NCBI GenBank assembly: GCA_015064625.1 | Contig: SVRW01000001.1 | Location: forward strand, 132,884 to 196,883 | Direction: 5' to 3' | Length of the DNA: 64,000 nt | DNA from: Oscillospiraceae bacterium | GTDB lineage: Bacteria > Bacillota > Clostridia > Oscillospirales > CAG-382 | Part shown: positions 1-64,000 of the stretch, piece by piece | How positions within the stretch are numbered: the first letter of the stretch is position 1 | Layout of the letters: each line of letters starts with the position of its first letter | Position numbers and translations under genes: made by a program | Notes under the pieces: generated by a model | The model's database searches: none | What the model was told of the DNA's origin: nothing | What the model saw: the letters and a program-made list of their open reading frames with translations, nothing else

Positions 1-971
1 TTTCCAGAGGTCAGAACTTCGTTGACATTTTTGTTACTCTTCAATGTAAAGGAAATCATTCCGCCAAATCCTGACGCTTGTTTTTTAGATACTTCGTAGG
101 ATTTATGTTCAGGCAATCCAACGTAGAACACCTTATCAACTTTGGGATGATTCTTTAAAAAATCGGCACATTTTAATGCATTTTCCTGATGACGTTCCAT
201 ACGAAGAGCAAGGGTTTTTATCCCACGGGTGACAAGCCAGCTATCCATTGGAGAAAGGGCAGCACCCTGTGTTTTTGTTATATATTCGAAATGTTCTTCC
301 AAGTCTGAAGAATTTACAACTACAAATCCACAAATAGTATCGTGATGTCCCGCTAAAAACTTAGTTCCACTATGAACAACGATATCAGCTCCAAGCTCAA
401 TAGGACGCTGGAAATAAGGAGAAAGGAACGTATTATCAATAACAAGCAGAGCTTTATGTGCTTTAGCTATTTCAGAAAGCTTTGAAATATCCGCAACAGT
501 CATCATCGGATTGGTAGGTGTTTCGGCAAAAATCATTTTTGTTTCGGGCAACATTGCAGCTTCAACCGCGTCATTGTCATCAATAGGAACGAATGTATGC
601 TTCACACCGTATTTAATAAAAAATTCAGCAATCTGACGGTACGTTCCACCATAAATATCGTTAGATAAAACTACGTGATCCCCTGATTTAAGCATAGAGA
701 AGCAAGCAAGAACAGCAGCAAGGCCGCTTGTAAACGGAAAACCCGCAACACCGTTTTCAAGCATTGCAATAAGATTTCCAAGTTGATCTCTCGTTGGGTT
801 GTTACATCTGCTGTAGGAATATTTAATACCCGAATTTATTCCTGTGTTCTGAAAAGTAGAAGTTTGATATATAGGAGTGCTCACAGCACCCGTCAAAGGA
901 TCAACTCCGTCATAACCTCTAACAACTTTAGTATCTATACTCAAACCTTCTCTTTTGGATTTATCAATCAT
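1..971 (-). CDS. Cys/Met-metabolism PLP-dependent enzyme (cystathionine beta-lyase / gamma-synthase family); C-terminal end runs off the window
   Basis: This ORF is not in the ORF track because it is open at the window edge. My own minus-strand translation from ATG at 969-971 gives MIDKSKREGLSIDTKVVRGYDGVDPLTGAVSTPIYQTSTF...LSNDIYGGTYR...VIDNTFLSPYFQRPIELGADIVVHSGTKFLAGHHD... The SGTK PLP-lysine motif and the DNTF motif are typical of the MetB/MetC/MetY family. Confidence 0.8.
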   Translation of the reverse strand, partial: MIDKSKREGLSIDTKVVRGYDGVDPLTGAVSTPIYQTSTFQNTGINSGIKYSYSRCNNPTRDQLGNLIAMLENGVAGFPFTSGLAAVLACFSMLKSGDHVVLSNDIYGGTYRQIAEFFIKYGVKHTFVPIDDNDAVEAAMLPETKMIFAETPTNPMMTVADISKLSEIAKAHKALLVIDNTFLSPYFQRPIELGADIVVHSGTKFLAGHHDTICGFVVVNSSDLEEHFEYITKTQGAALSPMDSWLVTRGIKTLALRMERHQENALKCADFLKNHPKVDKVFYVGLPEHKSYEVSKKQASGFGGMISFTLKSNKNVNEVLTSG

Positions 972-1062
972 TACAAAGACCCATTTGCTGAATCGCAAAC
1001 CCTTTCAACATTTATTTTTATTATTATATGCTAATATTTTTTAAAATGACGCATCTGACAGT

Positions 1063-1758
1063 TTATTCTATCAAAACGGGTTCAAATCCTAAAAAATCAG
1101 AAGAAATCAGATTCAATTTAGTTTCTCCATATTTATGAATAAGATATCTTTTATCCGCTGAATGAATATGACCGTAGAAACATCTGTTTATCTTCTCTCT
1201 TACTAACGCTTTACAAATTGGGACAGAAACATCTCCACGATACGCGGGAGGATAATGCAAAAAAACTATTATTTCTTCGTCGTTTTCCTTTAACTTTTTT
1301 CCGCATTCAATCGACATTTCAAGTCTGCCTGCTTCTCTCAAAATAATTTTTTCATCGTCTGCGGATGGATTATTTTCAACTATCCAACCTCTTGTTCCAC
1401 ATATGATCTTATTTTCTACCCTATATGCATTATTGTATAATATAGATATGGAATCAAATCTGTTTTCAACTAAAAAAATATCCAATTTCTTTTTAGTTTG
1501 CCACCAATAATCGTGATTTCCTTTGCCAATTATCTTTCTACCCGGAAGAGAATGTACAAACTCAAAATCAGGTTTTGCTTCTTCCAAGGTCATCCCCCAT
1601 GATAAATCACCCGGAAGAATAACGGTATCGTTATCAGTTATCAGCTTTTTCCAATTTTCTTCAATTCGTTCGTGATGCCTTTCCCAATTATTTCCAAAAA
1701 TATCCATAGGCTTTGAAACAGAAAAAGAAAGATGCAAGTCTGAAATGGCGTATATCAC
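1063..1758 (-). CDS. metallophosphoesterase (calcineurin-like family)
   Basis: ORF 1063..1815 carries the motifs IYAISDLHL, PGDLSWG, GKGNHDYW, FLHYPP and YGHIH. I prefer the GTG start at 1758 because GGAGAAAGAACG (an RBS) precedes it. The ATG at 1815 only adds a non-conserved leader. Confidence 0.75.
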   Translation of the reverse strand: MIYAISDLHLSFSVSKPMDIFGNNWERHHERIEENWKKLITDNDTVILPGDLSWGMTLEEAKPDFEFVHSLPGRKIIGKGNHDYWWQTKKKLDIFLVENRFDSISILYNNAYRVENKIICGTRGWIVENNPSADDEKIILREAGRLEMSIECGKKLKENDEEIIVFLHYPPAYRGDVSVPICKALVREKINRCFYGHIHSADKRYLIHKYGETKLNLISSDFLGFEPVLIE

Positions 1759-1873
1759 CGTTCTTTCTCCTTTCGTAAATAAATTTGAATATAATTTAAG
1801 AATAAAGAAAAGCAAAGAGCAAATACTATAAACGTACTGATGTACAAAATCAAAAAAAGGTTGGTATCAAACT

Positions 1874-2083
1874 ATGAACAATATCACTTTAAACGACGTA
1901 CCAAAGCATATAAAAGGAATTTCCTGCAGCGTTAAAGAATGCATCCATCACGATATGGAAAACTATTGTACTGCAAACAGCATAAGCGTAGGTCCAAGCA
2001 ATGCATCTTGCTGTTCCGAAACAGTTTGCGCAACGTTCAAAAAGAGATGTAAGGACAACTGCGCGCCTGATTGCAGAGGTTAA
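1874..2083 (+). CDS. small Cys-rich protein, DUF1540-like
   Basis: The 69-aa ORF has two repeats of the pattern C-x-V-x-x-C-x-H/...C-x-A-x-x-I-x-V, as in DUF1540 proteins of Firmicutes. GGT-rich RBS context is present (aaaaaggttggtatcaaactATG). Confidence 0.55.
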   Translation: MNNITLNDVPKHIKGISCSVKECIHHDMENYCTANSISVGPSNASCCSETVCATFKKRCKDNCAPDCRG

Positions 2084-3603
2084 TTCAATCCGCAATCTTT
2101 ATTCTTTGAGAATTCAAGAACTTTGTCGGGAATTTCTTCCTTTTCAATAACGGCATTAAAGCGTTTTTCGGCAGATTTAAGAGAATAAAGATTTTCTGGA
2201 ATATTTGTTCCGCTGATACTTTGAAGTCTTTCAAGGGCTTCAAAGTCGTCAGCAGGGATTTCATAGCCAAGTGCTTCAAGAACAGCACCAGAAAACTTAT
2301 AAGGAGAAGCGGTAGATACAACAATAGTCTTTTTCGTGTCTCCTGTTTCACTCATATATGTGTCCGTTGCATGCAAGGCTACAGCTGTATGTGGATCAAT
2401 CAGATATCCAAATTCATCAAAATAACGTTTTATTGTATTTTGAGTTTGCGCCTCATCCGCAAAAAATCCCTTAAAATCCTTACTTAACGTTTTTCTTACT
2501 TCATCGGGAACTGTGAAAATTCCGTTTTCAAAAAGCTCTTTCATCCATTTTTCACAATTTTCATTCCCTGCAACCATAGAAAGGAGTCTTTCAAGATTAC
2601 TGGAAATCAAAATGTCCATTGAAGGGGAAATTGTTGTATAGAATTCACGTCTTCTATCGTAAACTCCCGTTTCAAAGAAATCATATAAAATCTTATTTGA
2701 GTTCGAAGCACAAATAAGTTTAGCAAAAGGAATACCCATAAGTTTAGCTATATATGCCGCAAGGATGTTTCCAAAATTACCCGTAGGAACACAAACGTTA
2801 ACTTCTTCTCCATAAGTAATTTCTTTCTCTTTTAACAAATCGCAATATGAAGATACATAGTAGACAATCTGAGGAGCAAGTCTACCCCAATTTATTGAAT
2901 TTGCGCTGGAGAAAAACAAATTTTCTTCTGCAATTTTATTTCTTATTTCTTCATTTGAAAAAACTTGTTTAACAGCAGTTTGACAATGGTCAAAGTTACC
3001 TTTAACACCGCTTACACAAACATTTTTGCCTTTTTGAGTTACCATCTGCATTTTCTGAATATTGCTAACACCGTCAGATGGATAAAATACGGAGATTCTC
3101 ACTCTATCAACATCAGCATATCCTTCCAAAGCAGCCTTTCCAGTATCTCCTGAGGTCGCAACAAGGATCAAAGCTTCTTTATCTGTTCCTGACTTTTCTA
3201 TAGCCATACTTAAAAGTCTAGGCATAATCTGCAAAGCCATATCCTTAAATGCAGAGGTAGGTCCGTGCCAAAGCTCAAGCATATATTTGCCGCTTTCTCC
3301 CAACTTGGAAATAGGAGCAGCACCCCCTTTGAAACGTTCTTCGGAATATGAATCAGTTGCGGCAGTAAGCAATTCTTCATATGTGTAATCAGTTAAAAAC
3401 ATTGATAAAATCTTAGCAGCTCTTTCATGATAAGACATTTCAGAAAGAGCCAATACGTCAGCTTTTTCAAGCTTTGGTATTTCGTTCGGAATATAAAGTC
3501 CACCATCGGGGGCTATACCATTCATTATTACATACGAAGCCGTTCTCGGTTCGTTATTGCTTCTTGTACTGCTGTAAATCATTTTCTCCATATTGCCTTT
3601 CAA
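2080..3603 (-). CDS. thrC: threonine synthase
   Basis: The 507-aa ORF has the PLP-lysine context GPTSAFKDMALQ, the motif ATSGDTGKAA and overall long-form ThrC architecture. The true start may be the ATG at 3591 or 3582 (MEKMIYSS) rather than the TTG at 3603. Confidence 0.9.
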   Translation of the reverse strand: MKGNMEKMIYSSTRSNNEPRTASYVIMNGIAPDGGLYIPNEIPKLEKADVLALSEMSYHERAAKILSMFLTDYTYEELLTAATDSYSEERFKGGAAPISKLGESGKYMLELWHGPTSAFKDMALQIMPRLLSMAIEKSGTDKEALILVATSGDTGKAALEGYADVDRVRISVFYPSDGVSNIQKMQMVTQKGKNVCVSGVKGNFDHCQTAVKQVFSNEEIRNKIAEENLFFSSANSINWGRLAPQIVYYVSSYCDLLKEKEITYGEEVNVCVPTGNFGNILAAYIAKLMGIPFAKLICASNSNKILYDFFETGVYDRRREFYTTISPSMDILISSNLERLLSMVAGNENCEKWMKELFENGIFTVPDEVRKTLSKDFKGFFADEAQTQNTIKRYFDEFGYLIDPHTAVALHATDTYMSETGDTKKTIVVSTASPYKFSGAVLEALGYEIPADDFEALERLQSISGTNIPENLYSLKSAEKRFNAVIEKEEIPDKVLEFSKNKDCGLN

Positions 3604-3616
3604 AAATTTATTTGAT

Positions 3617-4024
3617 TTATCTGAAATAATCCATCAAATGAGAATATATTTCGTATTCTGTTTCTGATTTTGCAGATACCTCAATTACATCATATCTGAT
3701 ATTACGAAACTTCAAATATAGCGGAATTTTCCAAATGTAAAAAGGGACTTTATTATTCACACAATGAGATCTTATAAATTCTTTTGCTGTTCGCTTTATA
3801 CAGCGTTGTTTTAATAAGTCAACCGCTTCTCTTCCTGTTCCAAAGTCAGAGTTTTTTCTTGTTTTAACTTCGACGAACACAAGTGTGAAGTTACGGTAAA
3901 AAATCAAATCAATCTCACCGTTTTCCGCCCAATAATTTCTCGAAATAAAAAGATATCTTTTTTTACGCAAAAAAGCTTCCGCTATGCTTTCCCCTTGTTT
4001 GCCAACGACTTTATTATAAAACAT
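3617..4024 (-). CDS. YraN-family (UPF0102) putative endonuclease
   Basis: The ORF is 135 aa, with GEIDLIF...LVFVEVKTR, the PD-(D/E)xK-like core typical of YraN. It overlaps rnhB by 11 nt, which is the usual rnhB-yraN linkage. Confidence 0.75.
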   Translation of the reverse strand: MFYNKVVGKQGESIAEAFLRKKRYLFISRNYWAENGEIDLIFYRNFTLVFVEVKTRKNSDFGTGREAVDLLKQRCIKRTAKEFIRSHCVNNKVPFYIWKIPLYLKFRNIRYDVIEVSAKSETEYEIYSHLMDYFR

Positions 4025-4607
4025 TTTTCAAAAAACTTCTTCTATGCTCGGGACACGGACCAAAAGATTTAATCGCCTCATAATGCATTTTAGTGCCATA
4101 TCCCTTATGCTTATCAAAATGATACTGCGGATATTTTTCATGCATTTTCATGCAATACCTGTCTCGACTTACTTTCGCCAAAATAGATGCCGCCGCAATA
4201 GACGGAGATAGTGAATCTCCCTTTATGACAGTTTTGCATGGAATTTCAAATCCTCTTGCAATATTACCATCAATGAGCGCATAGTCCGCTTTTACACCGA
4301 GATTTTGAACCGCTCGTCGCATAGCAAGCTGAGATGCGTTCAGAATATTGAGTTCTTCAATTTCATCGACTGTTGAAAAAGCTATGGAATACGCAATGGC
4401 TTCAGAAATAATAACGTCAAAAAGCTGTTCTCTTTTCTTTGCGGTTATTTTTTTTGAATCGTTCAAGCCTTCGATTACCAATCCAATTGGCAAAATAACA
4501 GCTGCAGCATAGACAGGACCCGCAAGAGGTCCTCTTCCCGCTTCATCAACACCGCATATAAGCTGAAAGCCTTCGTCAACAACGGATTTTTCTATACTGT
4601 AATCCAT
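4014..4607 (-). CDS. rnhB: ribonuclease HII
   Basis: The ORF is 197 aa and carries the motifs GVDEAGRGPLAGPV, NDSKK and LIDG...KGDS. Confidence 0.9.
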   Translation of the reverse strand: MDYSIEKSVVDEGFQLICGVDEAGRGPLAGPVYAAAVILPIGLVIEGLNDSKKITAKKREQLFDVIISEAIAYSIAFSTVDEIEELNILNASQLAMRRAVQNLGVKADYALIDGNIARGFEIPCKTVIKGDSLSPSIAAASILAKVSRDRYCMKMHEKYPQYHFDKHKGYGTKMHYEAIKSFGPCPEHRRSFLKNVL

Positions 4608-4608
4608 A

Positions 4609-5460
4609 TCAATCCAAAGTAATATTTCCTATTTTACCTCCGCGAAATTCATCCAACAAACATACACATAGTCTGTCAGCATCTATCTCGCCGCCTGAAA
4701 TAAGAAATCCTCTCTTTCTCCCTATTTTGTCAAAGATATCAGCCGTACTGTCTTCTTCAGAAATAGTAATTTTATATCTTGAACACAAAAGCTCGGGATA
4801 TTTTTCCTTCAAATTTTCAATAAGCTTAAAAGAAAGATGATATATATCCAATATTTCATCTCTTACTGCGCCTGTCAACGCAAGACGAACTCCAACCTCA
4901 GGATCGTCAAATTTATGCCACAGAAGTCCAGGAGTATCCAAAAGATCAATTCCATATGGCGAAGAAACCCAATTAAGCTCTCTTGTAACACCAGGTCTAT
5001 CTTCCGCTTTCGCTTTAGAGGTTTTTGTAAAAGCGTTTATAAACGTTGATTTACCAACGTTTGTAATTCCAACAACAACTCCTCTGAGTCGTCTTCCAGT
5101 CATACCCTTGCTTTCAAAACGTTTAATTTTTTCATCGAGAACTTCTCTTATAGCTTTATTAACCAAATTAACGTTTTTTCCTGTTTTGCAATCAATGGAA
5201 ATAACGTGTCTTCCTTCTTTTTCAAGCTGATTTATTAAATAATTTGTTCTGCGATTATCACACAAGGAGCTTTTTGTCAGCAACGTTATTATAGGCTTGC
5301 TTCCACAAATGTCCCTTATATCAGGATTTCTGCTTGAAAGAGGAACTCTTGAATCCAAAAGCTCAATAACAAAGTCAACCAAAGGTAATTTTTCCTTAAG
5401 CTTTCGTTTGGCTGCAGCCATATGACCCGGATACCAGACAATGGTCATGTTTTCGCTCAT
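4609..5460 (-). CDS. rbgA: ribosome biogenesis GTPase A (circularly permuted GTPase YlqF/RbgA)
   Basis: The ORF is 283 aa. Its permuted G-motif order is LLTKSSL (G4-like), then GITNVGKST (G1), then DTPG (G3). It sits in the canonical lepB-rbgA-rnhB neighbourhood. Confidence 0.85.
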   Translation of the reverse strand: MSENMTIVWYPGHMAAAKRKLKEKLPLVDFVIELLDSRVPLSSRNPDIRDICGSKPIITLLTKSSLCDNRRTNYLINQLEKEGRHVISIDCKTGKNVNLVNKAIREVLDEKIKRFESKGMTGRRLRGVVVGITNVGKSTFINAFTKTSKAKAEDRPGVTRELNWVSSPYGIDLLDTPGLLWHKFDDPEVGVRLALTGAVRDEILDIYHLSFKLIENLKEKYPELLCSRYKITISEEDSTADIFDKIGRKRGFLISGGEIDADRLCVCLLDEFRGGKIGNITLD

Positions 5461-6248
5461 TGAATCTTACCCATACTCTCAAAGGGATATACTCTGAGTA
5501 CGACCTTTCCTAAAATCTCATCTTCATCGAGCTGACCGATAGAACGGCTGTCCAAGGATCCGTTTCTATTGTCGCCCATCACGAAAACTTTTCCTTCTTC
5601 AACCGTAAAAACAGTGCAATTGTTTTCATCGATGTCTGACATATTTCCCTTACTCATAGGAACTTTTTTGTACGCTGGATTTGATTTCAGATAGGATTGA
5701 TCAATCAATTCATCATTAACCCAAACATCCCACGTATCAAAATTTATTTTAACAACGTCGCCACCAACACCGATAATACGTTTTACAAGAAGCTCATCTC
5801 TATCCTCATAGTTTATAACAATAACATCATTTGTCTCGGGAGTATAGAAAAGACTGTATATTACGAGTCTGTCTTCATGCTGTAAAGTGTTGAGCATGGA
5901 TGTGCCGTCTACAGTAACGAATTTTATAATGAACAAAAAAACAATAACCATCAAGGCAACAGCATATGCAAACACCTCAACAATGTCAAACAACGAAGCC
6001 AAAAGGCTTTTTTTAGGATTTGAATCTTTGGATGAACGCATGGGCTCGCCCGTTTCGAAGTTAATATCCTCATCAACCTCGTCTTCCAAGTCTTTTTCCA
6101 AATTTTCACCTGAAACAGATTCAGAGGATTTTTCAGAATAGATATTATCAGACACAGAATCAGAAGTGAAATTTTCTCTTTCATCTTCTGCAAAAAACTG
6201 TATGTCTATCTTATATGTTTTTCTGTAAATATAATCTATCATATTCAT
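5457..6248 (-). CDS. lepB: signal peptidase I with long acidic N-terminal extension
   Basis: The C-terminal ~170 aa carry the S26 motifs GTSMLNTL (Ser), LVKRIIGVGGD (Lys) and MGDNRNGSLDSR. One TM segment is present (LMVIVFLFIIKFV). The first ~85 aa are Asp/Glu/Ser-rich. Confidence 0.85.
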   Translation of the reverse strand: MNMIDYIYRKTYKIDIQFFAEDERENFTSDSVSDNIYSEKSSESVSGENLEKDLEDEVDEDINFETGEPMRSSKDSNPKKSLLASLFDIVEVFAYAVALMVIVFLFIIKFVTVDGTSMLNTLQHEDRLVIYSLFYTPETNDVIVINYEDRDELLVKRIIGVGGDVVKINFDTWDVWVNDELIDQSYLKSNPAYKKVPMSKGNMSDIDENNCTVFTVEEGKVFVMGDNRNGSLDSRSIGQLDEDEILGKVVLRVYPFESMGKIQ

Positions 6249-6324
6249 CTTATTTCTCTTTTTTTAAATTCAAACATTGAATCTCACGAAGGAACTCACT
6301 CAATAAAGAGTTCAATTAAACGGA

Positions 6325-6345
6325 TAAGGGCTGCCTGAAAGGCAA
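6325..6345 (-). terminator. candidate intrinsic terminator after rplS
   Basis: The hairpin is GGGCTGCC-TGAAA-GGCAACCC (one G.U/mismatch), about 50 nt downstream of the rplS stop. Only a modest T-run follows on the minus strand. Confidence 0.4.
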
Positions 6346-6394
6346 CCCTCCGTAGTCCAATAGTGCAATTTTAGACTTTTGCAAGAATGCAAAA

Positions 6395-6736
6395 TCAGAT
6401 CTTTTCCTTAACTTTTGCGCTCTTACCAACCATTCCACGAAGGTAATAAAGTTTAGCGCGACGAACCTTACCAGCTCTCACTACAACAACCTTCTCGATG
6501 TTGGGGGAATGGAGTGGGAAAATCTTTTCTGTACCAACGCCATAGGAAACACGACGTACGGTAAAGGTTTCAGAAATTCCACCGTTCTTCTTAGCGATAA
6601 CAACGCCTTCGAAAATCTGAATTCTTTCTTTTGCACCTTCTACAATGCGGTTGTAAACCTTAACAGTATCACCAACATTGAACTTAGGAGGCTCGGGTTT
6701 AAGCTGCTCGTTTGTAAAAGCTTTAAGCAAATCCAT
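6395..6736 (-). CDS. rplS: 50S ribosomal protein L19
   Basis: The 113-aa ORF reads ...[44 protein letters not shown].., a typical L19 sequence. Confidence 0.95.
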
Positions 6737-6807
6737 ATTGCTTATCTCCTTTCAATCTTCGGAATGTTCTTGTTGAGCTCCAGCGGACCATTCCATATTT
6801 TCAAGAT

Positions 6808-6836
6808 ATTGTACCATACATATATCAAAAAATCAA
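6808..6836 (-). promoter_or_regulatory. sigma-A type promoter of rplS
   Basis: On the minus strand this reads TTGATT (6836-6831), a 17-nt spacer, then TACAAT (6813-6808). It lies about 70 nt upstream of the rplS ATG. Confidence 0.6.
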
Positions 6837-6972
6837 TACTTTTCAATGAAAATTTTTTATTAAACTTATTTAATAAAAATATGTACAATAAATAACATTT
6901 TAACCTTGAAAAAACGTTTTAAAGAAGGTATAATATTATCATACTAATTTATTGATAAGGAAAAAGCAAACG

Positions 6973-7461
6973 ATGAAAACAAATCAAACGGCTGAATTAT
7001 TACTTGATACTTTAAGGAAGAAAAAATACACAATTACTTTTGCAGAATCATGTACAGGCGGGTTGATGTCATCCTCTTTTGTTGATGCTTCAGGGGCATC
7101 ATCTGCATTTGAATATGGATTTGTAACTTATTCTAAAGAAGCGAAAAATGAAACTCTCGGTGTTAGTTTTGAGACTATTGATAATTTCGGCATAGTAAGC
7201 AAGGAAGTAGCACTTGAAATGGCCAAAGGAGCTATAGCCAAAAGCAGAGCAGACGTTGCGATTTCTGTAACAGGATGTGCAGGTCCAGGGAAAGATGACG
7301 AAGGCAACGAAGCTGGAACTGTATGCTTTGGCTTCATAATAAAGGACATTATCTTGTCAGAAAAAACGCATATCAATGGAACAACCCGTAATGAAATCAG
7401 AGAAAATGCTGTAGAATATGCATTTCAACGAATTATATATTTTTTAAACAACACAGACTAA
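6973..7461 (+). CDS. pncC: nicotinamide-nucleotide amidohydrolase PncC / CinA C-terminal domain protein
   Basis: The motifs TFAESCTGGL, VTYSKEAK and VTGCAGPG are typical of the CinA_C domain. I prefer the ATG at 6973 (MKTNQ...) over the TTG at 6952. Confidence 0.8.
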   Translation: MKTNQTAELLLDTLRKKKYTITFAESCTGGLMSSSFVDASGASSAFEYGFVTYSKEAKNETLGVSFETIDNFGIVSKEVALEMAKGAIAKSRADVAISVTGCAGPGKDDEGNEAGTVCFGFIIKDIILSEKTHINGTTRNEIRENAVEYAFQRIIYFLNNTD

Positions 7462-7495
7462 AACCATATTCAAACAATGACTCCAAACACTTCGT

Positions 7496-8392
7496 TCAGC
7501 ACAAAGCTCCCTGAATAATACCTTCCCTCTCAAATGCTTCATTTATTCGGTTCAGAACGTTTTTTTTGTTTCCGCTCCACAATGGTGCGACAAGCTTTTT
7601 CTTGTCTCCATCCCCTGTTAATCTATGTATAACAACGTTTGGCGGAATGACTTTGATGCATTCGCCCAAAATTTCTATATATTCATCCATAGATAAAACG
7701 TCGAAAACGCCTTTTTTATATTCATCACATAACTTTGTATCCGACAAAACATGAAGTAAATGATATTTTATTCCGTCAGAACCCAATTCGCCAATGTAAC
7801 GTGAAGTTTGGACAATCATTTCTTTTGTTTCAAAGGGTAAACCTATTATCATATGTGTCACAACTGTTATTCCTGCATTTTTAAGTTTTTTCACAGCAAT
7901 CTCATATTCCTGCAACGAGTAACCGCGGTTTATATATTTTGCCGTTGATTCATGAATAGTCTGAAGCCCCAATTCAACCCATACGGGTTTTATTCTGTTC
8001 AACCTTTCCAAAAGCCTTATAACGTTGTCGGGAAGGCAATCTGGGCGCGTTCCTATAGAAAGTGCGACAACTTCAGGGTGAGAAATTGCTTTTCTGAAAA
8101 TGGCAGACAGCTTCTGAACGGAAGCATAGGTATTTGTTCCGCTTTGAAAGTATGCAATATATTTACCGCCTCTGTTTTTGTGTTCAACTCTCAATATGGA
8201 TTCATCAATTTGTTTCAATATCGAAGTTTTTTTGACAGTTGAAAAATCTCCAGAACCATTACAGAATATACATCCCCCATACCCTTTCGTTCCATCCCTG
8301 TTAGGACAAGACATATTGGCGGAAAGAGAAATTTTATAAACTTTACATCCAAATATTCTTTTCAATTCTTCATTAAGACTTCGATATCTCAT
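7496..8392 (-). CDS. radical SAM protein, TIGR01212/YtqA-like
   Basis: The Cys cluster is MSCPNRDGTKGYGGCIFC, the variant CxxxxxxxxxxxCxxC of the TIGR01212 family. The motifs AYFQSGTNTY and ELGLQT follow. I prefer the start at ATG 8392, which is preceded by AGAGGTG. Confidence 0.75.
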   Translation of the reverse strand: MRYRSLNEELKRIFGCKVYKISLSANMSCPNRDGTKGYGGCIFCNGSGDFSTVKKTSILKQIDESILRVEHKNRGGKYIAYFQSGTNTYASVQKLSAIFRKAISHPEVVALSIGTRPDCLPDNVIRLLERLNRIKPVWVELGLQTIHESTAKYINRGYSLQEYEIAVKKLKNAGITVVTHMIIGLPFETKEMIVQTSRYIGELGSDGIKYHLLHVLSDTKLCDEYKKGVFDVLSMDEYIEILGECIKVIPPNVVIHRLTGDGDKKKLVAPLWSGNKKNVLNRINEAFEREGIIQGALC

Positions 8393-8561
8393 TTCACTGC
8401 ACCTCTTTTTATGATTATACCATCTTGGAAAAATATTTTTCAATAAGTAAAAGTTAAATTTCCGTTTCACGCCTATAAATTGCTTGACTTTACGTTTTCA
8501 ATAGTGTATACTTTTTTTGATATTTAATTTTGGATTTTTCCGAAAGCGAAGGTTTATATAA

Positions 8562-9995
8562 ATGATATTCAGCAGCTTTATTTTTCTATTTTTCTTTCTT
8601 ATTATAACTATTGGTCTATATTACGTATGTCCAAAAAGAATAAGAAATCTTGTTCTTGTTGTAACAAGTCTTGTGTTCTACGCCTGGGGCGAGCCGATTT
8701 ACGTTACGATAATGCTCTCGTCCATTTTATTCAACTGGATAATAGGTATATTGATTCACAATTCAAAAGAAAGGCAGAAAGAATCAGCTATATTTCAAAA
8801 ACTGAAAGTTGATAAAGTTCTGATAATTATCTGTTGTATAGTCAATCTCGGAACTCTCGGATTTTTCAAATACACAAACTTTTTTTTTGAAAACGTAAAC
8901 AGTATTTTTGATTTTGCGATTGAATCCCTTGAAATTGTTATGCCAATTGGCATTTCTTTCTATACCTTCCAAACCCTTTCATACGTTATAGACGTTTATC
9001 TCGGAAAGGTAAAGGTTCAGAAGAATATTATTGACTTTGCCGCATTCGTTACAATGTTCCCACAGCTTATAGCAGGTCCTATAGTAAGATACTCAGATAT
9101 AGATACACAACTTGTAACAAGAGAAGAATCCTTTGAAAAAGTATCAAAAGGAATAATAAGATTTATAGCGGGTCTTGGGAAAAAGGTTTTATTTGCAAAC
9201 AAAGCAGGCGCTATATGGGAAGCAGTCTACTCAAATCTGAATGGTGAAATGACAGTATCTATGGCGTGGCTCGGAGCTATAGCATTTACGTTTCAGATTT
9301 ATTTCGATTTTTCAGGATATTCCGACATGGCGGTTGGTCTCGGTCAGATGTTCGGATTCGACTTTCCAGAAAACTTCAAATATCCTTATATATCGCGTTC
9401 AATAACAGATTTTTGGAGAAGATGGCATATAACTTTAAGCTCATGGTTCAAGGAATACGTTTATATTCCATTGGGCGGCAACAGAAAAGGCAAAGGACGT
9501 CAGATACTCAATCTTTTTATAGTCTGGGCACTTACAGGATTATGGCATGGTGCAAGCTGGAATTTTGTTATATGGGGGATTTATTTTTTCGCACTTCTTA
9601 TGCTTGAAAAATTATTCCTTCTTAAATTCTTTGAAAAGCTTCCTAAATTCTTTTCGCACGTATATTCCTTGTTCTTCATCATAATAGGTTGGATAATTTT
9701 CTCTTGCACGTCAATTACTGAAATTGGTACGTATATTCAAAATATGTTCTACGGCAAATTGATGTCAGATTATACGTTATATCTTTTAGGTTCAAATGCA
9801 ATTTTGCTTATTTTAATGGGAATTGCATCAACTCCTATCCCCAAAAAAGTTGCGAAAGGCATTGCGGAAAAGCTCAAGCTTTCTCCAGAAACACGTTATA
9901 TGTTCAAAATTGTTGCTTCCATGATAGTGTTTGTTTTATCCATCGCCTATCTTACGGGAGATTCATATAATCCATTCTTATATTTCAGATTCTAA
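8562..9995 (+). CDS. MBOAT-family membrane O-acyltransferase (AlgI/DltB-like)
   Basis: The ORF is 477 aa and polytopic. It has the conserved block FWRRWHITLSSWFKEYVYIPLGGNR with the MBOAT catalytic His, followed by WHGASWNF. Confidence 0.85.
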   Translation: MIFSSFIFLFFFLIITIGLYYVCPKRIRNLVLVVTSLVFYAWGEPIYVTIMLSSILFNWIIGILIHNSKERQKESAIFQKLKVDKVLIIICCIVNLGTLGFFKYTNFFFENVNSIFDFAIESLEIVMPIGISFYTFQTLSYVIDVYLGKVKVQKNIIDFAAFVTMFPQLIAGPIVRYSDIDTQLVTREESFEKVSKGIIRFIAGLGKKVLFANKAGAIWEAVYSNLNGEMTVSMAWLGAIAFTFQIYFDFSGYSDMAVGLGQMFGFDFPENFKYPYISRSITDFWRRWHITLSSWFKEYVYIPLGGNRKGKGRQILNLFIVWALTGLWHGASWNFVIWGIYFFALLMLEKLFLLKFFEKLPKFFSHVYSLFFIIIGWIIFSCTSITEIGTYIQNMFYGKLMSDYTLYLLGSNAILLILMGIASTPIPKKVAKGIAEKLKLSPETRYMFKIVASMIVFVLSIAYLTGDSYNPFLYFRF

Positions 9996-10006
9996 TTCCC
10001 GAAAGC

Positions 10007-11137
10007 ATGAGGTTTACAATGAAAAAAATCCACGTTTTATTTTCAATATTTTTTTTCACTCTTCTGACAGCTACCACTTTACTGACTATCTTCATCCCTG
10101 ATAAAAAGAAATCAGAAACAGAAAACAGAGAGCTTCAGCAAAAACCGCAACTTACTGTTGAAAACGTTTCAACTGGCAAGTTTCAAGGGGATTTAGGAGA
10201 ATACCTTTCTGATCAATTCCCATTGCGTGAACAGATGATAAAGCTTAATACTCTTATTAACAATGCATTTGGCAATAAAAATCTCAACGGTGCTTATAAA
10301 GGTGAAAACGATTATTACTTCGAAGTTATACTTGATAAAAACATTGATATTGATAGATACAACTCTAACATAAACGCTATTAACGTTTTCAATCAAAAGT
10401 ATCCTGAAATAAAAGTTAATCTTATGTTAGTTCCAACATCAAGCGATATATACAAAGATTATCTTCCTAAAGGTGCACCGATTTACAACGCAGATATTTT
10501 ATATGAAATTGCAAATGAAAAGTTGGATGAAGGTATTTTTATTAACATACGAAATACTATGGAAAGCAACAAGGATGAGTATCTTTACTACAAAACAGAC
10601 CACCATTGGACATCTAAAGGAGCATATTTAGCATACAAAGAATACTGCTCGGTAAAAGGAATTACCCCAAAATCCTACGATGAATTCAATTTTGAAGATG
10701 TTTCTGACGACTTTTACGGCTCTTTACATTCAAAGAATCTTGATGCATTTGCAAAAGCAGACATTGTTTCCATTGCAAAAAACATTGGTAAATGCACAGT
10801 AATGGCAAACGATATAAAAATCGAAATGTATGATATAACAAAACTTTCATCCAAAGATAAGTATTTAACGTTTTTTGGTGACAACTACGCAAAAACTGTT
10901 ATCGAAACAGAATGCAAAAACGGTAAAACCTTGCTCGTTGTGAAGGATTCCTTTGCTAACTCTTTCGTTCCTCTCCTTACAGAAGATTATGAAAAAATAA
11001 TAATGATCGACCAGCGTTACTATACGAAATATTTCTCATCCTTGATTGAAGAATATAACGTGACAGACACTTTATTTTTATACGGAGTTACAAATTTTTC
11101 TGCTCAGACAAAACTTGCGACAGCTTGCAAGAATTAG
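10007..11137 (+). CDS. DHHW-motif protein (SGNH/AlgX-AlgJ-like partner of MBOAT)
   Basis: The ORF has an N-terminal TM anchor and the literal motif YYKTDHHWTSKGAY. It lies immediately downstream of the MBOAT gene, 11 nt away. Confidence 0.75.
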   Translation: MRFTMKKIHVLFSIFFFTLLTATTLLTIFIPDKKKSETENRELQQKPQLTVENVSTGKFQGDLGEYLSDQFPLREQMIKLNTLINNAFGNKNLNGAYKGENDYYFEVILDKNIDIDRYNSNINAINVFNQKYPEIKVNLMLVPTSSDIYKDYLPKGAPIYNADILYEIANEKLDEGIFINIRNTMESNKDEYLYYKTDHHWTSKGAYLAYKEYCSVKGITPKSYDEFNFEDVSDDFYGSLHSKNLDAFAKADIVSIAKNIGKCTVMANDIKIEMYDITKLSSKDKYLTFFGDNYAKTVIETECKNGKTLLVVKDSFANSFVPLLTEDYEKIIMIDQRYYTKYFSSLIEEYNVTDTLFLYGVTNFSAQTKLATACKN

Positions 11138-11146
11138 CTTAAACTC

Positions 11147-11176
11147 AAAAACTGCCCTCGGATGAGGGCAGTTTTA
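11147..11176. terminator. bidirectional intrinsic terminator
   Basis: The hairpin is CTGCCCTC-GGAT-GAGGGCAG, flanked by an A-run upstream and TTTTAT downstream. It sits between convergent genes (DHHW on the plus strand, upp on the minus strand). Confidence 0.8.
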
Positions 11177-11187
11177 TAAAATAAGTT

Positions 11188-11832
11188 TTATTTTGTTCCG
11201 AATATTCTATCTCCAGCATCACCAAGACCTGGAACGATGTATCCGTTTTCGTTGAGACGTTCGTCAACGTTAGCACAGTATATTTCAACATCGGGATGAG
11301 CTTCGCTCAATGCTTTTATTCCCTCTGGAGCAGCAATTATACAGAGGAATTTTATACTTTTTCCACCATAATTTTTGATTTGTGATATAGCATCAATAGC
11401 AGAACCGCCCGTTGCAAGCATAGGGTCAACTACAACTATAAGTCTGTTTTCTATATCGGGAGGAAGCTTACAATAGTATTCATGAGGTTCAAGAGTTTCT
11501 TCATCTCTGTACATTCCAATATGTCCAACCTTTGCCGAAGGAACAAGATCAAGCATACCGCCTACCATACCAAGTCCAGCTCTCAATATAGGTACGATAG
11601 CCAACTTTTTGCCTTTAATCATCTTTTGCGTTGTTTCAGTAATAGGTGTTTTAACTTTAACGTCTTCAAGCGGAAGATCTCTGAGTGCTTCATAGCACAT
11701 GAGCATTGTAATTTCTTCAATAAGCTGTCTGAATACTTTATTGGACGTTGTTTCGCTGCGCAAAATCGTTGTCTTATGCTTTATAAGGGGATGCTCAAAA
11801 ATAGTAACGTTTTGGTTTTTCTTGTTTTCCAT
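11188..11832 (-). CDS. upp: uracil phosphoribosyltransferase
   Basis: The ORF is 214 aa. It has the PRPP-binding loop [12 protein letters not shown] and the C-terminal [17 protein letters not shown]. Confidence 0.95.
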
Positions 11833-11853
11833 TTGTACTTCCTCTTTTCATAT

Positions 11854-12828
11854 TTATTTTAGCACTTCTTTGTAGAAGTTCAAAACGTTTTTATAACATA
11901 TTTTTTCTATCAATGTATCCTTGAATCCATTTTTCCTCAATAAAAGGAAAAGTTCTTGTTGTCTGGATGCATCGGGAATCTGGACAGGCGGATTGTCAAT
12001 TCCATCAAAATCCGTTCCCAAGCCAAGACAGTTTTCCCCGCCTTTATTGATTATGTGCTTTATATGCGGGATAAAGTATTCTATATCAATACCTTTACCT
12101 AATGTATAATTTTTACTCAAAAAAGAATTGCAATAATTAAGTCCTATAATACCGTTTCTCTCACCGATTATTTTTATCATTTCATCCGTCAGATTCCTTG
12201 GATGCGGGCAAATTTCTCTTGCGTTGGAATGGCTTGCCACGAAAGGCTTACTGCTTTCAGCTGCAACGTCAAAAAAACCTTTATCAGAAAGATGCGAAAC
12301 GTCGGGAACAATACCAAGTTTTTCCATCTCATTCAAAATTTCAAAACCTTTTTCCGTTAGTCCCGAATCAAGATTAACCACAGCCTTTTCATCTTCCAAA
12401 GAATTTGGAGAACCTAAACAGTTTTTATAATTCCAAGTAAACGTCATCATTCTGACGCCTCTATCATATAAAAGCTTTAACTTTTCAATGCTCCCTTCAC
12501 AAACCGCTCCTTCTTCAATCGTAAGAACCGCTGAAACCTTTCCTGAGTTCATATTATTCTCAATATCAGCATACGAAAACACAGGTGATATAACGTCTTT
12601 GTTAGCTTCCAATTCTGAATAATATTTATCAATCATGTTTGATGCAAAATTGAAATTCGCTTCATTCTTGCCAAGATTCGTAAATATAGCAAAATTTTGA
12701 AGAACGTATTCCCCTTTTTTCAACTTCTCACAATCAATGTGTGAATTACTCTTTTTAAGATGACAATCTTGATTTCTCACGATGTCAAGCATTGTATCAC
12801 AATGCAAATCAGCAATATACATAAACAC
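11854..12828 (-). CDS. membrane-dipeptidase family (M19) dipeptidase
   Basis: The motifs DLHCDT, FTWNYKN, DVSHLSD, ASHSNAR and LGTDFDG are typical of renal-dipeptidase-like M19 enzymes. Confidence 0.8.
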   Translation of the reverse strand: MFMYIADLHCDTMLDIVRNQDCHLKKSNSHIDCEKLKKGEYVLQNFAIFTNLGKNEANFNFASNMIDKYYSELEANKDVISPVFSYADIENNMNSGKVSAVLTIEEGAVCEGSIEKLKLLYDRGVRMMTFTWNYKNCLGSPNSLEDEKAVVNLDSGLTEKGFEILNEMEKLGIVPDVSHLSDKGFFDVAAESSKPFVASHSNAREICPHPRNLTDEMIKIIGERNGIIGLNYCNSFLSKNYTLGKGIDIEYFIPHIKHIINKGGENCLGLGTDFDGIDNPPVQIPDASRQQELFLLLRKNGFKDTLIEKICYKNVLNFYKEVLK

Positions 12829-12855
12829 CTCAAAACGTTTTAAGAAAGGATTTAT

Positions 12856-13329
12856 ATGAGAAATACTACATTATGCTATTTGGAGCAAAACGAAAAATAC
12901 TTAATGCTTTACAGAAACAAAAAGAAAAATGATTTAAATGCAGGAAAATGGGTTGGAATCGGCGGTGGATTCGAACATCGAGAGTCTCCTGAAGAATGCG
13001 CAAAGCGTGAAATATATGAAGAAACAGGATTGATAGTAAATGAATTAAATCTAAGAGGTATTATCACCTTTGATAATGATATGTCAGAAACTGAATATAT
13101 GTTCCTATTTACCTCAAAAAGTTTTGAAGGTTCTGTTACTTCAGATTGCAATGAGGGGGACCTTGCCTGGATTGATAAAAAAGACATCCTGTCTTTGAAT
13201 CTCTGGGAAGGCGATAAATATTTTTTAAAGCTTATAAGTGAGGATTCACCCTTCTTTTCAATGAAGCTTTCCTATAGCAAAGATAAGCTTGTTTCTGTTT
13301 CCGTAAATGGAAAACTTTTAAATGAATAA
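12856..13329 (+). CDS. NUDIX hydrolase (MutT-like)
   Basis: The Nudix box is GIGGGFEHRESPEECAKREIYEETGL (Gx5Ex7REUxEExGU). Confidence 0.85.
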   Translation: MRNTTLCYLEQNEKYLMLYRNKKKNDLNAGKWVGIGGGFEHRESPEECAKREIYEETGLIVNELNLRGIITFDNDMSETEYMFLFTSKSFEGSVTSDCNEGDLAWIDKKDILSLNLWEGDKYFLKLISEDSPFFSMKLSYSKDKLVSVSVNGKLLNE

Positions 13330-13334
13330 GAGAA

Positions 13335-13365
13335 AAAGGCTTTCGATGTCGAAAGCCTTTGTTTT
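13335..13365. terminator. bidirectional intrinsic terminator
   Basis: AAAGGCTTTCGA-tg-TCGAAAGCCTTT is a perfect inverted repeat followed by GTTTT. It sits between convergent genes. Confidence 0.75.
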
Positions 13366-13366
13366 A

Positions 13367-13699
13367 TCAGATTTCGGAAGCGCCTTCAGACTCGTCTGCT
13401 ACTTCATCTTCATCATCGATCATACAGAAAACATCATCTTCATCATCCATGAAGAAGTCGTCGTCAAAATCATCGAGACAATCATCACAGCAAGAAGCTA
13501 TTTTCTTCTTTTCGTGAAGCGCAAAAGCAATAAGTGCTGCACCTGAAATTCCGCCTATACCAGCTGTAATAGCAAGAGCTTTAGCTAAGCTTTTCTTTTG
13601 CCCCCAAAGAATCAAAGCGGCAATACCAAAGCAAACACATTGAACCACCAAGCAAATTCCAATGTAAAATTTTGTTTTTTTCATAATCATAACCTCCAT
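13367..13699 (-). CDS. hypothetical small membrane protein with poly-acidic Cys-containing tail
   Basis: The ORF has two predicted TM helices, then ...SCCDDCLDDFDDDFFMDDEDDVFCMIDDEDEVADESEG. The likely start is MKKTKFY. I recognise no family. Confidence 0.5.
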   Translation of the reverse strand: MEVMIMKKTKFYIGICLVVQCVCFGIAALILWGQKKSLAKALAITAGIGGISGAALIAFALHEKKKIASCCDDCLDDFDDDFFMDDEDDVFCMIDDEDEVADESEGASEI

Positions 13700-13742
13700 T
13701 GTTATTATTATATCCTTGTTTTTGGTTTTTGTTCTGAAAGTT

Positions 13743-14852
13743 TTATTTGTTGCACGAATATTTCAAGAATTCATTGATGAAATCATCAATTTCGCCGTCT
13801 ATAACAGCTGAAATATTTCCCGTTTCGTATCCGGTTCTATTATCTTTTGCCAACGTATAAGGCATAAAAACGTAACTGCGGATCTGGCTTCCCCATTCAA
13901 TATTCATTTTATTTCCCGCTATATCCTCTATTCTATCAAGCTTTTCTCTTTCTTTGATTTCTAAAAGCTTGCTCTTAAGCATTTTCATAGCGGTTTCTTT
14001 ATTCTGAAGCTGACTTCGTTCCGTTTGACAACCTACAACTATACCTGTTGGAATATGGGTTATTCTTACAGCAGAGTCAGTTTTATTGATATGCTGACCT
14101 CCTGCTCCGCTTGAACGGTGCGTATCAATTTTAAGATCTGCTTCATCAATAACTATTTCCATATCATCGTTGAATTCGGGCATAACCTCAACAGAAGCAA
14201 AGGAAGTATGTCTTCTTCCTGAAGAATCGAAGGGAGAAACGCGGACAAGTCTATGAACACCATGTTCGCTTTTTAGATATCCATAAGCATTTTCGCCTTC
14301 AATAAGCATGGAAACGCTCTTAATACCAGCTTCATCACCATCAAGATAATCAAGCACTTTAAGCTTGAATTTTCTACGTTCGGCAAAACGACAATACATT
14401 CGATAAAGCATCTGAGCCCAATCCTGCGCTTCAGTTCCGCCTGCGCCTGGGTGAATTGACAATATAGCGTTGTTACCGTCAAATTCTCCTGAAAGCAAAA
14501 CTTCAATTTTTTGTCTTTCATATTCTACTTTCAATGAAGAAAATTCGGAAAGAATTTCATCTCCCAAAGATTCGTCATCCTCGGAAACTGCAAGATCTAT
14601 TAAATCAAACAAATCATCGAATCCCTTTTTAAGCTTCATAAAGCTGTCATAGGTATTCTTTTTCGACGTTAATTCTTTTAATACAGGTCTTGCCCCTGCA
14701 GGATCATCCCAAAATCCAAGAGAATTAACTTTTTCGTTTAATTCATCTACTCGTGCCTTTAAAACATCAAGATTTAAAGATACGCCCAAATCATCAATAT
14801 TTACTTTAAGTTCTTTGATTTCAGGCATTGCCTGATCAAGTTTAATAATCAA
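13743..14852 (-). CDS. prfB: peptide chain release factor 2
   Basis: The ORF has the SPF tripeptide (RVSPFDSSGRRHTSFA) and the GGQ motif (SGAGGQHINKTDSAVR). It is a single uninterrupted frame from TTG 14852, preceded by GAGGGA. Confidence 0.9.
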   Translation of the reverse strand: MIIKLDQAMPEIKELKVNIDDLGVSLNLDVLKARVDELNEKVNSLGFWDDPAGARPVLKELTSKKNTYDSFMKLKKGFDDLFDLIDLAVSEDDESLGDEILSEFSSLKVEYERQKIEVLLSGEFDGNNAILSIHPGAGGTEAQDWAQMLYRMYCRFAERRKFKLKVLDYLDGDEAGIKSVSMLIEGENAYGYLKSEHGVHRLVRVSPFDSSGRRHTSFASVEVMPEFNDDMEIVIDEADLKIDTHRSSGAGGQHINKTDSAVRITHIPTGIVVGCQTERSQLQNKETAMKMLKSKLLEIKEREKLDRIEDIAGNKMNIEWGSQIRSYVFMPYTLAKDNRTGYETGNISAVIDGEIDDFINEFLKYSCNK

Positions 14853-14903
14853 TGGTTTTCCCTCTTACGTTTTTTTTAATTGTAACATATTATGCAGAAT
14901 ATG

Positions 14904-15758
14904 TCAAGCATTTTTTGTTCTGATTTGCCCAAATATTGAACAAATAAAAAACATAACAATGTTTACAACTGCAACAGTTGAACCTACAGGACTTTCAATG
15001 TACATTGATAGTATTATACCAACTGCGGCACTTATAACAGAAATAATCGCAGAAGTAATTACCGTTGAAAAATAACTCTTGCAAACTCGCATTGCAGATA
15101 TGGGAGGAAATACAATCAAAGCTGAAATTAACAATGCTCCCACAAGATTCATTGCAAGAACTATAACAACTGCTGTAATAACAGACATAAACAAATTAAC
15201 ACGTTCAGCACTCACACCGCATGATTGAAAAAAATCCTCATCGAACGTTACTGCGAAGATTTTATTATAATTAAGAACAAAGAGCAAAATTACAACTATA
15301 GAGAACAAAGAACACAGAAAAACATCTGAATTTTTCAGATTCAAAAATGCAGTTGACCCGAACAAACTGCTACAAACATCACCACTTATATTCGTTGATA
15401 CAGGAAAAACATTCATCAACAAATATCCTACAGCAAGCGAACCAACGGACAGCATTGCAATAGATGCATCTCCTTTAATTTTTGATTTTTTTCCTGTCCT
15501 CAATATAATTATTGCAGAAAGTACCGTTACAGGCATTACTATAATCATATCGTTGCCCGTAAAATTAAGGATAGCCGATACAGCCATTGCTCCGAACGCA
15601 ATATGCGAAAGCCCATCCCCTATCATTGAATGACGTTTCAACACAAGTGATGCACCAAACAGTGACGATGAAAAGGCTATTAAAATTCCCACAATAAAAG
15701 AATATGCCACAAAAGGATATGAGAAATATTCGAAAATCGTACTAAGAAAGTCTTTCAT
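14904..15758 (-). CDS. metal (Zn/Mn) ABC transporter permease, ABC-3 family
   Basis: The ORF is 284 aa and polytopic. ...LVLKRHSMIGDGLSHIAFGAMA.. is typical of ZnuB/AdcB/TroC-type permeases. Confidence 0.8.
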   Translation of the reverse strand: MKDFLSTIFEYFSYPFVAYSFIVGILIAFSSSLFGASLVLKRHSMIGDGLSHIAFGAMAVSAILNFTGNDMIIVMPVTVLSAIIILRTGKKSKIKGDASIAMLSVGSLAVGYLLMNVFPVSTNISGDVCSSLFGSTAFLNLKNSDVFLCSLFSIVVILLFVLNYNKIFAVTFDEDFFQSCGVSAERVNLFMSVITAVVIVLAMNLVGALLISALIVFPPISAMRVCKSYFSTVITSAIISVISAAVGIILSMYIESPVGSTVAVVNIVMFFICSIFGQIRTKNA

Positions 15759-15787
15759 GATATTTTTCCGTTCTATATATTATGTCT

Positions 15788-16777
15788 TTATTCAGAAGTA
15801 ACCAACGCTTTTTTTACAGTTTCTATGTTGTTCTTCATCACAGAATAATAAGAAATTCCATCTTCTATTTCTTCACGACTTACAGACTGTAAAGAATTTA
15901 TGGTCAGAATTTCAAGCTTTCTTGGCGAGGAAGAAACAACCGCAGAAGATATACTTGCATTTGATTTTTCAAGCACGAGAATATACTTCAAAGAATTTTC
16001 TTCTACCGCTTTGCAAAGCTTAACTACATTTTCATACGTTGCTTCCGTTTCGGAGGTACACCCCGAAAATGCGGCTGTACATCTTATATTATAATCATTG
16101 AAAAAATACACAAAGGGATATCTGTCTGCCACAACAACGAAAGGATTTTCAAATTTAGAAAATGAAGAAATGGCTTCTTCGTGAAGGCTGTTCAGTTTAC
16201 TGCAATATTTTTCTGTATTTTCTTCATAATAAGATTTATTCGTTTCATCGAGGGTTACTATAGCATTTTTTATCTCATAACATATAGATATTGCGTTTTC
16301 AATGGAAAGCCATACGTGTTCATCGTATTTATCCTTATGGTCATCTTCGTGAGAATGTTCATGTTCATCATGATTCGACATCAAAAGTCTTTTTTCGTCT
16401 AAAGCGGAAATTAAAGAAACTTTTACACAGTCTTTGTTCATCGATTTATCTTCCAAAATATTTTTCGCCCAAGAATCAGATTCTCCGCCGTTATAGATAA
16501 ATAAATCAGAATTAAGAATCTGAATTTTCACGTTAAACCCAACATCAGTTTCAAAGCTATGAACATCTGCTCCGTTCTCAAAAAGATATTTTATATCAAA
16601 TTTTTCGCTTTTTTCTCCGACTATTTCCTTCACAAAATCATACTGAGAAAAAGCAGTACATACTATTGATATTTTATCTTTTTTTCCCTTTTCAGAGTCA
16701 AAACAAGAAGATAAAAAAACCATAATTAAGCAAAGAGAAATAACAGATATAGTTTTGAATATTTTACTTTTAAACAT
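15788..16777 (-). CDS. metal ABC transporter substrate-binding lipoprotein (ZnuA/AdcA-like) with His/Asp/Glu-rich loop
   Basis: The signal peptide carries a lipobox (VFLSSCFD). The TroA-like fold motifs include ADVHSFE. The acidic His-rich loop is HDEHEHSHEDDHKDKYDEHVW. Confidence 0.8.
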   Translation of the reverse strand: MFKSKIFKTISVISLCLIMVFLSSCFDSEKGKKDKISIVCTAFSQYDFVKEIVGEKSEKFDIKYLFENGADVHSFETDVGFNVKIQILNSDLFIYNGGESDSWAKNILEDKSMNKDCVKVSLISALDEKRLLMSNHDEHEHSHEDDHKDKYDEHVWLSIENAISICYEIKNAIVTLDETNKSYYEENTEKYCSKLNSLHEEAISSFSKFENPFVVVADRYPFVYFFNDYNIRCTAAFSGCTSETEATYENVVKLCKAVEENSLKYILVLEKSNASISSAVVSSSPRKLEILTINSLQSVSREEIEDGISYYSVMKNNIETVKKALVTSE

Positions 16778-16820
16778 CAGATTTTATCCTTCTATATAAA
16801 TTCTTATGAGCAAAATGAAA

Positions 16821-16866
16821 ATGAGAATCATTATCATAATTATAATATTTTTAGAAATTTTGTCAA
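16821..16866 (-). promoter_or_regulatory. consensus sigma-A promoter plus Zur/Fur-like operator of the metal uptake genes
   Basis: On the minus strand this reads TTGACA (16866-16861), a 16-nt spacer, then TATAAT (16844-16839). Immediately after it comes the 17-bp near-palindrome ATGATAATGATTCTCAT (16837-16821). It has a 7-1-7 AATnATT core similar to the Firmicute Zur box AAATCGTAATnATTACGATTT. Confidence 0.55.
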
Positions 16867-16905
16867 GTCCTTTTCTGTAATAATTTAATGATTTTTTTAG
16901 AAAAG

Positions 16906-16937
16906 AAAACTGCCTCTGCGCAATTCAGAGACAGTTA
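16906..16937 (-). terminator. intrinsic terminator after hisS
   Basis: The stems CTGCCTCTG / CAGAGACAG have one mismatch. On the minus strand the hairpin is followed by TTTTCTTTTC. Confidence 0.7.
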
Positions 16938-16943
16938 AAAATT

Positions 16944-18185
16944 TTATTTTGTATTTTTGAAGAAATCCTTGAATATCGTGTATCCTTCAGCAATAAGCTT
17001 ATCCTTCTGGAATTTAACGTTTTTGTTTCTTGGAGTAACCATAACGGTTTTTCCTTCATTCCTAAGGCTTGTCGCTTCAGAGAACATTTCTTCAAGCTGT
17101 TCTTTGGAAAGCCCATTCTCCGCAAGAAAAACTATTTTTTCATCTTCTGTTGGAACTTTAAAGCCTTTATCTTTAAGAATTGTTATTATTCTTTCAAAGC
17201 CGATGGAGAAACCGCAAGCAGGAACTTTTATACCAGCAAACTTCCCTATCATATCATCGTATCTTCCTCCGCCAGCAATTGAGAATCCGTATCCTTCAAG
17301 TTCGATTTCAAAAATAGTTCCTGTATAATACGACATACCTCTTACAAGAGTTGGATCAAAAACGATATCAAAATCCCCTTTATTCAACTGTTTAACACAA
17401 GATATTATCATTTCGATATTTGTGCTTGCGGACAAGTCGTCAGTGAAAGAAGAACAGAATTCATTACAGTTATCCCAGGAAGCTGTATAATATGACATAT
17501 ATTTTTTGCATACGTCTTCAGGATATCCGCAAGAAATAAGTTCTTTTTCAACACCTTCAGCACCGATTTTATCCATTTTATCGAGAATAATGAATACTTT
17601 GTCATAATCCTCTGCAGGAAATCCGCATTTTTCGGCGATTGCTTTTAAAATTCTTCTGTCATTTATTCTGACCTTGAATTTTTCAAAGCCAAGCTTTGTA
17701 AGCATTGCAGAAGTTGCAGAAACAAGCTCGATTTCAGCAAGGATAGAGCTATCCCCAAGAATATCTATATCACATTGGGTAAACTGTCTGAATCTTCCTT
17801 TCTGAGGTCTGTCAGCTCTCCACACGTTTCCAAGCTGAAATGCCTTGAAGGGAGCTGTAAGCTTTTCCATGTTTGAAGCATAGTATCTTGAGAGCGGTAC
17901 TGTTAAATCGTATCTCAAACCGCTGTCAGCAAGGGCTGAAGAATCAGTAATATCCTCTTTTGAAAGCTTTTCTCCTCTTTTCATTATTTTGAAAATAAGC
18001 TTTTCATTATCGCCTCCCTGCTTGCTTGTAAGATTTTCAATATGTTCAACAGCAGGTGTTTCTATAAGAGAAAAACCATATTTTGCGTACGTTTGTTTTA
18101 TCTGTCCCGTAACGTATTCTCTGAGTCGCATATCCTCGGGAAGAAAATCATTCATTCCTTTTACAGGTGTTTTAATATATCCCAT
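16944..18185 (-). CDS. hisS: histidine--tRNA ligase
   Basis: The class II aaRS motifs are GLRYDLTVPLSRY, FRQFTQCDIDILG and GGGRYDDMIG. I prefer the start at ATG 18185 (MGYIKTPVKGMNDF), which is preceded by GGAGAA. Confidence 0.9.
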   Translation of the reverse strand: MGYIKTPVKGMNDFLPEDMRLREYVTGQIKQTYAKYGFSLIETPAVEHIENLTSKQGGDNEKLIFKIMKRGEKLSKEDITDSSALADSGLRYDLTVPLSRYYASNMEKLTAPFKAFQLGNVWRADRPQKGRFRQFTQCDIDILGDSSILAEIELVSATSAMLTKLGFEKFKVRINDRRILKAIAEKCGFPAEDYDKVFIILDKMDKIGAEGVEKELISCGYPEDVCKKYMSYYTASWDNCNEFCSSFTDDLSASTNIEMIISCVKQLNKGDFDIVFDPTLVRGMSYYTGTIFEIELEGYGFSIAGGGRYDDMIGKFAGIKVPACGFSIGFERIITILKDKGFKVPTEDEKIVFLAENGLSKEQLEEMFSEATSLRNEGKTVMVTPRNKNVKFQKDKLIAEGYTIFKDFFKNTK

Positions 18186-18227
18186 AATTATTCTCCAATC
18201 AATAAAATTTCGTTTATTCATTATAAA

Positions 18228-18255
18228 ACGGCTCCATAATTGAAGCCGTTTTATG
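18228..18255 (-). terminator. intrinsic terminator after the lipoprotein gene
   Basis: The hairpin is AAAACGGCT-(loop)-AGCCGTTTT, with a T-run on the minus strand. Confidence 0.65.
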
Positions 18256-18274
18256 ATTTAATCTTATACAAAAA

Positions 18275-19288
18275 TTATTTACCAACTTTATCAAGAAATT
18301 TCTTTCCAACCAAATCAACAAGAACGGTATTATCTATAACATCGGAAGAATACTTTGCTTTGAAAGCATCTACAGAATATCCATAATACAAAGCTATATT
18401 TTTCAACTCATCATCAGAATATTTTCCAAGCTCGATATCAAATTCATCTGCATAATAATAAGCAATAAGCTCTTTTTTGCACTGTTCTTCAATAACTGCT
18501 TTCAATGCTTCTGTATCAACAGATTCGTTATAGTTCAGATAATACTCATACGCATTGTTGTATTTTTGATCAAAATACTTTGTATACGCATCTTCATCTT
18601 TATTTATGCTAATGCGAGTTTGCAATTCCTTCCAAATAGCATCAACCTTTGCAGCTTTATCCAATGAAACTTCAAGCCATTTTTCGTAGCTTTCAGCGCC
18701 TTCAGGAAGATTCGAAGCTAAAGAATCAAAGTTTTCTGCTTTTCTCGTTACGTAGTTAATCTTAACTTTAACTTTTGCGGATGTACCATCAGGCAATTTA
18801 CAATTTTCTATGCTGACTTTTTCACCGATAGTTTTGCCAATTAAACCATTCTCAAAGGTAGAATCATATTCCAAGCTCAAATCAAAATTATATTTTGCGT
18901 TAAGCTCATAAGAAGCGGATCCAGAATCAAGAACAATTTCAGAAAATGTCACGTTAACTATGTCAGTAGCAAGAACTTGCTGGTTTTCTCCAACTACAAC
19001 GAAACTTTCTTTTCTTTTAGAAATTTCAGAGTTAACATCAAAAGAACCTACAGTCAATTCAGAAAGAGAAATATTATCGATGGAAGGTGCATTTTTAACG
19101 TAATTCTTGATGTTTTTAATCATGTCTGCTGTTAAATATTCAACAGGTGCTTGAGAAATAAGTTCTCCAGTGCTAGTATCAAGATTTGTTGCAGTTTGTC
19201 CCATTTTACTTGTACAACCTGACAGCAAGAAGCAAGCTATAAGCAACGTAGGTATAAATTTTTTAATATTATTATTTTTTTTCATCAT
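18275..19288 (-). CDS. lipoprotein with trigger-factor-like (FKBP-type PPIase plus C-terminal chaperone-like) region
   Basis: The lipobox is LLSGC. The central segment DIVNVTFSE...NGLIGKTIGEKVSIENCKLPDGTSAKVKVKINYVTRK resembles the trigger-factor PPIase domain pattern. This is a weak, by-eye call. Confidence 0.4.
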   Translation of the reverse strand: MMKKNNNIKKFIPTLLIACFLLSGCTSKMGQTATNLDTSTGELISQAPVEYLTADMIKNIKNYVKNAPSIDNISLSELTVGSFDVNSEISKRKESFVVVGENQQVLATDIVNVTFSEIVLDSGSASYELNAKYNFDLSLEYDSTFENGLIGKTIGEKVSIENCKLPDGTSAKVKVKINYVTRKAENFDSLASNLPEGAESYEKWLEVSLDKAAKVDAIWKELQTRISINKDEDAYTKYFDQKYNNAYEYYLNYNESVDTEALKAVIEEQCKKELIAYYYADEFDIELGKYSDDELKNIALYYGYSVDAFKAKYSSDVIDNTVLVDLVGKKFLDKVGK

Positions 19289-19435
19289 TCAATTCGCTTT
19301 CAGTATCTTTACTTTTTTGCATACAAATGCTTTTATATTTTACCAAAAACAACCGTATAATGCTTTACATTTCTTTTAATTTTTTATTAAAATTCTTCTT
19401 TTTTATACTTATATATCAATCAATAAAAATTTTCG

Positions 19436-19464
19436 TTGACAATAAAATGTTCATATGATAATAT
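19436..19464 (+). promoter_or_regulatory. sigma-A type promoter upstream of comEC
   Basis: The sequence reads TTGACA (19436-19441), a 17-nt spacer, then TAATAT (19459-19464). Confidence 0.5.
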
Positions 19465-19519
19465 GTAGACAAAAATCGAGTATTTTATATATAATAAATT
19501 TGAAAAATCTGGGACTTAT

Positions 19520-21652
19520 ATGCTTAAAAACAGACTTTTTGTTCAAATTACAATAGCATTATTATTTGGAATAACATTTGGCACTTTATATTCGTTCAAT
19601 TCTTTAATAACCCTAATTTTAACTGTATTAAACGTTTTATTTCTTATATCATCTTTTATTTTGCATAAAAAAATGATAATAACTGATAAAACGCTTTTCA
19701 TCTTTTCGTTGTTGATTTGCTTTTTATTCGGATATTTATATTCATCAAATTATTGTAAATTGCGGTTTTCTGATAAAATTCTGAAATGTAACGATTCTGA
19801 AAAAGTATATAACATAGAAGGGGTTATAACAGAAAAGAACAGCAGATACACCGACGTAAAAGTTCTTTCGGGAGATCTTTCCAAAGGGATATGCATCAGA
19901 ATATATAATCTGGATTATCAAGAAAAAGGTTTATCTGTTAAACCATTTCAAAAAGGAAAATTCAGTCTCACCCTCTCCCCATGTCCAAATTACATAAAAG
20001 CAGACGGAATTTCATTTTACGGCAAAGGATACGTTTTTGAAACAGAAAAATACAATGGTTATTACGTAAGCAAAGCTGCATATCTGACAAGAACGTTTTT
20101 ATCTGAAAATATTAAATCAAAATTTTCGGAGAATCCAGAAACTGCCGCATTCATAAATGCAATCATATTGGGAGATACTGCCGAATTATCTGATAAAGTA
20201 TATTCCGATTACGGAAGACTTGGAATTACTCATATTATTTCTGTTTCAGGACTCCACTTCACCATAATCGTTACGAGTTTATTGATGCTCTTACAGTTTT
20301 TGAACATAAAGATGAAGGTAAGAAGTTTTATATGTATTCCATTTGCAATATTTTACTGCATATTAAGCGGTTCTTCTCCCTCTGCTATTCGTGCACTCAT
20401 AATGATAACCATATTTCTATTCGGTCGAATTATACTTTGGAGGATGGATAATCTTACGTCAATTTTCACCGCAGCTTTAATCATAAGCATTGTTAATCCT
20501 TATTCCGTATATAGTACAAGCTTCATTTTATCATTTCTTGCAACATTTGCAATCATTGTATCACCCTCTTTCCTTGGAATAGAAGACCTTTATCATAAAC
20601 CCAAGCATATAAAACGAATAAACAAAGCTGTTCAATCGCTCTTTATAACATTGATAATCAGTATGTTTATCACCCCGGTTTTATATCAAAGATTCCAGAC
20701 GTTATCTCTCATAACTCCGATTGCTAACTTGCTTTTATCAGTATTTTTCACTTTGTTGATGTACATTTCACTATTCTGCGTAATTATATCGCCCTTTGAT
20801 ATTCCCGAATTTCTGACAAAAGCCGTATCATTTTTCATAGACGGTTTCCATGAGATGATTCATAAATTTGCATCTATTAAAAAAATAAGTATTGTCCCGT
20901 CGGAAAGTCTGATTACTATAATTCTGATTCTTGTTATAACATGTACCTTAGCAACGTTTCTGCTTAAGAAGAAGTCACGTGAAATAACGGTTAAGGCAAC
21001 GGTTATTTTATCTGTATTATCTGTTGCTTTGTCAGTAATGATTTCTTCAGTAAATACAAACAAGTATAACAGAATAATCTGTTCAAAGGACGGAGCTTCT
21101 TGTATTGTTATTTCTGACGGTGAGTTATATTTTTTCGTTGAAAACGAAAACTATATCGATTCAGATTTTTTAATTTCAAATAATTATCTTGATATAACCG
21201 CTCTCGTAATAATGGACACAACTGATTCAGAACAAACAGCAAAGCAAATAAATAAGTTTATCAACATTTGCAAATTTGATATAGTTTATGCAAACGAAAA
21301 TATTAAAATCAAAGATGATATCGAAACGAAAAAGTTAAATGAATTTTTCTTTACAGACCATAGTATGACAGATGACAGTGCAGTTGTTATCAATCATAAT
21401 GATTCAAAAAGCTTTCTTTGGCTTTCCGATAAAGCAAACAGTTTTGATTGCAACACGAATTATGATAAAGTAATTATATCAAAATCCTTCATAAAAGACA
21501 AAACTAACGTAAGATATCTTCCTGATTATATGGATGAAATATATATTCCGAAAGGATTTGACGACCAATACATTGTATCTTACATAAAGAAAAATTACAG
21601 CAACACAAAATTATTCTACATTGATGATTTTGAATACAAAATAAAAAATTAG
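19520..21652 (+). CDS. comEC: ComEC/Rec2-family DNA internalisation channel protein
   Basis: The ORF is 710 aa and polytopic, with the competence-domain signature GRLGITHIISVSGLHFTII. The C-terminal soluble domain has a beta-lactamase-like layout but lacks HxHxDH (see findings). Confidence 0.8.
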   Translation: MLKNRLFVQITIALLFGITFGTLYSFNSLITLILTVLNVLFLISSFILHKKMIITDKTLFIFSLLICFLFGYLYSSNYCKLRFSDKILKCNDSEKVYNIEGVITEKNSRYTDVKVLSGDLSKGICIRIYNLDYQEKGLSVKPFQKGKFSLTLSPCPNYIKADGISFYGKGYVFETEKYNGYYVSKAAYLTRTFLSENIKSKFSENPETAAFINAIILGDTAELSDKVYSDYGRLGITHIISVSGLHFTIIVTSLLMLLQFLNIKMKVRSFICIPFAIFYCILSGSSPSAIRALIMITIFLFGRIILWRMDNLTSIFTAALIISIVNPYSVYSTSFILSFLATFAIIVSPSFLGIEDLYHKPKHIKRINKAVQSLFITLIISMFITPVLYQRFQTLSLITPIANLLLSVFFTLLMYISLFCVIISPFDIPEFLTKAVSFFIDGFHEMIHKFASIKKISIVPSESLITIILILVITCTLATFLLKKKSREITVKATVILSVLSVALSVMISSVNTNKYNRIICSKDGASCIVISDGELYFFVENENYIDSDFLISNNYLDITALVIMDTTDSEQTAKQINKFINICKFDIVYANENIKIKDDIETKKLNEFFFTDHSMTDDSAVVINHNDSKSFLWLSDKANSFDCNTNYDKVIISKSFIKDKTNVRYLPDYMDEIYIPKGFDDQYIVSYIKKNYSNTKLFYIDDFEYKIKN

Positions 21653-21665
21653 AAATTACTCAAAA

Positions 21666-21708
21666 AAGACTGCTTGCATATCATTATAGGATATGTTTGC
21701 AGTCTTTT
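21666..21708. terminator. bidirectional intrinsic terminator
   Basis: AAGACTGC...GCAGTCTT encloses an inner CATATC/GATATG stem. It is flanked by A-run and T-run sequences and sits between convergent comEC and the P-type ATPase-like gene. Confidence 0.65.
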
Positions 21709-21717
21709 ATTTCATAG

Positions 21718-24381
21718 CTATTTTTGTTTATCAATAAATTTCAAGGCAAAAACATTAAGAACATGTACTAAAATAGGAAAAACTACAGAAAACGCCACAT
21801 CCTTCCAAATTGGCAAACCGTATGACAAGGAATTTGCAAATAACGGAACAGCGATAATTGCAAGGAGCAATAAAGCCAAAAGAACTAACATCACTGCTAA
21901 ACTCCAATTCAATCCCCACAAGGATTTATAAAAAGGTTTTCCTTCATTAAGAATTGTAAGAGCTGCCACAATAGCGAATATTGCAAAAGTAATAAGAACG
22001 GAAGAAAAACCAGCGTTCCCTTTTACGTTTAAGAATACTACAGTACAGCATATAGAACACTCAATCCCAAGAACCAAGGAAATAGCAAAAGAACGTGGTT
22101 CTGCAGTTTTTTTGCGTTTTTTCAAAGATGAATGATATTGTTTTTTTGGTTCTTTGCAAACCGCAATAAAGCAACTGACAATACCTGATATTAAAACAGA
22201 CGAAATCAGAAAGTCATGCACTCTGTATTCGATACCGAAAATACTTCCGAAGAAATACAACAATAGAAAACAGATATAATTATATACCCCAAATTCACAC
22301 AAGGAATGAATTCTTCGATATATTTTTTTCGCTCCCGAAATAACAACGTTCAATTTATCAAAGCCGCCAGATGACAATATAACGTCAGAGGATTGCTTTA
22401 TCATTTCAGAGCTCTCACTGTCAACAACAAAAGAAATGTCCGCATTTTTCATAACGTTCAAATCCGCTGTGGATTCTGCTGTTACGGCAACTGTTGAACC
22501 TTTTGCCTTTTTTGCAATAATAACGTCTTTGAAAACAGAAGGTGAAAAATACATAAAAAGCTTATATTTAGGAATTTCTTCTAAAAACTCCTCATAGGAA
22601 GAAGCGTTTACCATTTCTTCAGCAACCACCTGATCGTTTTTCTGGAATATTCCATAATTTCTGCCAAGATTATACGCTTTCATATATGCATCCGAAGAAA
22701 ACATACATATATCAATTCCCGCTTTTTTACATTCTGAAACGTCTTTAAGATAATCGATACCAAAATACGTTTTGAACCTTATGAAGCCGCATAACGTAAG
22801 TACTTTTCTATCGTCATAATCCTCAAGTCTATCAAGCCCTGTTTCGCATTTCGCAAGAGCAACCACATAACCCGTATCGTTTGTCTGTGACGATGCAAAA
22901 TAATAATAATTCTCCATATCGTTTTGAGTTATGGTTTTTATCCCCTGCATCGTTTCATGATATTTGCAAAGCTGAAGAACATCTGCCGCCATGCCTTTAA
23001 CAAACAAATATTTCTGCCCCGACTCATAAGCAAGTAAGTATGAAAATTCTCCACCTTCACTTTTATCGGATTCGGTTATGAGGAATTCATCACGCAAGCT
23101 ATCGTAATCAATTCCCGCTTTTTCACTGTATATCGCCGTAGCAACAGCGTTTTGTCTGCCTTCGAAGGCAAATTTTTTATTACCGTTTTTAGAGATTTTT
23201 TTCTCAACGTTTGAGCATATAAGAAAATATTTCAAAATTTTCTTTTCTTGCTCGCAATTTGTAACGTCATCGAGTCCAAGGAAAATACCTTCAACTTCTG
23301 TCTTGTTAATTGGGAAAACGGTATTTTGTCTGACAAGAAGACTATCTGTAAACGCCAACGGCTCTATAGCGCTAAGATTTCTTAAAACAGCGCCTTTTTT
23401 ATTAAGCTCACAAAGCCCTGATGAAAAAGACAAAGCCGCAAAAGAAACAAGAGTATCACAAAATGAACAGAAAGCTACTGCCAGTGAAAACAAAAACGTA
23501 TATGAAAGATGGGAAGAAAAGAAAAGTCCCAACACAAGCATCAAAACACCAAAAAAAGAAGAACTTATGGAAAGCATTGATGAAACGGAATATACGTATT
23601 TAAAAATTGCAGGAACGTTATTATGTTTATTTTTCGGAACACTGTTAAATTTAGTGTCAGCTCCAACAAAACAAACGATTCCCCAACCGCTTCCTTCGCA
23701 AACAATAGAGCCAGCATACGCCATATTTTCAGCACTATCGTCCAACACTTCATCCGAACCAATATCTCTTGCAATCTTACTTACAGGAGCTTCCACGCCA
23801 TTTATTGGAGTTTCGAGAACAGATAATGCATTTGATTCGAACAGTCTGACATCCGCAGGAACAATGCTTCCTTTTTGTAAAAAAACAAGATCCCCAGGAA
23901 CTAAAAACCTTGAATCACTCAAATAAAGCTTCCCGTTCCTTTTCACGTGAGTTTTCAAAGATGCGCTTTTTCTTGCTTTTTTAAAATTCAAAGAAGCAAT
24001 ATGCTCCAAAACACAATCAAAGAAAACGGAAGCACTTACAAGAAATGCACAAATAAGATATGAAGCATCTCTGTAAAAAGCAAAAAAAACAAAAAGCGAC
24101 AACGCGAGAAGAATTGAAACAACCGATTTAATATGATCCATAAACGCAGAAACAAATGTGCGTTTAAACTCGGGATATAGTAAATTAAGACCTGTTTTTT
24201 TTCTTCTTTTTTGTACTGTTTGAAAAGAAAGTCCTTTTTCTGTATTTGTGTTTAAACGTTCTATAACCTCATATATTTTCATATACGCAGGAGATAGAAT
24301 TTTTTTCGATCCGTTTTTCTCATCCTTGAGAACGAAGGTTCTTATACCGCTTGAAGTATTTCTGCTTTCTGACATATTCAT
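21718..24381 (-). CDS. P-type ATPase homologue with degenerate catalytic motifs (probable pseudo-ATPase)
   Basis: The 887-aa ORF has a cation-ATPase N-terminal region (GLSFQTVQKRRKKTGLN) and aligns colinearly with type II P-type ATPases. However, TGES reads NGVE, IPEGLP reads FCDTLV, DKTGT reads RQNTV, TGD reads SSD and GDGVNDAP reads AESTADLN. Confidence 0.7.
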   Translation of the reverse strand: MNMSESRNTSSGIRTFVLKDEKNGSKKILSPAYMKIYEVIERLNTNTEKGLSFQTVQKRRKKTGLNLLYPEFKRTFVSAFMDHIKSVVSILLALSLFVFFAFYRDASYLICAFLVSASVFFDCVLEHIASLNFKKARKSASLKTHVKRNGKLYLSDSRFLVPGDLVFLQKGSIVPADVRLFESNALSVLETPINGVEAPVSKIARDIGSDEVLDDSAENMAYAGSIVCEGSGWGIVCFVGADTKFNSVPKNKHNNVPAIFKYVYSVSSMLSISSSFFGVLMLVLGLFFSSHLSYTFLFSLAVAFCSFCDTLVSFAALSFSSGLCELNKKGAVLRNLSAIEPLAFTDSLLVRQNTVFPINKTEVEGIFLGLDDVTNCEQEKKILKYFLICSNVEKKISKNGNKKFAFEGRQNAVATAIYSEKAGIDYDSLRDEFLITESDKSEGGEFSYLLAYESGQKYLFVKGMAADVLQLCKYHETMQGIKTITQNDMENYYYFASSQTNDTGYVVALAKCETGLDRLEDYDDRKVLTLCGFIRFKTYFGIDYLKDVSECKKAGIDICMFSSDAYMKAYNLGRNYGIFQKNDQVVAEEMVNASSYEEFLEEIPKYKLFMYFSPSVFKDVIIAKKAKGSTVAVTAESTADLNVMKNADISFVVDSESSEMIKQSSDVILSSGGFDKLNVVISGAKKIYRRIHSLCEFGVYNYICFLLLYFFGSIFGIEYRVHDFLISSVLISGIVSCFIAVCKEPKKQYHSSLKKRKKTAEPRSFAISLVLGIECSICCTVVFLNVKGNAGFSSVLITFAIFAIVAALTILNEGKPFYKSLWGLNWSLAVMLVLLALLLLAIIAVPLFANSLSYGLPIWKDVAFSVVFPILVHVLNVFALKFIDKQK

Positions 24382-24425
24382 TTTTGCGGAAAAGCCGCAT
24401 AAGACCTCCTTTTCTCAATATTTTA

Positions 24426-26714
24426 TCATATAGAAGATATAATAAGTTTCTCCATATCAGACGTAACAGAGAAGCCTGTAATCTGAGTTGAATAATTACC
24501 AATAATTATTTCAGCAAGTTGATCTTCAAGCTCTGTCTGAATTAAACGTCTTAAATTTCTTGCACCAAACTTTGTTGAATAGCCTTTTTTCACAAGATAT
24601 GATACCGTTTTATCATCCCAAACCAAAGAAATATTCTTATTTTCAAGAATAGACTTCAAATCAGAAAGCATAATTTTTGCAATTTCTGCAAAATTTTCTT
24701 CCGTCAAGCTGTTGAAAACAATAATTTCGTCAATTCTATTGATGAATTCGGGGCGCAAAAAGCTGTCAAGAGCTTTCAAAACTCTATCTTTGATTATATT
24801 GTTGACGGTTTTTCCAAAACCGACAGATGATTCTGTCTCCTTGCTCCCTGCATTTGTAGTCATTACAATAACGGTATTTTCGAAGTTAACAGTTTTTCCG
24901 TGAGAATCCGTAACGTGACCGTCGTCAAGAATCTGAAGCATAACGTTCAATACATCGGGATGCGCTTTTTCAATCTCATCAAACAAAATTATGCTGTATG
25001 GTCTGCGTCTTATTTTTTCCGTAAGCTGTCCTGCTTCATCATATCCCACGTAACCAGGAGGAGAACCAATAAGTCTTGAAACAGAATGCTTCTCCATAAA
25101 TTCAGACATATCAAGTCTTATAAGAGAATCAGTTCCATCGAAAAGATAAGAAGCCAAAACCTTTACAAGTTCAGTTTTTCCAACACCAGTTTTGCCAGCA
25201 AAAATAAATGAACAAGGTTTCTTTTTATATGATATACCTGCCCTTGAACGTTTTATGGCTTTCGCAACAGCGGCAACAGCTTCATCTTGTCCAACGATTC
25301 TTTCCTTGATAACTTCTTCCATCTTCTGAATTTTATTGAACTCGTTTTCGCTGATATTACTTGCAGGGATTCCTGTCCAGATTTCTATAACCTTTGCCAA
25401 GTCAGCAATAGTAACAGTAAGTCCATCTCTTTCGGAAGAAAGCTTCTCAAATTCTTCATTCAGATTCATTTCAAGCGTACGAAGCTTTGCCAACTCCTCA
25501 TATACGTCCTCACCCTTTTCAGCACGGGCAGACAACGCCTCTATTTCAGATTTTTTATTTCTGATTTCATCGCAAAGCTCGTCAATTCTATTTACAATAG
25601 TGGAGTTCATTGCAACGTAAGACGAGGTTTCATCCATAAGGTCAATAGCCTTATCTGGCAAATATCTTTCCGTTATATATCGCTCTGACATCATAACGAT
25701 ATTTCTTACAATAGATTCAGGAATATTTATTCCATGATGTTTTTCATAATATCCCTTAATTCCCATGAGAATCTGTATAGAATCTTCAATGGTAGGTTCA
25801 TTTATAATTACAGGTTGGAATCTTCTTTCAAGAGCAGAATCCTTTTCGATATACTTTCTGTATTCGTTAAGGGTTGTAGCACCTACGATTTGAATTTCCC
25901 CTCTTGAAAGAGCGGGTTTGAGGATATTTGCCGCACTCATTCCCCCTTCGGAATCGCCTGCTCCTGCTATTGAATGGATTTCATCTATCATAAGAATTAT
26001 ATTTCCAAGGTTTTTAGCCTCTTCAATAATAGCTCTCATTCTGTTTTCAAACTGACCCCTGAATTGTGTTCCTGCAACAACAGCAGTCATATCAACAATA
26101 AGCACTTCCTTATTTTTCAGTTTATAAGGAACGTTGCCTTCAACTATTCTGAGCGCAAGCGCTTCGGCAATAGCCGTTTTACCAACCCCAGGTTCACCGA
26201 TAAGACAAGGGTTATTTTTCTGACGTCTGCAAAGTATTTGCATTACCCTCTCAAGCTCTTTATCTCTGCCGATAATTTTATCAACTTCGCCTTTTCTGGC
26301 TTTTGCCGTCAGGTCGATGCAAAATTTAGACAAGCTCATTCTTTTTTGCTCGTTTTTCTTCTGTTCCTTATCAGAAGAAGCTTTTGCATCGCCTTTTTTC
26401 TCTCCTGCTTCAGTCAAACCGTTTTCACTAAAAAGCTTAAAAAAATCAACAGTTGGTGCTCTTGCTTCTTCAGGAGCTATTTCCTCTGCAGGATTTTCTC
26501 CGCTTTCTATCATATCAAATATTTCTTCCGATGCAGCATCTATTTCCTCAGCAGGAATTCCGAGCTTATCTATCATTTCGTCAACTTGTTTTATTCCAAG
26601 TTTTTTCGCGCATTGCAGACAAAATCCATCGTTAAAGGATTTATCTCCTTCAATGCGTGTAATGAAAAGAATAGCACGTCTTTTCTTGCATCGAACACAT
26701 AATTTCAATTCCAT
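24426..26714 (-). CDS. clpE: ATP-dependent Clp ATPase, ClpE-like (N-terminal zinc ribbon, two AAA+ modules)
   Basis: The N-terminus is CVRCKK...CLQCAK. The Walker A motifs are GEPGVGKTA and GKTGVGKTE. Sensor and Walker B blocks are present ([19 protein letters not shown]). There is no Clp_N repeat domain. Confidence 0.8.
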
Positions 26715-26806
26715 ATCAAGTTACCTTTCAAGATAATATCTTCGCGTATTAAAACAAATAAGTTTAAATCAAACGTAAACTTTTACGTTACACAATCATT
26801 TTTATA

Positions 26807-27301
26807 TTATTTTAACACCAAATTAATCAACAAATACAAGGGATTGTATTCATAAAAATATTTAAGTATATAAGTGTCATCTATAGAAACACCAGATAAA
26901 AAATCAACACCGAATTTACTTGCAAGAGCAAGAATTCCACCAACGGCTATACAATAAACAGACACTCTGAAAACGCCGAGCAAAATACCAATTACAAGTC
27001 CGCCAAGCTTATTTATGGTTCTGATTATTGGTAAAGCAGATATTATTTTATCGAGGAATATCGTTGCGATTTTAACAATAATCCATGAAATAATAAATAC
27101 CACAAAATACGTTGCCACCTCTCCATGTTCATGGGCAAAGTTGAACGTACTTTTGAATATCGGAGATATAAACAAAGAAAGAATTGCCGTCAAAATCAAG
27201 CTGAACGCATTTATAACTGTTTTTACAAGCCCATTTTTCAGAGCAGAAAAGACGGTCAAACCTACTATAAGTAATAAAATTAAATCAAAAACGATATGCA
27301 T
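26807..27301 (-). CDS. CvpA-family membrane protein
   Basis: The ORF is 164 aa with four TM segments. Its size and hydrophobic pattern match colicin V production protein family members. This is a by-eye call. Confidence 0.55.
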   Translation of the reverse strand: MHIVFDLILLLIVGLTVFSALKNGLVKTVINAFSLILTAILSLFISPIFKSTFNFAHEHGEVATYFVVFIISWIIVKIATIFLDKIISALPIIRTINKLGGLVIGILLGVFRVSVYCIAVGGILALASKFGVDFLSGVSIDDTYILKYFYEYNPLYLLINLVLK

Positions 27302-27333
27302 TATAAATTTTCTCCTTTTTAAAATTATAATTT

Positions 27334-28584
27334 TTAGTTTTCTTCAGACTTATTGTCAAAAATATACATTTCTACAGAATCCAAAGAAGAAAGCAAATAT
27401 TTACCATATTCAATCTTCACCATATGAGAAAAATTTTTTGATATTGAATATGAATGTATGAGTTCAAAATCAGAATTATAGGTGTTGATTTCTCCATTAC
27501 ATAAAACGTGTATAAAATCACCGTCTATAAGAATATCTCTTGCAGTACAAGGTATTTCAAAAGCAGATTTTTCACCGTTCAAGTCTATAATTTCAATTCT
27601 CGTTGACTCATTAAGAAGGGACGTTCCATATGTGATAATAATTTTCCCATTATTTATTTTATATTGTCTTGGTGAATCATTCCAATAATAATGAGAAAAG
27701 GAATTTTCAAGGGAAACGTTATATTTTCTTATTCCTTTATCTGTAAAAAGAAGAAAATTCTCGTTATCTAAAAACTCAACTCCAACGGGATATTCACCTG
27801 TAATTTCACATTCCGCAAAAACAGTATCAATATCTGTACCGTAAACCTTCAGATAAGAAACAACGTTTCCTGTTGTTGAAAAACAAGCAGAAACTGCATA
27901 TTTACCGTCGGGTGACAGAGAGCTTGATTGTAGCGTCAACTCGCCATAATTTGTTTTAAAAAATGGTTGAAAATTTTTAGTATAAATTTGAAAACCTGAA
28001 CGATAACCTTCAGAAGAAGTCTGAACCATAAAAGTTTCTTTATCAGAAACCGAAACGTTATATACCGTTGATTCAAGAGTCAAACGATAGGTTTCCGAAA
28101 ACGAATTATAAAACCTTACCTCTTTACCACCAATATCATATACTATAAGTTGATTTCCAAAGGGAACTGCAACAGGGGATTTATAATTAAAATCATCAGA
28201 AAATAGAACTTTTCCTGAAAACTCAAAGATTCTGATACCATCACTTCCGACAACGGCAAAATCATCTCCAATCAGATATATTTCATTTTTGCTATCGTAA
28301 TCGTAAGAAATGCTATCTCCACTTGAAACAAGGGAAGAAGGTTCATCCTTCATATATTTTACGATATATCTGATACTATCAAAGGAAAGCTCATCTCCAT
28401 GATTCTTCACGGAAAAGATGACGAAAACAGCAAGGATAGTTAAGGAAAGCCATTTTAATACGGCACATCTGACAGACAGCTTCAAATAATGTTCTGAAAT
28501 ATCATTTTCCGAAAAATCTCTCTTTTTGTTATCTCTGAAAATTTCGAACGTGTTCATATTACTAAAGCTTACCTCCCTTTCCAT
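27334..28584 (-). CDS. hypothetical single-pass membrane protein with repeated beta-strand (propeller-like) ectodomain
   Basis: The ORF is 416 aa with one TM (WLSLTILAVFVIFSV). After it come recurring short beta-rich repeats (..YDIGGKEVRFYN.., ..SPDGKYAVSA.., ..IIDLNGEK..). Confidence 0.5.
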   Translation of the reverse strand: MEREVSFSNMNTFEIFRDNKKRDFSENDISEHYLKLSVRCAVLKWLSLTILAVFVIFSVKNHGDELSFDSIRYIVKYMKDEPSSLVSSGDSISYDYDSKNEIYLIGDDFAVVGSDGIRIFEFSGKVLFSDDFNYKSPVAVPFGNQLIVYDIGGKEVRFYNSFSETYRLTLESTVYNVSVSDKETFMVQTSSEGYRSGFQIYTKNFQPFFKTNYGELTLQSSSLSPDGKYAVSACFSTTGNVVSYLKVYGTDIDTVFAECEITGEYPVGVEFLDNENFLLFTDKGIRKYNVSLENSFSHYYWNDSPRQYKINNGKIIITYGTSLLNESTRIEIIDLNGEKSAFEIPCTARDILIDGDFIHVLCNGEINTYNSDFELIHSYSISKNFSHMVKIEYGKYLLSSLDSVEMYIFDNKSEEN

Positions 28585-28598
28585 ATATTTTCCTACGG

Positions 28599-29345
28599 TT
28601 ATTCAAAATAATTATTATCGTAAAAAACCTTATTCAGATACAAACCACAAGCAGGCATCGTTTGACCAGCAAGTGTTCTGTCCTTGGCTGAAATAATATC
28701 ACCAATGGACTGAGTTATTTTCCCCTCGCACGAATTTATAATAGTTCCAACCATAATCCGAACCATGTTGTATAAAAATCCGTCACCGCAAACCTTGAAG
28801 AAAACTTCGTTTCCTTCACGCCATGCATCAAAGGAATAAATTGTCCTTACCGTATCTGTAACTGTTGAACCCGCTGCCATAAATGAAGCAAAATCAAAAG
28901 TTCCTACAAATTGCGATGCAATCTCTCTACATTTTATTTCATCCAACGGGCGTTTATACATATATGCTCTGTCAACAGAAAAAGGGTCTCTGATTCTTGA
29001 ATTATAAATCTTATAAATATATTCTTTTTTCAAGGCTGAAAATCTTGGATGAAAATCTTCGGGAACTGATACCGCAGAACTTACAGATATATCGCAAGGC
29101 AAGTACGTATTCAAAGCAAGGGGAATTTTTTTGGCATCAAAAGAAGGTGCATCAAAAACAGAACAAACGTATTCCATCGCATGAACGCCTGCATCGGTCC
29201 TACTGCAACCATGTACAGTAAGCTCCTTGCAAAATATTTTTTTTACAGCATTTTGCATAGCACCCTGTATTGTTGGCACATTGGGTTGAAGCTGCCATCC
29301 GCTGTAATTCGTTCCAAGATATGATAGCTTTATAGCAAAATTCAT
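28599..29345 (-). CDS. truA: tRNA pseudouridine(38-40) synthase
   Basis: The ORF begins KLSYLGTNYSGWQ and has the catalytic Asp context GCSRTDAGVHA. It occupies the canonical position after ecfT. Confidence 0.9.
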   Translation of the reverse strand: MNFAIKLSYLGTNYSGWQLQPNVPTIQGAMQNAVKKIFCKELTVHGCSRTDAGVHAMEYVCSVFDAPSFDAKKIPLALNTYLPCDISVSSAVSVPEDFHPRFSALKKEYIYKIYNSRIRDPFSVDRAYMYKRPLDEIKCREIASQFVGTFDFASFMAAGSTVTDTVRTIYSFDAWREGNEVFFKVCGDGFLYNMVRIMVGTIINSCEGKITQSIGDIISAKDRTLAGQTMPACGLYLNKVFYDNNYFE

Positions 29346-29362
29346 AATTTCCTCTTGAAAAA

Positions 29363-30181
29363 TTATATAAAGAAAAACTCAGGTCTGTTAAAAATCAAAA
29401 CCAATACGAGAACTAAAACAAAGCAGAATAAAACGACAAAATCCGTCCATTTCAAATGGAGCTGTTTCATTCTTGTATGACCTACACCTCTGTTATAGCA
29501 TCTGCATTCCATAGCATCCGCCAAGTCTCCTGCCCTTCTGAACGCAGAAACAAAGAGAGGAATCAATATAGGAACAAAGGCTTTTACTCTTTTTATCAGC
29601 CCACCAGAATCGAAATCTGCCCCTCTCGCCTTTTGTGCGGAAATTATTTTGTTCGTTTCCTCTATAAACGTTGGTATAAATCTCAAAGCAATACTCATCA
29701 TCATCGCGAAATCGTGAACGTGAATATTGAATAAAGTCAAAGGCTTCAAAAGCTTTTCTATTCCCTCGGTCAAATCAAGTGGTAGGGTTGTATATGATAT
29801 CAGAACAAAGCTTCCGCAAAGCATACAAACGAATCTGATAATAAGATATACGGAATTTAATATTCCTTCTTTGTATATCTCTATGAATTTCCACTTAAAT
29901 AAAAGAGTATCACCTTTTGATATGAACAACGTAATAGCAGTGGTGATGAGAATAATAAAAATCAACGATTTTAAATTTTTCAATATCAACTTGAATGGAA
30001 TTCTTGAAACAGCAACAAGTAAAACCACAGATAAAAATGATATCAAATACGATACAGGAGATTTTGAAATCAAAACTGTGACAAGAAAAACAATAAGTGA
30101 TAACAATTTTATTCTGGGGTCAGCTTTGTGTATAGGAGAATCTGCGGAATAATACTGCCCCAAGGTTATATCTTTAAGCAT
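29363..30181 (-). CDS. ecfT: ECF transporter transmembrane (T) component
   Basis: The ORF is 272 aa and polytopic. It has the conserved coupling-helix region AQKARGADF. It follows two EcfA genes. Confidence 0.85.
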   Translation of the reverse strand: MLKDITLGQYYSADSPIHKADPRIKLLSLIVFLVTVLISKSPVSYLISFLSVVLLVAVSRIPFKLILKNLKSLIFIILITTAITLFISKGDTLLFKWKFIEIYKEGILNSVYLIIRFVCMLCGSFVLISYTTLPLDLTEGIEKLLKPLTLFNIHVHDFAMMMSIALRFIPTFIEETNKIISAQKARGADFDSGGLIKRVKAFVPILIPLFVSAFRRAGDLADAMECRCYNRGVGHTRMKQLHLKWTDFVVLFCFVLVLVLVLIFNRPEFFFI

Positions 30182-30193
30182 TTATATTTACAC

Positions 30194-31045
30194 TCATTTT
30201 TCTAATATTTTAAGAAGTTTTCTGTAAGCATATTCAATGGTATAAACTGAATTTTCTTTACATATTCCACGCTTTTCCAGTTCTATAAAAAGCTTTGTTA
30301 TCTGTGGAAGGTCAAGACCAGCAGAAAAAAGCCTTTCTGCTTTTGAAAAAGTTTCTTCAACTGTTCCAAAACTAAAAACTTTTCCCTCGTTCAGAACAAG
30401 GATATAATCCGAGTATTTCGCTATATCCTCCATACTGTGAGATATAATTATAGTTGTATTCCCTTTTTCAGCGGAATTTTTCACAATACCGCCTAATATT
30501 TCTTCACGTCCTACAGGGTCAAGTCCCGAAGCAGGTTCGTCAAGCACAAGAACAGAAGGTTCCATAGCAACAATACCTGCTATTGCAACACGTCTTTTTT
30601 GTCCGCCTGAAAGTTCAAATGGGGATTTATTCATAACTGACGGTTCGATACCACAAAATTTCGCAGCGTTCTCCACACGAGAATTCACCTCATCAATTGA
30701 AAGCCCCATGTTTTTAGGTCCGAAGGCAATATCCTCTCTTACAGTTTCACCAAAAAGCTGATATTCGGGATATTGAAAGGATAATCCCACCTTGAAACGA
30801 ACGCTTTTTATATTCTTTGGTTCTTCCCATATATCTTTTCCGTCAAGCAATATCTGACCGCTTGAAGGCTTCATCAGACCGTTGAGTAATGATGCCAGGG
30901 TTGACTTTCCACTCCCTGTTCTACCTATAATTCCGATTATTTTACCTTCGGGAAAATCTATATCCACATTGTCAAGTGCAGTTTTTGAAAATGAAGATTC
31001 TTCATTATAAACCACGGAAACATTCTTTAATTGAAGAGAAGGCAT
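30194..31045 (-). CDS. ecfA2: ECF transporter ATPase EcfA2
   Basis: The Walker A motif is GRTGSGKST, the signature LSGGQKRRVAIAG and the Walker B VLVLDEP. Confidence 0.85.
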   Translation of the reverse strand: MPSLQLKNVSVVYNEESSFSKTALDNVDIDFPEGKIIGIIGRTGSGKSTLASLLNGLMKPSSGQILLDGKDIWEEPKNIKSVRFKVGLSFQYPEYQLFGETVREDIAFGPKNMGLSIDEVNSRVENAAKFCGIEPSVMNKSPFELSGGQKRRVAIAGIVAMEPSVLVLDEPASGLDPVGREEILGGIVKNSAEKGNTTIIISHSMEDIAKYSDYILVLNEGKVFSFGTVEETFSKAERLFSAGLDLPQITKLFIELEKRGICKENSVYTIEYAYRKLLKILEK

Positions 31046-31071
31046 ATCGTACCCTTTCTTTGCGTTTGTAA

Positions 31072-31908
31072 TTACTTGTTTTGAAGATAGCTTTCTATTA
31101 CATCTGCTGCTTCCATTGTGTGAAGTATTCCCTTGGGGAATGGGAAGCCATCATCTATAAGCATTTCCGAAAGCTGTGTTATCTGAGGTGATGCAAGAGA
31201 AACAGAGTTAAGCATCTTTACATCAGAAAAAATATCTTTAGGTGTTCCGTCACCTATTATTTTTGATTTATTGAGTACAATTATTCTGTCCGCCTCAACC
31301 GCTTCACTCATATAATGGGTTATAGTTATTACCGTAATACCATTTTCTTTGTTGAGCTTTTTCATAGCGGCTATAATATCTTTTCTGCCCTCTGGGTCAA
31401 GCATTGAGGTTGCTTCATCGAATATAATACAACGAGGTCTCATAGCAAGAATACCAGCTATTGCAACTCTTTGCTTCTGACCGCCTGAAAGTTGACTTGT
31501 AGAACGCTTTGCATAAGCTTCCATACCAACGGTTTTTAAAGCTTCATCGACGATTTTACGTATTTCCGAAGGTTCTACTCCTAAATTTTCTGGAGCAAAG
31601 GCAACGTCTTCCTCCACAACCGTAGCAACAAGTTGGTTATCAGGATTCTGAAATATCATACCGCAGGATTTTCGTATTTCGAAAAAATTCTCATCATCTG
31701 CCGTATCGATACCATTAACAGTGACTATACCGCTATTTGGGAGAAGAATACCGCATAAAATCTTAGCAAGGGTTGATTTTCCGCAACCGTTATGACCGAT
31801 TATGGCAACGTACTCCCCTTCTTTTATATCAAGATTGAAATTTTCAAACAAACTGTCCCCATCTCTGTAAGCAAAGGACATATTTTTTACTGAAATATAA
31901 TTGTTCAT
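31072..31908 (-). CDS. ecfA1: ECF transporter ATPase EcfA1
   Basis: The Walker A motif is GHNGCGKST, the signature LSGGQKQRVAIAG and the Walker B IIFDEATS. Confidence 0.85.
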   Translation of the reverse strand: MNNYISVKNMSFAYRDGDSLFENFNLDIKEGEYVAIIGHNGCGKSTLAKILCGILLPNSGIVTVNGIDTADDENFFEIRKSCGMIFQNPDNQLVATVVEEDVAFAPENLGVEPSEIRKIVDEALKTVGMEAYAKRSTSQLSGGQKQRVAIAGILAMRPRCIIFDEATSMLDPEGRKDIIAAMKKLNKENGITVITITHYMSEAVEADRIIVLNKSKIIGDGTPKDIFSDVKMLNSVSLASPQITQLSEMLIDDGFPFPKGILHTMEAADVIESYLQNK

Positions 31909-31929
31909 TACATTACCATTCTTTATAAT

Positions 31930-32790
31930 TTATGGTGTCCAACGGCTTGAAGCTCCACAAGGCAAACAAACTCCGTCTGCCGTTACAGGAATTCCAAGCT
32001 CTTTATTTTCTACCTTACCACCAAATTTTTTGCAGATATTGGAATGGAGAATATATCCACAGCTTGATGGTGAAAGCCCCGTTGTATAGGAATTAAGCAA
32101 AACGAACAAAGGTTTATCGGATATCAAAAGAGAAATGGATGCAATAAGAGAATCCAAGTCTTTTTCTATCATCCACTTTTCTCCTCCAGGTCCCCTTCCA
32201 TACGAAGGAGGGTCAAGTATTATGGCATCATAAAAATTACCGCGTCTGATTTCACGGCTTACAAATTTGAAGCAATCGTCTACAATATATCTTATTGAAT
32301 CGGCTGAAACGCCTGAAAGATTTGCATTGATTTTTGCTTTCTGAACCATACCTTTTGAAGCATCAACGTGACATACCTTCGCACCCGCTTTAGCACACGC
32401 AACACTTGCCGCACCCGTATATCCAAAAAGATTCAGAACGCTTATCGGCCTTTTGGCTTTTTTAATAAGTCCTGACATCCAATCCCAATTCACAGCCTGT
32501 TCGGGAAAAATTCCCGTATGCTTGAATCCCATGGGAGAAATACAGAATTTCAAATCCCCATAGGAAATCTGCCATTCTTCAGGAACCTTCTTCTTTATCC
32601 AAGCTCCGCCACCTTCGCTGGAACGTCTGTATATGGCATCAGCCTTTGTCCAAAGCTCTGAATATTTTTCACCCTTCCATATTACCTGCGGGTCGGGACG
32701 AACAAGATGGTATTTCCCCCATCGTTCAAGCCTTTCACCATCGGCAACCTCAAGAAGCTCATAATCTATCCATTTGTCTGAAACAAACAT
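31930..32790 (-). CDS. class I SAM-dependent methyltransferase (RlmI/COG1092-like catalytic domain without PUA)
   Basis: Motif I is VLNLFGYTGAASVA and motif IV is AIILDPPSYGRG. Confidence 0.65.
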   Translation of the reverse strand: MFVSDKWIDYELLEVADGERLERWGKYHLVRPDPQVIWKGEKYSELWTKADAIYRRSSEGGGAWIKKKVPEEWQISYGDLKFCISPMGFKHTGIFPEQAVNWDWMSGLIKKAKRPISVLNLFGYTGAASVACAKAGAKVCHVDASKGMVQKAKINANLSGVSADSIRYIVDDCFKFVSREIRRGNFYDAIILDPPSYGRGPGGEKWMIEKDLDSLIASISLLISDKPLFVLLNSYTTGLSPSSCGYILHSNICKKFGGKVENKELGIPVTADGVCLPCGASSRWTP

Positions 32791-32792
32791 AT

Positions 32793-33866
32793 TTATTCTT
32801 CCTCGCTGTCAAATAATCCGCTCTGATAAGCATTTATTTTTTTAGGAAGCGGTATACCAAGATGTTTATAAGCAGAAGATGTTGCAACCCTTCCTCTTGG
32901 CGTTCTGTTTATAAAACCAAGCTGTAACAAATAGGGCTCGTACACGTCTTCAAGAGTTACAGTTTCTTCATTGGTAATTGCCGCAAGCGTTTCAAGTCCT
33001 ACAGGACCTCCGCCAAAATGATTTATAATTGCCTCAAGCATTCGTTTGTCCGTAGAATCCAAGCCAAGCTCGTCAATATCAAGGCTTTTCAATGACATAT
33101 CTGCTATTTCCTGACTTATGATTCCATCACCCTTGATATCAGCAAAATCTCTTACACGCTTTAACAATCTGTTGGCAATTCTCGGAGTTCCACGGGATCT
33201 TCTTGAGATCTCATAAGCACCCTCTGTGGTTATGTCTGTTTCAAGAATTCCTGCACTGCGGGTAACGATTTTAGCAAGCTCATCGGGGGTATATAATTCA
33301 AGTCTGAAAAGCATACCAAATCTGTCACGAAGGGGTGAGCTTAATTGTCCTGCACGAGTTGTAGCACCAATCAACGTAAAGGGTTTGAGAGGTATTCTTA
33401 TACTTCTTGCAGAAGGACCTTTACCCATCATAAGATCAAGGACGAAATCCTCCATTGCAGGATACAAAACCTCTTCAACCGCTCTCGAAAGTCTATGAAT
33501 TTCATCGATAAACAAAATATCGTTTTCTTCCAGAGTTGTAAGTAAAGCGGCAAGGTCCCCTGCTTTTTCAATAGCAGGTCCTGAAGTTATTTTCAGATTT
33601 ACGCCAAGCTCGGAAGCAATAATAACGGAAAGAGTTGTTTTACCAAGACCTGGAGGGCCATGAAGCAGAACGTGATCAAGACATTCTCCACGTTTTTTTG
33701 CCGCCTGCATAAAAACACGAAGATTTTCCTTAACCTTTTCCTGACCGACGTATTCTTCAAGAGTTTTCGGTCTTAAAGAAATTTCGGTATCCATATCGCT
33801 GATACAGCTGCCCGCATCTAATATTCTGTTATCAAAATCAAAATCCTGATTTGAATTTATTGCCAT
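32793..33866 (-). CDS. ruvB: Holliday junction branch migration helicase RuvB
   Basis: The ORF has [18 protein letters not shown], the Walker A motif GPPGLGKTT, the Walker B FIDEIHRL, and GATTRAG. Confidence 0.95.
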
Positions 33867-33877
33867 ATTTCAACACC

Positions 33878-34468
33878 TCATTGTTTGGCAAGAATTTTAA
33901 GAGCGTTTGTTATAATCTCTGCGGTATCACCGCTTTTATCAATTTTTTCAATTACTTTCAGCACCAAAGAACGCTGATATCCCAATGCAACTAAAGTATT
34001 TACCGCATCGGAAACCATAGAACTGTTAGGTATTGATACAGATGTTCTTTCCCCAACTGAAACGTTAGGTAATTTGTCCTTCAATTCAATAATTATTTTT
34101 TGTGCCGTTTTCAAACCGATTCCCTGCGCGCATGACAAAGCTCTGGAATCTCCCGAAGCAATAACGTCACACAAGCTTGCAGTACTGAAATAAGAGAGAA
34201 TAGATATAGCACCTTTAGGTCCTACACCTGAAACGGAAATAAGCTTTTTAAATATTTCAAGTTCTTCTTCTGTTGAAAAACCGTATATATCCTGCGCATC
34301 CTCTCTGATAATAAGGGTTGTATAAAACAAAACTTCCTCATTAAGCTTTATAGCAAACTGATTTTTCGTCGAAAGGCTGGTATATATTTTGAAGCAAACG
34401 CCGCCACAGTCAACAGCGGCAAAATTATCCATAAGAAGCTCAAGTTTTCCCTTGATGTAATAAAACAT
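33878..34468 (-). CDS. ruvA: Holliday junction DNA-binding protein RuvA
   Basis: The ORF begins MFYYIKGKL and has the HhH repeats LISVSGVGPKGA / AQGIGLKTAQKI. It lies between ruvC and ruvB. Confidence 0.9.
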   Translation of the reverse strand: MFYYIKGKLELLMDNFAAVDCGGVCFKIYTSLSTKNQFAIKLNEEVLFYTTLIIREDAQDIYGFSTEEELEIFKKLISVSGVGPKGAISILSYFSTASLCDVIASGDSRALSCAQGIGLKTAQKIIIELKDKLPNVSVGERTSVSIPNSSMVSDAVNTLVALGYQRSLVLKVIEKIDKSGDTAEIITNALKILAKQ

Positions 34469-34471
34469 AAA

Positions 34472-34963
34472 TTACTCCTTTTTAGCTGTTGTATGCATTG
34501 AAAAGTTAGCGTGACATATAGCAATAGCAAGAGCATCTGCAGTATCATCAGGTTTAGGTGCAGATTTAAGGTTTAATAAAACCTTTATCATATACATAAC
34601 CTGCTGTTTTTCAGCTCTGCCATATCCAACGACACTGCTTTTAACCTGCAAAGGCGTATACTCAAACAAATCGATTCCTGATTTCGCAATGGCTGTAAGA
34701 ATAGCACCTCGCCCTTGAGCAACGTCTATAGCGGTTTTAACATTTTTGTTAAAAAACAATTCTTCAATAGCAACAGCATCAGGAGAATGTCTTTTAATAA
34801 GCTCTGTTACACCTTCATATATCTCAAGCAAACGTTTCTCAAGGAGAACACCTGCCTTGGTTGTTATCGTTCCATAATCTATAGGATAAAACTTACCGTT
34901 AACCGCGGAAATCACCCCATAACCTACGGTTGCTATCCCAGGATCGATTCCTAAAATAATCAT
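34472..34963 (-). CDS. ruvC: crossover junction endodeoxyribonuclease RuvC
   Basis: The motifs are MIILGIDPGIATVGYGV, AIEELFF and DDTADALAIAICH. I prefer the start at ATG 34963 over 34987. Confidence 0.9.
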   Translation of the reverse strand: MIILGIDPGIATVGYGVISAVNGKFYPIDYGTITTKAGVLLEKRLLEIYEGVTELIKRHSPDAVAIEELFFNKNVKTAIDVAQGRGAILTAIAKSGIDLFEYTPLQVKSSVVGYGRAEKQQVMYMIKVLLNLKSAPKPDDTADALAIAICHANFSMHTTAKKE

Positions 34964-35058
34964 TTCTTTGCACCCGTCCGAAAGCATTTCTTTTAAACTT
35001 TATTTTACCACATTACGTTTTTATAGTCAATATATTTTTTATGACGTATTGTAACATT

Positions 35059-36498
35059 TTACACCGTCAACAACTCTTTCTGAGTTTGACGCTTAAGTTC
35101 CACCATAATGCTTATTTGTATCGGAAGCGCTAAAGCAAAAGAACAAAAATCTGATATTGTTTGAGCAAGCAAAACTCCGTTTATTCCAAGAATCATAGGA
35201 GCAATAATTATTGCGGGAATGAAAAACATCCCTTGTCTTGCAATAGCAAGTACAGAAGCACGTACAACCTTACCCATACTCTGAAGCATCATATTGCTCA
35301 TAATAACAATCCCCATAAAAGGAAGTGATATACATTGGTACCTTAAGGCTACAGCTCCTAATTCGATAACCTTCGGGTCATCCCTTACAATTCTGATAAG
35401 CTGTGGTGCTAAAGCAGTATAGATTAAAGACATCACCAGTAAAAAAACAGTAGCTACAACACCGCAGAATTTGAATGCTTCTCTGACTCTGTCATATAGC
35501 TTTGCACCGTAGTTAAAGGCACATACAGGCTGAAATCCCTGACCGAAACCGATTAGTGCTGAGGAGGCGAAAAACATAACTTTAGTAACAACACTCATAG
35601 CAGTTATTGCAATATCTGCCGCTTTCAACGCAAGCTCTTCCGTTATGGCGGATTCAGATACTCCAAGGATATAAGCCGCCTCTGCAAATCCATATTCCCC
35701 TGCAACTCTATTAAGTGTTAACGAGGCAATGCTTGAAAGTCCCTGCCTTAAAAGAGAGGGCGCACCGCCTATACATATTTCTTTATATAATGACAAGGAA
35801 GGAACAAAATTTTTAAGTTTTATGGTAAGGCAATCTGTTTTGATATTCATAAAAATCAGAATAGTAAAACTGATTATCTGACTTATAACTGTTGCCAATG
35901 CGGCGCCAGCCGTTCCCATTCCAAAGGTTGTGATGAGAAGAGGGTCGAGAAATATATTTATAATAGCACCTGTCGTTATTCCAATCATGGAATATGCTGC
36001 ATTCCCCTGAAAACGTATCTGATTATTCAGAACGTATGATCCCATCATGAAAGGTGCGCCAACAAGTAAAACCTTTATGTAGTCTTTAGCATATGGAGCG
36101 TTTGTTGTAGTTGCCCCCAAAGAATAAACCAAGGGATTCAGAAAGATATACCCCAATATTGCAATAACAGTTCCAAGAATTAAAGATGAAAAGAAACCAA
36201 CGGATGCCATTTTTTTCGCAGATTCGGTATCTTTATTGCCTAGTGAACGTGAAATAAAATTTCCCGAACCAAATCCGCAAAAGAATCCCAACGCCTGAAT
36301 AACAGCCATAACAGGCAAGGCAACTCCAACACCTGCGGAAGCACTATTCCCCATTCCACCCACAAAAAAAGTATCTGCCATATTATAAAAGGACGATACA
36401 AGCATACTTATTATAGTTGGAATTGCAAGCTTGGGAATCAACCGTTTCAACGGCTGTTTCGTCATCATATTAAATTTATTTTGTTGAGCGGTATCCAT
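35059..36498 (-). CDS. MATE-family efflux transporter
   Basis: The ORF is 479 aa with 12 predicted TM segments. The N-terminal PLKRLIPKLAIPTIISMLVSSFYNMADTFFVG is typical of MATE/DinF-NorM proteins. Confidence 0.8.
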   Translation of the reverse strand: MDTAQQNKFNMMTKQPLKRLIPKLAIPTIISMLVSSFYNMADTFFVGGMGNSASAGVGVALPVMAVIQALGFFCGFGSGNFISRSLGNKDTESAKKMASVGFFSSLILGTVIAILGYIFLNPLVYSLGATTTNAPYAKDYIKVLLVGAPFMMGSYVLNNQIRFQGNAAYSMIGITTGAIINIFLDPLLITTFGMGTAGAALATVISQIISFTILIFMNIKTDCLTIKLKNFVPSLSLYKEICIGGAPSLLRQGLSSIASLTLNRVAGEYGFAEAAYILGVSESAITEELALKAADIAITAMSVVTKVMFFASSALIGFGQGFQPVCAFNYGAKLYDRVREAFKFCGVVATVFLLVMSLIYTALAPQLIRIVRDDPKVIELGAVALRYQCISLPFMGIVIMSNMMLQSMGKVVRASVLAIARQGMFFIPAIIIAPMILGINGVLLAQTISDFCSFALALPIQISIMVELKRQTQKELLTV

Positions 36499-36532
36499 AT
36501 TTTTATCCTTTTCAATTTATCACATCGTTTAA

Positions 36533-36559
36533 AAAAACTCGTTCAGAAGAACGAGTTTT
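36533..36559 (-). terminator. intrinsic terminator directly after tRNA-Arg
   Basis: The hairpin is AACTCGTTC-agaa-GAACGAGTT. On the minus strand a run of 7 T follows. Confidence 0.8.
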
Positions 36560-36636
36560 TGGCCTGCCCGACAGGATTCGAACCTGCGACCTTGAGAGTC
36601 GGAGTCTCATGCGCTATCCAGCTGTGCCACGGGCAG
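36560..36636 (-). tRNA. tRNA-Arg (anticodon CCG), CCA encoded
   Basis: The minus strand reads CTGCCCG-TG-GCAC-AGCTGGATA-GCGC-A-TGAGA-CTCCGAC-TCTCA-AGGTC-GCAGG-TTCGAAT-CCTGT-CGGGCAG-G-CCA. This folds as a cloverleaf with a 7-bp acceptor stem, a TTCGAAT T-loop and the anticodon loop CT-CCG-AC. Confidence 0.9.
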
Positions 36637-36642
36637 AACTAT

Positions 36643-37077
36643 TTATTTGCGTTCGTCTCCATCTGTTTTTTTCATAGCGTTCTTTATTCTGTACTGCAAA
36701 AAGCATTTCAAACATTGAAATGATGTCAATAACGTGAAAATAATAAATAATACAACTGTATAAAAGCAGAGTAATCCATTTATCAATCCAGCAAAATAGA
36801 GTACAATTTCAAGAACAAGAGATATAGCTACCGAAGGTAAATAATAAAATACTATGTCTTCCACAATATATTTTGAAAGCTTTTTATCTCTATCCGTAAA
36901 TTTTATAAAATAAGAATTGATATAAAAAGGAATCAAATAGACTATTGCCATCATCAGAATGAACAACAAGTCATAATTCGGAAAAAGGGAAACAAGCAGA
37001 TAAAACAAAACGATTTGAACCAAGGAATATATCATCTTAAATCTTGAACCAAAAGCTTTTTCTTTTTTTTCTGACAT
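36643..37077 (-). CDS. hypothetical polytopic membrane protein
   Basis: The ORF is 144 aa with four hydrophobic segments. I recognise no family. Confidence 0.45.
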   Translation of the reverse strand: MSEKKEKAFGSRFKMIYSLVQIVLFYLLVSLFPNYDLLFILMMAIVYLIPFYINSYFIKFTDRDKKLSKYIVEDIVFYYLPSVAISLVLEIVLYFAGLINGLLCFYTVVLFIIFTLLTSFQCLKCFLQYRIKNAMKKTDGDERK

Positions 37078-37111
37078 TTTGTTTCCCTTTCCTGCTATTT
37101 ACCTTACAAAA

Positions 37112-38773
37112 TCAGTTATGAGCTTCGCTCTGCTTTCTTATAGTATCTCTCTTGATTTTACCACTTGTTGTTTTTGGAAGCTGTTCCACGAATTCAACAA
37201 TTCGAGGATACTTATAAGGAGCAGTTGCCTGTTTTACGTGATTCTGAATTTCTTTCTTCAACTCATCAGAAGGTGTATACCCTTTTGCAAGAACTATTGT
37301 TGCCTTTATAACCTGTCCTCTTACAGGATCGGGAGCACCAGTTACAGCACATTCAAGAACAGAAGGATGAGTCATCAAAGCACTTTCAACCTCAAAAGGC
37401 CCTATTCTGTAACCAGAACTCTTGATAACGTCATCAGAACGTCCTTCAAACCAATAATAGCCGTCGTTATCACGTCTTGCTGTATCCCCCGTATCGTACC
37501 AATCGTTATAAAATGATTTTTTGTTTGCTTCTTCATCGTCAAGATATCCTTTGAAAAGTCCTGTAGGATAGAGCTTGGAAAGATTTTTTATAACTATATG
37601 TCCAACTATACCGTCTTCGCAACTCGTTCCGTCGGGATTGACTATATCAACGTCAAAAACAGGTGATGGTTTACCCGTAGAACCTGGTTTAATTTCGATG
37701 CCTGGATAGTTCGCAAGAATAACGGGGGTTTCCGTCTGTCCGAATCCCTCTGTAAGAGACAGTCCTGTAAGCTCCTTGAATTTGTTGAAAACTTCAGGAT
37801 TAAGAGGTTCGCCCGCTATAGAACATTGCTTTATGGACTTGAAGCTATCTGGATAATTTTGCAAATCCTCTTTGATAAGGAATCTGTAAATCGTAGGAGG
37901 AGCACAAAAAGTTGTAAGTTGAAGTTCAGCCAAAAGGTTCAGCGTATTGGCAGCATTGAATTTTTCGTTGTCGTAAGCAACTATAACTGCACCGCAAATC
38001 CATTGTCCGTATATTTTTCCCCAGGCAAACTTAGCCCATCCCGAATCTGACATGGTAAGATGAAGTTTTCCATCCTCAACTCTTTGCCAATATTTAGCGG
38101 TAAGAATATGACCCACAGGATAAGTATAATCGTGAACGATCATTTTAGGGAATCCCGTTGTACCTGATGAAAAATATATAAGCATCTCATCAGAGTTTTT
38201 ATTAGGTATTCTTTCAAATTTATCGGAATATGTGTAAGCTTCTTTTCTGAAATCGATGAAGCCTTCGGGGACTTTTTCGCCTACTATAGCAACATGCTCA
38301 AGCTCGTTACATTCGGGAACTGATTCCTTTATACTTTCTGTCAATTCCGCATCATCAACGGATATTATCATCTTAACGTGAGCTTTATTGCAACGATAAA
38401 CAATATCTTTTTTAGTCAACTGAAACGTCGCTGGGATAGCAACAATGCCTGCTTTATGTAATGCAAGGAAACAAAGCCATGCCTCAGGTCTTTGCTTGCA
38501 CATAAACATTACTCTGTCACCCTTTTTAAGTCCCTTATCCATTAAAAAGTTAGCAACCTGGTTGGAAAGGCGAGTCAAATCCTTGAAAGTATATTTTTTT
38601 CTGTTTCCAAAATCATCACACCAAACAAGAGCAAGCTTGTTTTCATCCTGTTCGCCCCATGCATCTGCAACGTCATACGCAAAATTGAATCCTTCGGGAA
38701 CAGTTACTTTATAATTTGATTTGAAATCTTCATATGACTCAAATTCTGTTTTTTCTAAAAATTTTTCTAACAT
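37112..38773 (-). CDS. AMP-forming acyl-CoA synthetase (ACSM/acetyl-CoA-synthetase-like, ANL superfamily)
   Basis: The ANL motifs are YFSSGTTGFPKM, GEPLNPEV, EGFGQTE, YDTGDTARRDNDGYYWFEGRSDDVIKSSGYRIGPFEVE and PKTTSGKIKR. Confidence 0.85.
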   Translation of the reverse strand: MLEKFLEKTEFESYEDFKSNYKVTVPEGFNFAYDVADAWGEQDENKLALVWCDDFGNRKKYTFKDLTRLSNQVANFLMDKGLKKGDRVMFMCKQRPEAWLCFLALHKAGIVAIPATFQLTKKDIVYRCNKAHVKMIISVDDAELTESIKESVPECNELEHVAIVGEKVPEGFIDFRKEAYTYSDKFERIPNKNSDEMLIYFSSGTTGFPKMIVHDYTYPVGHILTAKYWQRVEDGKLHLTMSDSGWAKFAWGKIYGQWICGAVIVAYDNEKFNAANTLNLLAELQLTTFCAPPTIYRFLIKEDLQNYPDSFKSIKQCSIAGEPLNPEVFNKFKELTGLSLTEGFGQTETPVILANYPGIEIKPGSTGKPSPVFDVDIVNPDGTSCEDGIVGHIVIKNLSKLYPTGLFKGYLDDEEANKKSFYNDWYDTGDTARRDNDGYYWFEGRSDDVIKSSGYRIGPFEVESALMTHPSVLECAVTGAPDPVRGQVIKATIVLAKGYTPSDELKKEIQNHVKQATAPYKYPRIVEFVEQLPKTTSGKIKRDTIRKQSEAHN

Positions 38774-38807
38774 TTTAAAATACCTCGCCTTTTATACTAT
38801 CCTATAT

Positions 38808-38836
38808 ATTATACACATATAAATCAAAAAAGTCAA
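38808..38836 (-). promoter_or_regulatory. sigma-A promoter of the acyl-CoA synthetase gene (copy 1 of a duplicated promoter module)
   Basis: On the minus strand this reads TTGACT (38836-38831), a 17-nt spacer, then TATAAT (38813-38808). It ends about 35 nt upstream of the ATG at 38773. Confidence 0.65.
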
Positions 38837-38867
38837 TACTTTTGCGGTCAAAATGTATTTTATAAGC

Positions 38868-38913
38868 AAAAAAAGTGAATTCCCAAAGCAAATTAAACAC
38901 TTTGGAAATTCAC
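38868..38913 (-). terminator. intrinsic terminator closing the ORFan island
   Basis: The hairpin GTGAATTCCCAAAG-(11 nt)-CTTTGGAAATTCAC has a 14-bp stem with one mismatch. On the minus strand it is followed by TTTTTTT (38874-38868). Confidence 0.75.
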
Positions 38914-38963
38914 GTATATAAATTTATAAATAACAGAAAAAATAACCGTTATAGCGGTAAATA

Positions 38964-39137
38964 TGAAAAGAATTGCCGTTAAAGTGTTCAAAAAATGTTC
39001 GTCCACTGCAGCTTTTTTAAGTGTTTTATAAAGTTTTAGGACTTTGAAATTGAATTTTAGAAAATTTGACATTGGACGGAGCAGAAAACCAGCTTAAAAT
39101 CTCACTTTTTCAGTGGGGTCATTCCGTCCCCTGTCAG
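38964..39137. repeat. B-type repeat, copy 1 (174 bp)
   Basis: The repeat begins TGAAAAGAATTGCCG and ends CTTAAAATCTCACTTTTTCAGTGGGGTCATTCCGTCCCCTGTCAG. Its paralogue at 41078..41251 has identical length, conserved ends and a diverged middle. It contains the stop codon of ORF 39134..40027. Confidence 0.8.
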
Positions 39138-40027
39138 ATGTTTGCACCCCATGAATTCAAATGGAGATCACAGCCAAAATATCCGCATAGATTCATTGGA
39201 GCAAAAACCAACTCATCAAAATAATTTTTGATGGTTGCTTTTCTTTTTTCCTGACACCGATAAAGGGTTTGAACTTCTTTAAAAAGACGTTTTTGATTGT
39301 AAGTCTCACAACACTCTAACTTCTTTTTAATAATTAAATTTACTCTCTCCGACTCATGTTGTTTGCAAAAAGCTTCAATTAGAATCGCCCACTCTCCATA
39401 TGATAATGACCATTCTTCATTCAAGCGTTCTTCTATTTCGATAATGCTTGAATACTTTTCGCATAAATAATAAAATATCACTCTATCTAATAAGTCCATT
39501 CGAGAAATTTGTTCATTGTATTGATTAGCGTTTAACCCTAAAATCAAACTCTTTTTGTCATACATCGCCATAGAAACGAAAAAAGGAAATATCATTTCGT
39601 TAGAAAGAGATTTGATATTTCTAAAAAGATAAAAGGCATTTTTATATTTTTTTTGCATAAACAACGAAATTGCACGATCGTAAAGAATATAGTCATTCGA
39701 AAGCAGTGAATAACAGGAGGAATAAAACTCATACGATTCATTATACTTTCGTTCATTAAAAAACACCTCACCCAAATTCATAAAAACAATTGCATTTTTT
39801 TGAAAAATTGATGCCTTTAATAAGTATCTCTTACCTAATGATTCCGCACACATTTCTTTTCCGCTTTTTGTTACGATTCCGTGTTGATATAAGAAAAGAC
39901 CTAAATTATTATAAGTTTGAAAGCATGGATTGGTGTTTTTATTGAGATAAAATAATTCTTGAGCAGTTTCAAATTCACCATTCAATAGCGCGCTCATTGC
40001 ACGCTTGTTTAATATTTCAGAATTCAA
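39134..40027 (-). CDS. hypothetical protein with TPR-like helical repeats
   Basis: The ORF is 297 aa. It starts at a TTG preceded by AAGGTAAACCA. Repeated amphipathic helix pairs (e.g. AIVFMNLGEVFFNERKYNESYEFYSSCY) suggest TPR-like repeats. I recognise no family. Confidence 0.55.
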   Translation of the reverse strand: MNSEILNKRAMSALLNGEFETAQELFYLNKNTNPCFQTYNNLGLFLYQHGIVTKSGKEMCAESLGKRYLLKASIFQKNAIVFMNLGEVFFNERKYNESYEFYSSCYSLLSNDYILYDRAISLFMQKKYKNAFYLFRNIKSLSNEMIFPFFVSMAMYDKKSLILGLNANQYNEQISRMDLLDRVIFYYLCEKYSSIIEIEERLNEEWSLSYGEWAILIEAFCKQHESERVNLIIKKKLECCETYNQKRLFKEVQTLYRCQEKRKATIKNYFDELVFAPMNLCGYFGCDLHLNSWGANI

Positions 40028-40114
40028 TGGTTTACCTTGATATTTTATTTTAAAAATTTAATATATTTCGGAATATTCAAAATATAGATATTTCATTAAA
40101 TGACAGGGCATAAA

Positions 40115-40291
40115 TGACAGAGGACGGTTCTGTGTCCGAAACTGAATTGTCCGAAAGTGTATTTATAAACGGCTTAAACTCGCGTTTATAGCAATTTAGA
40201 ACATGTTTTCAAACAACAGTTCGTCCACTGAATTTGCTATTCTTTTGTGAATTTTATGAGTTGAAATCTGACAGAGAACCGTCCCCTGTCA
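40115..40291. mobile_element. A-type element, copy 1: 177 bp with 22-bp terminal inverted repeats (MITE-like or invertible-switch-like)
   Basis: The left IR is TGACAGAGGACGGTTCTGTGTC (40115-40136). The right IR is GACAGAGAACCGTCCCCTGTCA (40270-40291). They are complementary at 20/22 positions. This copy differs at 9/177 positions from the copy at 40880..41056. It contains TTGAAA-N16-TGcTATAAA on the minus strand (40212-40185). Confidence 0.75.
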
Positions 40292-40366
40292 GATGGAGAT
40301 GACAGAGAACCGTCCCCTGTCAGATGGAGAGAACCGTCCCCTGTCAGATGGAGTCCCCTGTCAGAT
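40269..40366. repeat. nested, progressively 5'-truncated tandem repeats of the right-IR motif
   Basis: The array reads TGACAGAGAACCGTCCCCTGTCAGATGGAG (40269-40298), a, the same 30-mer (40300-40329), AGAACCGTCCCCTGTCAGATGGAG (40330-40353), then TCCCCTGTCAGAT (40354-40366). The TCCCCTGTCAGAT cores start at 40282, 40313, 40337 and 40354, giving spacings of 31, 24 and 17 nt. Confidence 0.9.
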
Positions 40367-40406
40367 TTGATAGGAGCACATATTCCTATAGCAGACCGGT
40401 GATTAC

Positions 40407-40802
40407 TCATCTTCCAAGGTTTAAATATCTTGCAATTTTAAAAACACTTTTGTAAAGAAAAATATCAAACGTGGGACCACTCGAGGAGAATTTGTGTCCG
40501 TTGTCGCCAATTAAATCGGCGTAATAATATCTTTCTGTAGTAGAGCGCTTTATTTCAAAACTATAACCATTGTTTTCGATGTAGTTGAGTAAATCTATTT
40601 CCGTTGCCAACCTGCTTCCTTTTGCAGAAACTTTTTGGTCTAATTCAGTAAATTTGCCATATTCAGGGTCATCTATTCCACCAATTATATAATTTTTTCC
40701 ATTGTAAAAATACACGCACCCAGTGTAACAGAGATGTTCATCTTCACCGAAGTTAAACCCGGCTTTTCGTAATTTTTCCATTGTGAATATACTTAAATAC
40801 AT
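40407..40802 (-). CDS. hypothetical protein (ORFan, soluble)
   Basis: The ORF is 131 aa. Its ATG is preceded by GAGGAA at 8-nt spacing. I recognise no motif. Confidence 0.55.
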   Translation of the reverse strand: MYLSIFTMEKLRKAGFNFGEDEHLCYTGCVYFYNGKNYIIGGIDDPEYGKFTELDQKVSAKGSRLATEIDLLNYIENNGYSFEIKRSTTERYYYADLIGDNGHKFSSSGPTFDIFLYKSVFKIARYLNLGR

Positions 40803-40879
40803 ACGTGCTTTTCCTCAAATTTTTAATATCAATCTAACGGGTCCTTTATGTTTTCCTGTGATAAAGTTTCCGGGTCAAA

Positions 40880-41056
40880 TGACAGGGGACGGTTCTGTGT
40901 CTGAAACTGAATTGTCCGAAAGTGTATTTATAAACAGCTCAAACTCGCTTTTAAAGCAATTTAGAACATATTTTCAAACAACAGTTCGTCCCCTGAATTT
41001 GCTATTCTTTTGTTAATTTTATGAGTTGAAATCTGACAGAGAACCGTCCCCTGTCA
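40880..41056. mobile_element. A-type element, copy 2: 177 bp with 22-bp terminal inverted repeats
   Basis: The left IR is TGACAGGGGACGGTTCTGTGTC (40880-40901). The right IR is GACAGAGAACCGTCCCCTGTCA (41035-41056). They are complementary at 21/22 positions. The internal motif TTGAAA-N16-TGcTTTAAA lies on the minus strand (40977-40950). Confidence 0.75.
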
Positions 41057-41077
41057 GAGCGTTCATGAGTTGAAATC

Positions 41078-41251
41078 TGAAAAGAATTGCCGCAATAGTC
41101 GGGGAAAAAATGTCCCCAACTATCGCGTTTTCATCTATTTTCCGTCTTTTTGAAAATGTGAAATCAATTTTGGCAAAATCCAACGCACAGAGAGACAAAT
41201 TATCGGCTTAAAACCTCACTTTTTCAGCGGTTTCGGACCGTCCCCTGTCAG
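41078..41251. repeat. B-type repeat, copy 2 (174 bp)
   Basis: The repeat begins TGAAAAGAATTGCCG and ends CTTAAAACCTCACTTTTTCAGCGGTTTCGGACCGTCCCCTGTCAG. It lies 11 nt downstream of the stop of ORF 41263..41538. Confidence 0.8.
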
Positions 41252-41262
41252 CTGGGTCACTG

Positions 41263-41538
41263 TCAAAACGGTAAAAGATGATTTCCTGATATAATAGTAC
41301 ATGTTAACCAAATAAAGCTAAAAATGTACGCGCCATCAATCCAATTTAGAGAAGCACAAGCCACAGTAAACAGTAGAGAAACGGTTCCTATGATAGCGTT
41401 TGTTATATACATTTTCTTGTTTTTACGCAATCTTTCTGTTAAATTATATTTTGGATCTAAATACTTGCGAAATAATATTAAGAAGCCTATGCATGCAGCT
41501 CCAAAAATGTATTCGCACTTTAAGAAATCGTTGAGCAT
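41263..41538 (-). CDS. hypothetical small membrane protein (3 TM)
   Basis: The ORF is 91 aa with three hydrophobic helices and a weak RBS (AGGT, 8 nt). I recognise no family. Confidence 0.45.
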   Translation of the reverse strand: MLNDFLKCEYIFGAACIGFLILFRKYLDPKYNLTERLRKNKKMYITNAIIGTVSLLFTVACASLNWIDGAYIFSFIWLTCTIISGNHLLPF

Positions 41539-41578
41539 GTAAAATTACCTGTTTTCCTCAAAGAACAATATATAATCA

Positions 41579-41607
41579 GGGAGACATGGGACGGTTCTAT
41601 GTCTCCC
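41579..41607. repeat. stand-alone hairpin carrying the island's conserved 11-nt loop
   Basis: The hairpin is GGGAGACAT-GGGACGGTTCT-ATGTCTCCC, with a perfect 9-bp stem. Its loop is the reverse complement of the AGAACCGTCCC loop in the A-element right IRs. Confidence 0.85.
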
Positions 41608-41653
41608 TTCCCTGCATGAAGATACTCCTTTAACCACCTTGAATATGAATAAA

Positions 41654-42088
41654 TTATTTTTCAACTTCCTTTAAACTTGAAACAAAAAGTTCACCGTAAT
41701 TGTTCTTTGAGAAGATTAACTCATAAGGAATTTCATTTATTTCAAATTCAAAATATATTTCTTCAAGCTCCAAAACAAAACTTTCTATTGTTTCGGGAGC
41801 TTTTGCCCAAAATGAATCGTACGTCCTTTCCAAAAATCCTTTGTCACTGTTTGGCTTGTAAGAGATTGTATCGTAAAATTCAACAAAAAAATTATTACCA
41901 TGCTTATTGATTATTTCAGCGTTGGATTTTATATATTCTTCAGCTTTTATCTGATAAACTTCAAGATATTCTCTCTCTTTTGTCATTATTTCTGAACTTC
42001 TGTTCACTGTGAATATAACGAACGCACTCATTATTCCAAACGCCAAAACGCATGCAACTACAAAAATGATAACTTTCTTATTTTTCAT
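41654..42088 (-). CDS. hypothetical membrane-anchored protein
   Basis: The ORF is 144 aa. It has an N-terminal signal-anchor (VIIFVVACVLAFGIMSAFVIF) and a good RBS (AGGTAGTG). I recognise no family. Confidence 0.55.
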   Translation of the reverse strand: MKNKKVIIFVVACVLAFGIMSAFVIFTVNRSSEIMTKEREYLEVYQIKAEEYIKSNAEIINKHGNNFFVEFYDTISYKPNSDKGFLERTYDSFWAKAPETIESFVLELEEIYFEFEINEIPYELIFSKNNYGELFVSSLKEVEK

Positions 42089-42248
42089 AATATCACTACC
42101 TTTCTTAATTAGGGAGATAAAGAAGACGGTCGTCTTTTTCCTTAATCACTGACTTTTTAAATCACTGTTTTAAACATGATTATTTAAGCTATTAATATCC
42201 TTGTAATACGATTCAGTCATCTTATTGATACACCTTTGTTACAAATAC

Positions 42249-42277
42249 ATTATACTCGAACAAATCAAAAAAGTCAA
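42249..42277 (-). promoter_or_regulatory. sigma-A promoter at the head of the ORFan island (copy 2 of the duplicated promoter module)
   Basis: On the minus strand this reads TTGACT (42277-42272), a 17-nt spacer, then TATAAT (42254-42249). It shares a 23-nt identical block, AAATCAAAAAAGTCAATACTTTG on the plus strand, with 38821-38843. Confidence 0.65.
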
Positions 42278-42308
42278 TACTTTGGCAGTTAAATACACTT
42301 TACATAAA

Positions 42309-42347
42309 ATCCCCGACATGAATTTACTAAAAAATCACATCGGGGAT
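42309..42347 (-). terminator. intrinsic terminator after the NuoE/NuoF/GltD-fusion operon
   Basis: On the minus strand the sequence is ATCCCCGATGTG-(15 nt)-CATGTCGGGGAT, a 12-bp stem including two G.U pairs. TTTTATG follows. Confidence 0.65.
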
Positions 42348-42361
42348 AATTTACAAAATGA

Positions 42362-44389
42362 TTATTCGTTTATAAACTTCAAAGCACCTGTAGGACAAGC
42401 GTCTACGCACTTATGGCAGTCCTTACAATAAGTGATAACACCTTGGTCTTTGAATTCGGGTTTAATAACAGTTTTGAAGCCTCTGCCAACAAGACCGAGT
42501 ATTCCTTTTCCTACGACCTCGTCACAAACTCTTACGCAAAGCCCGCAGAGAATACATTTACCCTGATTACGTTCAATGCTTACCAGCTTTCTTTCGGTTT
42601 CATGCAAATGCTTTTCACCGCTGAATTTGGAAGGATTAAGTTTATATCTGTTTGCATGTCTAATAAGACGGCAGTTCTTGTATTCATGGCATCCGCATTC
42701 GAGACAGCGTTTAGCTTCTTCAATTGCAGTTTCATCTGAGAATCCGAGATTTACCTCTTTGAAATCGTTCTTGCGTTCCTCAGCAGGACGGCAAGGCATA
42801 ACTGCACGAGGCAATACTTCACGGTCAGCAAACATTTCCTTTGTTACTGTTCTTTCAGAAACGTAAGGAGCAACGTAAGGAACAACGTCTCCATTCAGGA
42901 AAGAATCAACAACGTCAGCAGCTTTATTTGCTTCGCCAATTGCGGCAATAGCTATAGATGCACCTTTATTTGTTGCATCGCCAACTGCGAACACCTTAGG
43001 ATTGTTAGTTCTGAAGGTATACTCATCGGCAACGATAATTCCCTTTTTGTTAAGTTCAAGCCCTTCAAAGCCTGCAACGTTAACCTTCTGACCTATTGCG
43101 GAAATAACCGTATCAACGTCGAGAATTTCGAATTTTCCTTCAACGGGAACAGGAGATCTTCTTCCGCTCGCATCAGGCTCGCCAAGCTCCATAACCTGAA
43201 GCTTAACCTGTTTTGCTTTACCGTTTTCACCAATAATTTCAGCAGGATTAGTAAGGAATTTAAAGGTAACGCCTTCTTCCTTTGCCTCTGCAATTTCTAT
43301 TTTTTCAGCAGGCATTTCTTTTTCCGTACGTCTGTAAATAACGTATACGTTTTCAGCGCCGAGTCTTACAGCAGTACGGCAAGCGTCCATAGCTGTATTA
43401 CCGCCGCCAACAACGGCAACGTTCTTACCAATATTGGTTTCTTCACCAAGGCTTACTTTTCTGAGGAAATCAATACCGCCCCAAACGCCTTCAAGATCTT
43501 CGCCTACGCATCCAACGCCCATGCTTTTCCAAGCACCGATAGCAACGATAACAGCGTCAAACTTTTGGCAGAATTCTTCGAATGAAGCATCCTTGCCGAT
43601 TTTGAAATTGTTTTTCATTTCAACGCCAATAGACGCGATTTCTTCAATTTCTTTATCAAGAATTGCTTTTGGAAGTCTGTATTCGGGAATACCGTATCTG
43701 AGCATACCGCCCATTTTAGGCATTGCATCAAAAACAGTTACAGAATGTCCCTTTGATGCAAGGTAATAAGCAGATGTCAAACCAGCAGGACCACCGCCGA
43801 TAATACCAACAGTTTTGCCAGTTGAAGGAGCTTTGGTTGCAACAACGTGTTTTCCTTCATTATGTACCTTATCTGCGGCATAATATTTGAGGAATGCTAT
43901 AGAAATAGGCTCTTCAACGTTTGTTCTTCTACAAGCTTTCTCACAAGGATGAGGACAAACACGTCCAATTGAAGCAGGAAGAGGAAGCTTTTCCTTAATT
44001 ATTTCAACAGCACCAAATGCATCGCCTTCTGCAATTTTCTTAACGTACCCCTGACAATCAGTTCCCGCAGGACAGTTAAGAGAGCAAGGTCCTTTACAAT
44101 CACCATCGTGATCACTCATAAGAAGCTCAAGAGCAGTTTTTCTTGCCCTTATAACTCTTTCAGATTCCGTATTTATAATCTGTCCATCCATAGCAACTGT
44201 TGAACAAGCACGCATAAGCTTGGGCATTTTTTCAGCTTCAACCAAGCAGATTCCGCAAGCACCGTATTTTTTCACGCTGCTATGATGACATAAAGTTGGT
44301 ATTTCTATTCCGTTTGCACTTGCTATTTCAAGAATCGTTTTTCCTTCTTCTGCAACGCAAACTTTTCCGTTGATCGTAACAGTTATCAT
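42362..44389 (-). CDS. GltD-like NAD(P)H flavoprotein fused to NuoG-type [2Fe-2S]/[4Fe-4S] domains (BfuA-like subunit, no H-cluster)
   Basis: The N-terminal [2Fe-2S] ferredoxin is TINGKVC...TLCHH...CGICLVE...C. The GltD block is PASIGRVCPHPCEKACRR..VGIIGGGPAGLTSAYYLA..GMLRYGIPEYRLPK..GGGNTAMD. The C-terminal Cys clusters are CILCGLCVRVC and CKDCHKCVDACP. Confidence 0.75.
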   Translation of the reverse strand: MITVTINGKVCVAEEGKTILEIASANGIEIPTLCHHSSVKKYGACGICLVEAEKMPKLMRACSTVAMDGQIINTESERVIRARKTALELLMSDHDGDCKGPCSLNCPAGTDCQGYVKKIAEGDAFGAVEIIKEKLPLPASIGRVCPHPCEKACRRTNVEEPISIAFLKYYAADKVHNEGKHVVATKAPSTGKTVGIIGGGPAGLTSAYYLASKGHSVTVFDAMPKMGGMLRYGIPEYRLPKAILDKEIEEIASIGVEMKNNFKIGKDASFEEFCQKFDAVIVAIGAWKSMGVGCVGEDLEGVWGGIDFLRKVSLGEETNIGKNVAVVGGGNTAMDACRTAVRLGAENVYVIYRRTEKEMPAEKIEIAEAKEEGVTFKFLTNPAEIIGENGKAKQVKLQVMELGEPDASGRRSPVPVEGKFEILDVDTVISAIGQKVNVAGFEGLELNKKGIIVADEYTFRTNNPKVFAVGDATNKGASIAIAAIGEANKAADVVDSFLNGDVVPYVAPYVSERTVTKEMFADREVLPRAVMPCRPAEERKNDFKEVNLGFSDETAIEEAKRCLECGCHEYKNCRLIRHANRYKLNPSKFSGEKHLHETERKLVSIERNQGKCILCGLCVRVCDEVVGKGILGLVGRGFKTVIKPEFKDQGVITYCKDCHKCVDACPTGALKFINE

Positions 44390-44401
44390 ACTGTTCCCCC
44401 C

Positions 44402-46147
44402 TTACTCAACAAAAACCGCACCAAAACGGCAAACAGTTTTACAATTTCCGCATTTGATACATTTTTCGTTGTCTATAACCTGAGGATTTTTCTTCTCCCC
44501 TGAAATTGCCTTAACAGGACATTTAATAGCGCACAAAGTACATCCCGTGCATTTTTCTGCATCAATCCTATATGAAAGAAGATCAGAACAAGCCTTTGCG
44601 GGACATTTTTTGTCATTAATATGAGCTTCATATTCATTTCTGAAATATTTGATAGTTGTAAGAACAGGGTTAGGAGCTGTTTGTCCCAAACCGCAAAGCG
44701 CACCGTCTTTAATTGATACGCAAAGTTCTTCAAGAAGCTCTATATCGCCCTCTTTTCCTTCACCTGCAACAATACGGGTAAGAATTTCATACATACGTTT
44801 CGTACCCAATCTGCAATGAACGCATTTTCCGCAGGATTCCTTCGTTGTGAAATCAAGGAAAAATTTAGCCATATTTACCATGCAGGTACTGTCGTCCATA
44901 ACAACCATACCGCCTGAACCCATAATGGCACCAGTTGCACCGAGAGCTTTATAATCGATTATAGTATCAAAAAGTTCAAAAGGAATACAACCGCCTGAAG
45001 GACCGCCCATCTGAACAGCCTTACAAGGTCTGTCGTTCTTTATTCCTCCACCAATTCCGAATATAACGTCACGGAGCGTTTTACCCATAGGAACTTCTAC
45101 AAGACCGCCACGTTTGATTTTACCCGTAAGAGCAAAAACCTTTGTTCCTTTGCTGTTTTCCGTTCCCATAGCAGAAAAAGCAGAACCGCCGTTAAGCAGT
45201 ATCCAAGGAACGTTTGCAAAGGTTTCAACGTTATTTATATTGGATGGCTTATCATCATATCCACGCTGTGCAGGGAATGGAGGTTTAAGACGGGGCATAC
45301 CGCGTTTTCCCTCAAGAGATTCAATTAAAGCGGTTTCTTCACCGCAAACAAAAGCACCTGCACCTGCTTTATAGGAAATATTACATGAAAATCCGCTTCC
45401 AAGAATTTTCTCTCCAACAAAGCCAGCCTCTTTAGCTTGCTTTATAGCTTCATCAAGACGTTTTATAGCAAGAGGATATTCAGCTCTTACGTAAACAACA
45501 GCTTCAGAAGCTCCAATAGCATATGCACCGATAAGCATACCTTCGATAAGGTTATGAGGATCGCTTTCGATTACAGCTCTATCCATAAATGCACCAGGAT
45601 CTCCCTCGTCAGCATTACAGATAAGATATTTCTGTTCGCCCTTTGAGCTTCTTGCCGCATTCCATTTGAACCACGTTGGGAAGCCTGCACCGCCTCTGCC
45701 TGCAAGACCAGAAACTTTGATTTCTTCAATAACGTCTTCGGGAGTCATGGAAGAAAGCACCTTTTTAATTGCACTGTATCCGTCTGCATTGATGTATGCA
45801 TTGATATCATTAGGATCGATTATTCCGCAATGACGGAGAGCAATTCTTGTTTGCTGGCTCAAAAAAGAGCTATCTTCTTCAGAAATAAACAAATTGGAAA
45901 CTGTGCTGAAATCTCCGCTGGAAGCTGCTTTGGCAATTGCTTCACCGTCTTTTTCAGATACTTTTACAAGTCTATGTACAAGTTCGTTTCCATCATAAAC
46001 GTCAACGATAGGTTCAAGATAGCACATTCCAATACATCCCGAAATACCCATCTCAAATTTACCGTCATTATACTTTGATATGGAATCATATACCTTGGAA
46101 GCTCCTGCAGCAATACCGCAGCTTCCCTGTCCTACAACAAGCTTCAT
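44402..46147 (-). CDS. NuoF/HydB-like NADH-binding FMN iron-sulfur flavoprotein
   Basis: The ORF has GLAGRGGAGFPTWFKW, the FMN/NADH loops CNADEGDPGAFMDR, the SLBB and N3 cluster ESCGKCVHCR, and two C-terminal ferredoxin CxxCxxCxxxCP motifs. Confidence 0.85.
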   Translation of the reverse strand: MKLVVGQGSCGIAAGASKVYDSISKYNDGKFEMGISGCIGMCYLEPIVDVYDGNELVHRLVKVSEKDGEAIAKAASSGDFSTVSNLFISEEDSSFLSQQTRIALRHCGIIDPNDINAYINADGYSAIKKVLSSMTPEDVIEEIKVSGLAGRGGAGFPTWFKWNAARSSKGEQKYLICNADEGDPGAFMDRAVIESDPHNLIEGMLIGAYAIGASEAVVYVRAEYPLAIKRLDEAIKQAKEAGFVGEKILGSGFSCNISYKAGAGAFVCGEETALIESLEGKRGMPRLKPPFPAQRGYDDKPSNINNVETFANVPWILLNGGSAFSAMGTENSKGTKVFALTGKIKRGGLVEVPMGKTLRDVIFGIGGGIKNDRPCKAVQMGGPSGGCIPFELFDTIIDYKALGATGAIMGSGGMVVMDDSTCMVNMAKFFLDFTTKESCGKCVHCRLGTKRMYEILTRIVAGEGKEGDIELLEELCVSIKDGALCGLGQTAPNPVLTTIKYFRNEYEAHINDKKCPAKACSDLLSYRIDAEKCTGCTLCAIKCPVKAISGEKKNPQVIDNEKCIKCGNCKTVCRFGAVFVE

Positions 46148-46647
46148 TATTGAACCTCCTTCCCTCTCAACTCACGCAAGATAGAAACTACCTTATCGGA
46201 AGTAAGGGAACCGTACGTTTCTTCATTTATCATCATAACAGGAGAAAGACTGCAGCATCCAAGACAAGCAACTGTTTTCAAAGTGAAAAGACCGTCTTTT
46301 GTAGTTTCTCCGTCTTTTATTTCAAGCTCTTCTTCTATAGTTTTCAGAATTTTAGCAGAGCCGTTAACATGGCAAGCTGTACCTTGACAAAGCATAATGA
46401 GATACTTGCCAATAGGCTGAAGTCTGAACTGGGTATAGAAAGTAGCAACGCCCATAACCTTTGCAGGTGTTGAAGAAGTTTTTTCGGCAATATAATAAAT
46501 TACGTCTGTAGGAAGATATCCGTATATCTCCTGAGCATTCTGCAGTATAGTTATTAAACTGCCTTTGACGGATGCATATTTTTCAAGTACACCGTCAAGA
46601 AGTGTCAGATCGCTCTTGTTTTTCGAGCAATTACATGAATTACACAT
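46147..46647 (-). CDS. NuoE/HydC-like thioredoxin-fold [2Fe-2S] subunit
   Basis: The ORF is 166 aa. The cluster ligands are CQGTACHVNG ... CLGCCSLSPVM. It overlaps the NuoF-like gene by 1 nt. Confidence 0.85.
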   Translation of the reverse strand: MCNSCNCSKNKSDLTLLDGVLEKYASVKGSLITILQNAQEIYGYLPTDVIYYIAEKTSSTPAKVMGVATFYTQFRLQPIGKYLIMLCQGTACHVNGSAKILKTIEEELEIKDGETTKDGLFTLKTVACLGCCSLSPVMMINEETYGSLTSDKVVSILRELRGKEVQ

Positions 46648-46693
46648 TTTAAAATCTCCGTATTTATTTAATTTTTATTATCTTTCGTAAAAA

Positions 46694-47055
46694 GTGAAGA
46701 ATGACTGCGTCTGTAAGCCGGGTTCTGTCTTAAGCGGTCATCTATCTTGGACTTACGTTACCGCAAGCCTCTTTGCCACCCAGGAGCTTGCCGAGCAAGC
46801 AATAACGCTCCCATACGGTGTTGCTCCGGATAGGGTTTACATGGCCGCACAGTCTCCTGTGCGCCGGTAGGCTCTTACCCTGCCTTTCCATCCTTACCCC
46901 GTTAAAACGAGGCGGTTTATTTCTGTTGCACTAGCCCTAAAGTCGCCTTCGGCGGACGTTATCCGTTATCCTGCTCTATGGAGCCCGGACTTTCCTCACT
47001 CCGTGACCTTTCGGTATGACGGGGCGCAACCGCTCGGCGCAGTCGGCTACTTCAC
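46694..47055 (-). ncRNA. rnpB: RNase P RNA (bacterial, apparently class A)
   Basis: This is a GC-rich block in AT-rich surroundings. The minus strand contains GAGGAAAGTCCGGGCTCCATAGAGCAGG (P4 5' strand region, plus-strand 46981-46997) and ACAGAACCCGGCTTA (46714-46728). The P1 pairing is GTGAAGTAGCCGACTGCG ... CGCAGTCATTCTTCAC. Confidence 0.9.
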
Positions 47056-47158
47056 CTAATTGTGTATTATACTACAGAAAATTTATTTTGTCAAATGGTA
47101 TTTTTGTCTTGATTATTCGAAAAAATAATATATAATATAAGAGATAGCAAAGTTTTAT

Positions 47159-48511
47159 ATGACAGCGAGGAAAGTTATGGGAAACAATACAGAATATTTA
47201 AACTCCTACAAAAGCAAAAGCATTGGTTTTGTAGGCGCTGGCATAAGCAATATGCCAATACTCAGGCTTTTTCTTGAAGAAGGAATTACAGTAACCCTGA
47301 GAGATAAAAAAAGCATTGATTCAATAAAAAACTATGAAGAACTTTTAGAAAAAGGAGTCACATTCCGTACAGGAGAAGATTATCTTTCTGATATATACGA
47401 AGACATTATTTTTCTCTCCCCTGCACTAAGACCCGATTTTCCTGAATTTCTTTCAGCAAAAGAAAGAGGAACGCTTATCACAACAGAACTTGAAGAATTT
47501 CTGAAGCATTGCCCCTGTACTACTATAGGAATAACAGGGAGCGACGGAAAAACAACAACTTCAACTCTTTGTGCAAAGCTTCTTGAAGCATCGGGTAAAA
47601 AGGTTTATTTAGGCGGAAACATTGGAGAAAATCTTTTCGTTAAGCTTTCTGAAATTTCAAAAAGTGATTTTGCAGTTATTGAAATATCAAGCTTTCAGCT
47701 TATGAAGATGAGCAGACAACCAACTATTTCAATTATAACAAACGTTTCTCCCAATCATCTTGACTGGCACACGGGAATGGATGAATACGTTTTTGCAAAA
47801 AAGAGAATTCTCTCACCATCACAGACAAGGAACGTATTAAACGGAGATGATGAAACAACGCTTTCGTTCAAAGGAGAAAATTCTGTTTTATTTGGCAAAA
47901 GCGAAAAAAACGATTTCAGATTTGATGATGAAGGTATTAGATTCGGCGGTGAATTGTTGCTAAAGGACGAAGATATTCTTCTTCCAGGTATACACAACAG
48001 AGCAAATTATTCAGCAGCTATTGCTGCGGTATACCCTTTCATAACAAAAGAAGCAATTCATTCTGTTGCAAAAAGCTTTGGAGGCGTTGAACATAGAATT
48101 GAGCTTGTTCGTGAGAAAGACGGAGTAACTTATTACAATTCTTCCATTGATTCAAGCCCGACAAGAACTGCCGCCGCTTTAAATTCATTTAAAGAAAAGC
48201 TTATTGTTATAGCTGGCGGATACGATAAAAATATTCCCCTTGAACCCCTCGGAGAATTATTCGAAAGAAAAGCAAAGGCTGTTATTCTAATGGGTAATAC
48301 AGGGCCTAAAATAGAAAAAATATTATGCGACGTTAAATATTCAGGAACTGTTATTAAAGCAACCGACATGGCTGACGCTGTAAAAAAAGCCTCATCTCTT
48401 GCATCAGAAGGCGATAAGGTTATTCTTTCGCCTGCCGCCGCAAGCTTTGATTTGTATCCGAATTTTATGTGTCGCGGAAAAGATTTCAAGGAAAAAGTAA
48501 ACGAATTATAA
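47159..48511 (+). CDS. murD: UDP-N-acetylmuramoyl-L-alanine--D-glutamate ligase
   Basis: The ORF has a Rossmann-like N-terminus (IGFVGAGISNMP), the Mur ligase P-loop GITGSDGKTTTS, NVSPNHLDWH, and HRIELV. Confidence 0.9.
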   Translation: MTARKVMGNNTEYLNSYKSKSIGFVGAGISNMPILRLFLEEGITVTLRDKKSIDSIKNYEELLEKGVTFRTGEDYLSDIYEDIIFLSPALRPDFPEFLSAKERGTLITTELEEFLKHCPCTTIGITGSDGKTTTSTLCAKLLEASGKKVYLGGNIGENLFVKLSEISKSDFAVIEISSFQLMKMSRQPTISIITNVSPNHLDWHTGMDEYVFAKKRILSPSQTRNVLNGDDETTLSFKGENSVLFGKSEKNDFRFDDEGIRFGGELLLKDEDILLPGIHNRANYSAAIAAVYPFITKEAIHSVAKSFGGVEHRIELVREKDGVTYYNSSIDSSPTRTAAALNSFKEKLIVIAGGYDKNIPLEPLGELFERKAKAVILMGNTGPKIEKILCDVKYSGTVIKATDMADAVKKASSLASEGDKVILSPAAASFDLYPNFMCRGKDFKEKVNEL

Positions 48512-48543
48512 TTTTAAATAAACAAATATAGGAGGTCTATCTT

Positions 48544-49581
48544 TTGGAATTATTTGAAAGAGCCAAAAAATTCACAGAAGCCCCAGGTGTTTCAGGCTTC
48601 GAAGAAATGGCTTTTGATACGGTAAAGGAATTGTGCGAAGATTTCTTCACCGAAATCAAAACCACATCCACAGGGAGCGTTATTGCTTACCGTCCTTGCG
48701 GAAAGCCAAACGCTAAAAAGCTTCTTCTTGATGCTCATCTTGATGAAATAGGAATGGTTGTTACAAAAATTTGTGACGGTGGTTTTCTCAAGGTGACAAA
48801 CTGTGGCGGTATCGACACGAGGGTACTTTCCGCAGGAGAAGTTTACATCTACGGTAAAAAAACAATAACTGGTGTTATTTGTTCAAAGCCACCTCACCTC
48901 ACGACAGATGAAGACAGAAAGAAAAAAATACTCTTGAAGGACATGGCTATTGACACAGGTTACACCAAAGAAGAACTTGAAGAAATAGTTTCTGTCGGAA
49001 CTCCCGTCGGCTTCAAGGTCAAAACCGAACGTTTAGGTAAAGATTTCGCTACAGGAAAATCTTTTGACGACAGAATCTGCGGAACTGTTATTTTAAGAGC
49101 TATTGAGCTTTTAAAGGATAAAGAGCTTAACGTCGATATATACGCTTTATTCAGTGGCGGAGAAGAAACAAACTACGTTGGTTCACGCCCAGGGGCATTC
49201 ATCGTTGATCCCGATTATGCTGTAGTCATTGACGTTTGCAACTGTGCTATTCCGGAAACTCCGAAATTCAGACAGACAAATTTCATAAATAAAGGCGGAG
49301 TTATTTCGTATTCCTCCACAACTTCGAGGAAGCTTACTCAAAAGCTTATAGACACAGCAAAAGAAAATGGCATACCTCATCAGGTTATTGCTGAAGCAGG
49401 ATACACGGGTACAAATGCAACGATGATTCAAATTGCACGCGCTGGAATTCCAACGGTTCTTATCTCTATTCCACTTAAAAATATGCATACTCCAGCAGAA
49501 ATAGGCTCCCTCAAGGACGTTGAAAACACTGCATTAGCTGTTGCCGCTCTTGCTGAAAGACTTGGAGGTGAAGATTTATGA
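48544..49581 (+). CDS. M42-family metallopeptidase (TET aminopeptidase / FrvX-YsdC-like), paralogue 1
   Basis: The motifs are APGVSGFEE, LLLDAHLDEIGMVV, SFDDRIC and FSGGEE. It starts at a TTG preceded by GGAGG. Confidence 0.8.
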   Translation: MELFERAKKFTEAPGVSGFEEMAFDTVKELCEDFFTEIKTTSTGSVIAYRPCGKPNAKKLLLDAHLDEIGMVVTKICDGGFLKVTNCGGIDTRVLSAGEVYIYGKKTITGVICSKPPHLTTDEDRKKKILLKDMAIDTGYTKEELEEIVSVGTPVGFKVKTERLGKDFATGKSFDDRICGTVILRAIELLKDKELNVDIYALFSGGEETNYVGSRPGAFIVDPDYAVVIDVCNCAIPETPKFRQTNFINKGGVISYSSTTSRKLTQKLIDTAKENGIPHQVIAEAGYTGTNATMIQIARAGIPTVLISIPLKNMHTPAEIGSLKDVENTALAVAALAERLGGEDL

Positions 49582-50594
49582 ATATAGAACTTCTTAAGAA
49601 ATTGTGTAACGCCTTTGGTCCTTCGGGGATAGAAGACGAAGTAAGAGATATCATTATAGAAGAAATCAAAGACTACTGCACCGATTTGAAAATCGACAAA
49701 GTCGGAAATGTAATTGCATTCAAAAAAGGTAAAAAAGATACGGGTAAAAAAGTTTTAGTATCTGCTCATATGGACGAGATAGGCTTTATGATAAGAACAC
49801 TCTCCGAAGAAGGATATGCTTATTGTGAAGAAATCGGTGGTGTTGAAAAAGCAGTTGTTGGTGGTAAAAGAATAGTTATCGGTGACAAAAGGCAATTTGG
49901 AGTTGTTTGTGCAAAAGCAATACATCTTCAGAAAGCTGAAGAAAGAGGCGTTTGTATTCCCATACACGAAATGTATATAGATTTAGGATGTGAAAGCCTT
50001 GAAGAAATTTCTTCTCTCATTTCTATTGGTGATGAAGCTGTGTTTGCACCTAACTTTGAAGAATTCGGAAGCGGTATGATTAAATCCAAAGCTCTTGACG
50101 ACAGAGCAGGGTGTTATATTCTTACGGAGCTTATTAAAAAAGACCTGCCCTGCGACACTTATTTTGCTTTCGTAACCTGCGAAGAAAACGGACTCAGAGG
50201 AGCTATTCCACTTTCTTTCAACTTGCAACCCGACGTTGCTATTGTCGTGGAGGCAACTACAGCCGCCGATCTTCCTGATACACCAGCGGGTGAAGAATGC
50301 TGTAAAGTAAGAGATGGCGCGGTTATATCTCATATGGATAGATCCACCATATACGATAAAGAGCTTTTCCAGAATGGAATTAAAGCTTTTGAAGATAAAA
50401 ACATCAAATATCAGGTTAAAAATTTTGTTGCAGGTGGTAACGATGCAAGAGCATATCAACAGTTTGCGGGCGGAAGCAAGGTTACAGCTCTTTCAGTACC
50501 AGTAAGATACATCCATTCACCTTGCTGTGTAGCTTCTATAGAAGATATAGAAAACACACAAAAAGCAGTTTTTGCTATGCTTGAAACTATTTAA
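49578..50594 (+). CDS. M42-family metallopeptidase, paralogue 2
   Basis: The motifs are AFGPSGIEDEV, VLVSAHMDEIGFMI, ALDDRAGC and TCEENGLRGA. It overlaps the upstream paralogue by 4 nt (ATGA). Confidence 0.8.
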   Translation: MNIELLKKLCNAFGPSGIEDEVRDIIIEEIKDYCTDLKIDKVGNVIAFKKGKKDTGKKVLVSAHMDEIGFMIRTLSEEGYAYCEEIGGVEKAVVGGKRIVIGDKRQFGVVCAKAIHLQKAEERGVCIPIHEMYIDLGCESLEEISSLISIGDEAVFAPNFEEFGSGMIKSKALDDRAGCYILTELIKKDLPCDTYFAFVTCEENGLRGAIPLSFNLQPDVAIVVEATTAADLPDTPAGEECCKVRDGAVISHMDRSTIYDKELFQNGIKAFEDKNIKYQVKNFVAGGNDARAYQQFAGGSKVTALSVPVRYIHSPCCVASIEDIENTQKAVFAMLETI

Positions 50595-50610
50595 TTCGGA
50601 GGAGAAAAAT

Positions 50611-51606
50611 ATGTACAATTTAATAAAGAAACTTACTAGCGCATTTTCAGTATCGGGATGCGAAGAAGAAATAGCTTCCCTTATCAAAGAAGAAGCATCT
50701 GCATTCGCTGATGAAATCGAGACAGATGCCATGGGTAATCTTATTTGTCTTAAAAAAGGCAAAGATTCATCAAAAAAAGTTATGGTTGCCGCTCACATGG
50801 ACGAAATCGGATTCGTTGTAACGAGCATTAACGATAAAGGCTTTATAAAAGTTTCAAATATCGGCGGTATCTATCCTGTATATTCTTCATATCAGAAAGT
50901 CGTTTTCCAAAACGGAACAAAGGGCGTTATAATCCTTGATGACAAAGCTTCAAAATCCGATGCAAAGGTTAAAGACATGGTTATAGATATCGGAGCTAAA
51001 AGCAAGAAAGATGCGCTCAAGAAAGTAAAAGTTGGTGATACCTGTGCTGTTGCTCCTTCTTTCACAAGACTTATGAATAACCGCATAACTGCAAAAGCAT
51101 TTGATAACAGAATCGGTGCGGCAGTTATCCTTCACAGTCTTAAAAACATTTCCACCCCTGCATACGATACGTACTACGTATTTACAGTTCAGGAAGAAGT
51201 TGGACTCCGTGGCTCTAAAGCTGCAGCATTCAATATCGCTCCCGATTATTCCTTGGCAGTTGACGTTACAAGAACAGGAGATGCTCCAGGGGTTGCACCT
51301 ATGGAATGTTCTCTTGATGGCGGTGCCGCCATTAAAATAAAAGACAGTTCTGCTATTTGCGCACCCAAAATGGTTAAAGCGCTTACAAAAGTTGCAGAGG
51401 ACAACAAAATCAAATATCAATACGAAATTCTTGAAGGTGGAGGAACTGATACCGCTTCCATGCAGACAACGGGTGCAGGTTCATTCGCAGGAGCTATTTC
51501 CGTTCCCGTAAGGTACATCCACTCCCCTGTTGAAACATTGTCTCTTAATGACGTTATGGCTTGCTCCAAACTTCTTACAGCATTCCTTGAAGCAGAAATT
51601 AAATAA
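50611..51606 (+). CDS. M42-family metallopeptidase, paralogue 3
   Basis: The motifs are AFSVSGCEEE, VMVAAHMDEIGFVV, AFDNRIGA and TVQEEVGLRGS. I prefer the start at ATG 50611, which is preceded by GGAGGAG. Confidence 0.8.
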   Translation: MYNLIKKLTSAFSVSGCEEEIASLIKEEASAFADEIETDAMGNLICLKKGKDSSKKVMVAAHMDEIGFVVTSINDKGFIKVSNIGGIYPVYSSYQKVVFQNGTKGVIILDDKASKSDAKVKDMVIDIGAKSKKDALKKVKVGDTCAVAPSFTRLMNNRITAKAFDNRIGAAVILHSLKNISTPAYDTYYVFTVQEEVGLRGSKAAAFNIAPDYSLAVDVTRTGDAPGVAPMECSLDGGAAIKIKDSSAICAPKMVKALTKVAEDNKIKYQYEILEGGGTDTASMQTTGAGSFAGAISVPVRYIHSPVETLSLNDVMACSKLLTAFLEAEIK

Positions 51607-51615
51607 TATAGATTT

Positions 51616-51653
51616 GCTGTCTTCGGTTTTATCCGAGGACAGCTTTCTTTGTT
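51616..51653 (+). terminator. intrinsic terminator after the M42 operon
   Basis: The hairpin GCTGTCTTCGG-ttttat-CCGAGGACAGC has one mismatch. TTTCTTTGTTT follows. Confidence 0.75.
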
Positions 51654-51662
51654 TAAAAGAAT

Positions 51663-51693
51663 TACGCCGCCTGCTTTAATTGCAAACGGCGTA
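51663..51693 (-). terminator. candidate intrinsic terminator after adhE
   Basis: The stem is TACGCCG...CGGCGTA. On the minus strand it is followed by ATTCTTTT. Confidence 0.5.
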
Positions 51694-51706
51694 TTATTCT
51701 ATAGGA

Positions 51707-54313
51707 TTATTTACCGTAGTATGCTCTGAGGAACATTTCCTTAATTTCACTCATAAGAGGATATCTGGGGTTTGCTCCTGTGCACTGGTCATCAAATGCC
51801 TGCTCAACCATATCATCAAGTCTGTCAAGGAAATCGTTTTCATCTACGCCATATTCCTTAATGGTGGATTTGATACCAACCTTTGCCTTGAGTTCATCAA
51901 TAGCTTTGATAAGGTTTTCAAGCTTTTCTTCGTCGGTTTTACCCTTAATTCCGAGGTAATCAGCAACTTCTGCGTATCTTGCCAAGGTATGAGGATGGTC
52001 GTACTGAGAGAACGTACCCATCTTAACAGGGGTTTCGCTTGCATTGAAGCGGATTACTTCATCAATCATAAGAGCGTTTGCAACACCGTGTGGCAAATGG
52101 TGGAATGCACCAAGCTTATGAGCCATTGAATGACATACACCGAGGAAAGCATTTGCGAAAGCCATACCTGCCATAGTTGCGGCATTTGCCATTTTTTCTC
52201 TTGCTACAACGTCGTTGAGACCGTTATCGTATGCTCTGGGAAGGTATTCAAATACCATTTTAAGAGAACGAAGTGCCATGGAATCAGTATAATCCGTAGC
52301 CATCATAGAAGCAATAGCTTCAAGTGCATGAGTTACAGCATCGATACCTGAAGCTGCTGTAAGTCCACGAGGTGCAGACATATGAAGGTCTGCATCAACT
52401 ATTGCCATATTAGGCATAAGTTCATAATCTGCAAGAGGATATTTTATACCTGTTTTTTCGTCTGTGATAACTGCAAAAGGTGTTACTTCAGAACCCGTAC
52501 CTGCTGACGTTGGAACAGCGATAAAATATGCCTTTTCGCCCATTTTTGGGAAGGTATAAACACGCTTACGGATATCAACGAAACGCATTGCCATATCCAT
52601 AAAGTCAGCCTCTGGATGCTCATAAAGAACCCACATTATCTTACCTGCGTCCATAGCAGAACCGCCACCCATAGCGATAATGCAATCAGGTTCAAATTCT
52701 TTCATAAGCTGTGCGCCTTCTTTTGCACAAGCAAGAGTGGGATCAGGTTCAACGTTGAAGAAGGTTGTATGAACGATACCCATTTCATCAAGCTTATCTG
52801 TGATAGGTTTTGTGAAACCGTTTTTGTAAAGGAAAGAGTCGGTAACAATAAATACTTTCTTCTTCCCCATTACGTTTTTCAATTCATCAAGAGCAACAGG
52901 CAAACAACCTTTTTTAATGTAAACCTTTTCAGGTGTTCTGAACCAAAGCATATTTTCTCTCCTTTCTGCAACAGTTTTTATGTTAATAAGATGTTTAACG
53001 CCTACGTTTTCACTTACGGAGTTTCCGCCCCATGAGCCACAGCCCAAAGTAAGAGAAGGTGCAAGCTTGAAGTTATAAAGATCACCGATACCGCCATGAG
53101 AAGCAGGTGTATTTACAACAATACGGCAAGTTTTCATTGTTTCAGTAAATAACTGGAGCTTTTCTTTTTCCGTATTTGTATTTATAAAGATGGATGCTGT
53201 GTGACCAGGGCCACCGTCGAGAGAAAGGCGTTCTGCCTTTGCAACTGCATCTTCAAAATTCTTCGCCTTATACATTGCAAGAATGGGAGAAAGCTTTTCA
53301 TGTGCAAATGCTTCAGAAATGTCAACGCTCTCAACTTCACCGATAAGAATTTTTGCATTTTCGGGAGTTTCTACTCCTGCAAGAGCGGCAATTTTATGTG
53401 CAGACTGACCAACGATTTTTGCGTTCAATGCGCCATTTATCAATATAACGTCACGAACCTTTTGAATTTCATCTTCTTTGAGGAAATAACATCCTCTTGC
53501 TTCAAATTCTTTCTTTACATCGTTATAAATGTTCTTATGAACAATAACAGACTGTTCAGAAGCACAAATCATACCGTTATCAAAAGTTTTTGAATGGATA
53601 ATAGAGTTTACTGATAAGAGAAGATCAGCGGATTCATCAATAATAGCAGGTGTGTTTCCTGCACCAACTCCAACTGCAGGCTTTCCGCTTGAATATGCGG
53701 CTTTAACCATTCCAGGACCGCCTGTTGCAAGAATGATATCTGCTTCACGCATAATAAGGTTTGTCATATCAAGTGTAGGAACGTCGATCCATCCGATGAT
53801 TCCTTCAGGTGCGCCTGCGGCAACAGCAGCCTCTAAAACTATTTTAGCTGCAGCAATTGTACATACCTTTGCTCTTGGGTGTGGGCTTATAATAATGCCG
53901 TTTCTGGTTTTAAGAGCTATAAGACATTTGAATATTGCTGTTGAAGTTGGGTTTGTTGTAGGAATAACCGCGGCAATCAGACCGATAGGTTCAGCAATCT
54001 TTTTCGTGCCGTAGGATTTATCTTCTTCGATAACTCCACAAGTCTTAACATTTTTATATGCGTTATAAATGTATTCGGAAGCATAATGATTTTTAATAAC
54101 CTTATCTTCAACTATTCCCATTCCCGTTTCAGCTACTGCATCCTTTGCGAGAGGGATTCTCATTTTGTTAGCAGCACTTGCGGCGGCAAGAAAAATTCTG
54201 TCTACCTGTTCCTGTGTATAGGTAGAGAACTTTTTCTGAGCTTCTCTGACCTGCTCAATGCGGGTCTTCAAAGTATCCACGCTGTCAACAATGCTGTATT
54301 TTTGGTTTTCCAT
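51707..54313 (-). CDS. adhE: bifunctional acetaldehyde-CoA / alcohol dehydrogenase
   Basis: The ORF is 868 aa. The N-terminal ALDH domain has ATGGPGMVKAAYSSGKPA and CASEQS. The C-terminal Fe-ADH domain has GGGSAMDAGK and the His cluster HSMAHKLGAFHHLPHG. Confidence 0.95.
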   Translation of the reverse strand: MENQKYSIVDSVDTLKTRIEQVREAQKKFSTYTQEQVDRIFLAAASAANKMRIPLAKDAVAETGMGIVEDKVIKNHYASEYIYNAYKNVKTCGVIEEDKSYGTKKIAEPIGLIAAVIPTTNPTSTAIFKCLIALKTRNGIIISPHPRAKVCTIAAAKIVLEAAVAAGAPEGIIGWIDVPTLDMTNLIMREADIILATGGPGMVKAAYSSGKPAVGVGAGNTPAIIDESADLLLSVNSIIHSKTFDNGMICASEQSVIVHKNIYNDVKKEFEARGCYFLKEDEIQKVRDVILINGALNAKIVGQSAHKIAALAGVETPENAKILIGEVESVDISEAFAHEKLSPILAMYKAKNFEDAVAKAERLSLDGGPGHTASIFINTNTEKEKLQLFTETMKTCRIVVNTPASHGGIGDLYNFKLAPSLTLGCGSWGGNSVSENVGVKHLINIKTVAERRENMLWFRTPEKVYIKKGCLPVALDELKNVMGKKKVFIVTDSFLYKNGFTKPITDKLDEMGIVHTTFFNVEPDPTLACAKEGAQLMKEFEPDCIIAMGGGSAMDAGKIMWVLYEHPEADFMDMAMRFVDIRKRVYTFPKMGEKAYFIAVPTSAGTGSEVTPFAVITDEKTGIKYPLADYELMPNMAIVDADLHMSAPRGLTAASGIDAVTHALEAIASMMATDYTDSMALRSLKMVFEYLPRAYDNGLNDVVAREKMANAATMAGMAFANAFLGVCHSMAHKLGAFHHLPHGVANALMIDEVIRFNASETPVKMGTFSQYDHPHTLARYAEVADYLGIKGKTDEEKLENLIKAIDELKAKVGIKSTIKEYGVDENDFLDRLDDMVEQAFDDQCTGANPRYPLMSEIKEMFLRAYYGK

Positions 54314-54341
54314 ATTTAAATCTCCTATATATGTATGATTA

Positions 54342-54962
54342 TTATTTCCATTTAAGATGAGTTGATAAAGCTGCGATCGATGCGGCTATATTTTGATTTT
54401 GTACTATAATATTACGTCTGACGTTCAAATGTGTTGGTGCGAAATTCCATATTGCACTAATTCCGCATTCAACCATATAATCGCAAACATTCTGTGCATT
54501 TACCGCAGGAACTGTTATTACACCAATCTGAACCTTATGTTCCTCACAAAACTCCTCGAGATGAGACAAAGGGAAAATTTTTTTCCCACTTGATGTTTCC
54601 CCGCAAGCATCAGGATTATTATCAAATGCTGCAAGAATATTTATACCATATTCTTTAAATCCGACGTAATCAAGAAGCGCTCTGCCAAGTCTTCCCGCAC
54701 CAACGATAACTGTTCCACGGTTTTCCTTGTATCCTAAATTAGTTTCAATTTCATCTATAAGGTCGGACACGATATATCCGATTTTCGGTTTTCCAGAACC
54801 GCTTATTGCGGCAAGATCTTTTCTCACGTTCACTTCGCCCATACACAGAGCTCTTGCAATAGCTGTTGCAGAAATGTTCTTCGGAGCATCCTCGGGTAAG
54901 GATTTTAAATAATTCAAATAAACAGGAAAACGCTCCAACATTCCATTTGATATTCTGGACAT
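54342..54962 (-). CDS. rex: redox-sensing transcriptional repressor Rex
   Basis: The ORF has an N-terminal winged helix (ISATAIARALCMGEVNVRKDL), the Rossmann motif VIVGAGRLGRAL, and the C-terminal NFAP. Confidence 0.85.
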   Translation of the reverse strand: MSRISNGMLERFPVYLNYLKSLPEDAPKNISATAIARALCMGEVNVRKDLAAISGSGKPKIGYIVSDLIDEIETNLGYKENRGTVIVGAGRLGRALLDYVGFKEYGINILAAFDNNPDACGETSSGKKIFPLSHLEEFCEEHKVQIGVITVPAVNAQNVCDYMVECGISAIWNFAPTHLNVRRNIIVQNQNIAASIAALSTHLKWK

Positions 54963-55089
54963 ATCTCCTCCTCCTTTGATTCAATTTTTTCTCAGTGTTG
55001 ATTATTATACCATAAAAAATAAAAATAGGTTATATCGTTTTTTATATATCGATATGCTTTTATCGATATTTCTTTATCGTTTAAAAATC

Positions 55090-55115
55090 CACGAAATTAA
55101 ACCTTTAATTTCGTG
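55090..55115 (-). terminator. perfect 12-2-12 palindrome downstream of the LysR gene (terminator or operator)
   Basis: The palindrome is CACGAAATTAAA-cc-TTTAATTTCGTG. On the minus strand it is followed by GATTTTTAAAC. It lies 44 nt past the LysR stop and about 130 nt upstream of the rex ATG. Confidence 0.45.
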
Positions 55116-55159
55116 CAAAATAGACAAAATCAAAGGTTTTTTGTTTTCGTTTGAGAAAT

Positions 55160-56110
55160 TTATCTGAAAGTATTTATAGATAATCCTGCAAATTCAGCCT
55201 CTTTCGTGCGCTTCACTTCATCAACAAACGAGCGTTCAAAGGAACTGAGCTTATATCCTTTACGATATATCAGAACGTCTTTGTAAATCTTTTCGTTTTC
55301 TTTGCATATTCGATGAACAAGCTCGTATCTGTCAAGGATTTTTTTAGGAAACGGAGAAACCCACATAAAAGTTCCGTCTGTCAGAGTGAGAAGGTCGAGC
55401 TGACTCGCTCTTTCGAAAACGTATATTCTTTTATCAACCTCATCGGGAAGCTCAATTTTCTGCATTTCCGAATAAGGTAACGAAGGCACAAACGTATCTG
55501 AATGAGCTATTTGCGTAAAAGGTTTCAAGTCTTCAAAAGTAATTGTTTCTTTTTCAGCAAGAGGATGTGACTTATGCATAACTAAAACGCATGTGAATTC
55601 TGCTATGGTCTCATATTCAAATCCCTTTTCATCAAGCATATCCTTGAAATTTTTGTCGTAAATATCCGCATAACGTATTATCCCCAATTTATACTGAGCA
55701 TTAAGAATATTATTTATTGCCCTAAGTGCGTTAGTTTCCTTATACGTTATCTCGACGGGATGATCCATATTCATTTTATTTGCAAAATTAGCAAATGCAT
55801 GTGATATATAAGTTGCCCTCGGTACAGAAATAGAAAGGGTTTGCTTCTGTGTACTTCTGTTTTTAAACATAAGCTCAACGTCATCAATATGGTCAAGAAT
55901 TTCCTTTGCCTTTTTAAGAAACTCATCACCGTCAGCAGTAACTGTAACGCCTTTGGCACTTCTTTCAAATATAGTTATTCCAAGAGAATTTTCCAGTTCT
56001 TTTATTGCTCTGCTCAAATTAGGCTGTCCTATATACAAACGCTCTGCCGCTTTGCTAAGGGAACTATATTTCGCAACTTCAAGAGCATATTTCAAATGTA
56101 ATATGTTCAC
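55160..56110 (-). CDS. LysR-family transcriptional regulator
   Basis: The N-terminal HTH is LHLKYALEVAKYSSLSKAAERLYIGQPNLSRAIKELENSLG. A LysR substrate-binding-size C-terminal domain follows. Confidence 0.85.
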   Translation of the reverse strand: MNILHLKYALEVAKYSSLSKAAERLYIGQPNLSRAIKELENSLGITIFERSAKGVTVTADGDEFLKKAKEILDHIDDVELMFKNRSTQKQTLSISVPRATYISHAFANFANKMNMDHPVEITYKETNALRAINNILNAQYKLGIIRYADIYDKNFKDMLDEKGFEYETIAEFTCVLVMHKSHPLAEKETITFEDLKPFTQIAHSDTFVPSLPYSEMQKIELPDEVDKRIYVFERASQLDLLTLTDGTFMWVSPFPKKILDRYELVHRICKENEKIYKDVLIYRKGYKLSSFERSFVDEVKRTKEAEFAGLSINTFR

Positions 56111-56121
56111 AAAAACTTCTC

Positions 56122-57054
56122 CTATTTAGTCTTTTTTGGGATGGGAGGCATTGGTGGAGCATACAAAATCGTCAGAAGCATGTATACAATACCAAGAACA
56201 AAAATCAATATAAAAGATGTAAAATATGTTCTTTCAAAAAACAAATTTCTGTTTTCAACAGTAATAAGAACTGTGCTCTCACCTTTTATTATATCAAGGT
56301 CATCAAAATAATCCGTTGATTCTTCTCCTTCAAAGCGATCAACAGAATAAAGAATTTTGGTTATATCTTTACATATATCTTCACAAACTTTTCTTTCTGA
56401 TCCATTCGGTGAAGAAGCAAGTCCATTGATAAGAATGGCTCCGGAAGAATTTTCAATTCTATATATCGTATCAGCAGATACCTTTGCAACAAAATATTTT
56501 CCCTCAATGGGAAAAACATAATATTGATAAATAAGCTCACGATTTGAAATAACGTTGTCTATCCATTGATCTTCATCCCAGATACCGCTGGTTTCGTTTT
56601 GCTCATTTTTATCACTTGTTATTATTTCTATTCTGTATTCTGTCTTAAAAAAAGAATCCGAATCAATACTCAATACAACGTTTTTATAGTTTCCATCACA
56701 TTTTAAAAGCTCGTCAGCAGAGGTAATTCTTTTTTCTTTTGAAAAAACAGCAGATAGTCCCCTCGCTTCATCATATCTAACCACAATGGCTACAGTTGAA
56801 ATCGTTATCAGAACCAAAGCAACCACAATAGGAATAATTCTGATTTTCTTTTTTATAAATAAGATTTTAAGATAGTCAAGAAGAAAAAATATGATTCCAA
56901 CAACCCAAGAAACAGCAAAAGCTACAAGAAATGCTGAAATTGAAAAAGATAAAAAAAGAACTAAAAGCGAAAAAACGACGGAAAAAGGAATACAGAAGAA
57001 TATAAATTTATTTAAATTGTTAGGTAGTTTATTCAAAATATTTTTCAACATCAT
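56122..57054 (-). CDS. hypothetical membrane protein (3 N-terminal TM, ~190-aa ectodomain, C-terminal TM, Pro-rich tail)
   Basis: The ORF is 310 aa. The call rests on its hydrophobicity pattern. I recognise no family. Confidence 0.45.
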   Translation of the reverse strand: MMLKNILNKLPNNLNKFIFFCIPFSVVFSLLVLFLSFSISAFLVAFAVSWVVGIIFFLLDYLKILFIKKKIRIIPIVVALVLITISTVAIVVRYDEARGLSAVFSKEKRITSADELLKCDGNYKNVVLSIDSDSFFKTEYRIEIITSDKNEQNETSGIWDEDQWIDNVISNRELIYQYYVFPIEGKYFVAKVSADTIYRIENSSGAILINGLASSPNGSERKVCEDICKDITKILYSVDRFEGEESTDYFDDLDIIKGESTVLITVENRNLFFERTYFTSFILIFVLGIVYMLLTILYAPPMPPIPKKTK

Positions 57055-57063
57055 ACCCTCCGC

Positions 57064-57591
57064 TCAATTCAAAAATCTGCCCAAAATTCCACCGTACTTG
57101 CCAATGACTCTATCCATAGCAAAATCAAAAAGAATTATAAAAAAATCTCCAATCAAGTATGAGACTATTATCTGCCACACAGGTACGTTTCCATCAACTC
57201 CAACTGTGAACAAAAAAGTTTTTCCAAATAGAATCAATAAAGCAAATCCAAAATTAAAGATAGATAGCTTTATTATCCATTTTAATATCTGAGATTTTAT
57301 TCTGAATTGAAAATAATTTTTAACTATAGGATAGTACCCCAAAATAAGAAAAACCAAAGGAGTAAGCTTTCCCGTAAAAAGCAGCGTGCTCAAAACGGAA
57401 ATAACCGCATAAAGCATTATTCCAGAGCCGTATCCGTACGCAACAGATACGAAAAAGACAAACAAGGATGCAATAGCCGCAGAGGTAATATCAAGGACTT
57501 CTATAACAGTTCCGAAAAACATAACAGTTATAGCCGCTGCGGCAAATATTCCACAAACTGCGGTTTTTTTAGACTTTCCTCTTACGTTCAT
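57064..57591 (-). CDS. hypothetical polytopic membrane protein
   Basis: The ORF is about 175 aa from MNVRGKSKK and has 5-6 TM segments. I prefer the start at ATG 57591, because the upstream extension would overlap the J-domain gene. Confidence 0.45.
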   Translation of the reverse strand: MNVRGKSKKTAVCGIFAAAAITVMFFGTVIEVLDITSAAIASLFVFFVSVAYGYGSGIMLYAVISVLSTLLFTGKLTPLVFLILGYYPIVKNYFQFRIKSQILKWIIKLSIFNFGFALLILFGKTFLFTVGVDGNVPVWQIIVSYLIGDFFIILFDFAMDRVIGKYGGILGRFLN

Positions 57592-57598
57592 TGAAAAC

Positions 57599-58171
57599 TC
57601 ACCTACAAAAACCACAGAGACAGTCAACGCACATCATTGCCATACACATATCGCAAAGTGAACAGTCACTACTTGTAGCCGTTCTGGAATTTCCCGACAC
57701 GTTTCTCAATAAAATCATATATTCCTGATTATTAGGTTCCATTCGAACTGCGATTTCCGCATATTTTCTTGCTTCAAGAAGCCATCCACGTCTGACACAA
57801 ACGCATCCCATAAGAAAGTTCCATTCCGCGCCACGTTCCAAAGAAGGAACTCGATTCAGCAAAACCTCAGCTTCAGAAATTCTTCCTTCGTTAATAAGGT
57901 TTCTAACCTTTATTTCGGTTTCAGAACAAGTTTTACCCGAATAACTATGATTTGTATAGCTCTGACCGCTATTCCCACTGTTCGCTCTTTGCTTGGTTAT
58001 ATCGTCATAAGCCTTGTTTATTTGCTTCATCTTCTCTGAAGCAAGATCAGCAAGAGGGTTATTTACGTAGTTATCTGGATGGTATTTTTTAGCAAGCTCT
58101 CTATATGCTTTTTTTAGTTCTGCATCTGAAGCGTCAGGTGAAACGCCCAGAATCTTATAAGGATTTTCCAT
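57599..58171 (-). CDS. J-domain protein with TPR-like segment and Cys-rich C-terminal tail
   Basis: The J domain is [30 protein letters not shown] (HPD motif). The TPR-like segment is [13 protein letters not shown]...[15 protein letters not shown]. The tail is [21 protein letters not shown]. Confidence 0.75.
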
Positions 58172-58228
58172 TAAGTATAACCGCTTTCTTTTTTCTAGGA
58201 AAAAACATTTTCAAATAGCTTTTTTCCG

Positions 58229-59086
58229 TTAAATTTCAAGACCTTCCAAGGTCTTTGCTATTACGTTTTTCGAACCGTAGGTCATAATATTTTCAATTAT
58301 ACCTCTAAGTTCTTTCGATGCATTGGTATCTATAAGTTCAAAAGCACTTTTTGCTTTCTCCATGCTTGCTTCCAACGTATCAGTTATATAATGACAGTTC
58401 TCTTTCAACGTATCAATATTAGAGTACATCAAAACAAGAGGATTATAATTATTTTCTTTTAAATCTTTTTTAAAATCGTCAAGGGCATCAATTATGTAAA
58501 TATATCTTCCAATATGATATCCTATCTCATAAGCTATTCTTTCATCCGTTCCTTCAAGTCCGAATGAAACAACTTTTCCCAAAAGTATTGCAAAATTATC
58601 TGCAACAAAATCAAGAGTTGAACAATTTTCTTTTTCCATTTTCGAAAGCTCAAAAAGTAATTTTTTTATATGCTCCCCTAAACCTTCGTTCCTTTGCTGA
58701 GCTTCCTCTGCTTTTTTTTTCAGTAAAAATGGTGAGAAAGAAGAAAAAAATTTTTTTAATCCCTTTGTATCGGTTTTATCGTCAAGCTGTTTATAATATG
58801 CAAGAATAACAAATGAATCCGAAGTGAAATCAATTGAAGCGTTTCTTGAAATCATATTTTTGCGTTTAGGAAAATATGGACAAAAACGTTTTTCTATGTT
58901 TAAGAAGTCGTTCGTAAGTGCCATACGTACTGTTGCAAGAGCAACGAAATCATAACTCAAAAAAAATCTCGTAAGCCGAGTTGTTCTCTTCCCGCCATGA
59001 CGGCAAAGTCCGCAATATATACTTTTATAAAGTTCATTTTCCCAAACCTTAAGTTGAGGAGAATGAACCCGAACATATCCGAACAT
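58229..59086 (-). CDS. hypothetical protein, DUF5685-like (N-terminal CGLC motif)
   Basis: The 285-aa ORF begins MFGYVRVHSPQLKVWENELYKSIYCGLCRHGG. I recall this N-terminal pattern from the uncharacterised DUF5685 family of Clostridia. This is a memory-based, unverified call. Confidence 0.45.
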   Translation of the reverse strand: MFGYVRVHSPQLKVWENELYKSIYCGLCRHGGKRTTRLTRFFLSYDFVALATVRMALTNDFLNIEKRFCPYFPKRKNMISRNASIDFTSDSFVILAYYKQLDDKTDTKGLKKFFSSFSPFLLKKKAEEAQQRNEGLGEHIKKLLFELSKMEKENCSTLDFVADNFAILLGKVVSFGLEGTDERIAYEIGYHIGRYIYIIDALDDFKKDLKENNYNPLVLMYSNIDTLKENCHYITDTLEASMEKAKSAFELIDTNASKELRGIIENIMTYGSKNVIAKTLEGLEI

Positions 59087-59242
59087 GCCTTCGTCTCCTT
59101 TGAGATTTCATCATACAAATCAATTCACTTATTAATCAGTATACCATAGTTTTTTTAAAATGTAAATAGCCCAACAGCAAAATTTTTGTGCATTTTCTGT
59201 ATAAATCAGCATTTATGGTAACAATTCTTTATTTTTACACAT

Positions 59243-59833
59243 ATGATAGGAATAAAATCATCTTTAAGGAGCTTTATTTTGAAAATATTCATCGACCAAG
59301 GACATAATCCCGTAAATCCAAACGCAGGAGCAGAAGGATTCGGACTAAGAGAACAGGACATTAACTATAAAGTAGGCATTCTTCTTGCAGAATTACTTAG
59401 AGCAAATCCTGACTACCAGGTCAGATTATCACGTCCTACTGCAGAAACACAGCTTGGAACAAGCAATTCCACAAGTCTTGCAGCAAGAGTTAACGCTGCA
59501 AATGAATGGGGTGCTGATTATTTTATAAGCCTCCATTGTAATGCAAGCTACGATCCCAACGTAAGCGGAAGCGAATGTTACGTTTACAGAGAAAACTCAT
59601 ACGCATATTGGATGGCGGAACGAATTTTAATAGGTCTTAATGAGTCTACAGGGCTTAGAAACAGAGGTATATTCATAAATAAAAGTCTGTACGTATTGAG
59701 AAGAACAACTATGCCTGCTATTTTAGTGGAAATGGGATATATTTCAAACGAGTATGATGCGAATCTTATGAACACTCGTCCCGATTTATTCGCTGAAGGA
59801 ATCTATAACGGTATTTTAGCCTACTTTAAATAG
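59243..59833 (+). CDS. N-acetylmuramoyl-L-alanine amidase (Amidase_3 family), no obvious signal peptide
   Basis: The motifs are KIFIDQGHNP, REQDINY, ADYFISLHCNA and PAILVEMGYISN. The true start may be internal (the L of LKIFID). Confidence 0.75.
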   Translation: MIGIKSSLRSFILKIFIDQGHNPVNPNAGAEGFGLREQDINYKVGILLAELLRANPDYQVRLSRPTAETQLGTSNSTSLAARVNAANEWGADYFISLHCNASYDPNVSGSECYVYRENSYAYWMAERILIGLNESTGLRNRGIFINKSLYVLRRTTMPAILVEMGYISNEYDANLMNTRPDLFAEGIYNGILAYFK

Positions 59834-59870
59834 GAAATGATTTTTGTTCTATTTTATTTTTAGACAACAA

Positions 59871-59909
59871 GGCTTTGCCAAGCTTATCGTAAGAAAACTT
59901 GGCAAAGCC
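59871..59909 (+). terminator. intrinsic terminator after the amidase gene
   Basis: The hairpin GGCTTTGCCAAG-(15 nt)-CTTGGCAAAGCC has a perfect 12-bp stem. TTATCTTAT follows. Confidence 0.65.
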
Positions 59910-59997
59910 TTATCTTATCATATTCAAAATAAACTCACTTTATAGAAATAGCTAACGATCTAAAGCTTAATAATAAATTTCAATATTTTTTTAAATC

Positions 59998-60804
59998 TCA
60001 AGCTTCGTTATGAATTCTAACACTCCTCGCAACTTTTTTCCTTTTAAATTTATAATTTTTGACTTTCTTGAATTTTTTCTTTGAAAAGAGCGTTCGCTTG
60101 AATACAGTCCTTCGTTTAAATCTGTTAATTTTTCTTTTATCATATTTCTTTTTTATTTTACCGTAAATGAGGATCCCTATAATACTCATAGCGGCAGTTA
60201 CAGCAAAAACAATTATTGCTTTGACATACTCCCCTTCACCAACATATCTTCCACCAACAACAGAAGAAATGACTGACGGGAATCTTGCTATCATTGTAAT
60301 TATTGCAAAATCACTGAATTTAAAAGGTGTTAATGCAAAAAAATACGTCAATAGATCTTTCGGTGTTCCAGGAATCAAAAAAAGCAAAAATGCGGACTTT
60401 TTTAGTTTTTCTTTCGTATTTATAAAGCGTAGAGATCGAAGCTTTTCTCTTGAAACAAATATTCTTGAAAATCTGCTACCCATTTTTCTCATAAGGAAAA
60501 ATATAAGAGAAGATGCCAAAAAAACCCCTATATAAATAACCACACAAGCAAATAACGGAGGTAGAAGCAATCCTGCGGCAATTTCTATAACTTCACCTGG
60601 TATTATTGCAACGAAAACCTGAAGAATCTGAAAAGCAAGAAGTACAAAACTTGAAAAAACGCCGAATGATCTTAGATATTCAAGCCATTTATCTATATCC
60701 GTTCCAAATTTGCCAAAAATATGTATCCCTGAAATTATAACACAAGTGAAAAGAAGAACGGTAAAGGCATATAAAATTATTTTAAGTATCTTTATACTTT
60801 TCAA
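59998..60804 (-). CDS. TVP38/TMEM64 (DedA-related, SNARE-associated) family membrane protein with Lys/Arg-rich tail
   Basis: The ORF is polytopic, with the motifs IPGEVIEIAAG and LIPGTPKDLLTYFFALT typical of the TVP38 family. The C-terminus is KKKYDKRKINRFKRR...KFKRKK. Confidence 0.7.
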   Translation of the reverse strand: MKSIKILKIILYAFTVLLFTCVIISGIHIFGKFGTDIDKWLEYLRSFGVFSSFVLLAFQILQVFVAIIPGEVIEIAAGLLLPPLFACVVIYIGVFLASSLIFFLMRKMGSRFSRIFVSREKLRSLRFINTKEKLKKSAFLLFLIPGTPKDLLTYFFALTPFKFSDFAIITMIARFPSVISSVVGGRYVGEGEYVKAIIVFAVTAAMSIIGILIYGKIKKKYDKRKINRFKRRTVFKRTLFSKKKFKKVKNYKFKRKKVARSVRIHNEA

Positions 60805-60813
60805 AAAATCACC

Positions 60814-61596
60814 TTATTTCCTCACGATAAAAATTTGTTTTTTACCCATAAATATATAAAAAACAATAGAAGAACATACAATAATTAAAGTTAACACAGA
60901 AAGAATAACTACGCGAAGGTTTTCTTTTAGCATAGACAAAGGAGATGTGAATCCTCCCATAAGCCTATCTGCAGAATTTCTGTAAGTTGCCCAGAAAAGC
61001 TCATCATATTCGCCAACAACATTAAAGTTGTAAACCAAATACTGTTCAATAATCTTTTCACATTTTTTTCCAAAATTATTTCTCACCTCATCGGTTGCAT
61101 ACGTGCATGACCTATATCCTTCAGGTGTGCTTAAAAACAGAACAACAAGGTCTATACCTTCAGGACTTAATTCCTTGCATACATTCTCGCAAGTTTCTTT
61201 CATTTCTTCATCAGAAGGATAAAGATAACCGCCCTTGCCATCTTCAGAGACACCTACAGTGTAAAGATATATTTTAACTCCAGTTTTTTCATAGAAATAC
61301 TTTGCGGAATCATTTATAAGAGAAAATCTTTCCTCATCGTAAAAAAGTCCCGCTTCATCAGTGAAAAAGCTTTCAAGCTCTTTATCAGCAGAATCGTTTT
61401 TATCCAACGGTTCATAATTTTTAAAAACAGGAGAAATATAAAAGCATTTCCAATCCTCTGTTGCTGAAATGATAATAGCATATAAAAAAATCAATACAAT
61501 TAAAGGAATTACAAAAAATCCAATTCCCAACGGATTTGTTCTTTTTTTCAATACCTTTTTATTGCTTATTTCGCTTTTTTTCTTTCTTTTGCCCAT
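60814..61596 (-). CDS. hypothetical bitopic membrane protein
   Basis: I prefer the start at ATG 61596 (MGKRKKK), which is preceded by AAGGTG. The ORF has an N-terminal TM, a ~170-aa extracytoplasmic domain and a C-terminal TM. I recognise no family. Confidence 0.45.
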   Translation of the reverse strand: MGKRKKKSEISNKKVLKKRTNPLGIGFFVIPLIVLIFLYAIIISATEDWKCFYISPVFKNYEPLDKNDSADKELESFFTDEAGLFYDEERFSLINDSAKYFYEKTGVKIYLYTVGVSEDGKGGYLYPSDEEMKETCENVCKELSPEGIDLVVLFLSTPEGYRSCTYATDEVRNNFGKKCEKIIEQYLVYNFNVVGEYDELFWATYRNSADRLMGGFTSPLSMLKENLRVVILSVLTLIIVCSSIVFYIFMGKKQIFIVRK

Positions 61597-61685
61597 TTTT
61601 TCACCTTCGCTCACACAAGAAAAAGACAAACAATGTCATTAAATTACTTGTCTTAATCTAAAACAATGTTATTTTCACAAACAAA

Positions 61686-61723
61686 AACCCGACACAAACG
61701 GTCATTAGCCGTTGCATCGGGTT
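61686..61723 (-). terminator. intrinsic terminator after tRNA-Val
   Basis: On the minus strand the hairpin is AACCCGATGCAACGG-ctaatga-CCGTTTGTGTCGGGTT. TTTTGTTTG follows. Confidence 0.75.
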
Positions 61724-61727
61724 CAAT

Positions 61728-61803
61728 TGGTGGACGATAAGGAACTCGAATCCCTGACCACTCGCACGTCAAGCGAGTGCTCTACCAGCTGAGCTAATCG
61801 TCC
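61728..61803 (-). tRNA. tRNA-Val (anticodon GAC), CCA encoded
   Basis: The minus strand reads GGACGAT-TA-GCTC-AGCTGGTA-GAGC-A-CTCGC-TTGACGT-GCGAG-TGGTC-AGGGA-TTCGAGT-TCCTT-ATCGTCC-A-CCA. It is 76 nt and folds as a canonical cloverleaf. Confidence 0.9.
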
Positions 61804-62031
61804 ACGAACCAACAGCACTTTTCCGCTGTCACCTTCGTGATTATAGCATACTTTTTTTCATATTGCAATACCTTTTCAAAAAATAAGACAGCAAATAAAC
61901 TTAAAACGATTTATACATATTGAACTATTGAAAAAACGGTACTATTCTGAAAGATAAAGATAATAAAACAAAAAAGCAGAGAGAACATAGTTATCAGCTC
62001 TGTTCTCTCTGCAGATGAATATCAGTTAAAA

Positions 62032-63519
62032 CTACTTATTTGTATTTGACTTATCGATCCCTATATTCTGGAACGTTGTTGCAACTTTTCTATCACTATG
62101 ACCGCCATAGGAATAAGAATACTTGTACGTGTACTTGTAGCCCTTCTTGTAGCTGTACGCCTTATCAGCAATAATAACGTCATTGATTACAGAACCAAGA
62201 ACAGTACCGTTAACAGAAGAAATGCTGTCAATAGCTTTCTGCATTTCATTATAAGGTGTTGTTCCATAACGTGATACAACAACAATACCTGCTATCTTAT
62301 TAAGAAGCAATAATGAGTCCGTAACTATATTTATAGGGGCTGTATCTATGATAACATAATCATATTTATCTTTAACGTAAGACAAAAGCTGATCAATAGC
62401 CTCACCCGAAAGAAGTTCTGAAGGATTGGGAGGAATAGGACCTGACGTAAGAATATCGAGGTTAGGAACAACGTTCTTGTTAACAGCATCTTCAAAAGTG
62501 CATTGACGGCTAAGAATCTTTGAAAGACCTGTTTTGTTTTCAAGGCAGAAATACTTTGCTATAGTGGGTTTTCTCATATCTGCGTCAATAACAAGAACTC
62601 TAACGTTAGCTTCTGCCATAGAAGCAGAAAGGTTAAACGTTATTGTGGATTTGCCTTCTCTCTCACCTGGACTGGAGATAGCAAAAATATTATTCTTCAT
62701 TGTTGGAAGAACATAGAACAAGGCAGTTCTTATAGACTTGAACGTTTCAACAAATCTGAATGAAGCTGCTCCGCCACCGCTATACGACGTTGAAGGCTTC
62801 TTTGAATTACCTTTAGTTCCCTGAGCAATTCTTGGAATTTCGCCAAGGAAAGGAACGTCAAATGCGCTTTTAAAAGTTTCTTCGTCTTTGATAGTGTTAT
62901 CAAGAATATACATAATAGCAAACACAGCGTATGTAATCAAAGCACCTAAAACAAAAGCAATGGCTGTATTTCTGAAAACCGCAGGACCGGTCACAACTCC
63001 TGTTTTGGCAGAAGTGACAGGTTTTACCTCTGTACCAACAATAGTACCCTTAAGATATTGACATATAGAATCACGAAGAGAATTGCCGATATCTTTAGTC
63101 ATTTCTTTGTCTGCACCGTTTATAGCAACACGAATAACACCTGTATTGTTAACCACAGTAAATTCAAGCATGGATTTAATTTTTTCTTTTCCATACCCCT
63201 TCGCTGCATAATCAGAAAATTCTGTTCTTATAGTTTCCCCTTCTTTAATGGGAAGATAATTATCTGAAATATAATCATCTGACATAGTGAGAAGAACAAC
63301 CGCAGAACCCGCAACTTCCTGAGACATAAGAGCGTTACTATGAGTTATCTCGCCTGTACTGCATATATAAACAGCAATAGTTGAAGTATAGGTTTTCTCA
63401 ACAGAAAAAGAAAAAAAGCCAAGAGTCACAACTCCCAATATAAGAGCAACTGCAAGAACCCACACCCAATGCCTTTTTAAAATAGCTAAAATTTCGGAAA
63501 TGCCAAATGTTTTACCCAT
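62032..63519 (-). CDS. fused Wzz/CpsC chain-length-determinant domain and CpsD/CapB-type BY tyrosine autokinase
   Basis: The N-terminal part has TM1, a periplasm-like loop and TM2. The Walker A motif is SPGEREGKST, the Walker A' VLVIDADMRKP and the Walker B YVIIDTAP. The C-terminal Tyr cluster is YSYKKGYKYTYKYSYSYGG. Confidence 0.85.
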   Translation of the reverse strand: MGKTFGISEILAILKRHWVWVLAVALILGVVTLGFFSFSVEKTYTSTIAVYICSTGEITHSNALMSQEVAGSAVVLLTMSDDYISDNYLPIKEGETIRTEFSDYAAKGYGKEKIKSMLEFTVVNNTGVIRVAINGADKEMTKDIGNSLRDSICQYLKGTIVGTEVKPVTSAKTGVVTGPAVFRNTAIAFVLGALITYAVFAIMYILDNTIKDEETFKSAFDVPFLGEIPRIAQGTKGNSKKPSTSYSGGGAASFRFVETFKSIRTALFYVLPTMKNNIFAISSPGEREGKSTITFNLSASMAEANVRVLVIDADMRKPTIAKYFCLENKTGLSKILSRQCTFEDAVNKNVVPNLDILTSGPIPPNPSELLSGEAIDQLLSYVKDKYDYVIIDTAPINIVTDSLLLLNKIAGIVVVSRYGTTPYNEMQKAIDSISSVNGTVLGSVINDVIIADKAYSYKKGYKYTYKYSYSYGGHSDRKVATTFQNIGIDKSNTNK

Positions 63520-63688
63520 AACTTTGACAATCCTCCTTACTTAATTTCATTCACGGAATTACCGTCGAAGACATTATACAACATAAATACTTTTTTGTCA
63601 ACAGGTAAATGCACATTTATCACAATTTTTATTTCTAAAATATGAATGAAAAAATCAGAAAAAATTATACATTTTTATCAAAAGGGGG

Positions 63689-63717
63689 TAGACATCTGTC
63701 ACTTTTTGTGGTATGAT
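63689..63717 (+). promoter_or_regulatory. sigma-A type promoter upstream of the RDD gene
   Basis: The sequence reads TAGACA (63689-63694), a 17-nt spacer ending in TGG (extended -10 TGn), then TATGAT (63712-63717). Confidence 0.5.
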
Positions 63718-63756
63718 ATAGATGTTAAATTGTAATATATGGGGAGGGATATTTTA

Positions 63757-64000
63757 ATGCTTGATCTCCAAAAAGCAAGCGTGCTAAAAAGATTATCCGC
63801 TTATATTTTGGATTTTATAGTTTTGGTGATATGTATAACGGGTGTTGCATTTGCACTTTCAACAATACTCGGATACAATGAACAAAGCGAAACTGTAAAC
63901 AGGAGAAAAAACGAAATAAGCATTGAACACAATGTCAATCTTGATATTGAATACGAAGAATACCAATCCTTGTCCCCTGTAGAAAAAGAAGCCTTTGATA
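63757..64000 (+). CDS. RDD-family membrane protein (N-terminal part; runs off the window)
   Basis: The ATG at 63757 is preceded by GGGGAGGG. The translation is MLDLQKASVLKRLSAYILDFIVLVICITGVAFAL..., showing the R..A...D pattern and first TM of RDD-domain proteins. The frame is open to the window end. Confidence 0.6.
   Translation, partial: MLDLQKASVLKRLSAYILDFIVLVICITGVAFALSTILGYNEQSETVNRRKNEISIEHNVNLDIEYEEYQSLSPVEKEAFD

Follow-up and report, generated by a model that had tools for sequence, protein, structure and literature searches.

Mosaic arrays of intergenic repeats between conserved genes are known from the BIMEs of E. coli and the neisserial intergenic mosaic elements, and loci at which strains carry alternative sets of small genes are known as minimal mobile elements. 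In integron arrays, such as the VCR super-integron of Vibrio, small ORFs of unknown function lie on the same strand behind a promoter, with an IntI tyrosine recombinase and attI beside the array, and each is followed by an imperfect palindrome that is recognised as folded single-stranded DNA. The attC sites carry RYYYAAC and GTTRRRY boxes and measure 57–141 nt. Classical REPs are species-specific. REP and REPIN elements go together with the RAYT (TnpA-REP) Y1 transposases of Proteobacteria (Nunvar 2010; Bertels & Rainey 2011; PMC5581495). The canonical REP has a GTAG or GTGG tetranucleotide 0–2 nt 5' of the hairpin, and a TnpA-REP subclass 2.1 with a C-terminal HTH is distinguished (Quentin et al. 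2018, PMC6006769). TIRYT/TIRtron elements, which correspond to this subclass, were described by Di Nocera et al. (2013); the inverted repeats flanking TIRYTs contain a GGGGWSAS motif (PMC3733652).

Layout of the island and its flanks

In the window, by which the whole 64-kb stretch of analysed DNA is meant, the 3.4-kb island was confirmed as real: it varies between strains and consists of small orphan genes with hairpin repeats between them. The features of the locus are as follows.

42362–44389 (-): GltD-fusion gene
42309–42347 (-): terminator hairpin of the NuoE/NuoF/GltD-fusion operon; constant left flank
42245–42293 (-): promoter module P1, with -35 TTGACT at 42277–42272 and -10 TATAAT at 42254–42249; derived copy of P2
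41654–42088 (-): ORF1, 144 aa, with a hydrophobic N-terminal stretch, by eye a putative TM anchor
41579–41607 (-): REP-type hairpin h1, GGGAGACAT-AGAACCGTCCC-ATGTCTCCC; DNA fold z -3.6
41263–41538 (-): ORF2, 91 aa, a small hydrophobic protein, judged by eye to be a candidate membrane protein
41078–41254 (-): D element, with a REP half-site (41235–41254), a variable middle and a strong terminator hairpin (41091–41127)
40877–41058 (-): 182-nt element, copy C; a pair of REP hairpin units in inverted orientation, 127 nt apart, REPIN/mini-TIRtron-like
40407–40802 (-): ORF3, 131 aa, from a small family of uncharacterised proteins
40294–40366 (-): tandem, nested truncated REP copies that run on into copy B
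40112–40293 (-): 182-nt element, copy B; 95% identical to copy C
39134–40027 (-): ORF4, 297 aa, with a weak TPR match
38866–39140 (-): A element, with a REP half-site (39121–39140), a D-homologous body and a terminator (38875–38913); constant right flank
38804–38852 (-): promoter module P2, with -35 at 38836–38831 and -10 at 38813–38808; ancestral synthetase promoter
37112–38773 (-): acyl-CoA/acetyl-CoA synthetase-type AMP-binding gene, with AMP-binding domains; constant right flank

Much of the layout proposed in an earlier, sequence-only reading of this DNA was borne out. The ORF coordinates place four same-strand orphan ORFs between the NuoE/NuoF/GltD operon and the acyl-CoA synthetase gene, and related repeats occupy all the intergenic gaps of the island, to which their matches are confined. 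The proposed operon terminator at 42309–42347 folds well as RNA (-21 kcal/mol, z -5.8) and is conserved in sister strains, and the terminator claimed for the island itself was recovered and placed at 38875–38913. As to the composition check that had been suggested, overall GC is lower in the island (0.333 against 0.36 for the window) and GC3 is native, with 0.28–0.30 in the island ORFs and 0.29–0.33 in the flanking core genes. Since the GC3 of the ORFs equals that of the core genes, the composition of the island bears no sign of foreign origin. Among Pfam-annotated gene calls, no recombinase gene was found within 10 kb on either side, and the 64-kb window contains no Y1 transposase gene.

Apart from the weak TPR match in ORF4, none of the four ORFs matched a Pfam, PHROG or PADLOC family. 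In three strains the island begins with ORF1, which is 99.3–99.5% identical between them, and the 2–3 differences are all nonsynonymous. A word-indexed search of 5.8 billion proteins returned no homologue of ORF4 beyond its own 90% cluster. It follows from these two results that some of the ORFs may be non-functional genes. A homologue of ORF2 (93.5% nt identity), accompanied by a downstream D-like element, adjoins a different gene in another genome, and the two versions differ by 11 synonymous and 7 nonsynonymous codon changes. ORF3 has no Pfam or PDB match; its family comprises 22 representative clusters (E ≤ 1e-3) in 1.84 billion proteins and its structure is predicted with an AF2 pLDDT of 92.9, which suggests, from family conservation and a confident fold, that it is a real protein. 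This family includes two-copy fusions and one 3663-aa protein with 12 copies, and no repeats were found near the ORF3 homologues of other species.

The hairpin repeat family and its Y1 association

The repeat unit is a hairpin, TGACAG-GGGACGGTTCT-yTGTCA, which is present in the island as single and tandem copies, as half-sites joined to terminator modules and as the 182-nt inverted doublet. All matches to GAACCGTCCCCTGTCA in the 64-kb window (9/9 with ≤3 mismatches; 0.11 expected) fall within 39121–41597, so that every copy is confined to one 2.5-kb stretch. The DNA folds of the unit have z-scores of -3.6 to -4.2. The 182-nt element, with 25-nt terminal inverted repeats, folds as a long hairpin (z -5.5), and the terminator hairpin of the D element at 41091–41127 reaches -26 kcal/mol (z -7.5). 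Exact periods of 31 nt and 24 nt were detected by TRF over 40269–40353. The stop codon of ORF2 falls in a TGACAG of the next repeat and that of ORF4 is the TGA of the next REP half-site. The ORFs sit between inverted doublets (<- ORF ->), unlike a passenger inside a REPtron-like unit. In RNA, the hairpins probably also act as 3'-end or terminator structures.

The exact 17-mer of the repeat was found at more than 119 genome loci. Among the matches listed, its hosts are mostly Clostridia/Bacillota, Syntrophomonadaceae and Atribacterota; a genome often has several copies, which are frequently arranged as inverted pairs with 20–40 nt between them, and several genomes carry motif copies on many contigs. 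The complement that closes the stem is present in 113 of 152 matches. Over 53 copies the outer stem covaries, with 46 cells changed on both sides, and this covariation score was reached by none of 500 shuffles. In L017, L055, L063, L107 and L122, Y1 genes are bracketed by inverted motif copies; the encoded proteins match Pfam PF01797, with an HTH_23 match at the C-terminal HTH, and also NCBIfam NF047646 (one of four above the curated cut-off). These hairpin-bracketed genes fit the REP-associated tyrosine transposases of the TIRYT/TIRtron class, subclass 2.1 with a C-terminal HTH (PMC3733652, PMC6006769). The island repeats belong to this Y1-transposase-associated hairpin family, the association itself being seen in other genomes.

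As in REP/REPIN-RAYT systems, the repeats are short, extragenic and hairpin-forming with a conserved structure; they stand singly, in clusters or as inverted doublets, and in other genomes inverted copies bracket a single Y1/HUH gene whose product matches NF047646. Unlike the species-specific classical REPs, the conserved part here is an 11-nt loop plus stem that is almost invariant across phyla, and the copies in the window are confined to one island instead of being dispersed. The GTAG/GTGG tag is absent 5' of this hairpin, where the bases vary and covary with the 3' side. The likeness to TIRYT/TIRtron elements lies in RAYT-like Y1 genes with a C-terminal HTH placed within inverted repeats, and in repeats that are moderately abundant and occur as dimers or clusters. 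The G-rich core GGGGACGG agrees with GGGGWSAS at 7 of 8 positions, position 7 being G where the motif has A. No mention of this hairpin sequence turned up in the searchable literature.

Promoter copies and variation between strains

The promoter TTGACT-N17-TATAAT was found twice, as had been claimed, at 42277–42249 and 38836–38808, and no other site in the 6.2 kb scanned matches a promoter as well. A 23-mer thought to be identical in both modules proved to be nearly so (22/23), the mismatch being the last base, T in 38821–38843 and G in 42262–42284; no further copy with ≤3 mismatches exists in the 64 kb (0.00 expected by chance). The wider similarity is real and covers 49 nt at 84%. P2 is the ancestral one, as GCAAAAGTATTGACTTTT also stands ahead of the synthetase gene in a relative with 91% identity in the synthetase; homology to this relative ends at 38845. 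The spacer TTTTGATTT is common to P1 and P2 of this species and is not found in the 91% relative, and P1 is therefore a recent copy of P2 or has been homogenised with it. P1 is absent 3' of GltD in a 90% relative. In a sister strain, a third, partial copy of P1 (47/47 nt identical) lies inside the island, abutting a repeat, and thus the promoter is a shuffled module and not the attachment site of the island. Within the island, P2, a promoter module of sigma-70 type, gave rise to P1, and a P1 fragment recurs in the sister strain.

The flanks of the sister strain are 98.6% and 98.0% identical to the window, while homology stops at 41583 and restarts at 39135. This strain, in which the island is split over contigs ending in repeats, keeps ORF1, and ORFs of 291, 158 and 180 aa stand in place of ORF2–4. 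The promoter copies do not bound the variation: the left junction lies at 41583–41588, in h1, and the right junction at 39135, in the A element, both inside conserved hairpin cores. Three strains have three different sequences after ...AGAACCGTCCC, one of which reads CCGTTCC. The joined hairpins are chimeric, the sister strain retaining the left arm and loop of h1 with a right arm that is non-complementary. SNP density does not rise sharply in the coding flanks beside the junctions; the exception is the non-coding A element, with 17 differences per 300 nt. Junctions located in repeats would also result from differential deletion of a larger ancestral array, and only 2–3 alleles have been seen.

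The sister assembly carries the 182-nt element on three contigs (96–97% identical), one of which, L041, otherwise has nothing in common with the window. Together with the ORF2 homologue and its D-like element beside a different gene, this indicates modularity. Strains differ by exchange, loss or gain of gene modules, the joins falling inside an 8–13-nt conserved hairpin core. Between the same conserved flanks, conspecific strains have alternative gene content here, as in a variable locus of the minimal-mobile-element type. With the BIMEs and neisserial elements the locus shares mosaic repeat arrays between conserved genes and small gene sets that alternate by strain; it differs from them in its repeat family and enzyme, and in having its junctions in hairpin cores and not in conserved flanking genes. 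In the accessible parts of the TIRYT and TnpA-REP papers, repeat-bounded replacement of modules between strains is not described (PMC3733652, PMC6006769).

The empty site that had been proposed as a check was not found: in several JGI/ENA samples, the conspecific contigs that extend into the locus all contain whichever island genes lie in the part they cover. The flanks of the island are not adjacent in the two nearest relatives, whose proteins are about 90% identical. One of these has an acyltransferase gene upstream of the P2-synthetase; in the other, GltD is followed by a convergent RCC1-repeat gene, with neither P1 nor repeats there. With its flanks separated in these relatives, the island lies at a synteny breakpoint and is not an insertion in a pre-existing terminator-promoter-gene junction. 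With regard to site-specific genomic islands, direct repeats are present, but there is no integrase, empty site or deviant composition.

Explanations for the turnover of the island

The reading that we consider probable is that of a mosaic island which differs between strains, lies at a synteny breakpoint and has its gene modules turned over through recombination at REP-type hairpins. Against it speak the absence of a Y1 gene from the window, the placement of the ORFs between the inverted doublets, the lack of repeats near ORF3 homologues in other species, the absence of ORF4 homologues, the solely nonsynonymous differences in ORF1, and the small number of alleles, whose junctions differential deletion could also explain. 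It could also be supposed that the locus is a dispensable rearrangement junction that gathers REPIN-like elements, with no dedicated machinery and no function, where the ORFs are mostly decaying or spurious and the strain differences stem from deletion or slippage between repeats. The nested truncated tandem hairpin copies do resemble slippage, ORF3 is flanked by direct 182-nt repeats, a strong terminator stands between ORF2 and ORF3 with no clear promoter downstream of it, and the absence of ORF4 homologues and the uniformly nonsynonymous differences in ORF1 point the same way. This account is nevertheless unlikely, given the conserved family and confident fold of ORF3, the excess of synonymous over nonsynonymous changes between ORF2 and its homologue, and the presence in the sister strain of different long ORFs and not just fewer genes. 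Deletion alone would need a much larger ancestral array, because the alleles share only hairpin cores, and no such array has been observed.

In the sequence-only reading, a single cassette entered just 3' of the ancestral synthetase promoter, which was duplicated in the process, and the direct-repeat copies would allow the whole island to be gained or lost. The premises stood: both copies are real direct repeats, unique in the 64 kb, and P1 looks recently copied from an ancestral P2. As a whole, the single-cassette account was borne out in part only and is quite improbable, since the conspecific contigs reaching into the locus show no empty site, the flanks lie apart in the two nearest relatives, hairpin repeats and not P1/P2 bound the strain variation, a third partial P1 copy lies within the island of the sister strain, no recombinase is encoded within 10 kb on either side and GC3 is native.

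An integron-like array of promoterless cassettes moved by a site-specific recombinase, or an array of orphan immunity genes of polymorphic toxins, can be given hardly any credence: same-strand small ORFs do lie behind one promoter at the array head, imperfect palindromes do start at or within ORF stop codons, and ORF3 does have the multi-copy fusion pattern that is common among immunity proteins, but Pfam-annotated gene calls within 10 kb on either side include no IntI-type integrase, other recombinase or toxin gene, there is no attI or attC R/L box consensus (the ends of the 182-nt element read CTGACAGGGGACGGTTCTCTGTCAG, with no GTTRRRY box), the repeats belong to a Y1-associated family, a terminator module stands within the array, and in the search for immunity-island or defence-island families no PADLOC match with E below 1e-3, PHROG match or Pfam immunity family was obtained.

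According to the mosaic-island reading, this locus of a rumen/gut Oscillospiraceae (Ruminococcaceae) bacterium would be a series of small orphan gene modules spaced by REP/TIR-type hairpins, and the hairpins would serve as portable recombination sites; several of the modules have hydrophobic N-termini. A Y1 transposase acting in trans might cleave and join at the hairpins, or microhomology and template switching at stalled hairpins might give rise to the joins. As a guess, the proteins encoded by the island may be accessory envelope or interaction proteins.

Layout of the island and its proteins

The segment of about 3.4 kb between the GltD-fusion operon and the acyl-CoA synthetase gene is modular and variable between strains, and its modules are bounded by hairpins of a family associated with Y1 transposases. 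As described in the sequence-only reading, four ORFs (144, 91, 131 and 297 aa), all on the minus strand, lie between the two core genes and belong to no clear family; Pfam, PHROG and PADLOC gave none beyond weak TPR matches in the 297-aa ORF, and runs of PADLOC and PHROGs on the island ORFs gave no match at E below 1e-3. The strong terminator ascribed to the island itself was found as well, and all three terminator hairpins of the locus fold far better than shuffled sequences (z -5.8 to -7.5). Distant blastn with the island against phage and plasmid collections returned zero matches.

Features of the island and its surroundings (window positions)
46698-47045, minus: bacterial RNase P class A RNA (276 bits), about 550 nt upstream of the NuoF ORF
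42362-44389, minus: GltD-fusion gene
42309-42347: GltD terminator hairpin
42277-42249: promoter module P1, on the GltD side
42172-42222, minus: 16-codon ORF 3' of P1, sequence MTESYYKDINSLNNHV
41579-41607: stand-alone hairpin 3' of ORF1
41078-41254: D element, a half-site fused to a terminator-bearing module of about 170 nt
41091-41127: internal terminator
40112-40293 and 40877-41058: two copies of the 182-nt element
40294-40366: nested tandem hairpin run
38866-39140: A element, a half-site fused to a terminator-bearing module of about 170 nt
38875-38913: island-end terminator
38836-38808: promoter module P2, on the synthetase side
37112-38773, minus: AMP-binding synthetase gene
36643-37077, minus: 144-aa multi-pass membrane protein without Pfam family, directly downstream of the synthetase
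36563-36636 and 61731-61803, both minus: tRNA genes, one of them between the MatE and 144-aa membrane-protein genes

The 16-codon ORF is kept in three strains, with a single substitution in one (contig L135); the idea that it is a remnant of the synthetase N-terminus was dropped, comparison by eye giving no convincing alignment. An unannotated ORF of similar size (135-148 aa) is also present 3' of the synthetase in relatives, down to 73-75% synthetase identity; judged by position and length, the 144-aa membrane protein may be a functional partner of the synthetase.

All differences between ORF1 and its counterparts on two conspecific contigs are nonsynonymous (2/2 against L131 and 3/3 against L135, which are small numbers), and the synonymous to nonsynonymous counts in the flanking core genes are 35:5 and 14:2; ORF1 could be under relaxed or diversifying selection, few as its differences are. 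ORF2 occurs together with a D-like element in another genome at 93.5% nucleotide identity, adjoining a BspA/LRR-like gene, and differs from that homologue by 11 synonymous and 7 nonsynonymous codons. ORF3 consists of a domain of about 125 aa, so far uncharacterised, whose alpha/beta fold is predicted with confidence (pLDDT 92.9); no PDB fold match at E<=0.001 was obtained for it, nor any match to PDB sequences or to Pfam. Its family comprises 22 representative clusters among 1.84 billion proteins, with 12 copies of the domain in a 3663-aa protein (P0138) and two in proteins of about 287 aa (P0136 and P0139). No hairpins were found near the ORF3 homologues of other species, and a metagenome scan with ORF3 gave one 1-kb contig without repeats, which was uninformative. 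A homologue search with ORF4 returned its own cluster only. A purely neutral junk-yard is a possible reading of the island, especially of ORF4.

A hairpin family linked to Y1 transposases

The repeat unit is TGACAG-GGGACGGTTCT-yTGTCA, with a stem of 6-9 bp and a conserved 11-nt loop, and none of the nine matches to its core in the 64 kb falls outside the island (0.11 expected). Besides standing alone and in the nested run, it provides the half-sites of the D and A elements, whose terminator-bearing modules are homologous to one another, and the inverted ends of the 182-nt element, whose two copies share 95% identity and which folds as a single long hairpin (z -5.5). The stop codons of ORF2 and ORF4 are each the TGA of a TGACAG arm.

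An exact scan for the 17-mer in 185,579 species genomes gave more than 119 loci among the matches listed. These matches were overwhelmingly in Clostridia/Bacillota, Syntrophomonadaceae, Dethiobacteria and Atribacterota, with a few others, often as several copies per genome and often as inverted pairs spaced 20-40 nt. The stem-closing complement was present in 113 of 152 matches listed, and the bases flanking the fixed 17-mer covary with their partners (46 double-sided changes; none of 500 shuffles reached the observed score). The identical 17-mer, mostly with its stem-closing complement, was also seen in the loci L012, L014, L022, L029, L058 and L080, from MAGs labelled Prevotella, Bacteroidaceae, Desulfovibrio, Spirochaetota and Candidatus Methanoperedens, which could be cross-phylum spread or bin contamination. 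No Rfam family was found for the repeats at gathering and E<=1 thresholds (chance miRNA-like matches only), the hairpin sequence was not found in the searchable literature, where unrelated primers gave the only matches, and no viral contig carried the 17-mer. A CRISPR reading was dropped, the spacing being irregular, and a dif/Xer-like 11-6-11 site, a visual resemblance only, was superseded by the Y1 association.

Several of the 17-mer matches lie just upstream of ORFs starting MPRQAR, and a phmmer screen of the fetched loci identified ten Y1-type ORFs; for five of these ORFs (in L017, L055, L063, L107 and L122), inverted motif copies bracket the Y1 gene. The Y1 proteins match Pfam PF01797 and NCBIfam NF047646 "REP-associated tyrosine transposase"; for the latter, one protein of four exceeds the curated cut-off and the rest fall just short of it. 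One protein has a C-terminal HTH_23 match. No Y1 gene was found in the 64-kb window.

REP/RAYT and TIRYT systems are both already known. Work on the REP/RAYT systems has dealt almost wholly with Proteobacteria, and there the repeats are regarded as small elements of a selfish or regulatory kind. The Y1 genes and bracketing hairpins correspond to the TIRYT/TIRtron class that Di Nocera et al. described (PMC3733652), and also to subclass 2.1 of TnpA-REP in Quentin et al. (PMC6006769). The TIRs of the TIRYT class have the motif GGGGWSAS in common (PMC3733652). The island hairpin core, by comparison, is GGGGACGG, and the canonical GTAG tag of proteobacterial REPs is absent. What is new is a hairpin nearly invariant across phyla (Clostridia, Syntrophomonadaceae, Atribacterota) and linked to RAYT-like Y1 transposases, the concentration in one locus of the copies seen in the organism, and the replacement of modules at hairpin cores between near-identical (98%) strains.

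Where reading continues through the hairpin, upstream ORFs gain a ...TGDGS... peptide tail, and spurious repeat-made ORFs also arise (L035 5324-6439; L107 95-646; L131 10554-11429; window 40237-40410 and 41019-41198, both minus), so gene callers will lengthen or invent proteins at these repeats.

Exchange of modules at hairpin cores

The flanks of the sister assembly GCA_045596755.1 match the window at 98.6% and 98.0% identity. Homology ends at 41583, within the hairpin 3' of ORF1, and restarts at 39135, in the half-site that opens the A element; between these points the genes differ from those of the window. The contigs of this assembly terminate in repeats, and the order of its island was read as two separate sides. 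On the left, ORF1 is followed by a 291-aa ORF running into two hairpin copies and a 182-nt element. The synthetase side starts with a 182-nt element, followed by a 158-aa ORF, a hairpin cluster, a 47-nt fragment identical to P1, a 180-aa ORF that probably carries a signal peptide, the A element, P2 and the synthetase. Hydrophobic N-termini suggest that ORF1 and the 291- and 180-aa ORFs may be envelope proteins. Another contig of the assembly has a copy of the 182-nt element 3' of an unrelated 94-aa hydrophobic ORF, and a third strain has a third sequence beyond the same hairpin core.

At the left junction, GGGAGACATAGAACCGTCCC is common to all three alleles (one reads CCGTTCC), which then differ (ATGTCTCCC, CTGTCA and CTGTCTC); only the window allele forms a perfect hairpin, and the other two are therefore chimeric. 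At the right junction, differing 5' arms are joined to the same GGGACGGAATGACCCC. Since the alleles share the core at both junctions, the exchanges are placed within a conserved core of 8-13 nt. Import by homologous recombination in the flanking genes was dropped as an explanation, because the flanks do not become sharply more divergent near the junctions, except in the non-coding A element.

Short-read metagenome contigs of the species (L128, L129, L130, L131, L132, L041 and L135) repeatedly end inside the hairpin or 182-nt repeats; MAGs therefore break up the locus systematically and probably report too little of its variation.

Promoter copies and routes of exchange

The sequence-only reading proposed that a cassette had inserted just downstream of the ancestral synthetase promoter and duplicated it, and gave a 23-mer as identical in the two copies. 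The two TTGACT-N17-TATAAT modules are indeed present, as the top two sigma-70-like matches in the 6.2 kb scanned, and their likeness spans 49 nt at 84%; the 23-mers agree at 22 of 23 bases, the mismatch being at the final base, rather than throughout. No third copy with up to three mismatches occurs in the 64 kb (0.00 expected), and the 22-nt core is present in two JGI contigs (L001 and L002); a metagenome scan for this core gave 0 hits, in a collection that evidently lacks the organism. On the synthetase side, the nearest relative (91% protein identity) retains GCAAAAGTATTGACTTTT ahead of its synthetase gene, and P2 is the ancestral promoter. P1 is a recent copy, because its spacer TTTTGATTT is shared with P2 of the same species and not with the relative's promoter. 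The promoter has been copied inside the island.

An ancestral P2 and a recent P1 are what insertion beside the synthetase promoter would give, and this part of the proposal stands; as a single, promoter-bracketed insertion it is weakened, because variation is bounded by the hairpins, no empty site was found and the flanks are not adjacent in relatives. All conspecific contigs reaching the locus (those with exactly the same synthetase or GltD protein, from several JGI/ENA samples) carry the island genes that they cover. The 91% relative has an acyltransferase gene upstream, nucleotide homology to the window ending at 38845, the upstream edge of P2; in the nearest relative on the GltD side (90%), GltD is followed by a convergent RCC1-repeat gene, with no P1 and no hairpins in 16 kb. 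By this gene order the two flanks are not neighbours in the relatives, and the island marks a rearrangement junction. GC3 of the island ORFs (0.28-0.30) is equal to that of the core genes. The findings do not support an integron or immunity array, since no attC consensus, toxin gene or recombinase was found, recombinase genes being absent within 10 kb on either side of the island.

We infer that the hairpins act as recombination sites. With 8-13 nt, the core is short for homologous recombination of the RecA type, which favours two other routes: a Y1 enzyme acting in trans may cut and rejoin the hairpins, or templates may be switched at them. Nested hairpin copies precede the 5' end of the 182-nt element in three loci (window 40269-40366, L131 11347-11400 and L041 3255-3300), cut at differing points, after GGGGAC or after TTCTCT, which looks like repeated abortive copying or slippage; such truncated tandem copies point to template switching. 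A more specific proposal, which we consider improbable, is that a domesticated Y1/HUH transposase of the RAYT/TIRYT class runs an integron-like system of gene capture, in which the hairpins are the recombination sites. The enzyme would cut single-stranded hairpins in the conserved core (...GACAG/GGGACGG...) and rejoin them, and different arrays and different strains would then trade the modules that inverted hairpins delimit. Such capture would account for the hairpins being chimeric at both junctions and for the 17-nt core hardly varying from phylum to phylum.

If an enzyme drives the exchange at the hairpins, gene cassettes in gut and rumen Firmicutes would have a new way of turning over, and a class of "domesticated" transposases would gain a function. 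If the exchange depends on microhomology at the hairpins only, the locus would be a clean natural example of repeats serving as portable recombination sites, and this would explain why metagenome assemblies break there.

Follow-up and report, generated by a model that had tools for sequence, protein, structure and literature searches.

A covarying hairpin repeat with a conserved loop in a Clostridia island, and its probable origin from a RAYT/TIRYT-kind mobile element

RAYTs of the classical kind are typically single-copy, domesticated and vertically inherited, with repeats dispersed by the hundred over the same genome, and the REPs of E. coli are known to stabilise mRNA. The IS200/IS605 TnpA proteins have about 130-150 aa and are often accompanied by TnpB; the TnpA of IS608 reads the hairpins of both ends on one and the same strand and cleaves at sites determined by a guide tetranucleotide at the hairpin foot. 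A classical REP is a GC-rich palindrome that carries a conserved GTAG or GTGG head outside its stem and has either a loop of 2-5 nt or a long stem with a bulge (PMC6006769). The closest published description of the element reported here is that of the TIRYT/TIRtron class (Di Nocera et al. 2013, PMC3733652), which is the TnpA_Y1 subclass 2.1 of Quentin et al. 2018 (PMC6006769). In this class the TIR motif is GGGGWSAS and the Y1 protein is longer than classical RAYTs, with an HTH-type domain (Bac_DnaA_C, HTH_23 or HTH_28) at its C-terminus (PMC3733652, PMC6006769). Most published examples come from Proteobacteria and Acidobacteria, and the main text of PMC3733652 makes no mention of Clostridia or Firmicutes. 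The repeats are termed TIRs "rather than typical secondary structures", and structures of the REP type were not seen by Quentin et al. beside subclass 2.1 genes (PMC6006769).

The hairpin repeat of the window

A preliminary description of the 64-kb stretch analysed here, which we call the window, had claimed that a hairpin with a conserved 11-nt loop recurs in every intergenic gap of an island. A covariance model trained solely on hairpins from other metagenomes gave seven matches in the window, each with E <= 0.0025 and all inside 40109-41610, and no hairpin match in the rest of the 64 kb, which bears out the repeat itself. The seven copies are thus crowded in 1.5 kb and the other 62 kb are empty. 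The real hairpins occupy three intergenic gaps and the end of ORF297 has one half-motif; since the B repeats hold only a half-motif (E about 5) and the supposed degenerate copy at 42113-42140 was not detected by the covariance model (E > 10), "every gap" has to be read as three gaps and one half-motif. The half-motifs, which come in addition to the seven hairpin copies, stand at 39124 and 41238. The 11-mer GGGACGGTTCT was found six times exactly and once with one mismatch against 0.23 expected, and the 14-mer CCGTCCCCTGTCAG six times exactly (39124, 40279, 40310, 40334, 41044 and 41238), where chance would give about 0.06 matches even with two mismatches permitted. The count and five of the positions are those given before, the remaining one being 41044 and not 41043, and all motif copies are indeed confined to 39.1-41.6 kb of the window.

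Table 1. Motif-related features of the island (positions in the window)
Feature	Position	Strand	Basis
B1 repeat, overlaps ORF297 stop codon	38959..39140	+	exact 14-mer CCGTCCCCTGTCAG at 39124-39137
Truncated copy ATGACAGGG of A1 left terminus, immediately outside A1	40100..40108	+	sequence reading
A1, gene-less doublet, 182 nt, REPIN/MITE-like	40112..40293	+	direct repeat of 40877-41058, 95% identity
A1 left-end hairpin	40109..40143 (core 40116-40136)	+	covariance model 17.3 bits, E = 0.0017
A1 right-end hairpin, ATCTGACAG / loop / CTGTCAGAT, 9-bp stem at 40266-40294	40263..40297	-	covariance model 26.5 bits, E = 7e-7
Stutter array, outer side of A1 right end	40295..40366	-	sequence reading
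A2, second gene-less doublet	40877..41058	+	95% identical to A1
A2 left-end hairpin	40874..40908	+	covariance model 26.1 bits, E = 1e-6
A2 right-end hairpin, 8-bp stem at 41032-41058	41028..41062	-	covariance model 28.9 bits, E = 1e-7
Partial repeat of 19 nt preceding A2 right hairpin	41062..41080	+	repeat family D7
B2 repeat, same half-motif at 41238-41251	41073..41254	+	exact 14-mer and repeat comparison with B1
Solo hairpin, second stem type, GGGAGACAT / GGGACGGTTCT / ATGTCTCCC, 9-bp stem at 41579-41607	41576..41610	+	covariance model 28.1 bits, E = 2e-7

Our reading of the three well-formed stems (Table 1) agrees with the preliminary one, including the two stem types, which differ at five of nine stem positions with every change compensated on the opposite arm. 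Folded as single-stranded DNA, the strong copies are far more stable than shuffled sequences (z = -4.1 to -4.9), the A1 right-end hairpin reaching -8 kcal/mol (z = -4.1) and the solo hairpin -9.8 kcal/mol (z = -4.2); in the whole A2 element both ends pair into one long stem (z = -4.6). The left-end hairpins of the A elements, already noted as weak, fold no better than shuffles (z = +0.4 and -0.5): that of A1 has a 4-bp stem and a loop, AGGACGGTTCT, with one mismatch, and that of A2 an exact loop on a weak stem with G-G at the closing position. The inverted ends of A1 and A2 extend over 25 nt at 88-92% identity. In A1 the left hairpin carries the loop GGGACGG on the plus strand and the right one is inverted; this '+ then -' polarity of the A elements is that observed around transposase genes and in 44 of 44 inverted doublets elsewhere.

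The smaller fragments are of several kinds. The stutter array consists of three copies with the common 3' end CTGTCAGAT (plus strand), shortened from the 5' side to 28, 21 and 14 nt and each joined by GGA; the covariance model matched it partially at 40301-40321 (22.1 bits) and 40328-40342 (16.8 bits), and the same pattern of 5'-shortened hairpin copies is present in other genomes. The partial repeat beside A2 breaks off within the 5' arm (TTCATGAGTTGAAATCTGA), and the GGA/TCC outer stem of the solo hairpin is the commonest outer stem among other genomes. The B repeats end in the half-motif as had been described: B1 has an unrelated sequence of roughly 165 nt followed by the 3' half, the only half that either repeat carries, and it shares 68.8% identity with B2 over 186 columns. 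Within B2 there is a strong terminator of the minus strand (41127-41091). On its two sides the island has copies of a 49-nt direct repeat, which is a duplicated promoter. The metagenome copies of the window locus were all identical, and therefore no insertion polymorphism was seen for its elements. No transposase gene was found in the 64-kb window, which, like the lack of polymorphism, counts against the explanation proposed below.

Stem covariation in other genomes

A search beyond the window, as the preliminary description had proposed, recovered the motif in at least 120 stretches of genome sequence, most of them from Clostridia MAGs, several contigs of one MAG carrying it. At the three positions outside the searched pattern the genome copies showed Watson-Crick pairs in 85%, 88% and 59%, compared with 54%, 47% and 27% in shuffles; all three were paired in 50% of copies (shuffles, 11.7 +/- 2.2%), and 14 distinct Watson-Crick outer triplets were observed among the matches. 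Furthermore, in 150 unfiltered hairpin instances from loci fetched by protein similarity all eight stem pairs varied on both sides, and the covariation score was 0.532 against 0.253 +/- 0.014 in shuffles, none of 500 shuffles reaching the observed value; when the 3' partner was shifted by 1-3 columns the score was at most 0.22. The hairpin is therefore a real covarying structure, in keeping with the earlier claim of selection on a folded single strand, and the possibility raised with that claim, that covariation would not extend beyond the window copies, is contradicted by the diversity of paired triplets. A wobble versus A-C asymmetry was sought in the stem proper and was absent, so that the stems do not favour either strand as the active one.

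What is conserved is the 11-nt loop; the stems are variable and not GC-rich, and outside them no head sequence is conserved. Elsewhere the motif forms 44 inverted doublets and 25 tandem pairs; all 44 doublets run '+ then -', none '- then +', and the gap between their copies is 7-148 nt. Long ORFs make up 85% of the bases, though 63% of the hairpin midpoints lie outside them. Rfam covariance models gave nothing at gathering score in 39-42 kb of the window, and at E <= 10 chance-level miRNA and snoRNA matches alone.

A Y1 transposase gene between inverted hairpins

The sole recurrent mobile-element-type neighbour of the motif is a Y1_Tnp protein of roughly 250 aa (Pfam Y1_Tnp, E = 1e-10 to 1e-16) with an invariant HUH motif (H60, H62) and Y119; no TnpB-like recurrent neighbour was found in the motif loci. 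Against NCBIfam NF047646 (REP-associated tyrosine transposase) four full proteins scored 71.6-79.1 bits where the cutoff is 80. The only match in PDB by sequence was 4ER8, E. coli TnpA_REP, which was also the best fold match of an AlphaFold model (pLDDT 87.8) with E = 5e-8 and a TM of 0.74 on target, above the IS608 and ISDra2 TnpA structures. To place the motif independently of its own sequence, 80 loci fetched by protein similarity alone were used as test set, and in 75 of them the core GGGACGG or CCGTCCC lay within 250 nt of the Y1 gene, which supports the first candidate of the preliminary description, REP/REPIN-type elements with a Y1 (RAYT/IS200-like) transposase. The core density was 4.9 per kb in the vicinity of the gene and fell to 0.27 per kb at distances above 600 nt; inside the gene it was 0.07 per kb. 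On the upstream flank the core was on the coding strand in 63 of 77 cases, at a median of 65 nt from the ATG (most at 58-66 nt), and on the downstream flank it was inverted in 61 of 75, mostly 12-35 nt past the stop codon. Loop variants group by protein clade, GGGACGGGGTT being carried by all 11 members of one clade and GGGACGGTGGTT by three adjacent leaves.

The upstream consensus reads hairpin, TTGACA, 17 nt, TGnTATAAT, GAGGTG, ATG, so that the hairpin precedes or overlaps the -35 box of the Y1 gene and is therefore absent from the transposase mRNA. For this reason we do not favour the earlier alternative of an RNA processing or stability element. That the hairpins are terminators, stabilisers or processing sites under selection at the transcript level, their association with the transposase being secondary, would suit their mostly intergenic position, the downstream copy just beyond the transposase stop codon and the precedent of mRNA stabilisation by E. 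coli REPs; but besides the placement of the conserved upstream copy, the lack of any Rfam family match, the occurrence of both orientations relative to the minus-strand island genes and the absence of a T-run (a terminator scan gave just a tandem-array artefact) make it very improbable.

Two of the loci (L192 and L195) share an 835-bp hairpin-gene-hairpin unit at 99.5% identity within unrelated flanks. The unit is bounded by TG plus the left hairpin and by the right hairpin plus CA, ending 2 nt beyond the hairpin feet, and no target duplication was seen at it. A start in TG and a finish in CA, together with the 25-nt inverted ends of A1 and A2, would also be expected if the A elements were MITEs of a DDE-type insertion sequence with ordinary TIRs; but across 120 + 80 loci the gene that recurs beside the motif is that of the Y1 HUH protein and a DDE transposase does not recur there, target-site duplications were not seen, and DDE ends are not expected to give solo hairpins or stem covariation, so that we consider this reading extremely unlikely. 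We give as little credence to folded recombination sites, attC-like or Xer-like, in a cassette array built by a site-specific recombinase. Small same-strand ORFs with hairpin elements between them and a bracketing direct repeat do recall such an array, but integrase or recombinase genes were absent near the motif in every locus set, the bracketing repeat is a promoter duplication, and attC sites have their conserved boxes at the stem base, in contrast to the conserved loop and variable stem of the present hairpins.

The protein itself bears on a further reading, in which element and enzyme are the same but the 11-mer is recognised as duplex DNA, a true TIR read by a C-terminal HTH-like domain, the palindrome serving at most for cruciform extrusion. 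The C-terminal extension of roughly 110 aa is predicted to be helical, confidently at residues 190-249, with weak Pfam matches to HTH_58 and HTH_38 (E = 0.03-0.06) and none to Bac_DnaA_C, HTH_23 or HTH_28. The left ends of A1 and A2 keep the exact or near-exact 11-mer despite their poor stems, and the published TIRYT class was presented as TIR-associated, not structure-associated (PMC3733652, PMC6006769). On the other hand, stem covariation of many compensatory types has no role in plain duplex binding. Furthermore, the catalytic domain is an HUH domain, and this class works on single-stranded DNA, as is established for IS608, ISDra2 and TnpA_REP. We regard duplex recognition as unlikely, though it is the strongest of these alternatives.

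Proposed element and comparison with known systems

Combined together, these results make it very probable that a small mobile element of the RAYT/TIRYT kind is the source of the hairpins, which are its ends, stray singles and gene-less derivatives. The complete element, present in other genomes, has about 0.85-0.9 kb and consists of left hairpin, promoter, Y1 gene and inverted right hairpin, and this type of Y1 transposase is very common in gut and rumen Clostridia. The window holds gene-less derivatives only, namely A1, A2, one solo hairpin, truncated copies and half-motifs; such copies would either be relics or depend for their movement on a transposase acting in trans from another part of the genome. 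By analogy with IS200/IS605 and E. coli TnpA_REP, the enzyme would probably bind the hairpin while the DNA is single-stranded, for instance at replication forks; it would read mainly the 11 nt of the loop, with the stem as a mere scaffold, and it would presumably nick close to the hairpin foot. Binding or extrusion of the upstream hairpin could also throttle the transposase's own promoter, as this hairpin overlaps the -35 box.

Rolling-circle Rep origins, the nonanucleotide stem-loops of circoviruses and geminiviruses, offer a functional analogy only, as they too combine a conserved loop, a free stem and an HUH nuclease; but Rep belongs to another HUH branch than the Y1 transposases, and there is no sign here of a nick in the loop, the unit boundaries being outside the hairpin feet. 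With IS200/IS605 TnpA (IS608, ISDra2) our element shares the Y1 HUH fold and catalytic motifs, subterminal end hairpins and the lack of target duplication. However, the Y1 protein is about 100 aa longer and without TnpB, the loop is the conserved part and no conserved foot sequence was seen. Also, the ends are inverted, and therefore just one end per strand shows the GGGACGGTTCT loop, so that the one-strand scheme of IS608 does not fit, which counts against the proposed mechanism.

The REP/BIME/REPIN systems with RAYT of Enterobacteria and Pseudomonas are similar in having a Y1 HUH gene between inverted copies of a short palindromic repeat, which also occurs as intergenic singles, inverted doublets and clusters, and 4ER8 is the best match in both sequence and fold. 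They differ in that here nothing is conserved outside the stem, the conserved 11-nt loop stands on variable stems that are not GC-rich, and the protein falls under the NF047646 cutoff, a near miss. Classical REPs are dispersed whereas the window hairpins are clustered, which counts against our explanation, and, unlike classical RAYTs, the transposase unit appears mobile and, in at least one assembly, multicopy, one contig ending inside a transposase copy at both its ends.

The likeness to TIRYT is closer. Both have a RAYT-like Y1 protein, longer than classical RAYTs and nearer to TnpA_REP than to TnpA_IS200, with a C-terminal extension that here is helical and may be HTH-like, and a gene lying at fixed distance between inverted repeats, which also form moderately abundant families as dimers and clusters. 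GGGGACGG fits GGGGWSAS at 7 of 8 positions and variants with GGGGACAG at 8 of 8. The hairpins correspond to TIRs of an already described class, so that the condition under which the preliminary description would have given up its reading, a motif that is simply the IR of a known IS family, is half true; since the TIRYT/TIRtron class (PMC3733652, PMC6006769) is itself a Y1-transposase explanation, that reading stands. The difference is that our repeat forms a covarying hairpin, whose loop contains the G-rich motif and whose 3' foot is fused to the -35 box. The element is of a known kind, here with an unusually clear design of conserved loop and variable stem.

Hairpin copies in the window

The 14-mer CCGTCCCCTGTCAG, which the preliminary description had counted six times, was found in six exact copies in the window, with starts at 39124, 40279, 40310, 40334, 41044 and 41238; five of these positions stood as described and only the copy placed at 41043 had to be moved by one base. 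The chance expectation for this 14-mer is about 0.06 matches in the window even when two mismatches are permitted. Similarly, six exact copies of the 11-mer and one with a single mismatch were observed against 0.23 expected, and all copies of the motif are confined to 39.1-41.6 kb. The proposal that these hairpins have a common loop on two different stem types was borne out by the sequence, as the two stems differ at 5 of 9 positions with compensation at each one. Folded as single-stranded DNA, the strong hairpins reach z values of -4.1 to -4.9. The left-end hairpins of A1 and A2, two 182-nt gene-less hairpin doublets, folded no better than shuffles, in agreement with the weak stems noted there, and A2 taken as a single strand pairs its two ends with each other into one long stem. 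The two B repeats share with the A elements only the terminal half-motif, that is its 3' half, as had been read. A covariance model built from loci fetched by protein similarity recovered seven window copies at E <= 0.0025 and no others over the 64 kb, which together with the motif searches agrees with the motif not having been noticed elsewhere in the window. It also found none at 42113-42140, so that the degenerate copy suggested for this place was not sustained; the stretch (AAGACGGTCGTCTTTTT) is no family member but forms a small hairpin of its own, with a T-run behind it, within the leader of ORF144, one of the small minus-strand island genes.

Features of the hairpin island and its surroundings, with stutter arrays at other loci
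Feature	Position	Strand	Remark
Stem type 1, ATCTGACAG/CTGTCAGAT	40266-40294 and 41032-41058		read from sequence
Stem type 2, GGGAGACAT/ATGTCTCCC	41579-41607		read from sequence
A elements, 182-nt direct repeat	40112-40293 and 40877-41058		95% identical, 25-nt inverted ends
Solo hairpin			one copy in window, stem differing from A elements
Array of truncated copies	40295-40366
Short terminal fragments	40100-40108 and 41062-41080
49-nt direct repeat	38804-38852 and 42245-42293		84% identical, on either side of 3.4-kb island
Strong intrinsic-terminator-like hairpin	41091-41127	-	inside repeat B2, downstream of ORF91
Strong intrinsic-terminator-like hairpin	38875-38913	-	downstream of island
tRNA-Arg(CCG)	36560-36636	-	~2 kb from island
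RNase P RNA	46698-47045	-	~4.5 kb off island's other side
Stutter arrays elsewhere	L121:~1020-1064, L029:~1690-1750, L014, L024

No transposase gene is present in the window, and its hairpins are non-autonomous copies or relics, whose present mobility would require a gene from another part of the genome. Four metagenome contigs carry this locus with sequence identical to the window, and therefore neither an empty site nor a polymorphism was found among them. The contig of the window is identical to JGI 3300031555 Ga0318466_10003714, and the fetched loci did not include the source genome. In plasmid searches the A element gave no match and the transposase protein described below only distant matches named "transposase". 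Both copies of the 49-nt repeat are minus-strand promoters close to the consensus (TTGACT, 17 nt, TATAAT; 11 of 12 positions), one lying before an AMP-binding/acyl-CoA synthetase gene and the other before the four small island ORFs, and it looks as if the island came together with, or duplicated, a resident promoter. One of these ORFs encodes a TPR protein and the remaining three had no family match in Pfam or NCBIfam; they might form an accessory or immunity-type cluster similar to those at 5 of the 120 loci listed from other genomes (L004, L070, L117, L119 and L120), where large RHS/YD-repeat (polymorphic toxin-like) genes lie beside hairpins. We found no link between the hairpins and the neighboring tRNA-Arg(CCG) or RNase P RNA genes. 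For the window itself the result is an ordinary one: a small accessory island in which non-autonomous copies of a mobile element are clustered.

Association with a Y1 transposase gene and covariation of the stem

Scanning of one genome per species with the pattern GACANGGGACGGTTCTNTGTC returned at least 120 stretches, and among the matches listed nearly all were Clostridia MAGs from rumen, gut and digesters, belonging to Lachnospiraceae, Oscillospiraceae, Acutalibacteraceae, Clostridiaceae, Syntrophomonadaceae and Peptococcaceae. When the ORFs of the 120 listed loci were clustered, the sole recurrent neighbour of mobile-element type among these matches was a protein of about 250 aa; a reading of the hairpins as attC-like cassette sites was considered and rejected as unlikely. 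This protein matches Pfam Y1_Tnp with E = 1e-10 to 1e-16 and scores 72-79 bits with the NCBIfam REP-associated tyrosine transposase model, narrowly below its cutoff of 80. The search for a co-occurring RAYT/TnpA-Y1 gene, which had been proposed as a check, was thus successful: four complete Y1 genes have a hairpin on either side, and at five further loci fragments of the gene adjoin hairpins. The HUH residues (H60, H62) and Tyr119 (in RYIHQNP) are invariant; the only PDB sequence match is E. coli TnpA_REP (4ER8), which is also the best fold match of the AlphaFold model (pLDDT 87.8; E = 5e-8, TM 0.74 on target), ranking above the ISDra2 and IS608 transposases. The family comprises at least 7,435 clusters (90% identity) at E <= 1e-10, most of its occurrences being in Clostridia of gut, rumen and digesters, and where it has a name at all it is called "transposase" and once "REP element-mobilizing transposase RayT"; we found no biochemically characterised member in the literature. 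In L052, a 4416-bp contig, both ends (5-91 and 4311-4415) fall inside a copy of the Y1 gene, and because the contig both starts and stops in this way the gene is suggested to be multicopy and assembly-breaking in that genome. The hairpins, too, break metagenome assemblies.

Furthermore, we fetched eighty more loci from metagenomes purely by protein similarity (45-63% identity) and observed the 7-nt loop core, GGGACGG (CCGTCCC on the other strand), within 250 nt of the Y1 gene in 75 of them, which supports REP/REPIN-type elements handled by a Y1 (RAYT/IS200-like) transposase, the first candidate of the preliminary description. The core stands on the coding strand in 63 of 77 upstream flanks, at a median of 65 nt and mostly 58-66 nt from the ATG, and inverted in 61 of 75 downstream flanks, mostly 12-35 nt past the stop. 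Its density per kb is 4.9 beside the gene, 0.27 at distances above 600 nt and 0.07 within the gene. The same "+ then -" polarity is seen in A1 and A2, and among the matches listed from genomes inverted neighbour copies showed it 44 times against 0 in the opposite order, with gaps of 7-148 nt.

Covariation of the stem was evident in both collections. Three stem positions had been left free outside the searched pattern, and in 180 distinct copies scored among the matches listed they were Watson-Crick in 85%, 88% and 59% of cases against 54%, 47% and 27% when shuffled; all three paired together in 50%, where 1,000 shuffles gave 11.7 +/- 2.2% and a maximum of 19%, and 14 different paired triplets were present. 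Among these matches the stem tends to be common to the copies of one genome and different between genomes, which is the pattern expected from local amplification of a master copy. Covariation was also scored on all 150 instances from the protein-fetched loci, picked by loop sequence alone and with truncated copies included: the share of paired cells was 71%, compared with 52.6 +/- 1.1% after shuffling, and the covariation score of 0.532 was attained by 0 of 500 shuffles (0.253 +/- 0.014), control structures with the 3' partner shifted by 1-3 columns scoring at most 0.22. Both-side changes are present at all eight stem pairs, and the inner stem appears as GACAG, CACAA, GACGAG, AGCAGG, CCCAAG, GTCAAG and others, always with a matching 3' arm. 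A comparison of wobble pairs with A-C pairs, meant to reveal the active strand, showed no asymmetry in the stem proper, and the stem therefore does not name that strand; the lone asymmetry was at the loop-closing position, G-T (47) versus A-C (5), where the near-invariant 5' G may be part of the motif. Such hairpins can be mistaken for RNA motifs, and an RNA element was considered and rejected as unlikely; Rfam, in gathering and permissive modes, returned nothing relevant.

The complete element and its proposed action

Upstream regions of Y1 genes, aligned without use of the motif, gave the consensus order 5' arm, GGGGACGGTTCT, 3' arm, TTGACA, 17 nt, TGnTATAAT, GAGGTG, ATG, and the -35 box is therefore joined directly to the left hairpin at its foot. 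Two loci with unrelated flanks, L192:429-1263 and L195:1928-2762, have in common an 835-bp hairpin-transposase-hairpin unit, 99.5% identical, which starts with TG and the left hairpin and ends with the right hairpin and CA; the whole unit thus moves, with its ends two bases outside the hairpin feet. No target duplication is present at this unit, and a DDE-type MITE, for which the hairpins might also be taken, was rejected as unlikely. The loop variants track the protein tree, as is predicted if the protein reads the loop directly: GGGACGGGGTT is present in 11 of 11 members of one clade, GGGACGGTGGTT in three adjacent leaves and GGGACGGTTCAT in two small groups.

By analogy with the HUH Y1 enzymes of IS608 and ISDra2 and E. 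coli TnpA_REP (PMC3333891, PMC3479197), the enzyme would act on single-stranded DNA, bind the folded hairpin, read mainly its loop, and nick near the hairpin foot by means of Tyr119 and an HUH-bound metal. Since the ends are inverted, a given strand carries the GGGACGGTTCT loop at one end but not at the other. Binding to the left hairpin could cover the -35 box and thereby hold down expression of the enzyme itself. A nick within the loop, suggested by the breakpoints of B repeats and stutter arrays, was demoted to a reading of low probability because in the lone locus pair by which the ends of the unit are defined they lie beyond the hairpins by 2 nt. Alternatively, recognition of the 11-mer may take place in duplex DNA through the C-terminal helical domain of the protein, which gave only weak HTH matches.

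At about 10% of full hairpins (30/317), truncated copies of the same hairpin stand immediately before it on the side facing out of the element; their cut points vary within the loop or 3' arm, and 0-5 nt join them. Such stutter arrays, which the window has at 40295-40366, 40100-40108 and 41062-41080, are not nested insertions; they may be footprints of strand-transfer chemistry. IS608 and E. coli TnpA_REP recognise foot or head sequence. For the Clostridial Y1 clade the 11-nt hairpin loop may be the part of the DNA that is recognised, much as origins are read by rolling-circle Rep proteins, and this, if true, would be a distinct mode of recognition within Y1 transposases, unlike those two. The fuller proposal, in which loop recognition is joined to stutter arrays as strand-transfer footprints and to existing ends as preferred insertion sites, is put forward tentatively and as rather doubtful; preferred insertion at existing ends, if true, would explain the seven copies packed in 1.5 kb of the window. 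The interest of the system lies in the size of an uncharacterised Y1 enzyme family together with a clean substrate of conserved loop and variable stem. A 27-35-nt DNA substrate, together with loop variants that occur naturally and correspond to protein clades, offers a way to learn how a Y1 HUH nuclease reads DNA, and HUH domains that are sequence-specific for single strands are useful as DNA-protein coupling tags.

Comparison with known systems

We found no relevant paper on RAYT in Clostridia or Firmicutes, the main texts of PMC3733652 and PMC6006769 discuss no Firmicutes examples of such repeats, and a full-text literature search with the 11-mer in both orientations returned unrelated primers only. 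In classical REPs the loop is short, the stem is GC-rich and a GTAG head lies outside it (PMC6006769), and because of these features the Clostridial hairpin repeat falls outside the classical definition, just as its protein falls narrowly under the curated RAYT cutoff. Among published classes TIRYT/TIRtron comes closest, consisting of RAYT-like genes with inverted repeats carrying GGGGWSAS at a fixed distance on both sides, some of the repeats being self-complementary and in dimers or clusters (PMC3733652). Quentin et al. equate this class with subclass 2.1, having long proteins with a C-terminal HTH, and found no REP-like structures beside subclass 2.1 genes (PMC6006769). In the loop described here GGGGACGG agrees with GGGGWSAS at 7 of 8 positions, and the variants GGGGACAG at 8 of 8. 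On this likeness the element is filed as a Clostridial member of TIRYT/TIRtron. The "terminal inverted repeats" of this type were described as unstructured (PMC3733652, PMC6006769); the new finding is that the "TIR" here forms a hairpin whose stem covaries, whose loop holds the conserved motif and whose foot is fused to a promoter, which corrects the published description of TIRYT/subclass 2.1.

Follow-up and report, generated by a model that had tools for sequence, protein, structure and literature searches.

Paired 177-bp elements in an Oscillospiraceae gene island: probable REPIN-like doublets whose ends also flank clostridial Y1 transposase genes

What are the two nearly identical 177-bp elements that precede two genes of an Oscillospiraceae genome, and what kind of enzyme is their likely partner? 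The window analysed here is a stretch of 64,000 nucleotides (contig SVRW01000001.1), and an earlier note on it had offered two answers: promoter-donating MITEs of the Correia type, or invertible promoter switches. The 22-base ends of the elements are the same as those that flank a Y1 transposase gene in many Clostridia, which places them with a known kind of repeat rather than with Correia MITEs or switches. The reading that we favour, and consider probable, is that of a non-autonomous REPIN-like doublet, mobilised in trans via single-stranded DNA hairpins, copies of which have gathered in a 3.4-kb island whose orphan genes are probably of the immunity type.

The elements, their ends and the surrounding island

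The two elements occupy positions 40115..40291 (copy 1) and 40880..41056 (copy 2) on the minus strand, copy 1 facing the ORF 40027..39134 and copy 2 the ORF 40802..40407. Re-alignment returned exactly the two 177-bp copies with nine differing positions that had been described, and a repeat finder delimited the conserved unit as 182 nt (40112-40293 and 40877-41058, 95% identity). The elements end in TGACAG(A/G)GGACGGTTCTGTGTC and GACAGAGAACCGTCCCCTGTCA, which are complementary at 20 of 22 positions in copy 1 and 21 of 22 in copy 2, and they lie 87 nt (copy 1) and 77 nt (copy 2) from the ORF starts at 40027 and 40802; the complementarity of 20-21 positions and the spacing of 77-87 nt given previously were both reproduced. 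The 16-nt core of the ends, GAACCGTCCCCTGTCA, with at most three mismatches, occurs nine times in the 64-kb window against 0.11 expected, and none of 100 shuffles reaches nine, which excludes chance for the repeat; all nine matches are confined to 39121-41597. Both 177-bp repeats are genuine. An internal direct repeat that the earlier note had assigned to the element holds for copy 1, where TGTCCGAAA-N6-TGTCCGAAA is perfect, but not for the other copies, in all of which the first unit is TGTCTGAAA.

Folding distinguishes the two ends of an element. The gene-distal end of copy 1 (40270..40291; the minus strand reads TGACAGGGGACGGTTCTCTGTC(A)) is predicted to fold by itself, at -8.0 kcal/mol as DNA (z -4.4) and at -17.1 kcal/mol as RNA, with a 13-bp stem that includes G-U pairs and a CGG loop; the self-folding minus-strand distal end of copy 2 (41035..41056) reaches -7.1 kcal/mol as DNA and -16.2 kcal/mol as RNA, z for the distal end being about -4 for DNA as well as RNA. 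The gene-proximal end of copy 1 (TGACAGAGGACGGTTCTGTGTC, plus strand, 40115..40136) gives -1.8 kcal/mol with z about 0, a poor hairpin by itself, so that the distal and proximal ends are not equivalent; the proximal end of copy 2 lies at 40880..40901 on the plus strand. Whole doublets fold into a single long hairpin (z -4 to -4.7). Across 141 repeat instances the stem is closed as TGACAG..CTGTCA in 122, and at least two further complementary base pairs are present in 68. By these predictions the repeat, a short and imperfect palindrome, can fold into a hairpin.

Partial and solo ends, which the earlier note had missed, accompany the two elements. Three successively shorter partial distal ends (23, 17 and 10 nt) lie on the minus strand at 40292..40363, each followed by a GATGGAG flank on the plus strand, and this "stutter" pattern is also seen at repeat ends of other genomes. 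Counted as decaying partial ends, these three span 40300-40363. Just outside copy 1, on the plus strand at 40097..40108, is a partial duplicate that joins flank to the opening 8 nt of the proximal end (TAAA+TGACAGGG). The minus strand also carries a related second module ("D2", CTGACAGGGGACGGTCCGAAACCGCTGAAAAAGTGAGGTTTTAAGC), as a solo end at 41206..41254 (end core 41235-41250) and again at 39092..39140 (end core 39121-39136), where it overlaps the 3' end of the ORF 39134-40027; elsewhere it occurs at comparison locus L111 and twice in L067. A variant hairpin, GGGAGACAT-GGGACGGTTCT-ATGTCTCCC, lies between two ORFs at 41578..41608 on the plus strand (-9.8 kcal/mol, z -4.1), its central block GGGACGGTTCT retained and its outer stem different.

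The island in which the repeats sit is low in GC, 3.4 kb long and composed of orphan genes, all on the minus strand: the first island gene (41654..42088, 144 aa), a 91-aa ORF (41263..41538), the 131-aa ORF downstream of copy 2 (40407..40802) and the 297-aa ORF downstream of copy 1 (39134..40027), whose TPR repeats are the only match of the island ORFs in Pfam and NCBIfam. The orphan genes are probably of the immunity type; Imm11 immunity genes directly follow two homologues of the 131-aa ORF (P0002 and P0003). Minus-strand copies of a 49-nt direct repeat stand at the low-GC border (copy A, 38804..38852) and at the island head (copy B, 42245..42293), both with the same 11/12 promoter-like site, which in copy A precedes an acyl-CoA synthetase gene. 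In Rfam, neither the island (searched at a permissive threshold) nor the whole window produced more than chance resemblances to microRNAs and snoRNAs below threshold, apart from the unrelated RNase P and two tRNAs that the window search picked up; no known RNA family fits the repeats. Over the ~73 kb formed by the window and ~9 kb to its right, all copies of the repeat fall within 2.5 kb and none was found in the rest, and in the ~73 kb seen the repeat looks clustered in this genome, not dispersed. The earlier statement that the window holds no transposase or recombinase gene agrees with our searches: tblastn with Y1 transposases, the sole search covering the first ~14.6 kb, found no match in the window, and no transposase or recombinase is among the Pfam families of the genes from ~14.7 kb to the right end and ~9 kb beyond.

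Copies in other genomes and the transposase between the ends

An exact-match scan with the 22-mer found at least 119 stretches in at least 52 assemblies, mostly of Clostridia and including the isolates Thermotalea metallivorans, Maledivibacter halophilus and Syntrophaceticus schinkii; several genomes had from 7 to more than 15 contigs matched, among the matches listed. A metagenome scan with a 20-mer of the core returned two contigs only, one a chance match. The further copies for which the earlier note had suggested a search exist in other genomes: three unrelated contigs contain six more 177-bp copies, of which L111 has three (one truncated where the contig ends), L126 two (both at contig ends) and L128 one that is more divergent. 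Copy 1 is 96-98% identical to the L111 and L126 copies, and the L128 copy is alignable over its full length. Five copies were aligned over their whole length; in them identity ends abruptly outside TC/TGACAG...CTGTCA/TT (slashes mark the element boundaries) and the flanks are unrelated; no flanking direct repeat or target-site duplication is present in any of the five complete copies, just as none had been seen at the original two. The sequence was not found in any relevant paper by a literature search. Plasmid and phage collections gave no match, with 0 exact matches in 2.9 million viral contigs, and carriage by phages or plasmids was rejected on that ground.

The distribution of repeat instances is REP-like. 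Most are intergenic, with neighbouring genes that are co-directional or convergent; where the core is no more than 150 nt from the 3' end of a gene, it shares that gene's strand in 55 instances versus 20 on the other, and the gaps between inverted partners cluster at 12-30 nt and 130-142 nt.

A homologue of Y1 transposases is encoded in 11 of the 119 22-mer loci, among the matches listed. The core brackets seven of the eight complete Y1 genes, oriented like the gene on the upstream side (52-150 nt away) and inverted on the downstream side (4-264 nt away), and a ninth Y1 gene, cut by a contig end, has the upstream copy. Two more loci were reached via protein homology: both have the upstream core, L136 also has the downstream inverted core, and the contig of the other ends 52 nt past the stop codon. 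The comparison loci were chosen for carrying the repeat, so that its mere presence carries no weight and the evidence lies only in the bracket geometry and in how transposase genes are enriched; the bracketed Y1 genes are all in related genomes and none is in the window.

The Y1 proteins measure about 250 aa (248-309 aa) and extend past the core in a tail. Pfam Y1_Tnp recognises each of the eight complete ones at 49-58 bits (cut-off 23), and each carries the HUH and Y-x3-NP motifs, the second being a class-2 signature (PMC6006769). Among NCBIfam models the L067 protein scores highest with the REP-associated tyrosine transposase, at 79.7 bits (0.3 bits under the model cut-off) versus 18.4 bits for IS200, and its sole solved-structure match is E. 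coli TnpA_REP (4ER8); the JGI label for the homologues is "REP element-mobilizing transposase RayT". A C-terminal helix-turn-helix in several proteins is suggested only by sub-threshold matches to HTH_23, HTH_28, HTH_38 and HTH_7 near the C-terminus. Profiles and motifs thus assign the candidate partner enzyme to the Y1 HUH tyrosine transposases of the RAYT/TIRYT type, not to the DDE class, and its sequence resembles subclass 2.1, the "TIRYT" group. A Y1 HUH partner would account for the absent target-site duplication.

These observations bear on the first of the two earlier answers. A classical MITE of the Correia/NEMIS type would be derived by deletion from a DDE insertion sequence, would move by cut-and-paste, duplicating its target site, and would donate an outward promoter; its appeal lies in the 22-bp inverted ends that start with TG and finish with CA, a size within the MITE range and a promoter-like site facing the next ORF. 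We nevertheless hold it to be very improbable: a target-site duplication is seen in 0/5 complete copies, the genes bracketed in 8 of the loci scanned for Y1 homologues are Y1 HUH and not DDE, solo self-folding hairpins and tight doublets with REP-like gaps of 12-30 nt make up many of the copies, and the ends bear no sequence resemblance to Correia ends. What survives of the MITE assignment is a small non-autonomous inverted-repeat element that has the ends of a transposase unit and copies elsewhere; what changes is the class of the predicted enzyme.

Some copies keep remnants of a transposase gene. In L111 a 60-codon truncated transposase gene adjoins a 177-bp copy, and a doublet of ~200 bp in L128 keeps the last ~34 codons of such a gene (E 8e-5), which indicates that long-spacer doublets can arise from an autonomous unit via internal deletion. 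Comparison of the 133-bp core with seven full transposase cassettes (blastn-short, blastx) gave matches at the ends only, and an origin of the core of the 177-bp element by internal deletion of a cassette was rejected, there being no interior similarity to the seven.

Promoter, orientation and neighbouring genes

Each element carries a putative outward promoter on the minus strand, read from the sequence. In copy 1 (40185..40212) it consists of TTGAAA (40212..40207), a 16-nt spacer and TGcTATAAA (-10 at 40190..40185), and copy 2 (40950..40977) has the same layout with its -10 degraded to TTTAAA (40955..40950). The outward promoter of the earlier note gains from a -35 TTGAAA that is invariant across the five aligned copies, and it loses from the -10, which is non-canonical: the conserved final T is missing in both copies (TATAAA, TTTAAA), for which reason both sites are absent from a consensus promoter scan, in copy 2 the A at position 2 is absent as well, and the TG extension is lost in the most divergent copy. 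An internal promoter is possible, and plausible if weak.

Such a site between inverted repeats is also what an invertible promoter switch would contain, in which a site-specific recombinase would flip the 133-bp core and turn the downstream ORF on or off; the site faces the ORF, and the size is close to that of the C. difficile switches cited in the earlier note. Against this, the locus is identical and colinear in the window and in six independent metagenome contigs, with a single orientation at the level of assembled sequence and neither inversion nor insertion polymorphism among the seven assemblies, and all eight copies, in four contexts, have the same orientation towards a downstream small ORF. 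The metagenomes with this locus are JGI 3300031555, 3300032167, 3300024270, 3300018495, 3300018493 and 3300029705. No recombinase gene was found in the annotated part of the window (~14.7 kb onward), and the repeats belong to a genome-dispersed family linked to a transposase. We regard the switch as extremely improbable.

The uniform orientation could also be read as the mark of an intergenic module duplicated passively, a hairpin with a promoter spacer spread by homologous recombination or cassette duplication and merely bounded by REP-type ends. Every known copy does lie in arrays of small orphan ORFs in a single orientation, the repeat is restricted to the island within ~73 kb, the 49-nt direct repeat brackets that island, and insertion polymorphism was not found among the seven assemblies. 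This reading is nonetheless unlikely, as in five copies the match ends precisely at the inverted ends and the flanks are unrelated, and the downstream ORFs are homologous neither to one another nor to the ORFs at other loci. Moreover, the element lies ~10 nt from the conserved 5' leader of homologous ORFs in the window and ~90 nt from it in L128, offsets that suggest separate events. An empty-site comparison downstream of the homologous 131-aa ORF, between L129 (without the repeat) and L128 (with a doublet), found the intergenic DNA unrelated.

A further alternative takes the ends to be recombination sites of a cassette system, attC-like but driven by an HUH enzyme, with the doublets as joints at which orphan immunity-type cassettes would be captured and shuffled. 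At least one end copy is present at every island ORF boundary, the same architecture recurs in L111, L126, L128 and L067, the transposase cassettes of this lineage lie inside polymorphic-toxin loci, and the hairpin ends recall folded attC sites. We think it decidedly unlikely. Homologues of the 131-aa ORF stand in similar neighbourhoods without ends (L129-L131), which makes the ends look like secondary insertions; no cassette was found in two arrays with the same joints; and both integron core sites and an integrase are absent. The ends hold AGAGAAC and GTTCTCT/GTTCTGT, with no fit to the integron R''/R' cores (RYYYAAC / GTTRRRY), and an integrase was not found in the window's Pfam annotation; identity with integron attC sites was rejected on these two grounds. 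Were the cassette system true, a prospect just as slim, it would be a single-strand-DNA analogue of integrons that captures, shuffles and insulates orphan toxin-immunity genes, each doublet giving the preceding transcript its hairpin and the following cassette its promoter.

For the REPIN-like doublet that we favour, the following course can be proposed. The doublet consists of two inverted 22-nt hairpin-forming repeats (TGACAGGGGACGGTTCTnTGTC) around a 133-bp non-coding core, the 22-mer being the terminal inverted repeat of clostridial chromosomal cassettes that the literature names REPtrons or "TIRtrons" and that encode a class-2 Y1 HUH tyrosine transposase related to RAYT/TnpA_REP. An enzyme encoded elsewhere in the genome would recognise the end as a hairpin of single-stranded DNA, for example on the lagging-strand template, and would cut and rejoin there through a phosphotyrosine intermediate, so that the doublet would be copied or moved without target-site duplication. 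Copies have gathered between the cassettes of the 3.4-kb island; there the sense-strand end would equip every transcript with a strong RNA hairpin, and a weak outward promoter may lie in the core. It is trans-mobilisation, the single-stranded DNA chemistry and any transcriptional role that we infer here. Read in this way, what separates the immunity-type genes of the locus is a set of hairpins derived from repeats, with possible weak promoters, and not a phase-variation switch. More generally, the repeats explain a class of assembly breaks in metagenomes of rumen and gut Clostridia, and flag spurious small ORFs (...TGDGSLS...) in them.

Comparison with known systems

The closest framework is that of REP, BIME and REPIN sequences with their RAYT (TnpA_REP) enzymes in E. 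coli and Pseudomonas (Nunvar 2010; Bertels & Rainey 2011, PMC3116915; Ton-Hoang/Messing 2012, PMC3479197). As in REP/RAYT systems, short hairpin repeats are found singly, in inverted pairs and in clusters, for the most part between genes and downstream of them, a Y1 HUH gene with Y-x3-NP is bracketed by inverted copies, and there is no target duplication; as for REPINs, the doublet is the presumed mobile unit. The differences are equally clear. The GTAG/GTGG tetranucleotide of REPs was not found at the hairpin foot, and bases outside the stem vary between copies; REPs are described as species-specific (PMC6006769), whereas the exact 22-mer spans several classes of Bacillota; the doublet spacer, unlike that of REPINs, is 133 bp long, conserved and promoter-like; and in place of the dispersal typical of REPs, the copies in this genome are clustered in one island.

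Within the transposase family, the TIRtrons with their TIRYT enzymes (Di Nocera et al. 2013, PMC3733652) correspond to TnpA_REP subclass 2.1 (Quentin et al. 2018, PMC6006769) and to RAYT group 1, which has been reported in Clostridia (Bertels et al. 2017, PMC5581495). Shared with TIRtrons are a RAYT-like gene longer than that of E. coli TnpA_REP, a C-terminal tail that may be helix-turn-helix-like and flanking GGGG-rich inverted repeats, and, with their repeats, the organisation in moderately abundant families of singles, dimers and groups. By contrast, the TIRYT end motif GGGGWSAS is matched here at 7/8 positions only (GGGGACGG), and the taxa in the text and supplements of the TIRtron paper include no Firmicutes (PMC3733652). 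Subclass 2.1 genes have also been described as lacking adjacent REP-like hairpins (Quentin et al., PMC6006769), whereas here the end is a predicted hairpin of 12-13 bp. There may thus be a gap in the literature: in the papers searched, RAYT-associated repeats are described mainly for Proteobacteria and Cyanobacteria, and for the large subclass 2.1/"TIRYT" group they report no REP-like hairpins beside the gene, only loosely defined inverted repeats. What is new is that a single, sharply delimited 22-nt hairpin, the same in several clostridial classes, is tied to this transposase group and occurs in solo, doublet and cargo-carrying forms; it offers a concrete substrate on which cutting and joining by these transposases can be tested.

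With the Correia/NEMIS elements of Neisseria and with the bacterial MITEs RUP, ERIC and bcr1 the doublet has in common a small size, inverted ends, a position beside genes, co-transcription, possible outward promoters and mRNA folding. All of these are of the DDE type, depend on DDE transposases and make target duplications (TA in the case of Correia elements); here there is no duplication, and the predicted partner is a Y1 HUH enzyme. Miniatures derived from IS200/IS605 (palindrome-associated, such as Nezha of cyanobacteria) would share with it a single-strand, hairpin-guided Y1 chemistry as well as the lack of target duplication, but they have differing subterminal hairpins on the left and right where our element has terminal inverted repeats, and the L067 protein is, by the bit scores given above, far closer to the REP-associated model than to that of IS200.

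The repeat and its island in the window

The two copies of the element (40115-40291 and 40880-41056) give an ungapped alignment with 9 differences over 177 positions, and their ends, TGACAG(A/G)GGACGGTTCTGTGTC and GACAGAGAACCGTCCCCTGTCA, are complementary at 20-21 of 22 positions, just as an earlier note on this DNA had it; a repeat finder places the conserved unit at 182 nt (40112-40293 and 40877-41058, 95% identity). Copy 1 lies 87 nt and copy 2 77 nt 5' of the minus-strand ORF starts at 40027 and 40802, which reproduces the spacing of 77-87 nt given at first. With up to 3 mismatches allowed, the 16-nt end core has 9 matches in the window against 0.11 expected, a recurrence well beyond chance, and all of them are confined to 39121-41597. 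The earlier note overlooked three successively shorter partial ends (40300-40363), another partial end (40097-40108), solo ends at 41235-41250 and 39121-39136, and a variant hairpin at 41578-41608. This hairpin (GGGAGACAT-GGGACGGTTCT-ATGTCTCCC), on the opposite strand from the other solo copies, keeps the repeat's central block within a different, fully paired outer stem. A second conserved module (41206-41254 and 39092-39140), present also in the comparison contigs L111 (1493-1546) and L067 (2063-2191), matches the end over no more than its first ~13-16 nt (...CTGACAGGGGACGGTTCGAAACCGCTGAAAAAGTGAGGTTTTAAGC) and could be one terminus of a related element. Three independent metagenome contigs (L004, L005 and L006) stop within copy 1, at window positions ~40228, 40280 and 40257, which is what a multi-copy element in the source genome would produce. 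Reading frames through the repeats on a mechanical ORF list (40237-40410, minus; 40783-41016, plus; 41019-41198, minus; peptides ...TGDGSLS.../...DRGRFSV...) are likely spurious, the sort of artefact that gene prediction yields in repeats like these.

The repeats lie within a 3.4-kb island of ~30% G+C (neighbouring genes have ~40%), flanked by an acyl-CoA synthetase gene (37112-38773) and by hydrogenase/GltD-type genes (from 42362), and bordered by a 49-nt direct repeat of 84% identity (38804-38852 and 42245-42293). Each copy of the border repeat carries an 11/12 promoter-like site, TTGACT-17-TATAAT, on the minus (coding) strand, and so the acyl-CoA synthetase promoter appears to have been duplicated at the island's head. 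The island holds four small minus-strand ORFs, whose sole family assignment is TPR repeats in one; because on two other contigs an Imm11 immunity gene directly follows a homologue of the 131-aa ORF (40407-40802), the genes that make up the island are probably orphans of the immunity type. Annotation covers the window from ~14.7 kb to its right end; the genes there are housekeeping genes and include no transposase or recombinase gene, and tblastn of the whole window with Y1 transposases found no homologues, in line with the earlier note, which saw no such enzymes.

An internal promoter had been proposed for the element, and its site and orientation stand: the core carries TTGAAA-16 nt-TGcTATAAA, directed towards the next ORF, and the -35 is invariant in the five copies that can be aligned end to end. 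The -10 fares less well, being non-canonical without a conserved final T, decayed to TTTAAA in copy 2, and stripped of its TG extension in the copy on contig L128. The core may carry a weak promoter; it is the 49-nt border repeat, and not the element, that carries the strong promoter-like sites of the island.

Copies, ends and hairpins in other genomes

The wider search for copies that the earlier note had suggested found six beyond the window: three in L111 (a 2.2-kb contig of a Eubacteriales MAG), two in L126 (a 1.6-kb contig with one copy at each end), and a more divergent one in L128, ~140 nt 5' of an ORF homologous to the 131-aa ORF (78% identity), at a site that adjoins pheST and is chromosomally unrelated to that in the window. 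In the five end-to-end-aligned copies, identity ends abruptly outside TC-TGACAG...CTGTCA-TT (borders at the hyphens), the flanks are unrelated, and no direct repeat is found at the borders, in keeping with the previously noted lack of a target-site duplication. An intergenic module spread passively by recombination is unlikely, as it fits poorly with such sharp ends and unrelated flanks. The window's island proteins had no match among the ORFs of the other loci, and the ORFs downstream of element copies have no detectable relation to one another; the orientation relative to the next ORF is identical in all eight copies. Six independent metagenome contigs are also colinear with the window, so that seven assemblies and eight copies present a single orientation and inversion is without support; we give hardly any credence to the invertible promoter switch that had been offered as one option.

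An exact-match scan with TGACAGGGGACGGTTCTNTGTC, one genome per species, found this 22-mer in at least 119 stretches from at least 52 assemblies. Among the matches listed, most are from Clostridia (Lachnospiraceae, Syntrophomonadaceae, Dethiobacteria, Eubacteriales, and the isolates Thermotalea metallivorans, Maledivibacter halophilus and Syntrophaceticus schinkii), and many genomes have several matching contigs. The 22-mer was likewise matched in a few MAGs assigned to other phyla; those listed are labelled Prevotella and Bacteroidaceae (same locus in both), Desulfovibrio, Deltaproteobacteria, Methanoperedens, Atribacterota and Saccharibacteria (loci L010/L033, L011, L040, L019, L026/L044/L045 and L104), and could reflect horizontal transfer or bin contamination. 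The repeat family is mostly intergenic, between co-directional or convergent genes, and where an instance lies no more than 150 nt from the 3' end of a gene, its G-rich reading falls on the strand of that gene in 55 cases versus 20.

Most ends can fold on themselves: among the matches listed, 122 of 141 scorable instances close TGACAG...CTGTCA, 68 have at least 2 extra complementary base pairs that vary between copies, and 36 have an inverted partner less than 400 nt away, with gaps clustering at 12-30 nt (tight doublets) and 130-142 nt. The lower stems of solo hairpins are paired, yet differ from copy to copy, up to 13 bp. In the window, the gene-distal end (40270-40291 and 41035-41056) has a folding energy of -7 to -8 kcal/mol when taken as DNA and of -16 to -17 kcal/mol when taken as RNA, where the stem is 13 bp long, G-U pairs included (z ~ -4); at the variable position the gene-proximal end (40115-40136 and 40880-40901) carries G in place of C, and on its own it does not fold, so that the two ends are not equivalent. 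A second GACAGGGG no more than 45 nt outside the end accompanies 25 of the 141 listed instances in other genomes (about one in six); in most cases of this "stutter", the initial 8-23 nt of the end, together with a few bases from outside it, are partially repeated in direct orientation, and it occurs four times in the window (40097-40108 and within 40292-40363) and also at L101, L106, L109, L076, L061, L097, L065, L036, L021 and L111. In one Clostridia MAG (JAWLCD01; L051, L038, L088 and L075), 23-nt hairpins tip long perfect stems of 11-13 extra, site-specific bp (-22 kcal/mol in L088), as though the 23-nt unit had gone into loops of pre-existing hairpins such as terminators. Integron attC sites were considered and rejected, since the core sites misfit and the annotated genes of the window include no integrase.

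Transposase genes bracketed by the ends

One element copy in L111 adjoins a 60-codon ORF beginning MPRKARKK...YHAMIRGINRQQIF, homologues of which are present in 11 of the 119 loci listed. Seven of eight complete genes at these loci have one end core 52-150 nt upstream, oriented like the gene, and another, inverted, 4-264 nt downstream, and a ninth gene, truncated by a contig end, has the upstream core. Two further loci, found via protein homology and not via the repeat, both have the upstream core; one of them (L136) has the inverted downstream core too, and the other contig stops 52 nt past the stop codon. The 22-mer is identical across genomes whose flanked transposases share only 40-55% identity.

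The proteins are 248-309 aa long, and all eight score above the Pfam Y1_Tnp cut-off and contain HUH and Y-x3-NP, the latter a motif that Quentin et al. (PMC6006769) name as the signature of class 2 (TnpA_REP). For the L067 protein, the NCBIfam REP-associated tyrosine transposase is the top model at 79.7 bits (cut-off 80), the IS200 model reaches 18.4 bits, and the only solved-structure relative is E. coli TnpA_REP (4ER8). Protein length and weak C-terminal helix-turn-helix matches would agree with subclass 2.1 of PMC6006769. That study treats subclass 2.1 as equivalent to the "TIRYT" enzymes described by Di Nocera et al. (PMC3733652) and to RAYT group 1 in Bertels et al. (PMC5581495), a group reported in Clostridia. 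The family comprises 4321 protein clusters at E<=1e-20, some members being labelled "REP element-mobilizing transposase RayT" by JGI; most are on 1-2.5 kb contigs, which suggests that assemblies break at the repeats flanking the genes.

In L128, a ~200-bp inverted doublet (3603-3805) retains the last ~34 codons of a Y1 transposase gene (E 8e-5); it has the 131-aa ORF's homologue on one side and an Imm11 gene on the other, in the next intergenic space after the element copy. It is an internally deleted autonomous unit, and the codons kept in it show that long-spacer doublets can derive from such a unit by internal deletion; the element's own 133-bp core shows no transposase remnant. Transposase cassettes of this lineage lie within polymorphic-toxin loci (L067 259-456, L136 1200-1377, and L128/L129): one comes after an RHS-type C-terminus (..AYCGNNPVMRFDPSGE), the ORF after one is Hint-domain-like by eye only (..TPEHPFWEMN), and others adjoin Imm11 and DUF4176 genes.

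Proposed mobilisation and relation to known systems

We consider it likely, from these sequence comparisons, that the element is a REPIN-like passenger of a Y1 RAYT-like transposase family, mobilised in trans, we infer, by a transposase encoded outside the window. The enzyme would recognise the element's hairpin ends in single-stranded DNA, and would cut and rejoin them via a phosphotyrosine link, a chemistry known from the literature for both IS200/IS605 TnpA and E. coli TnpA_REP; this chemistry leaves no target duplication, with which the borders of the element agree. The sequences compared showed no transposition event. Of the MITE/Correia idea in the earlier note, the small element copied in other genomes survives, but a Correia-type DDE MITE is highly improbable given the missing target duplication and a partner enzyme that is a Y1 HUH transposase. 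A HUH-driven cassette system for immunity genes seems quite improbable as well. For the host, the sense-strand end of the element may add a hairpin of -16 to -17 kcal/mol to the transcript after each cassette, and its core may offer a promoter-like site to the next ORF.

Systems of this kind are already known as REP/REPIN-RAYT systems and TIRtrons, and the searchable literature yielded no description of this repeat, or of any such repeats in Firmicutes. Quentin et al. (PMC6006769) reported no REP-like hairpins beside subclass 2.1 genes, whereas here hairpin-forming ends bracket the transposase genes.
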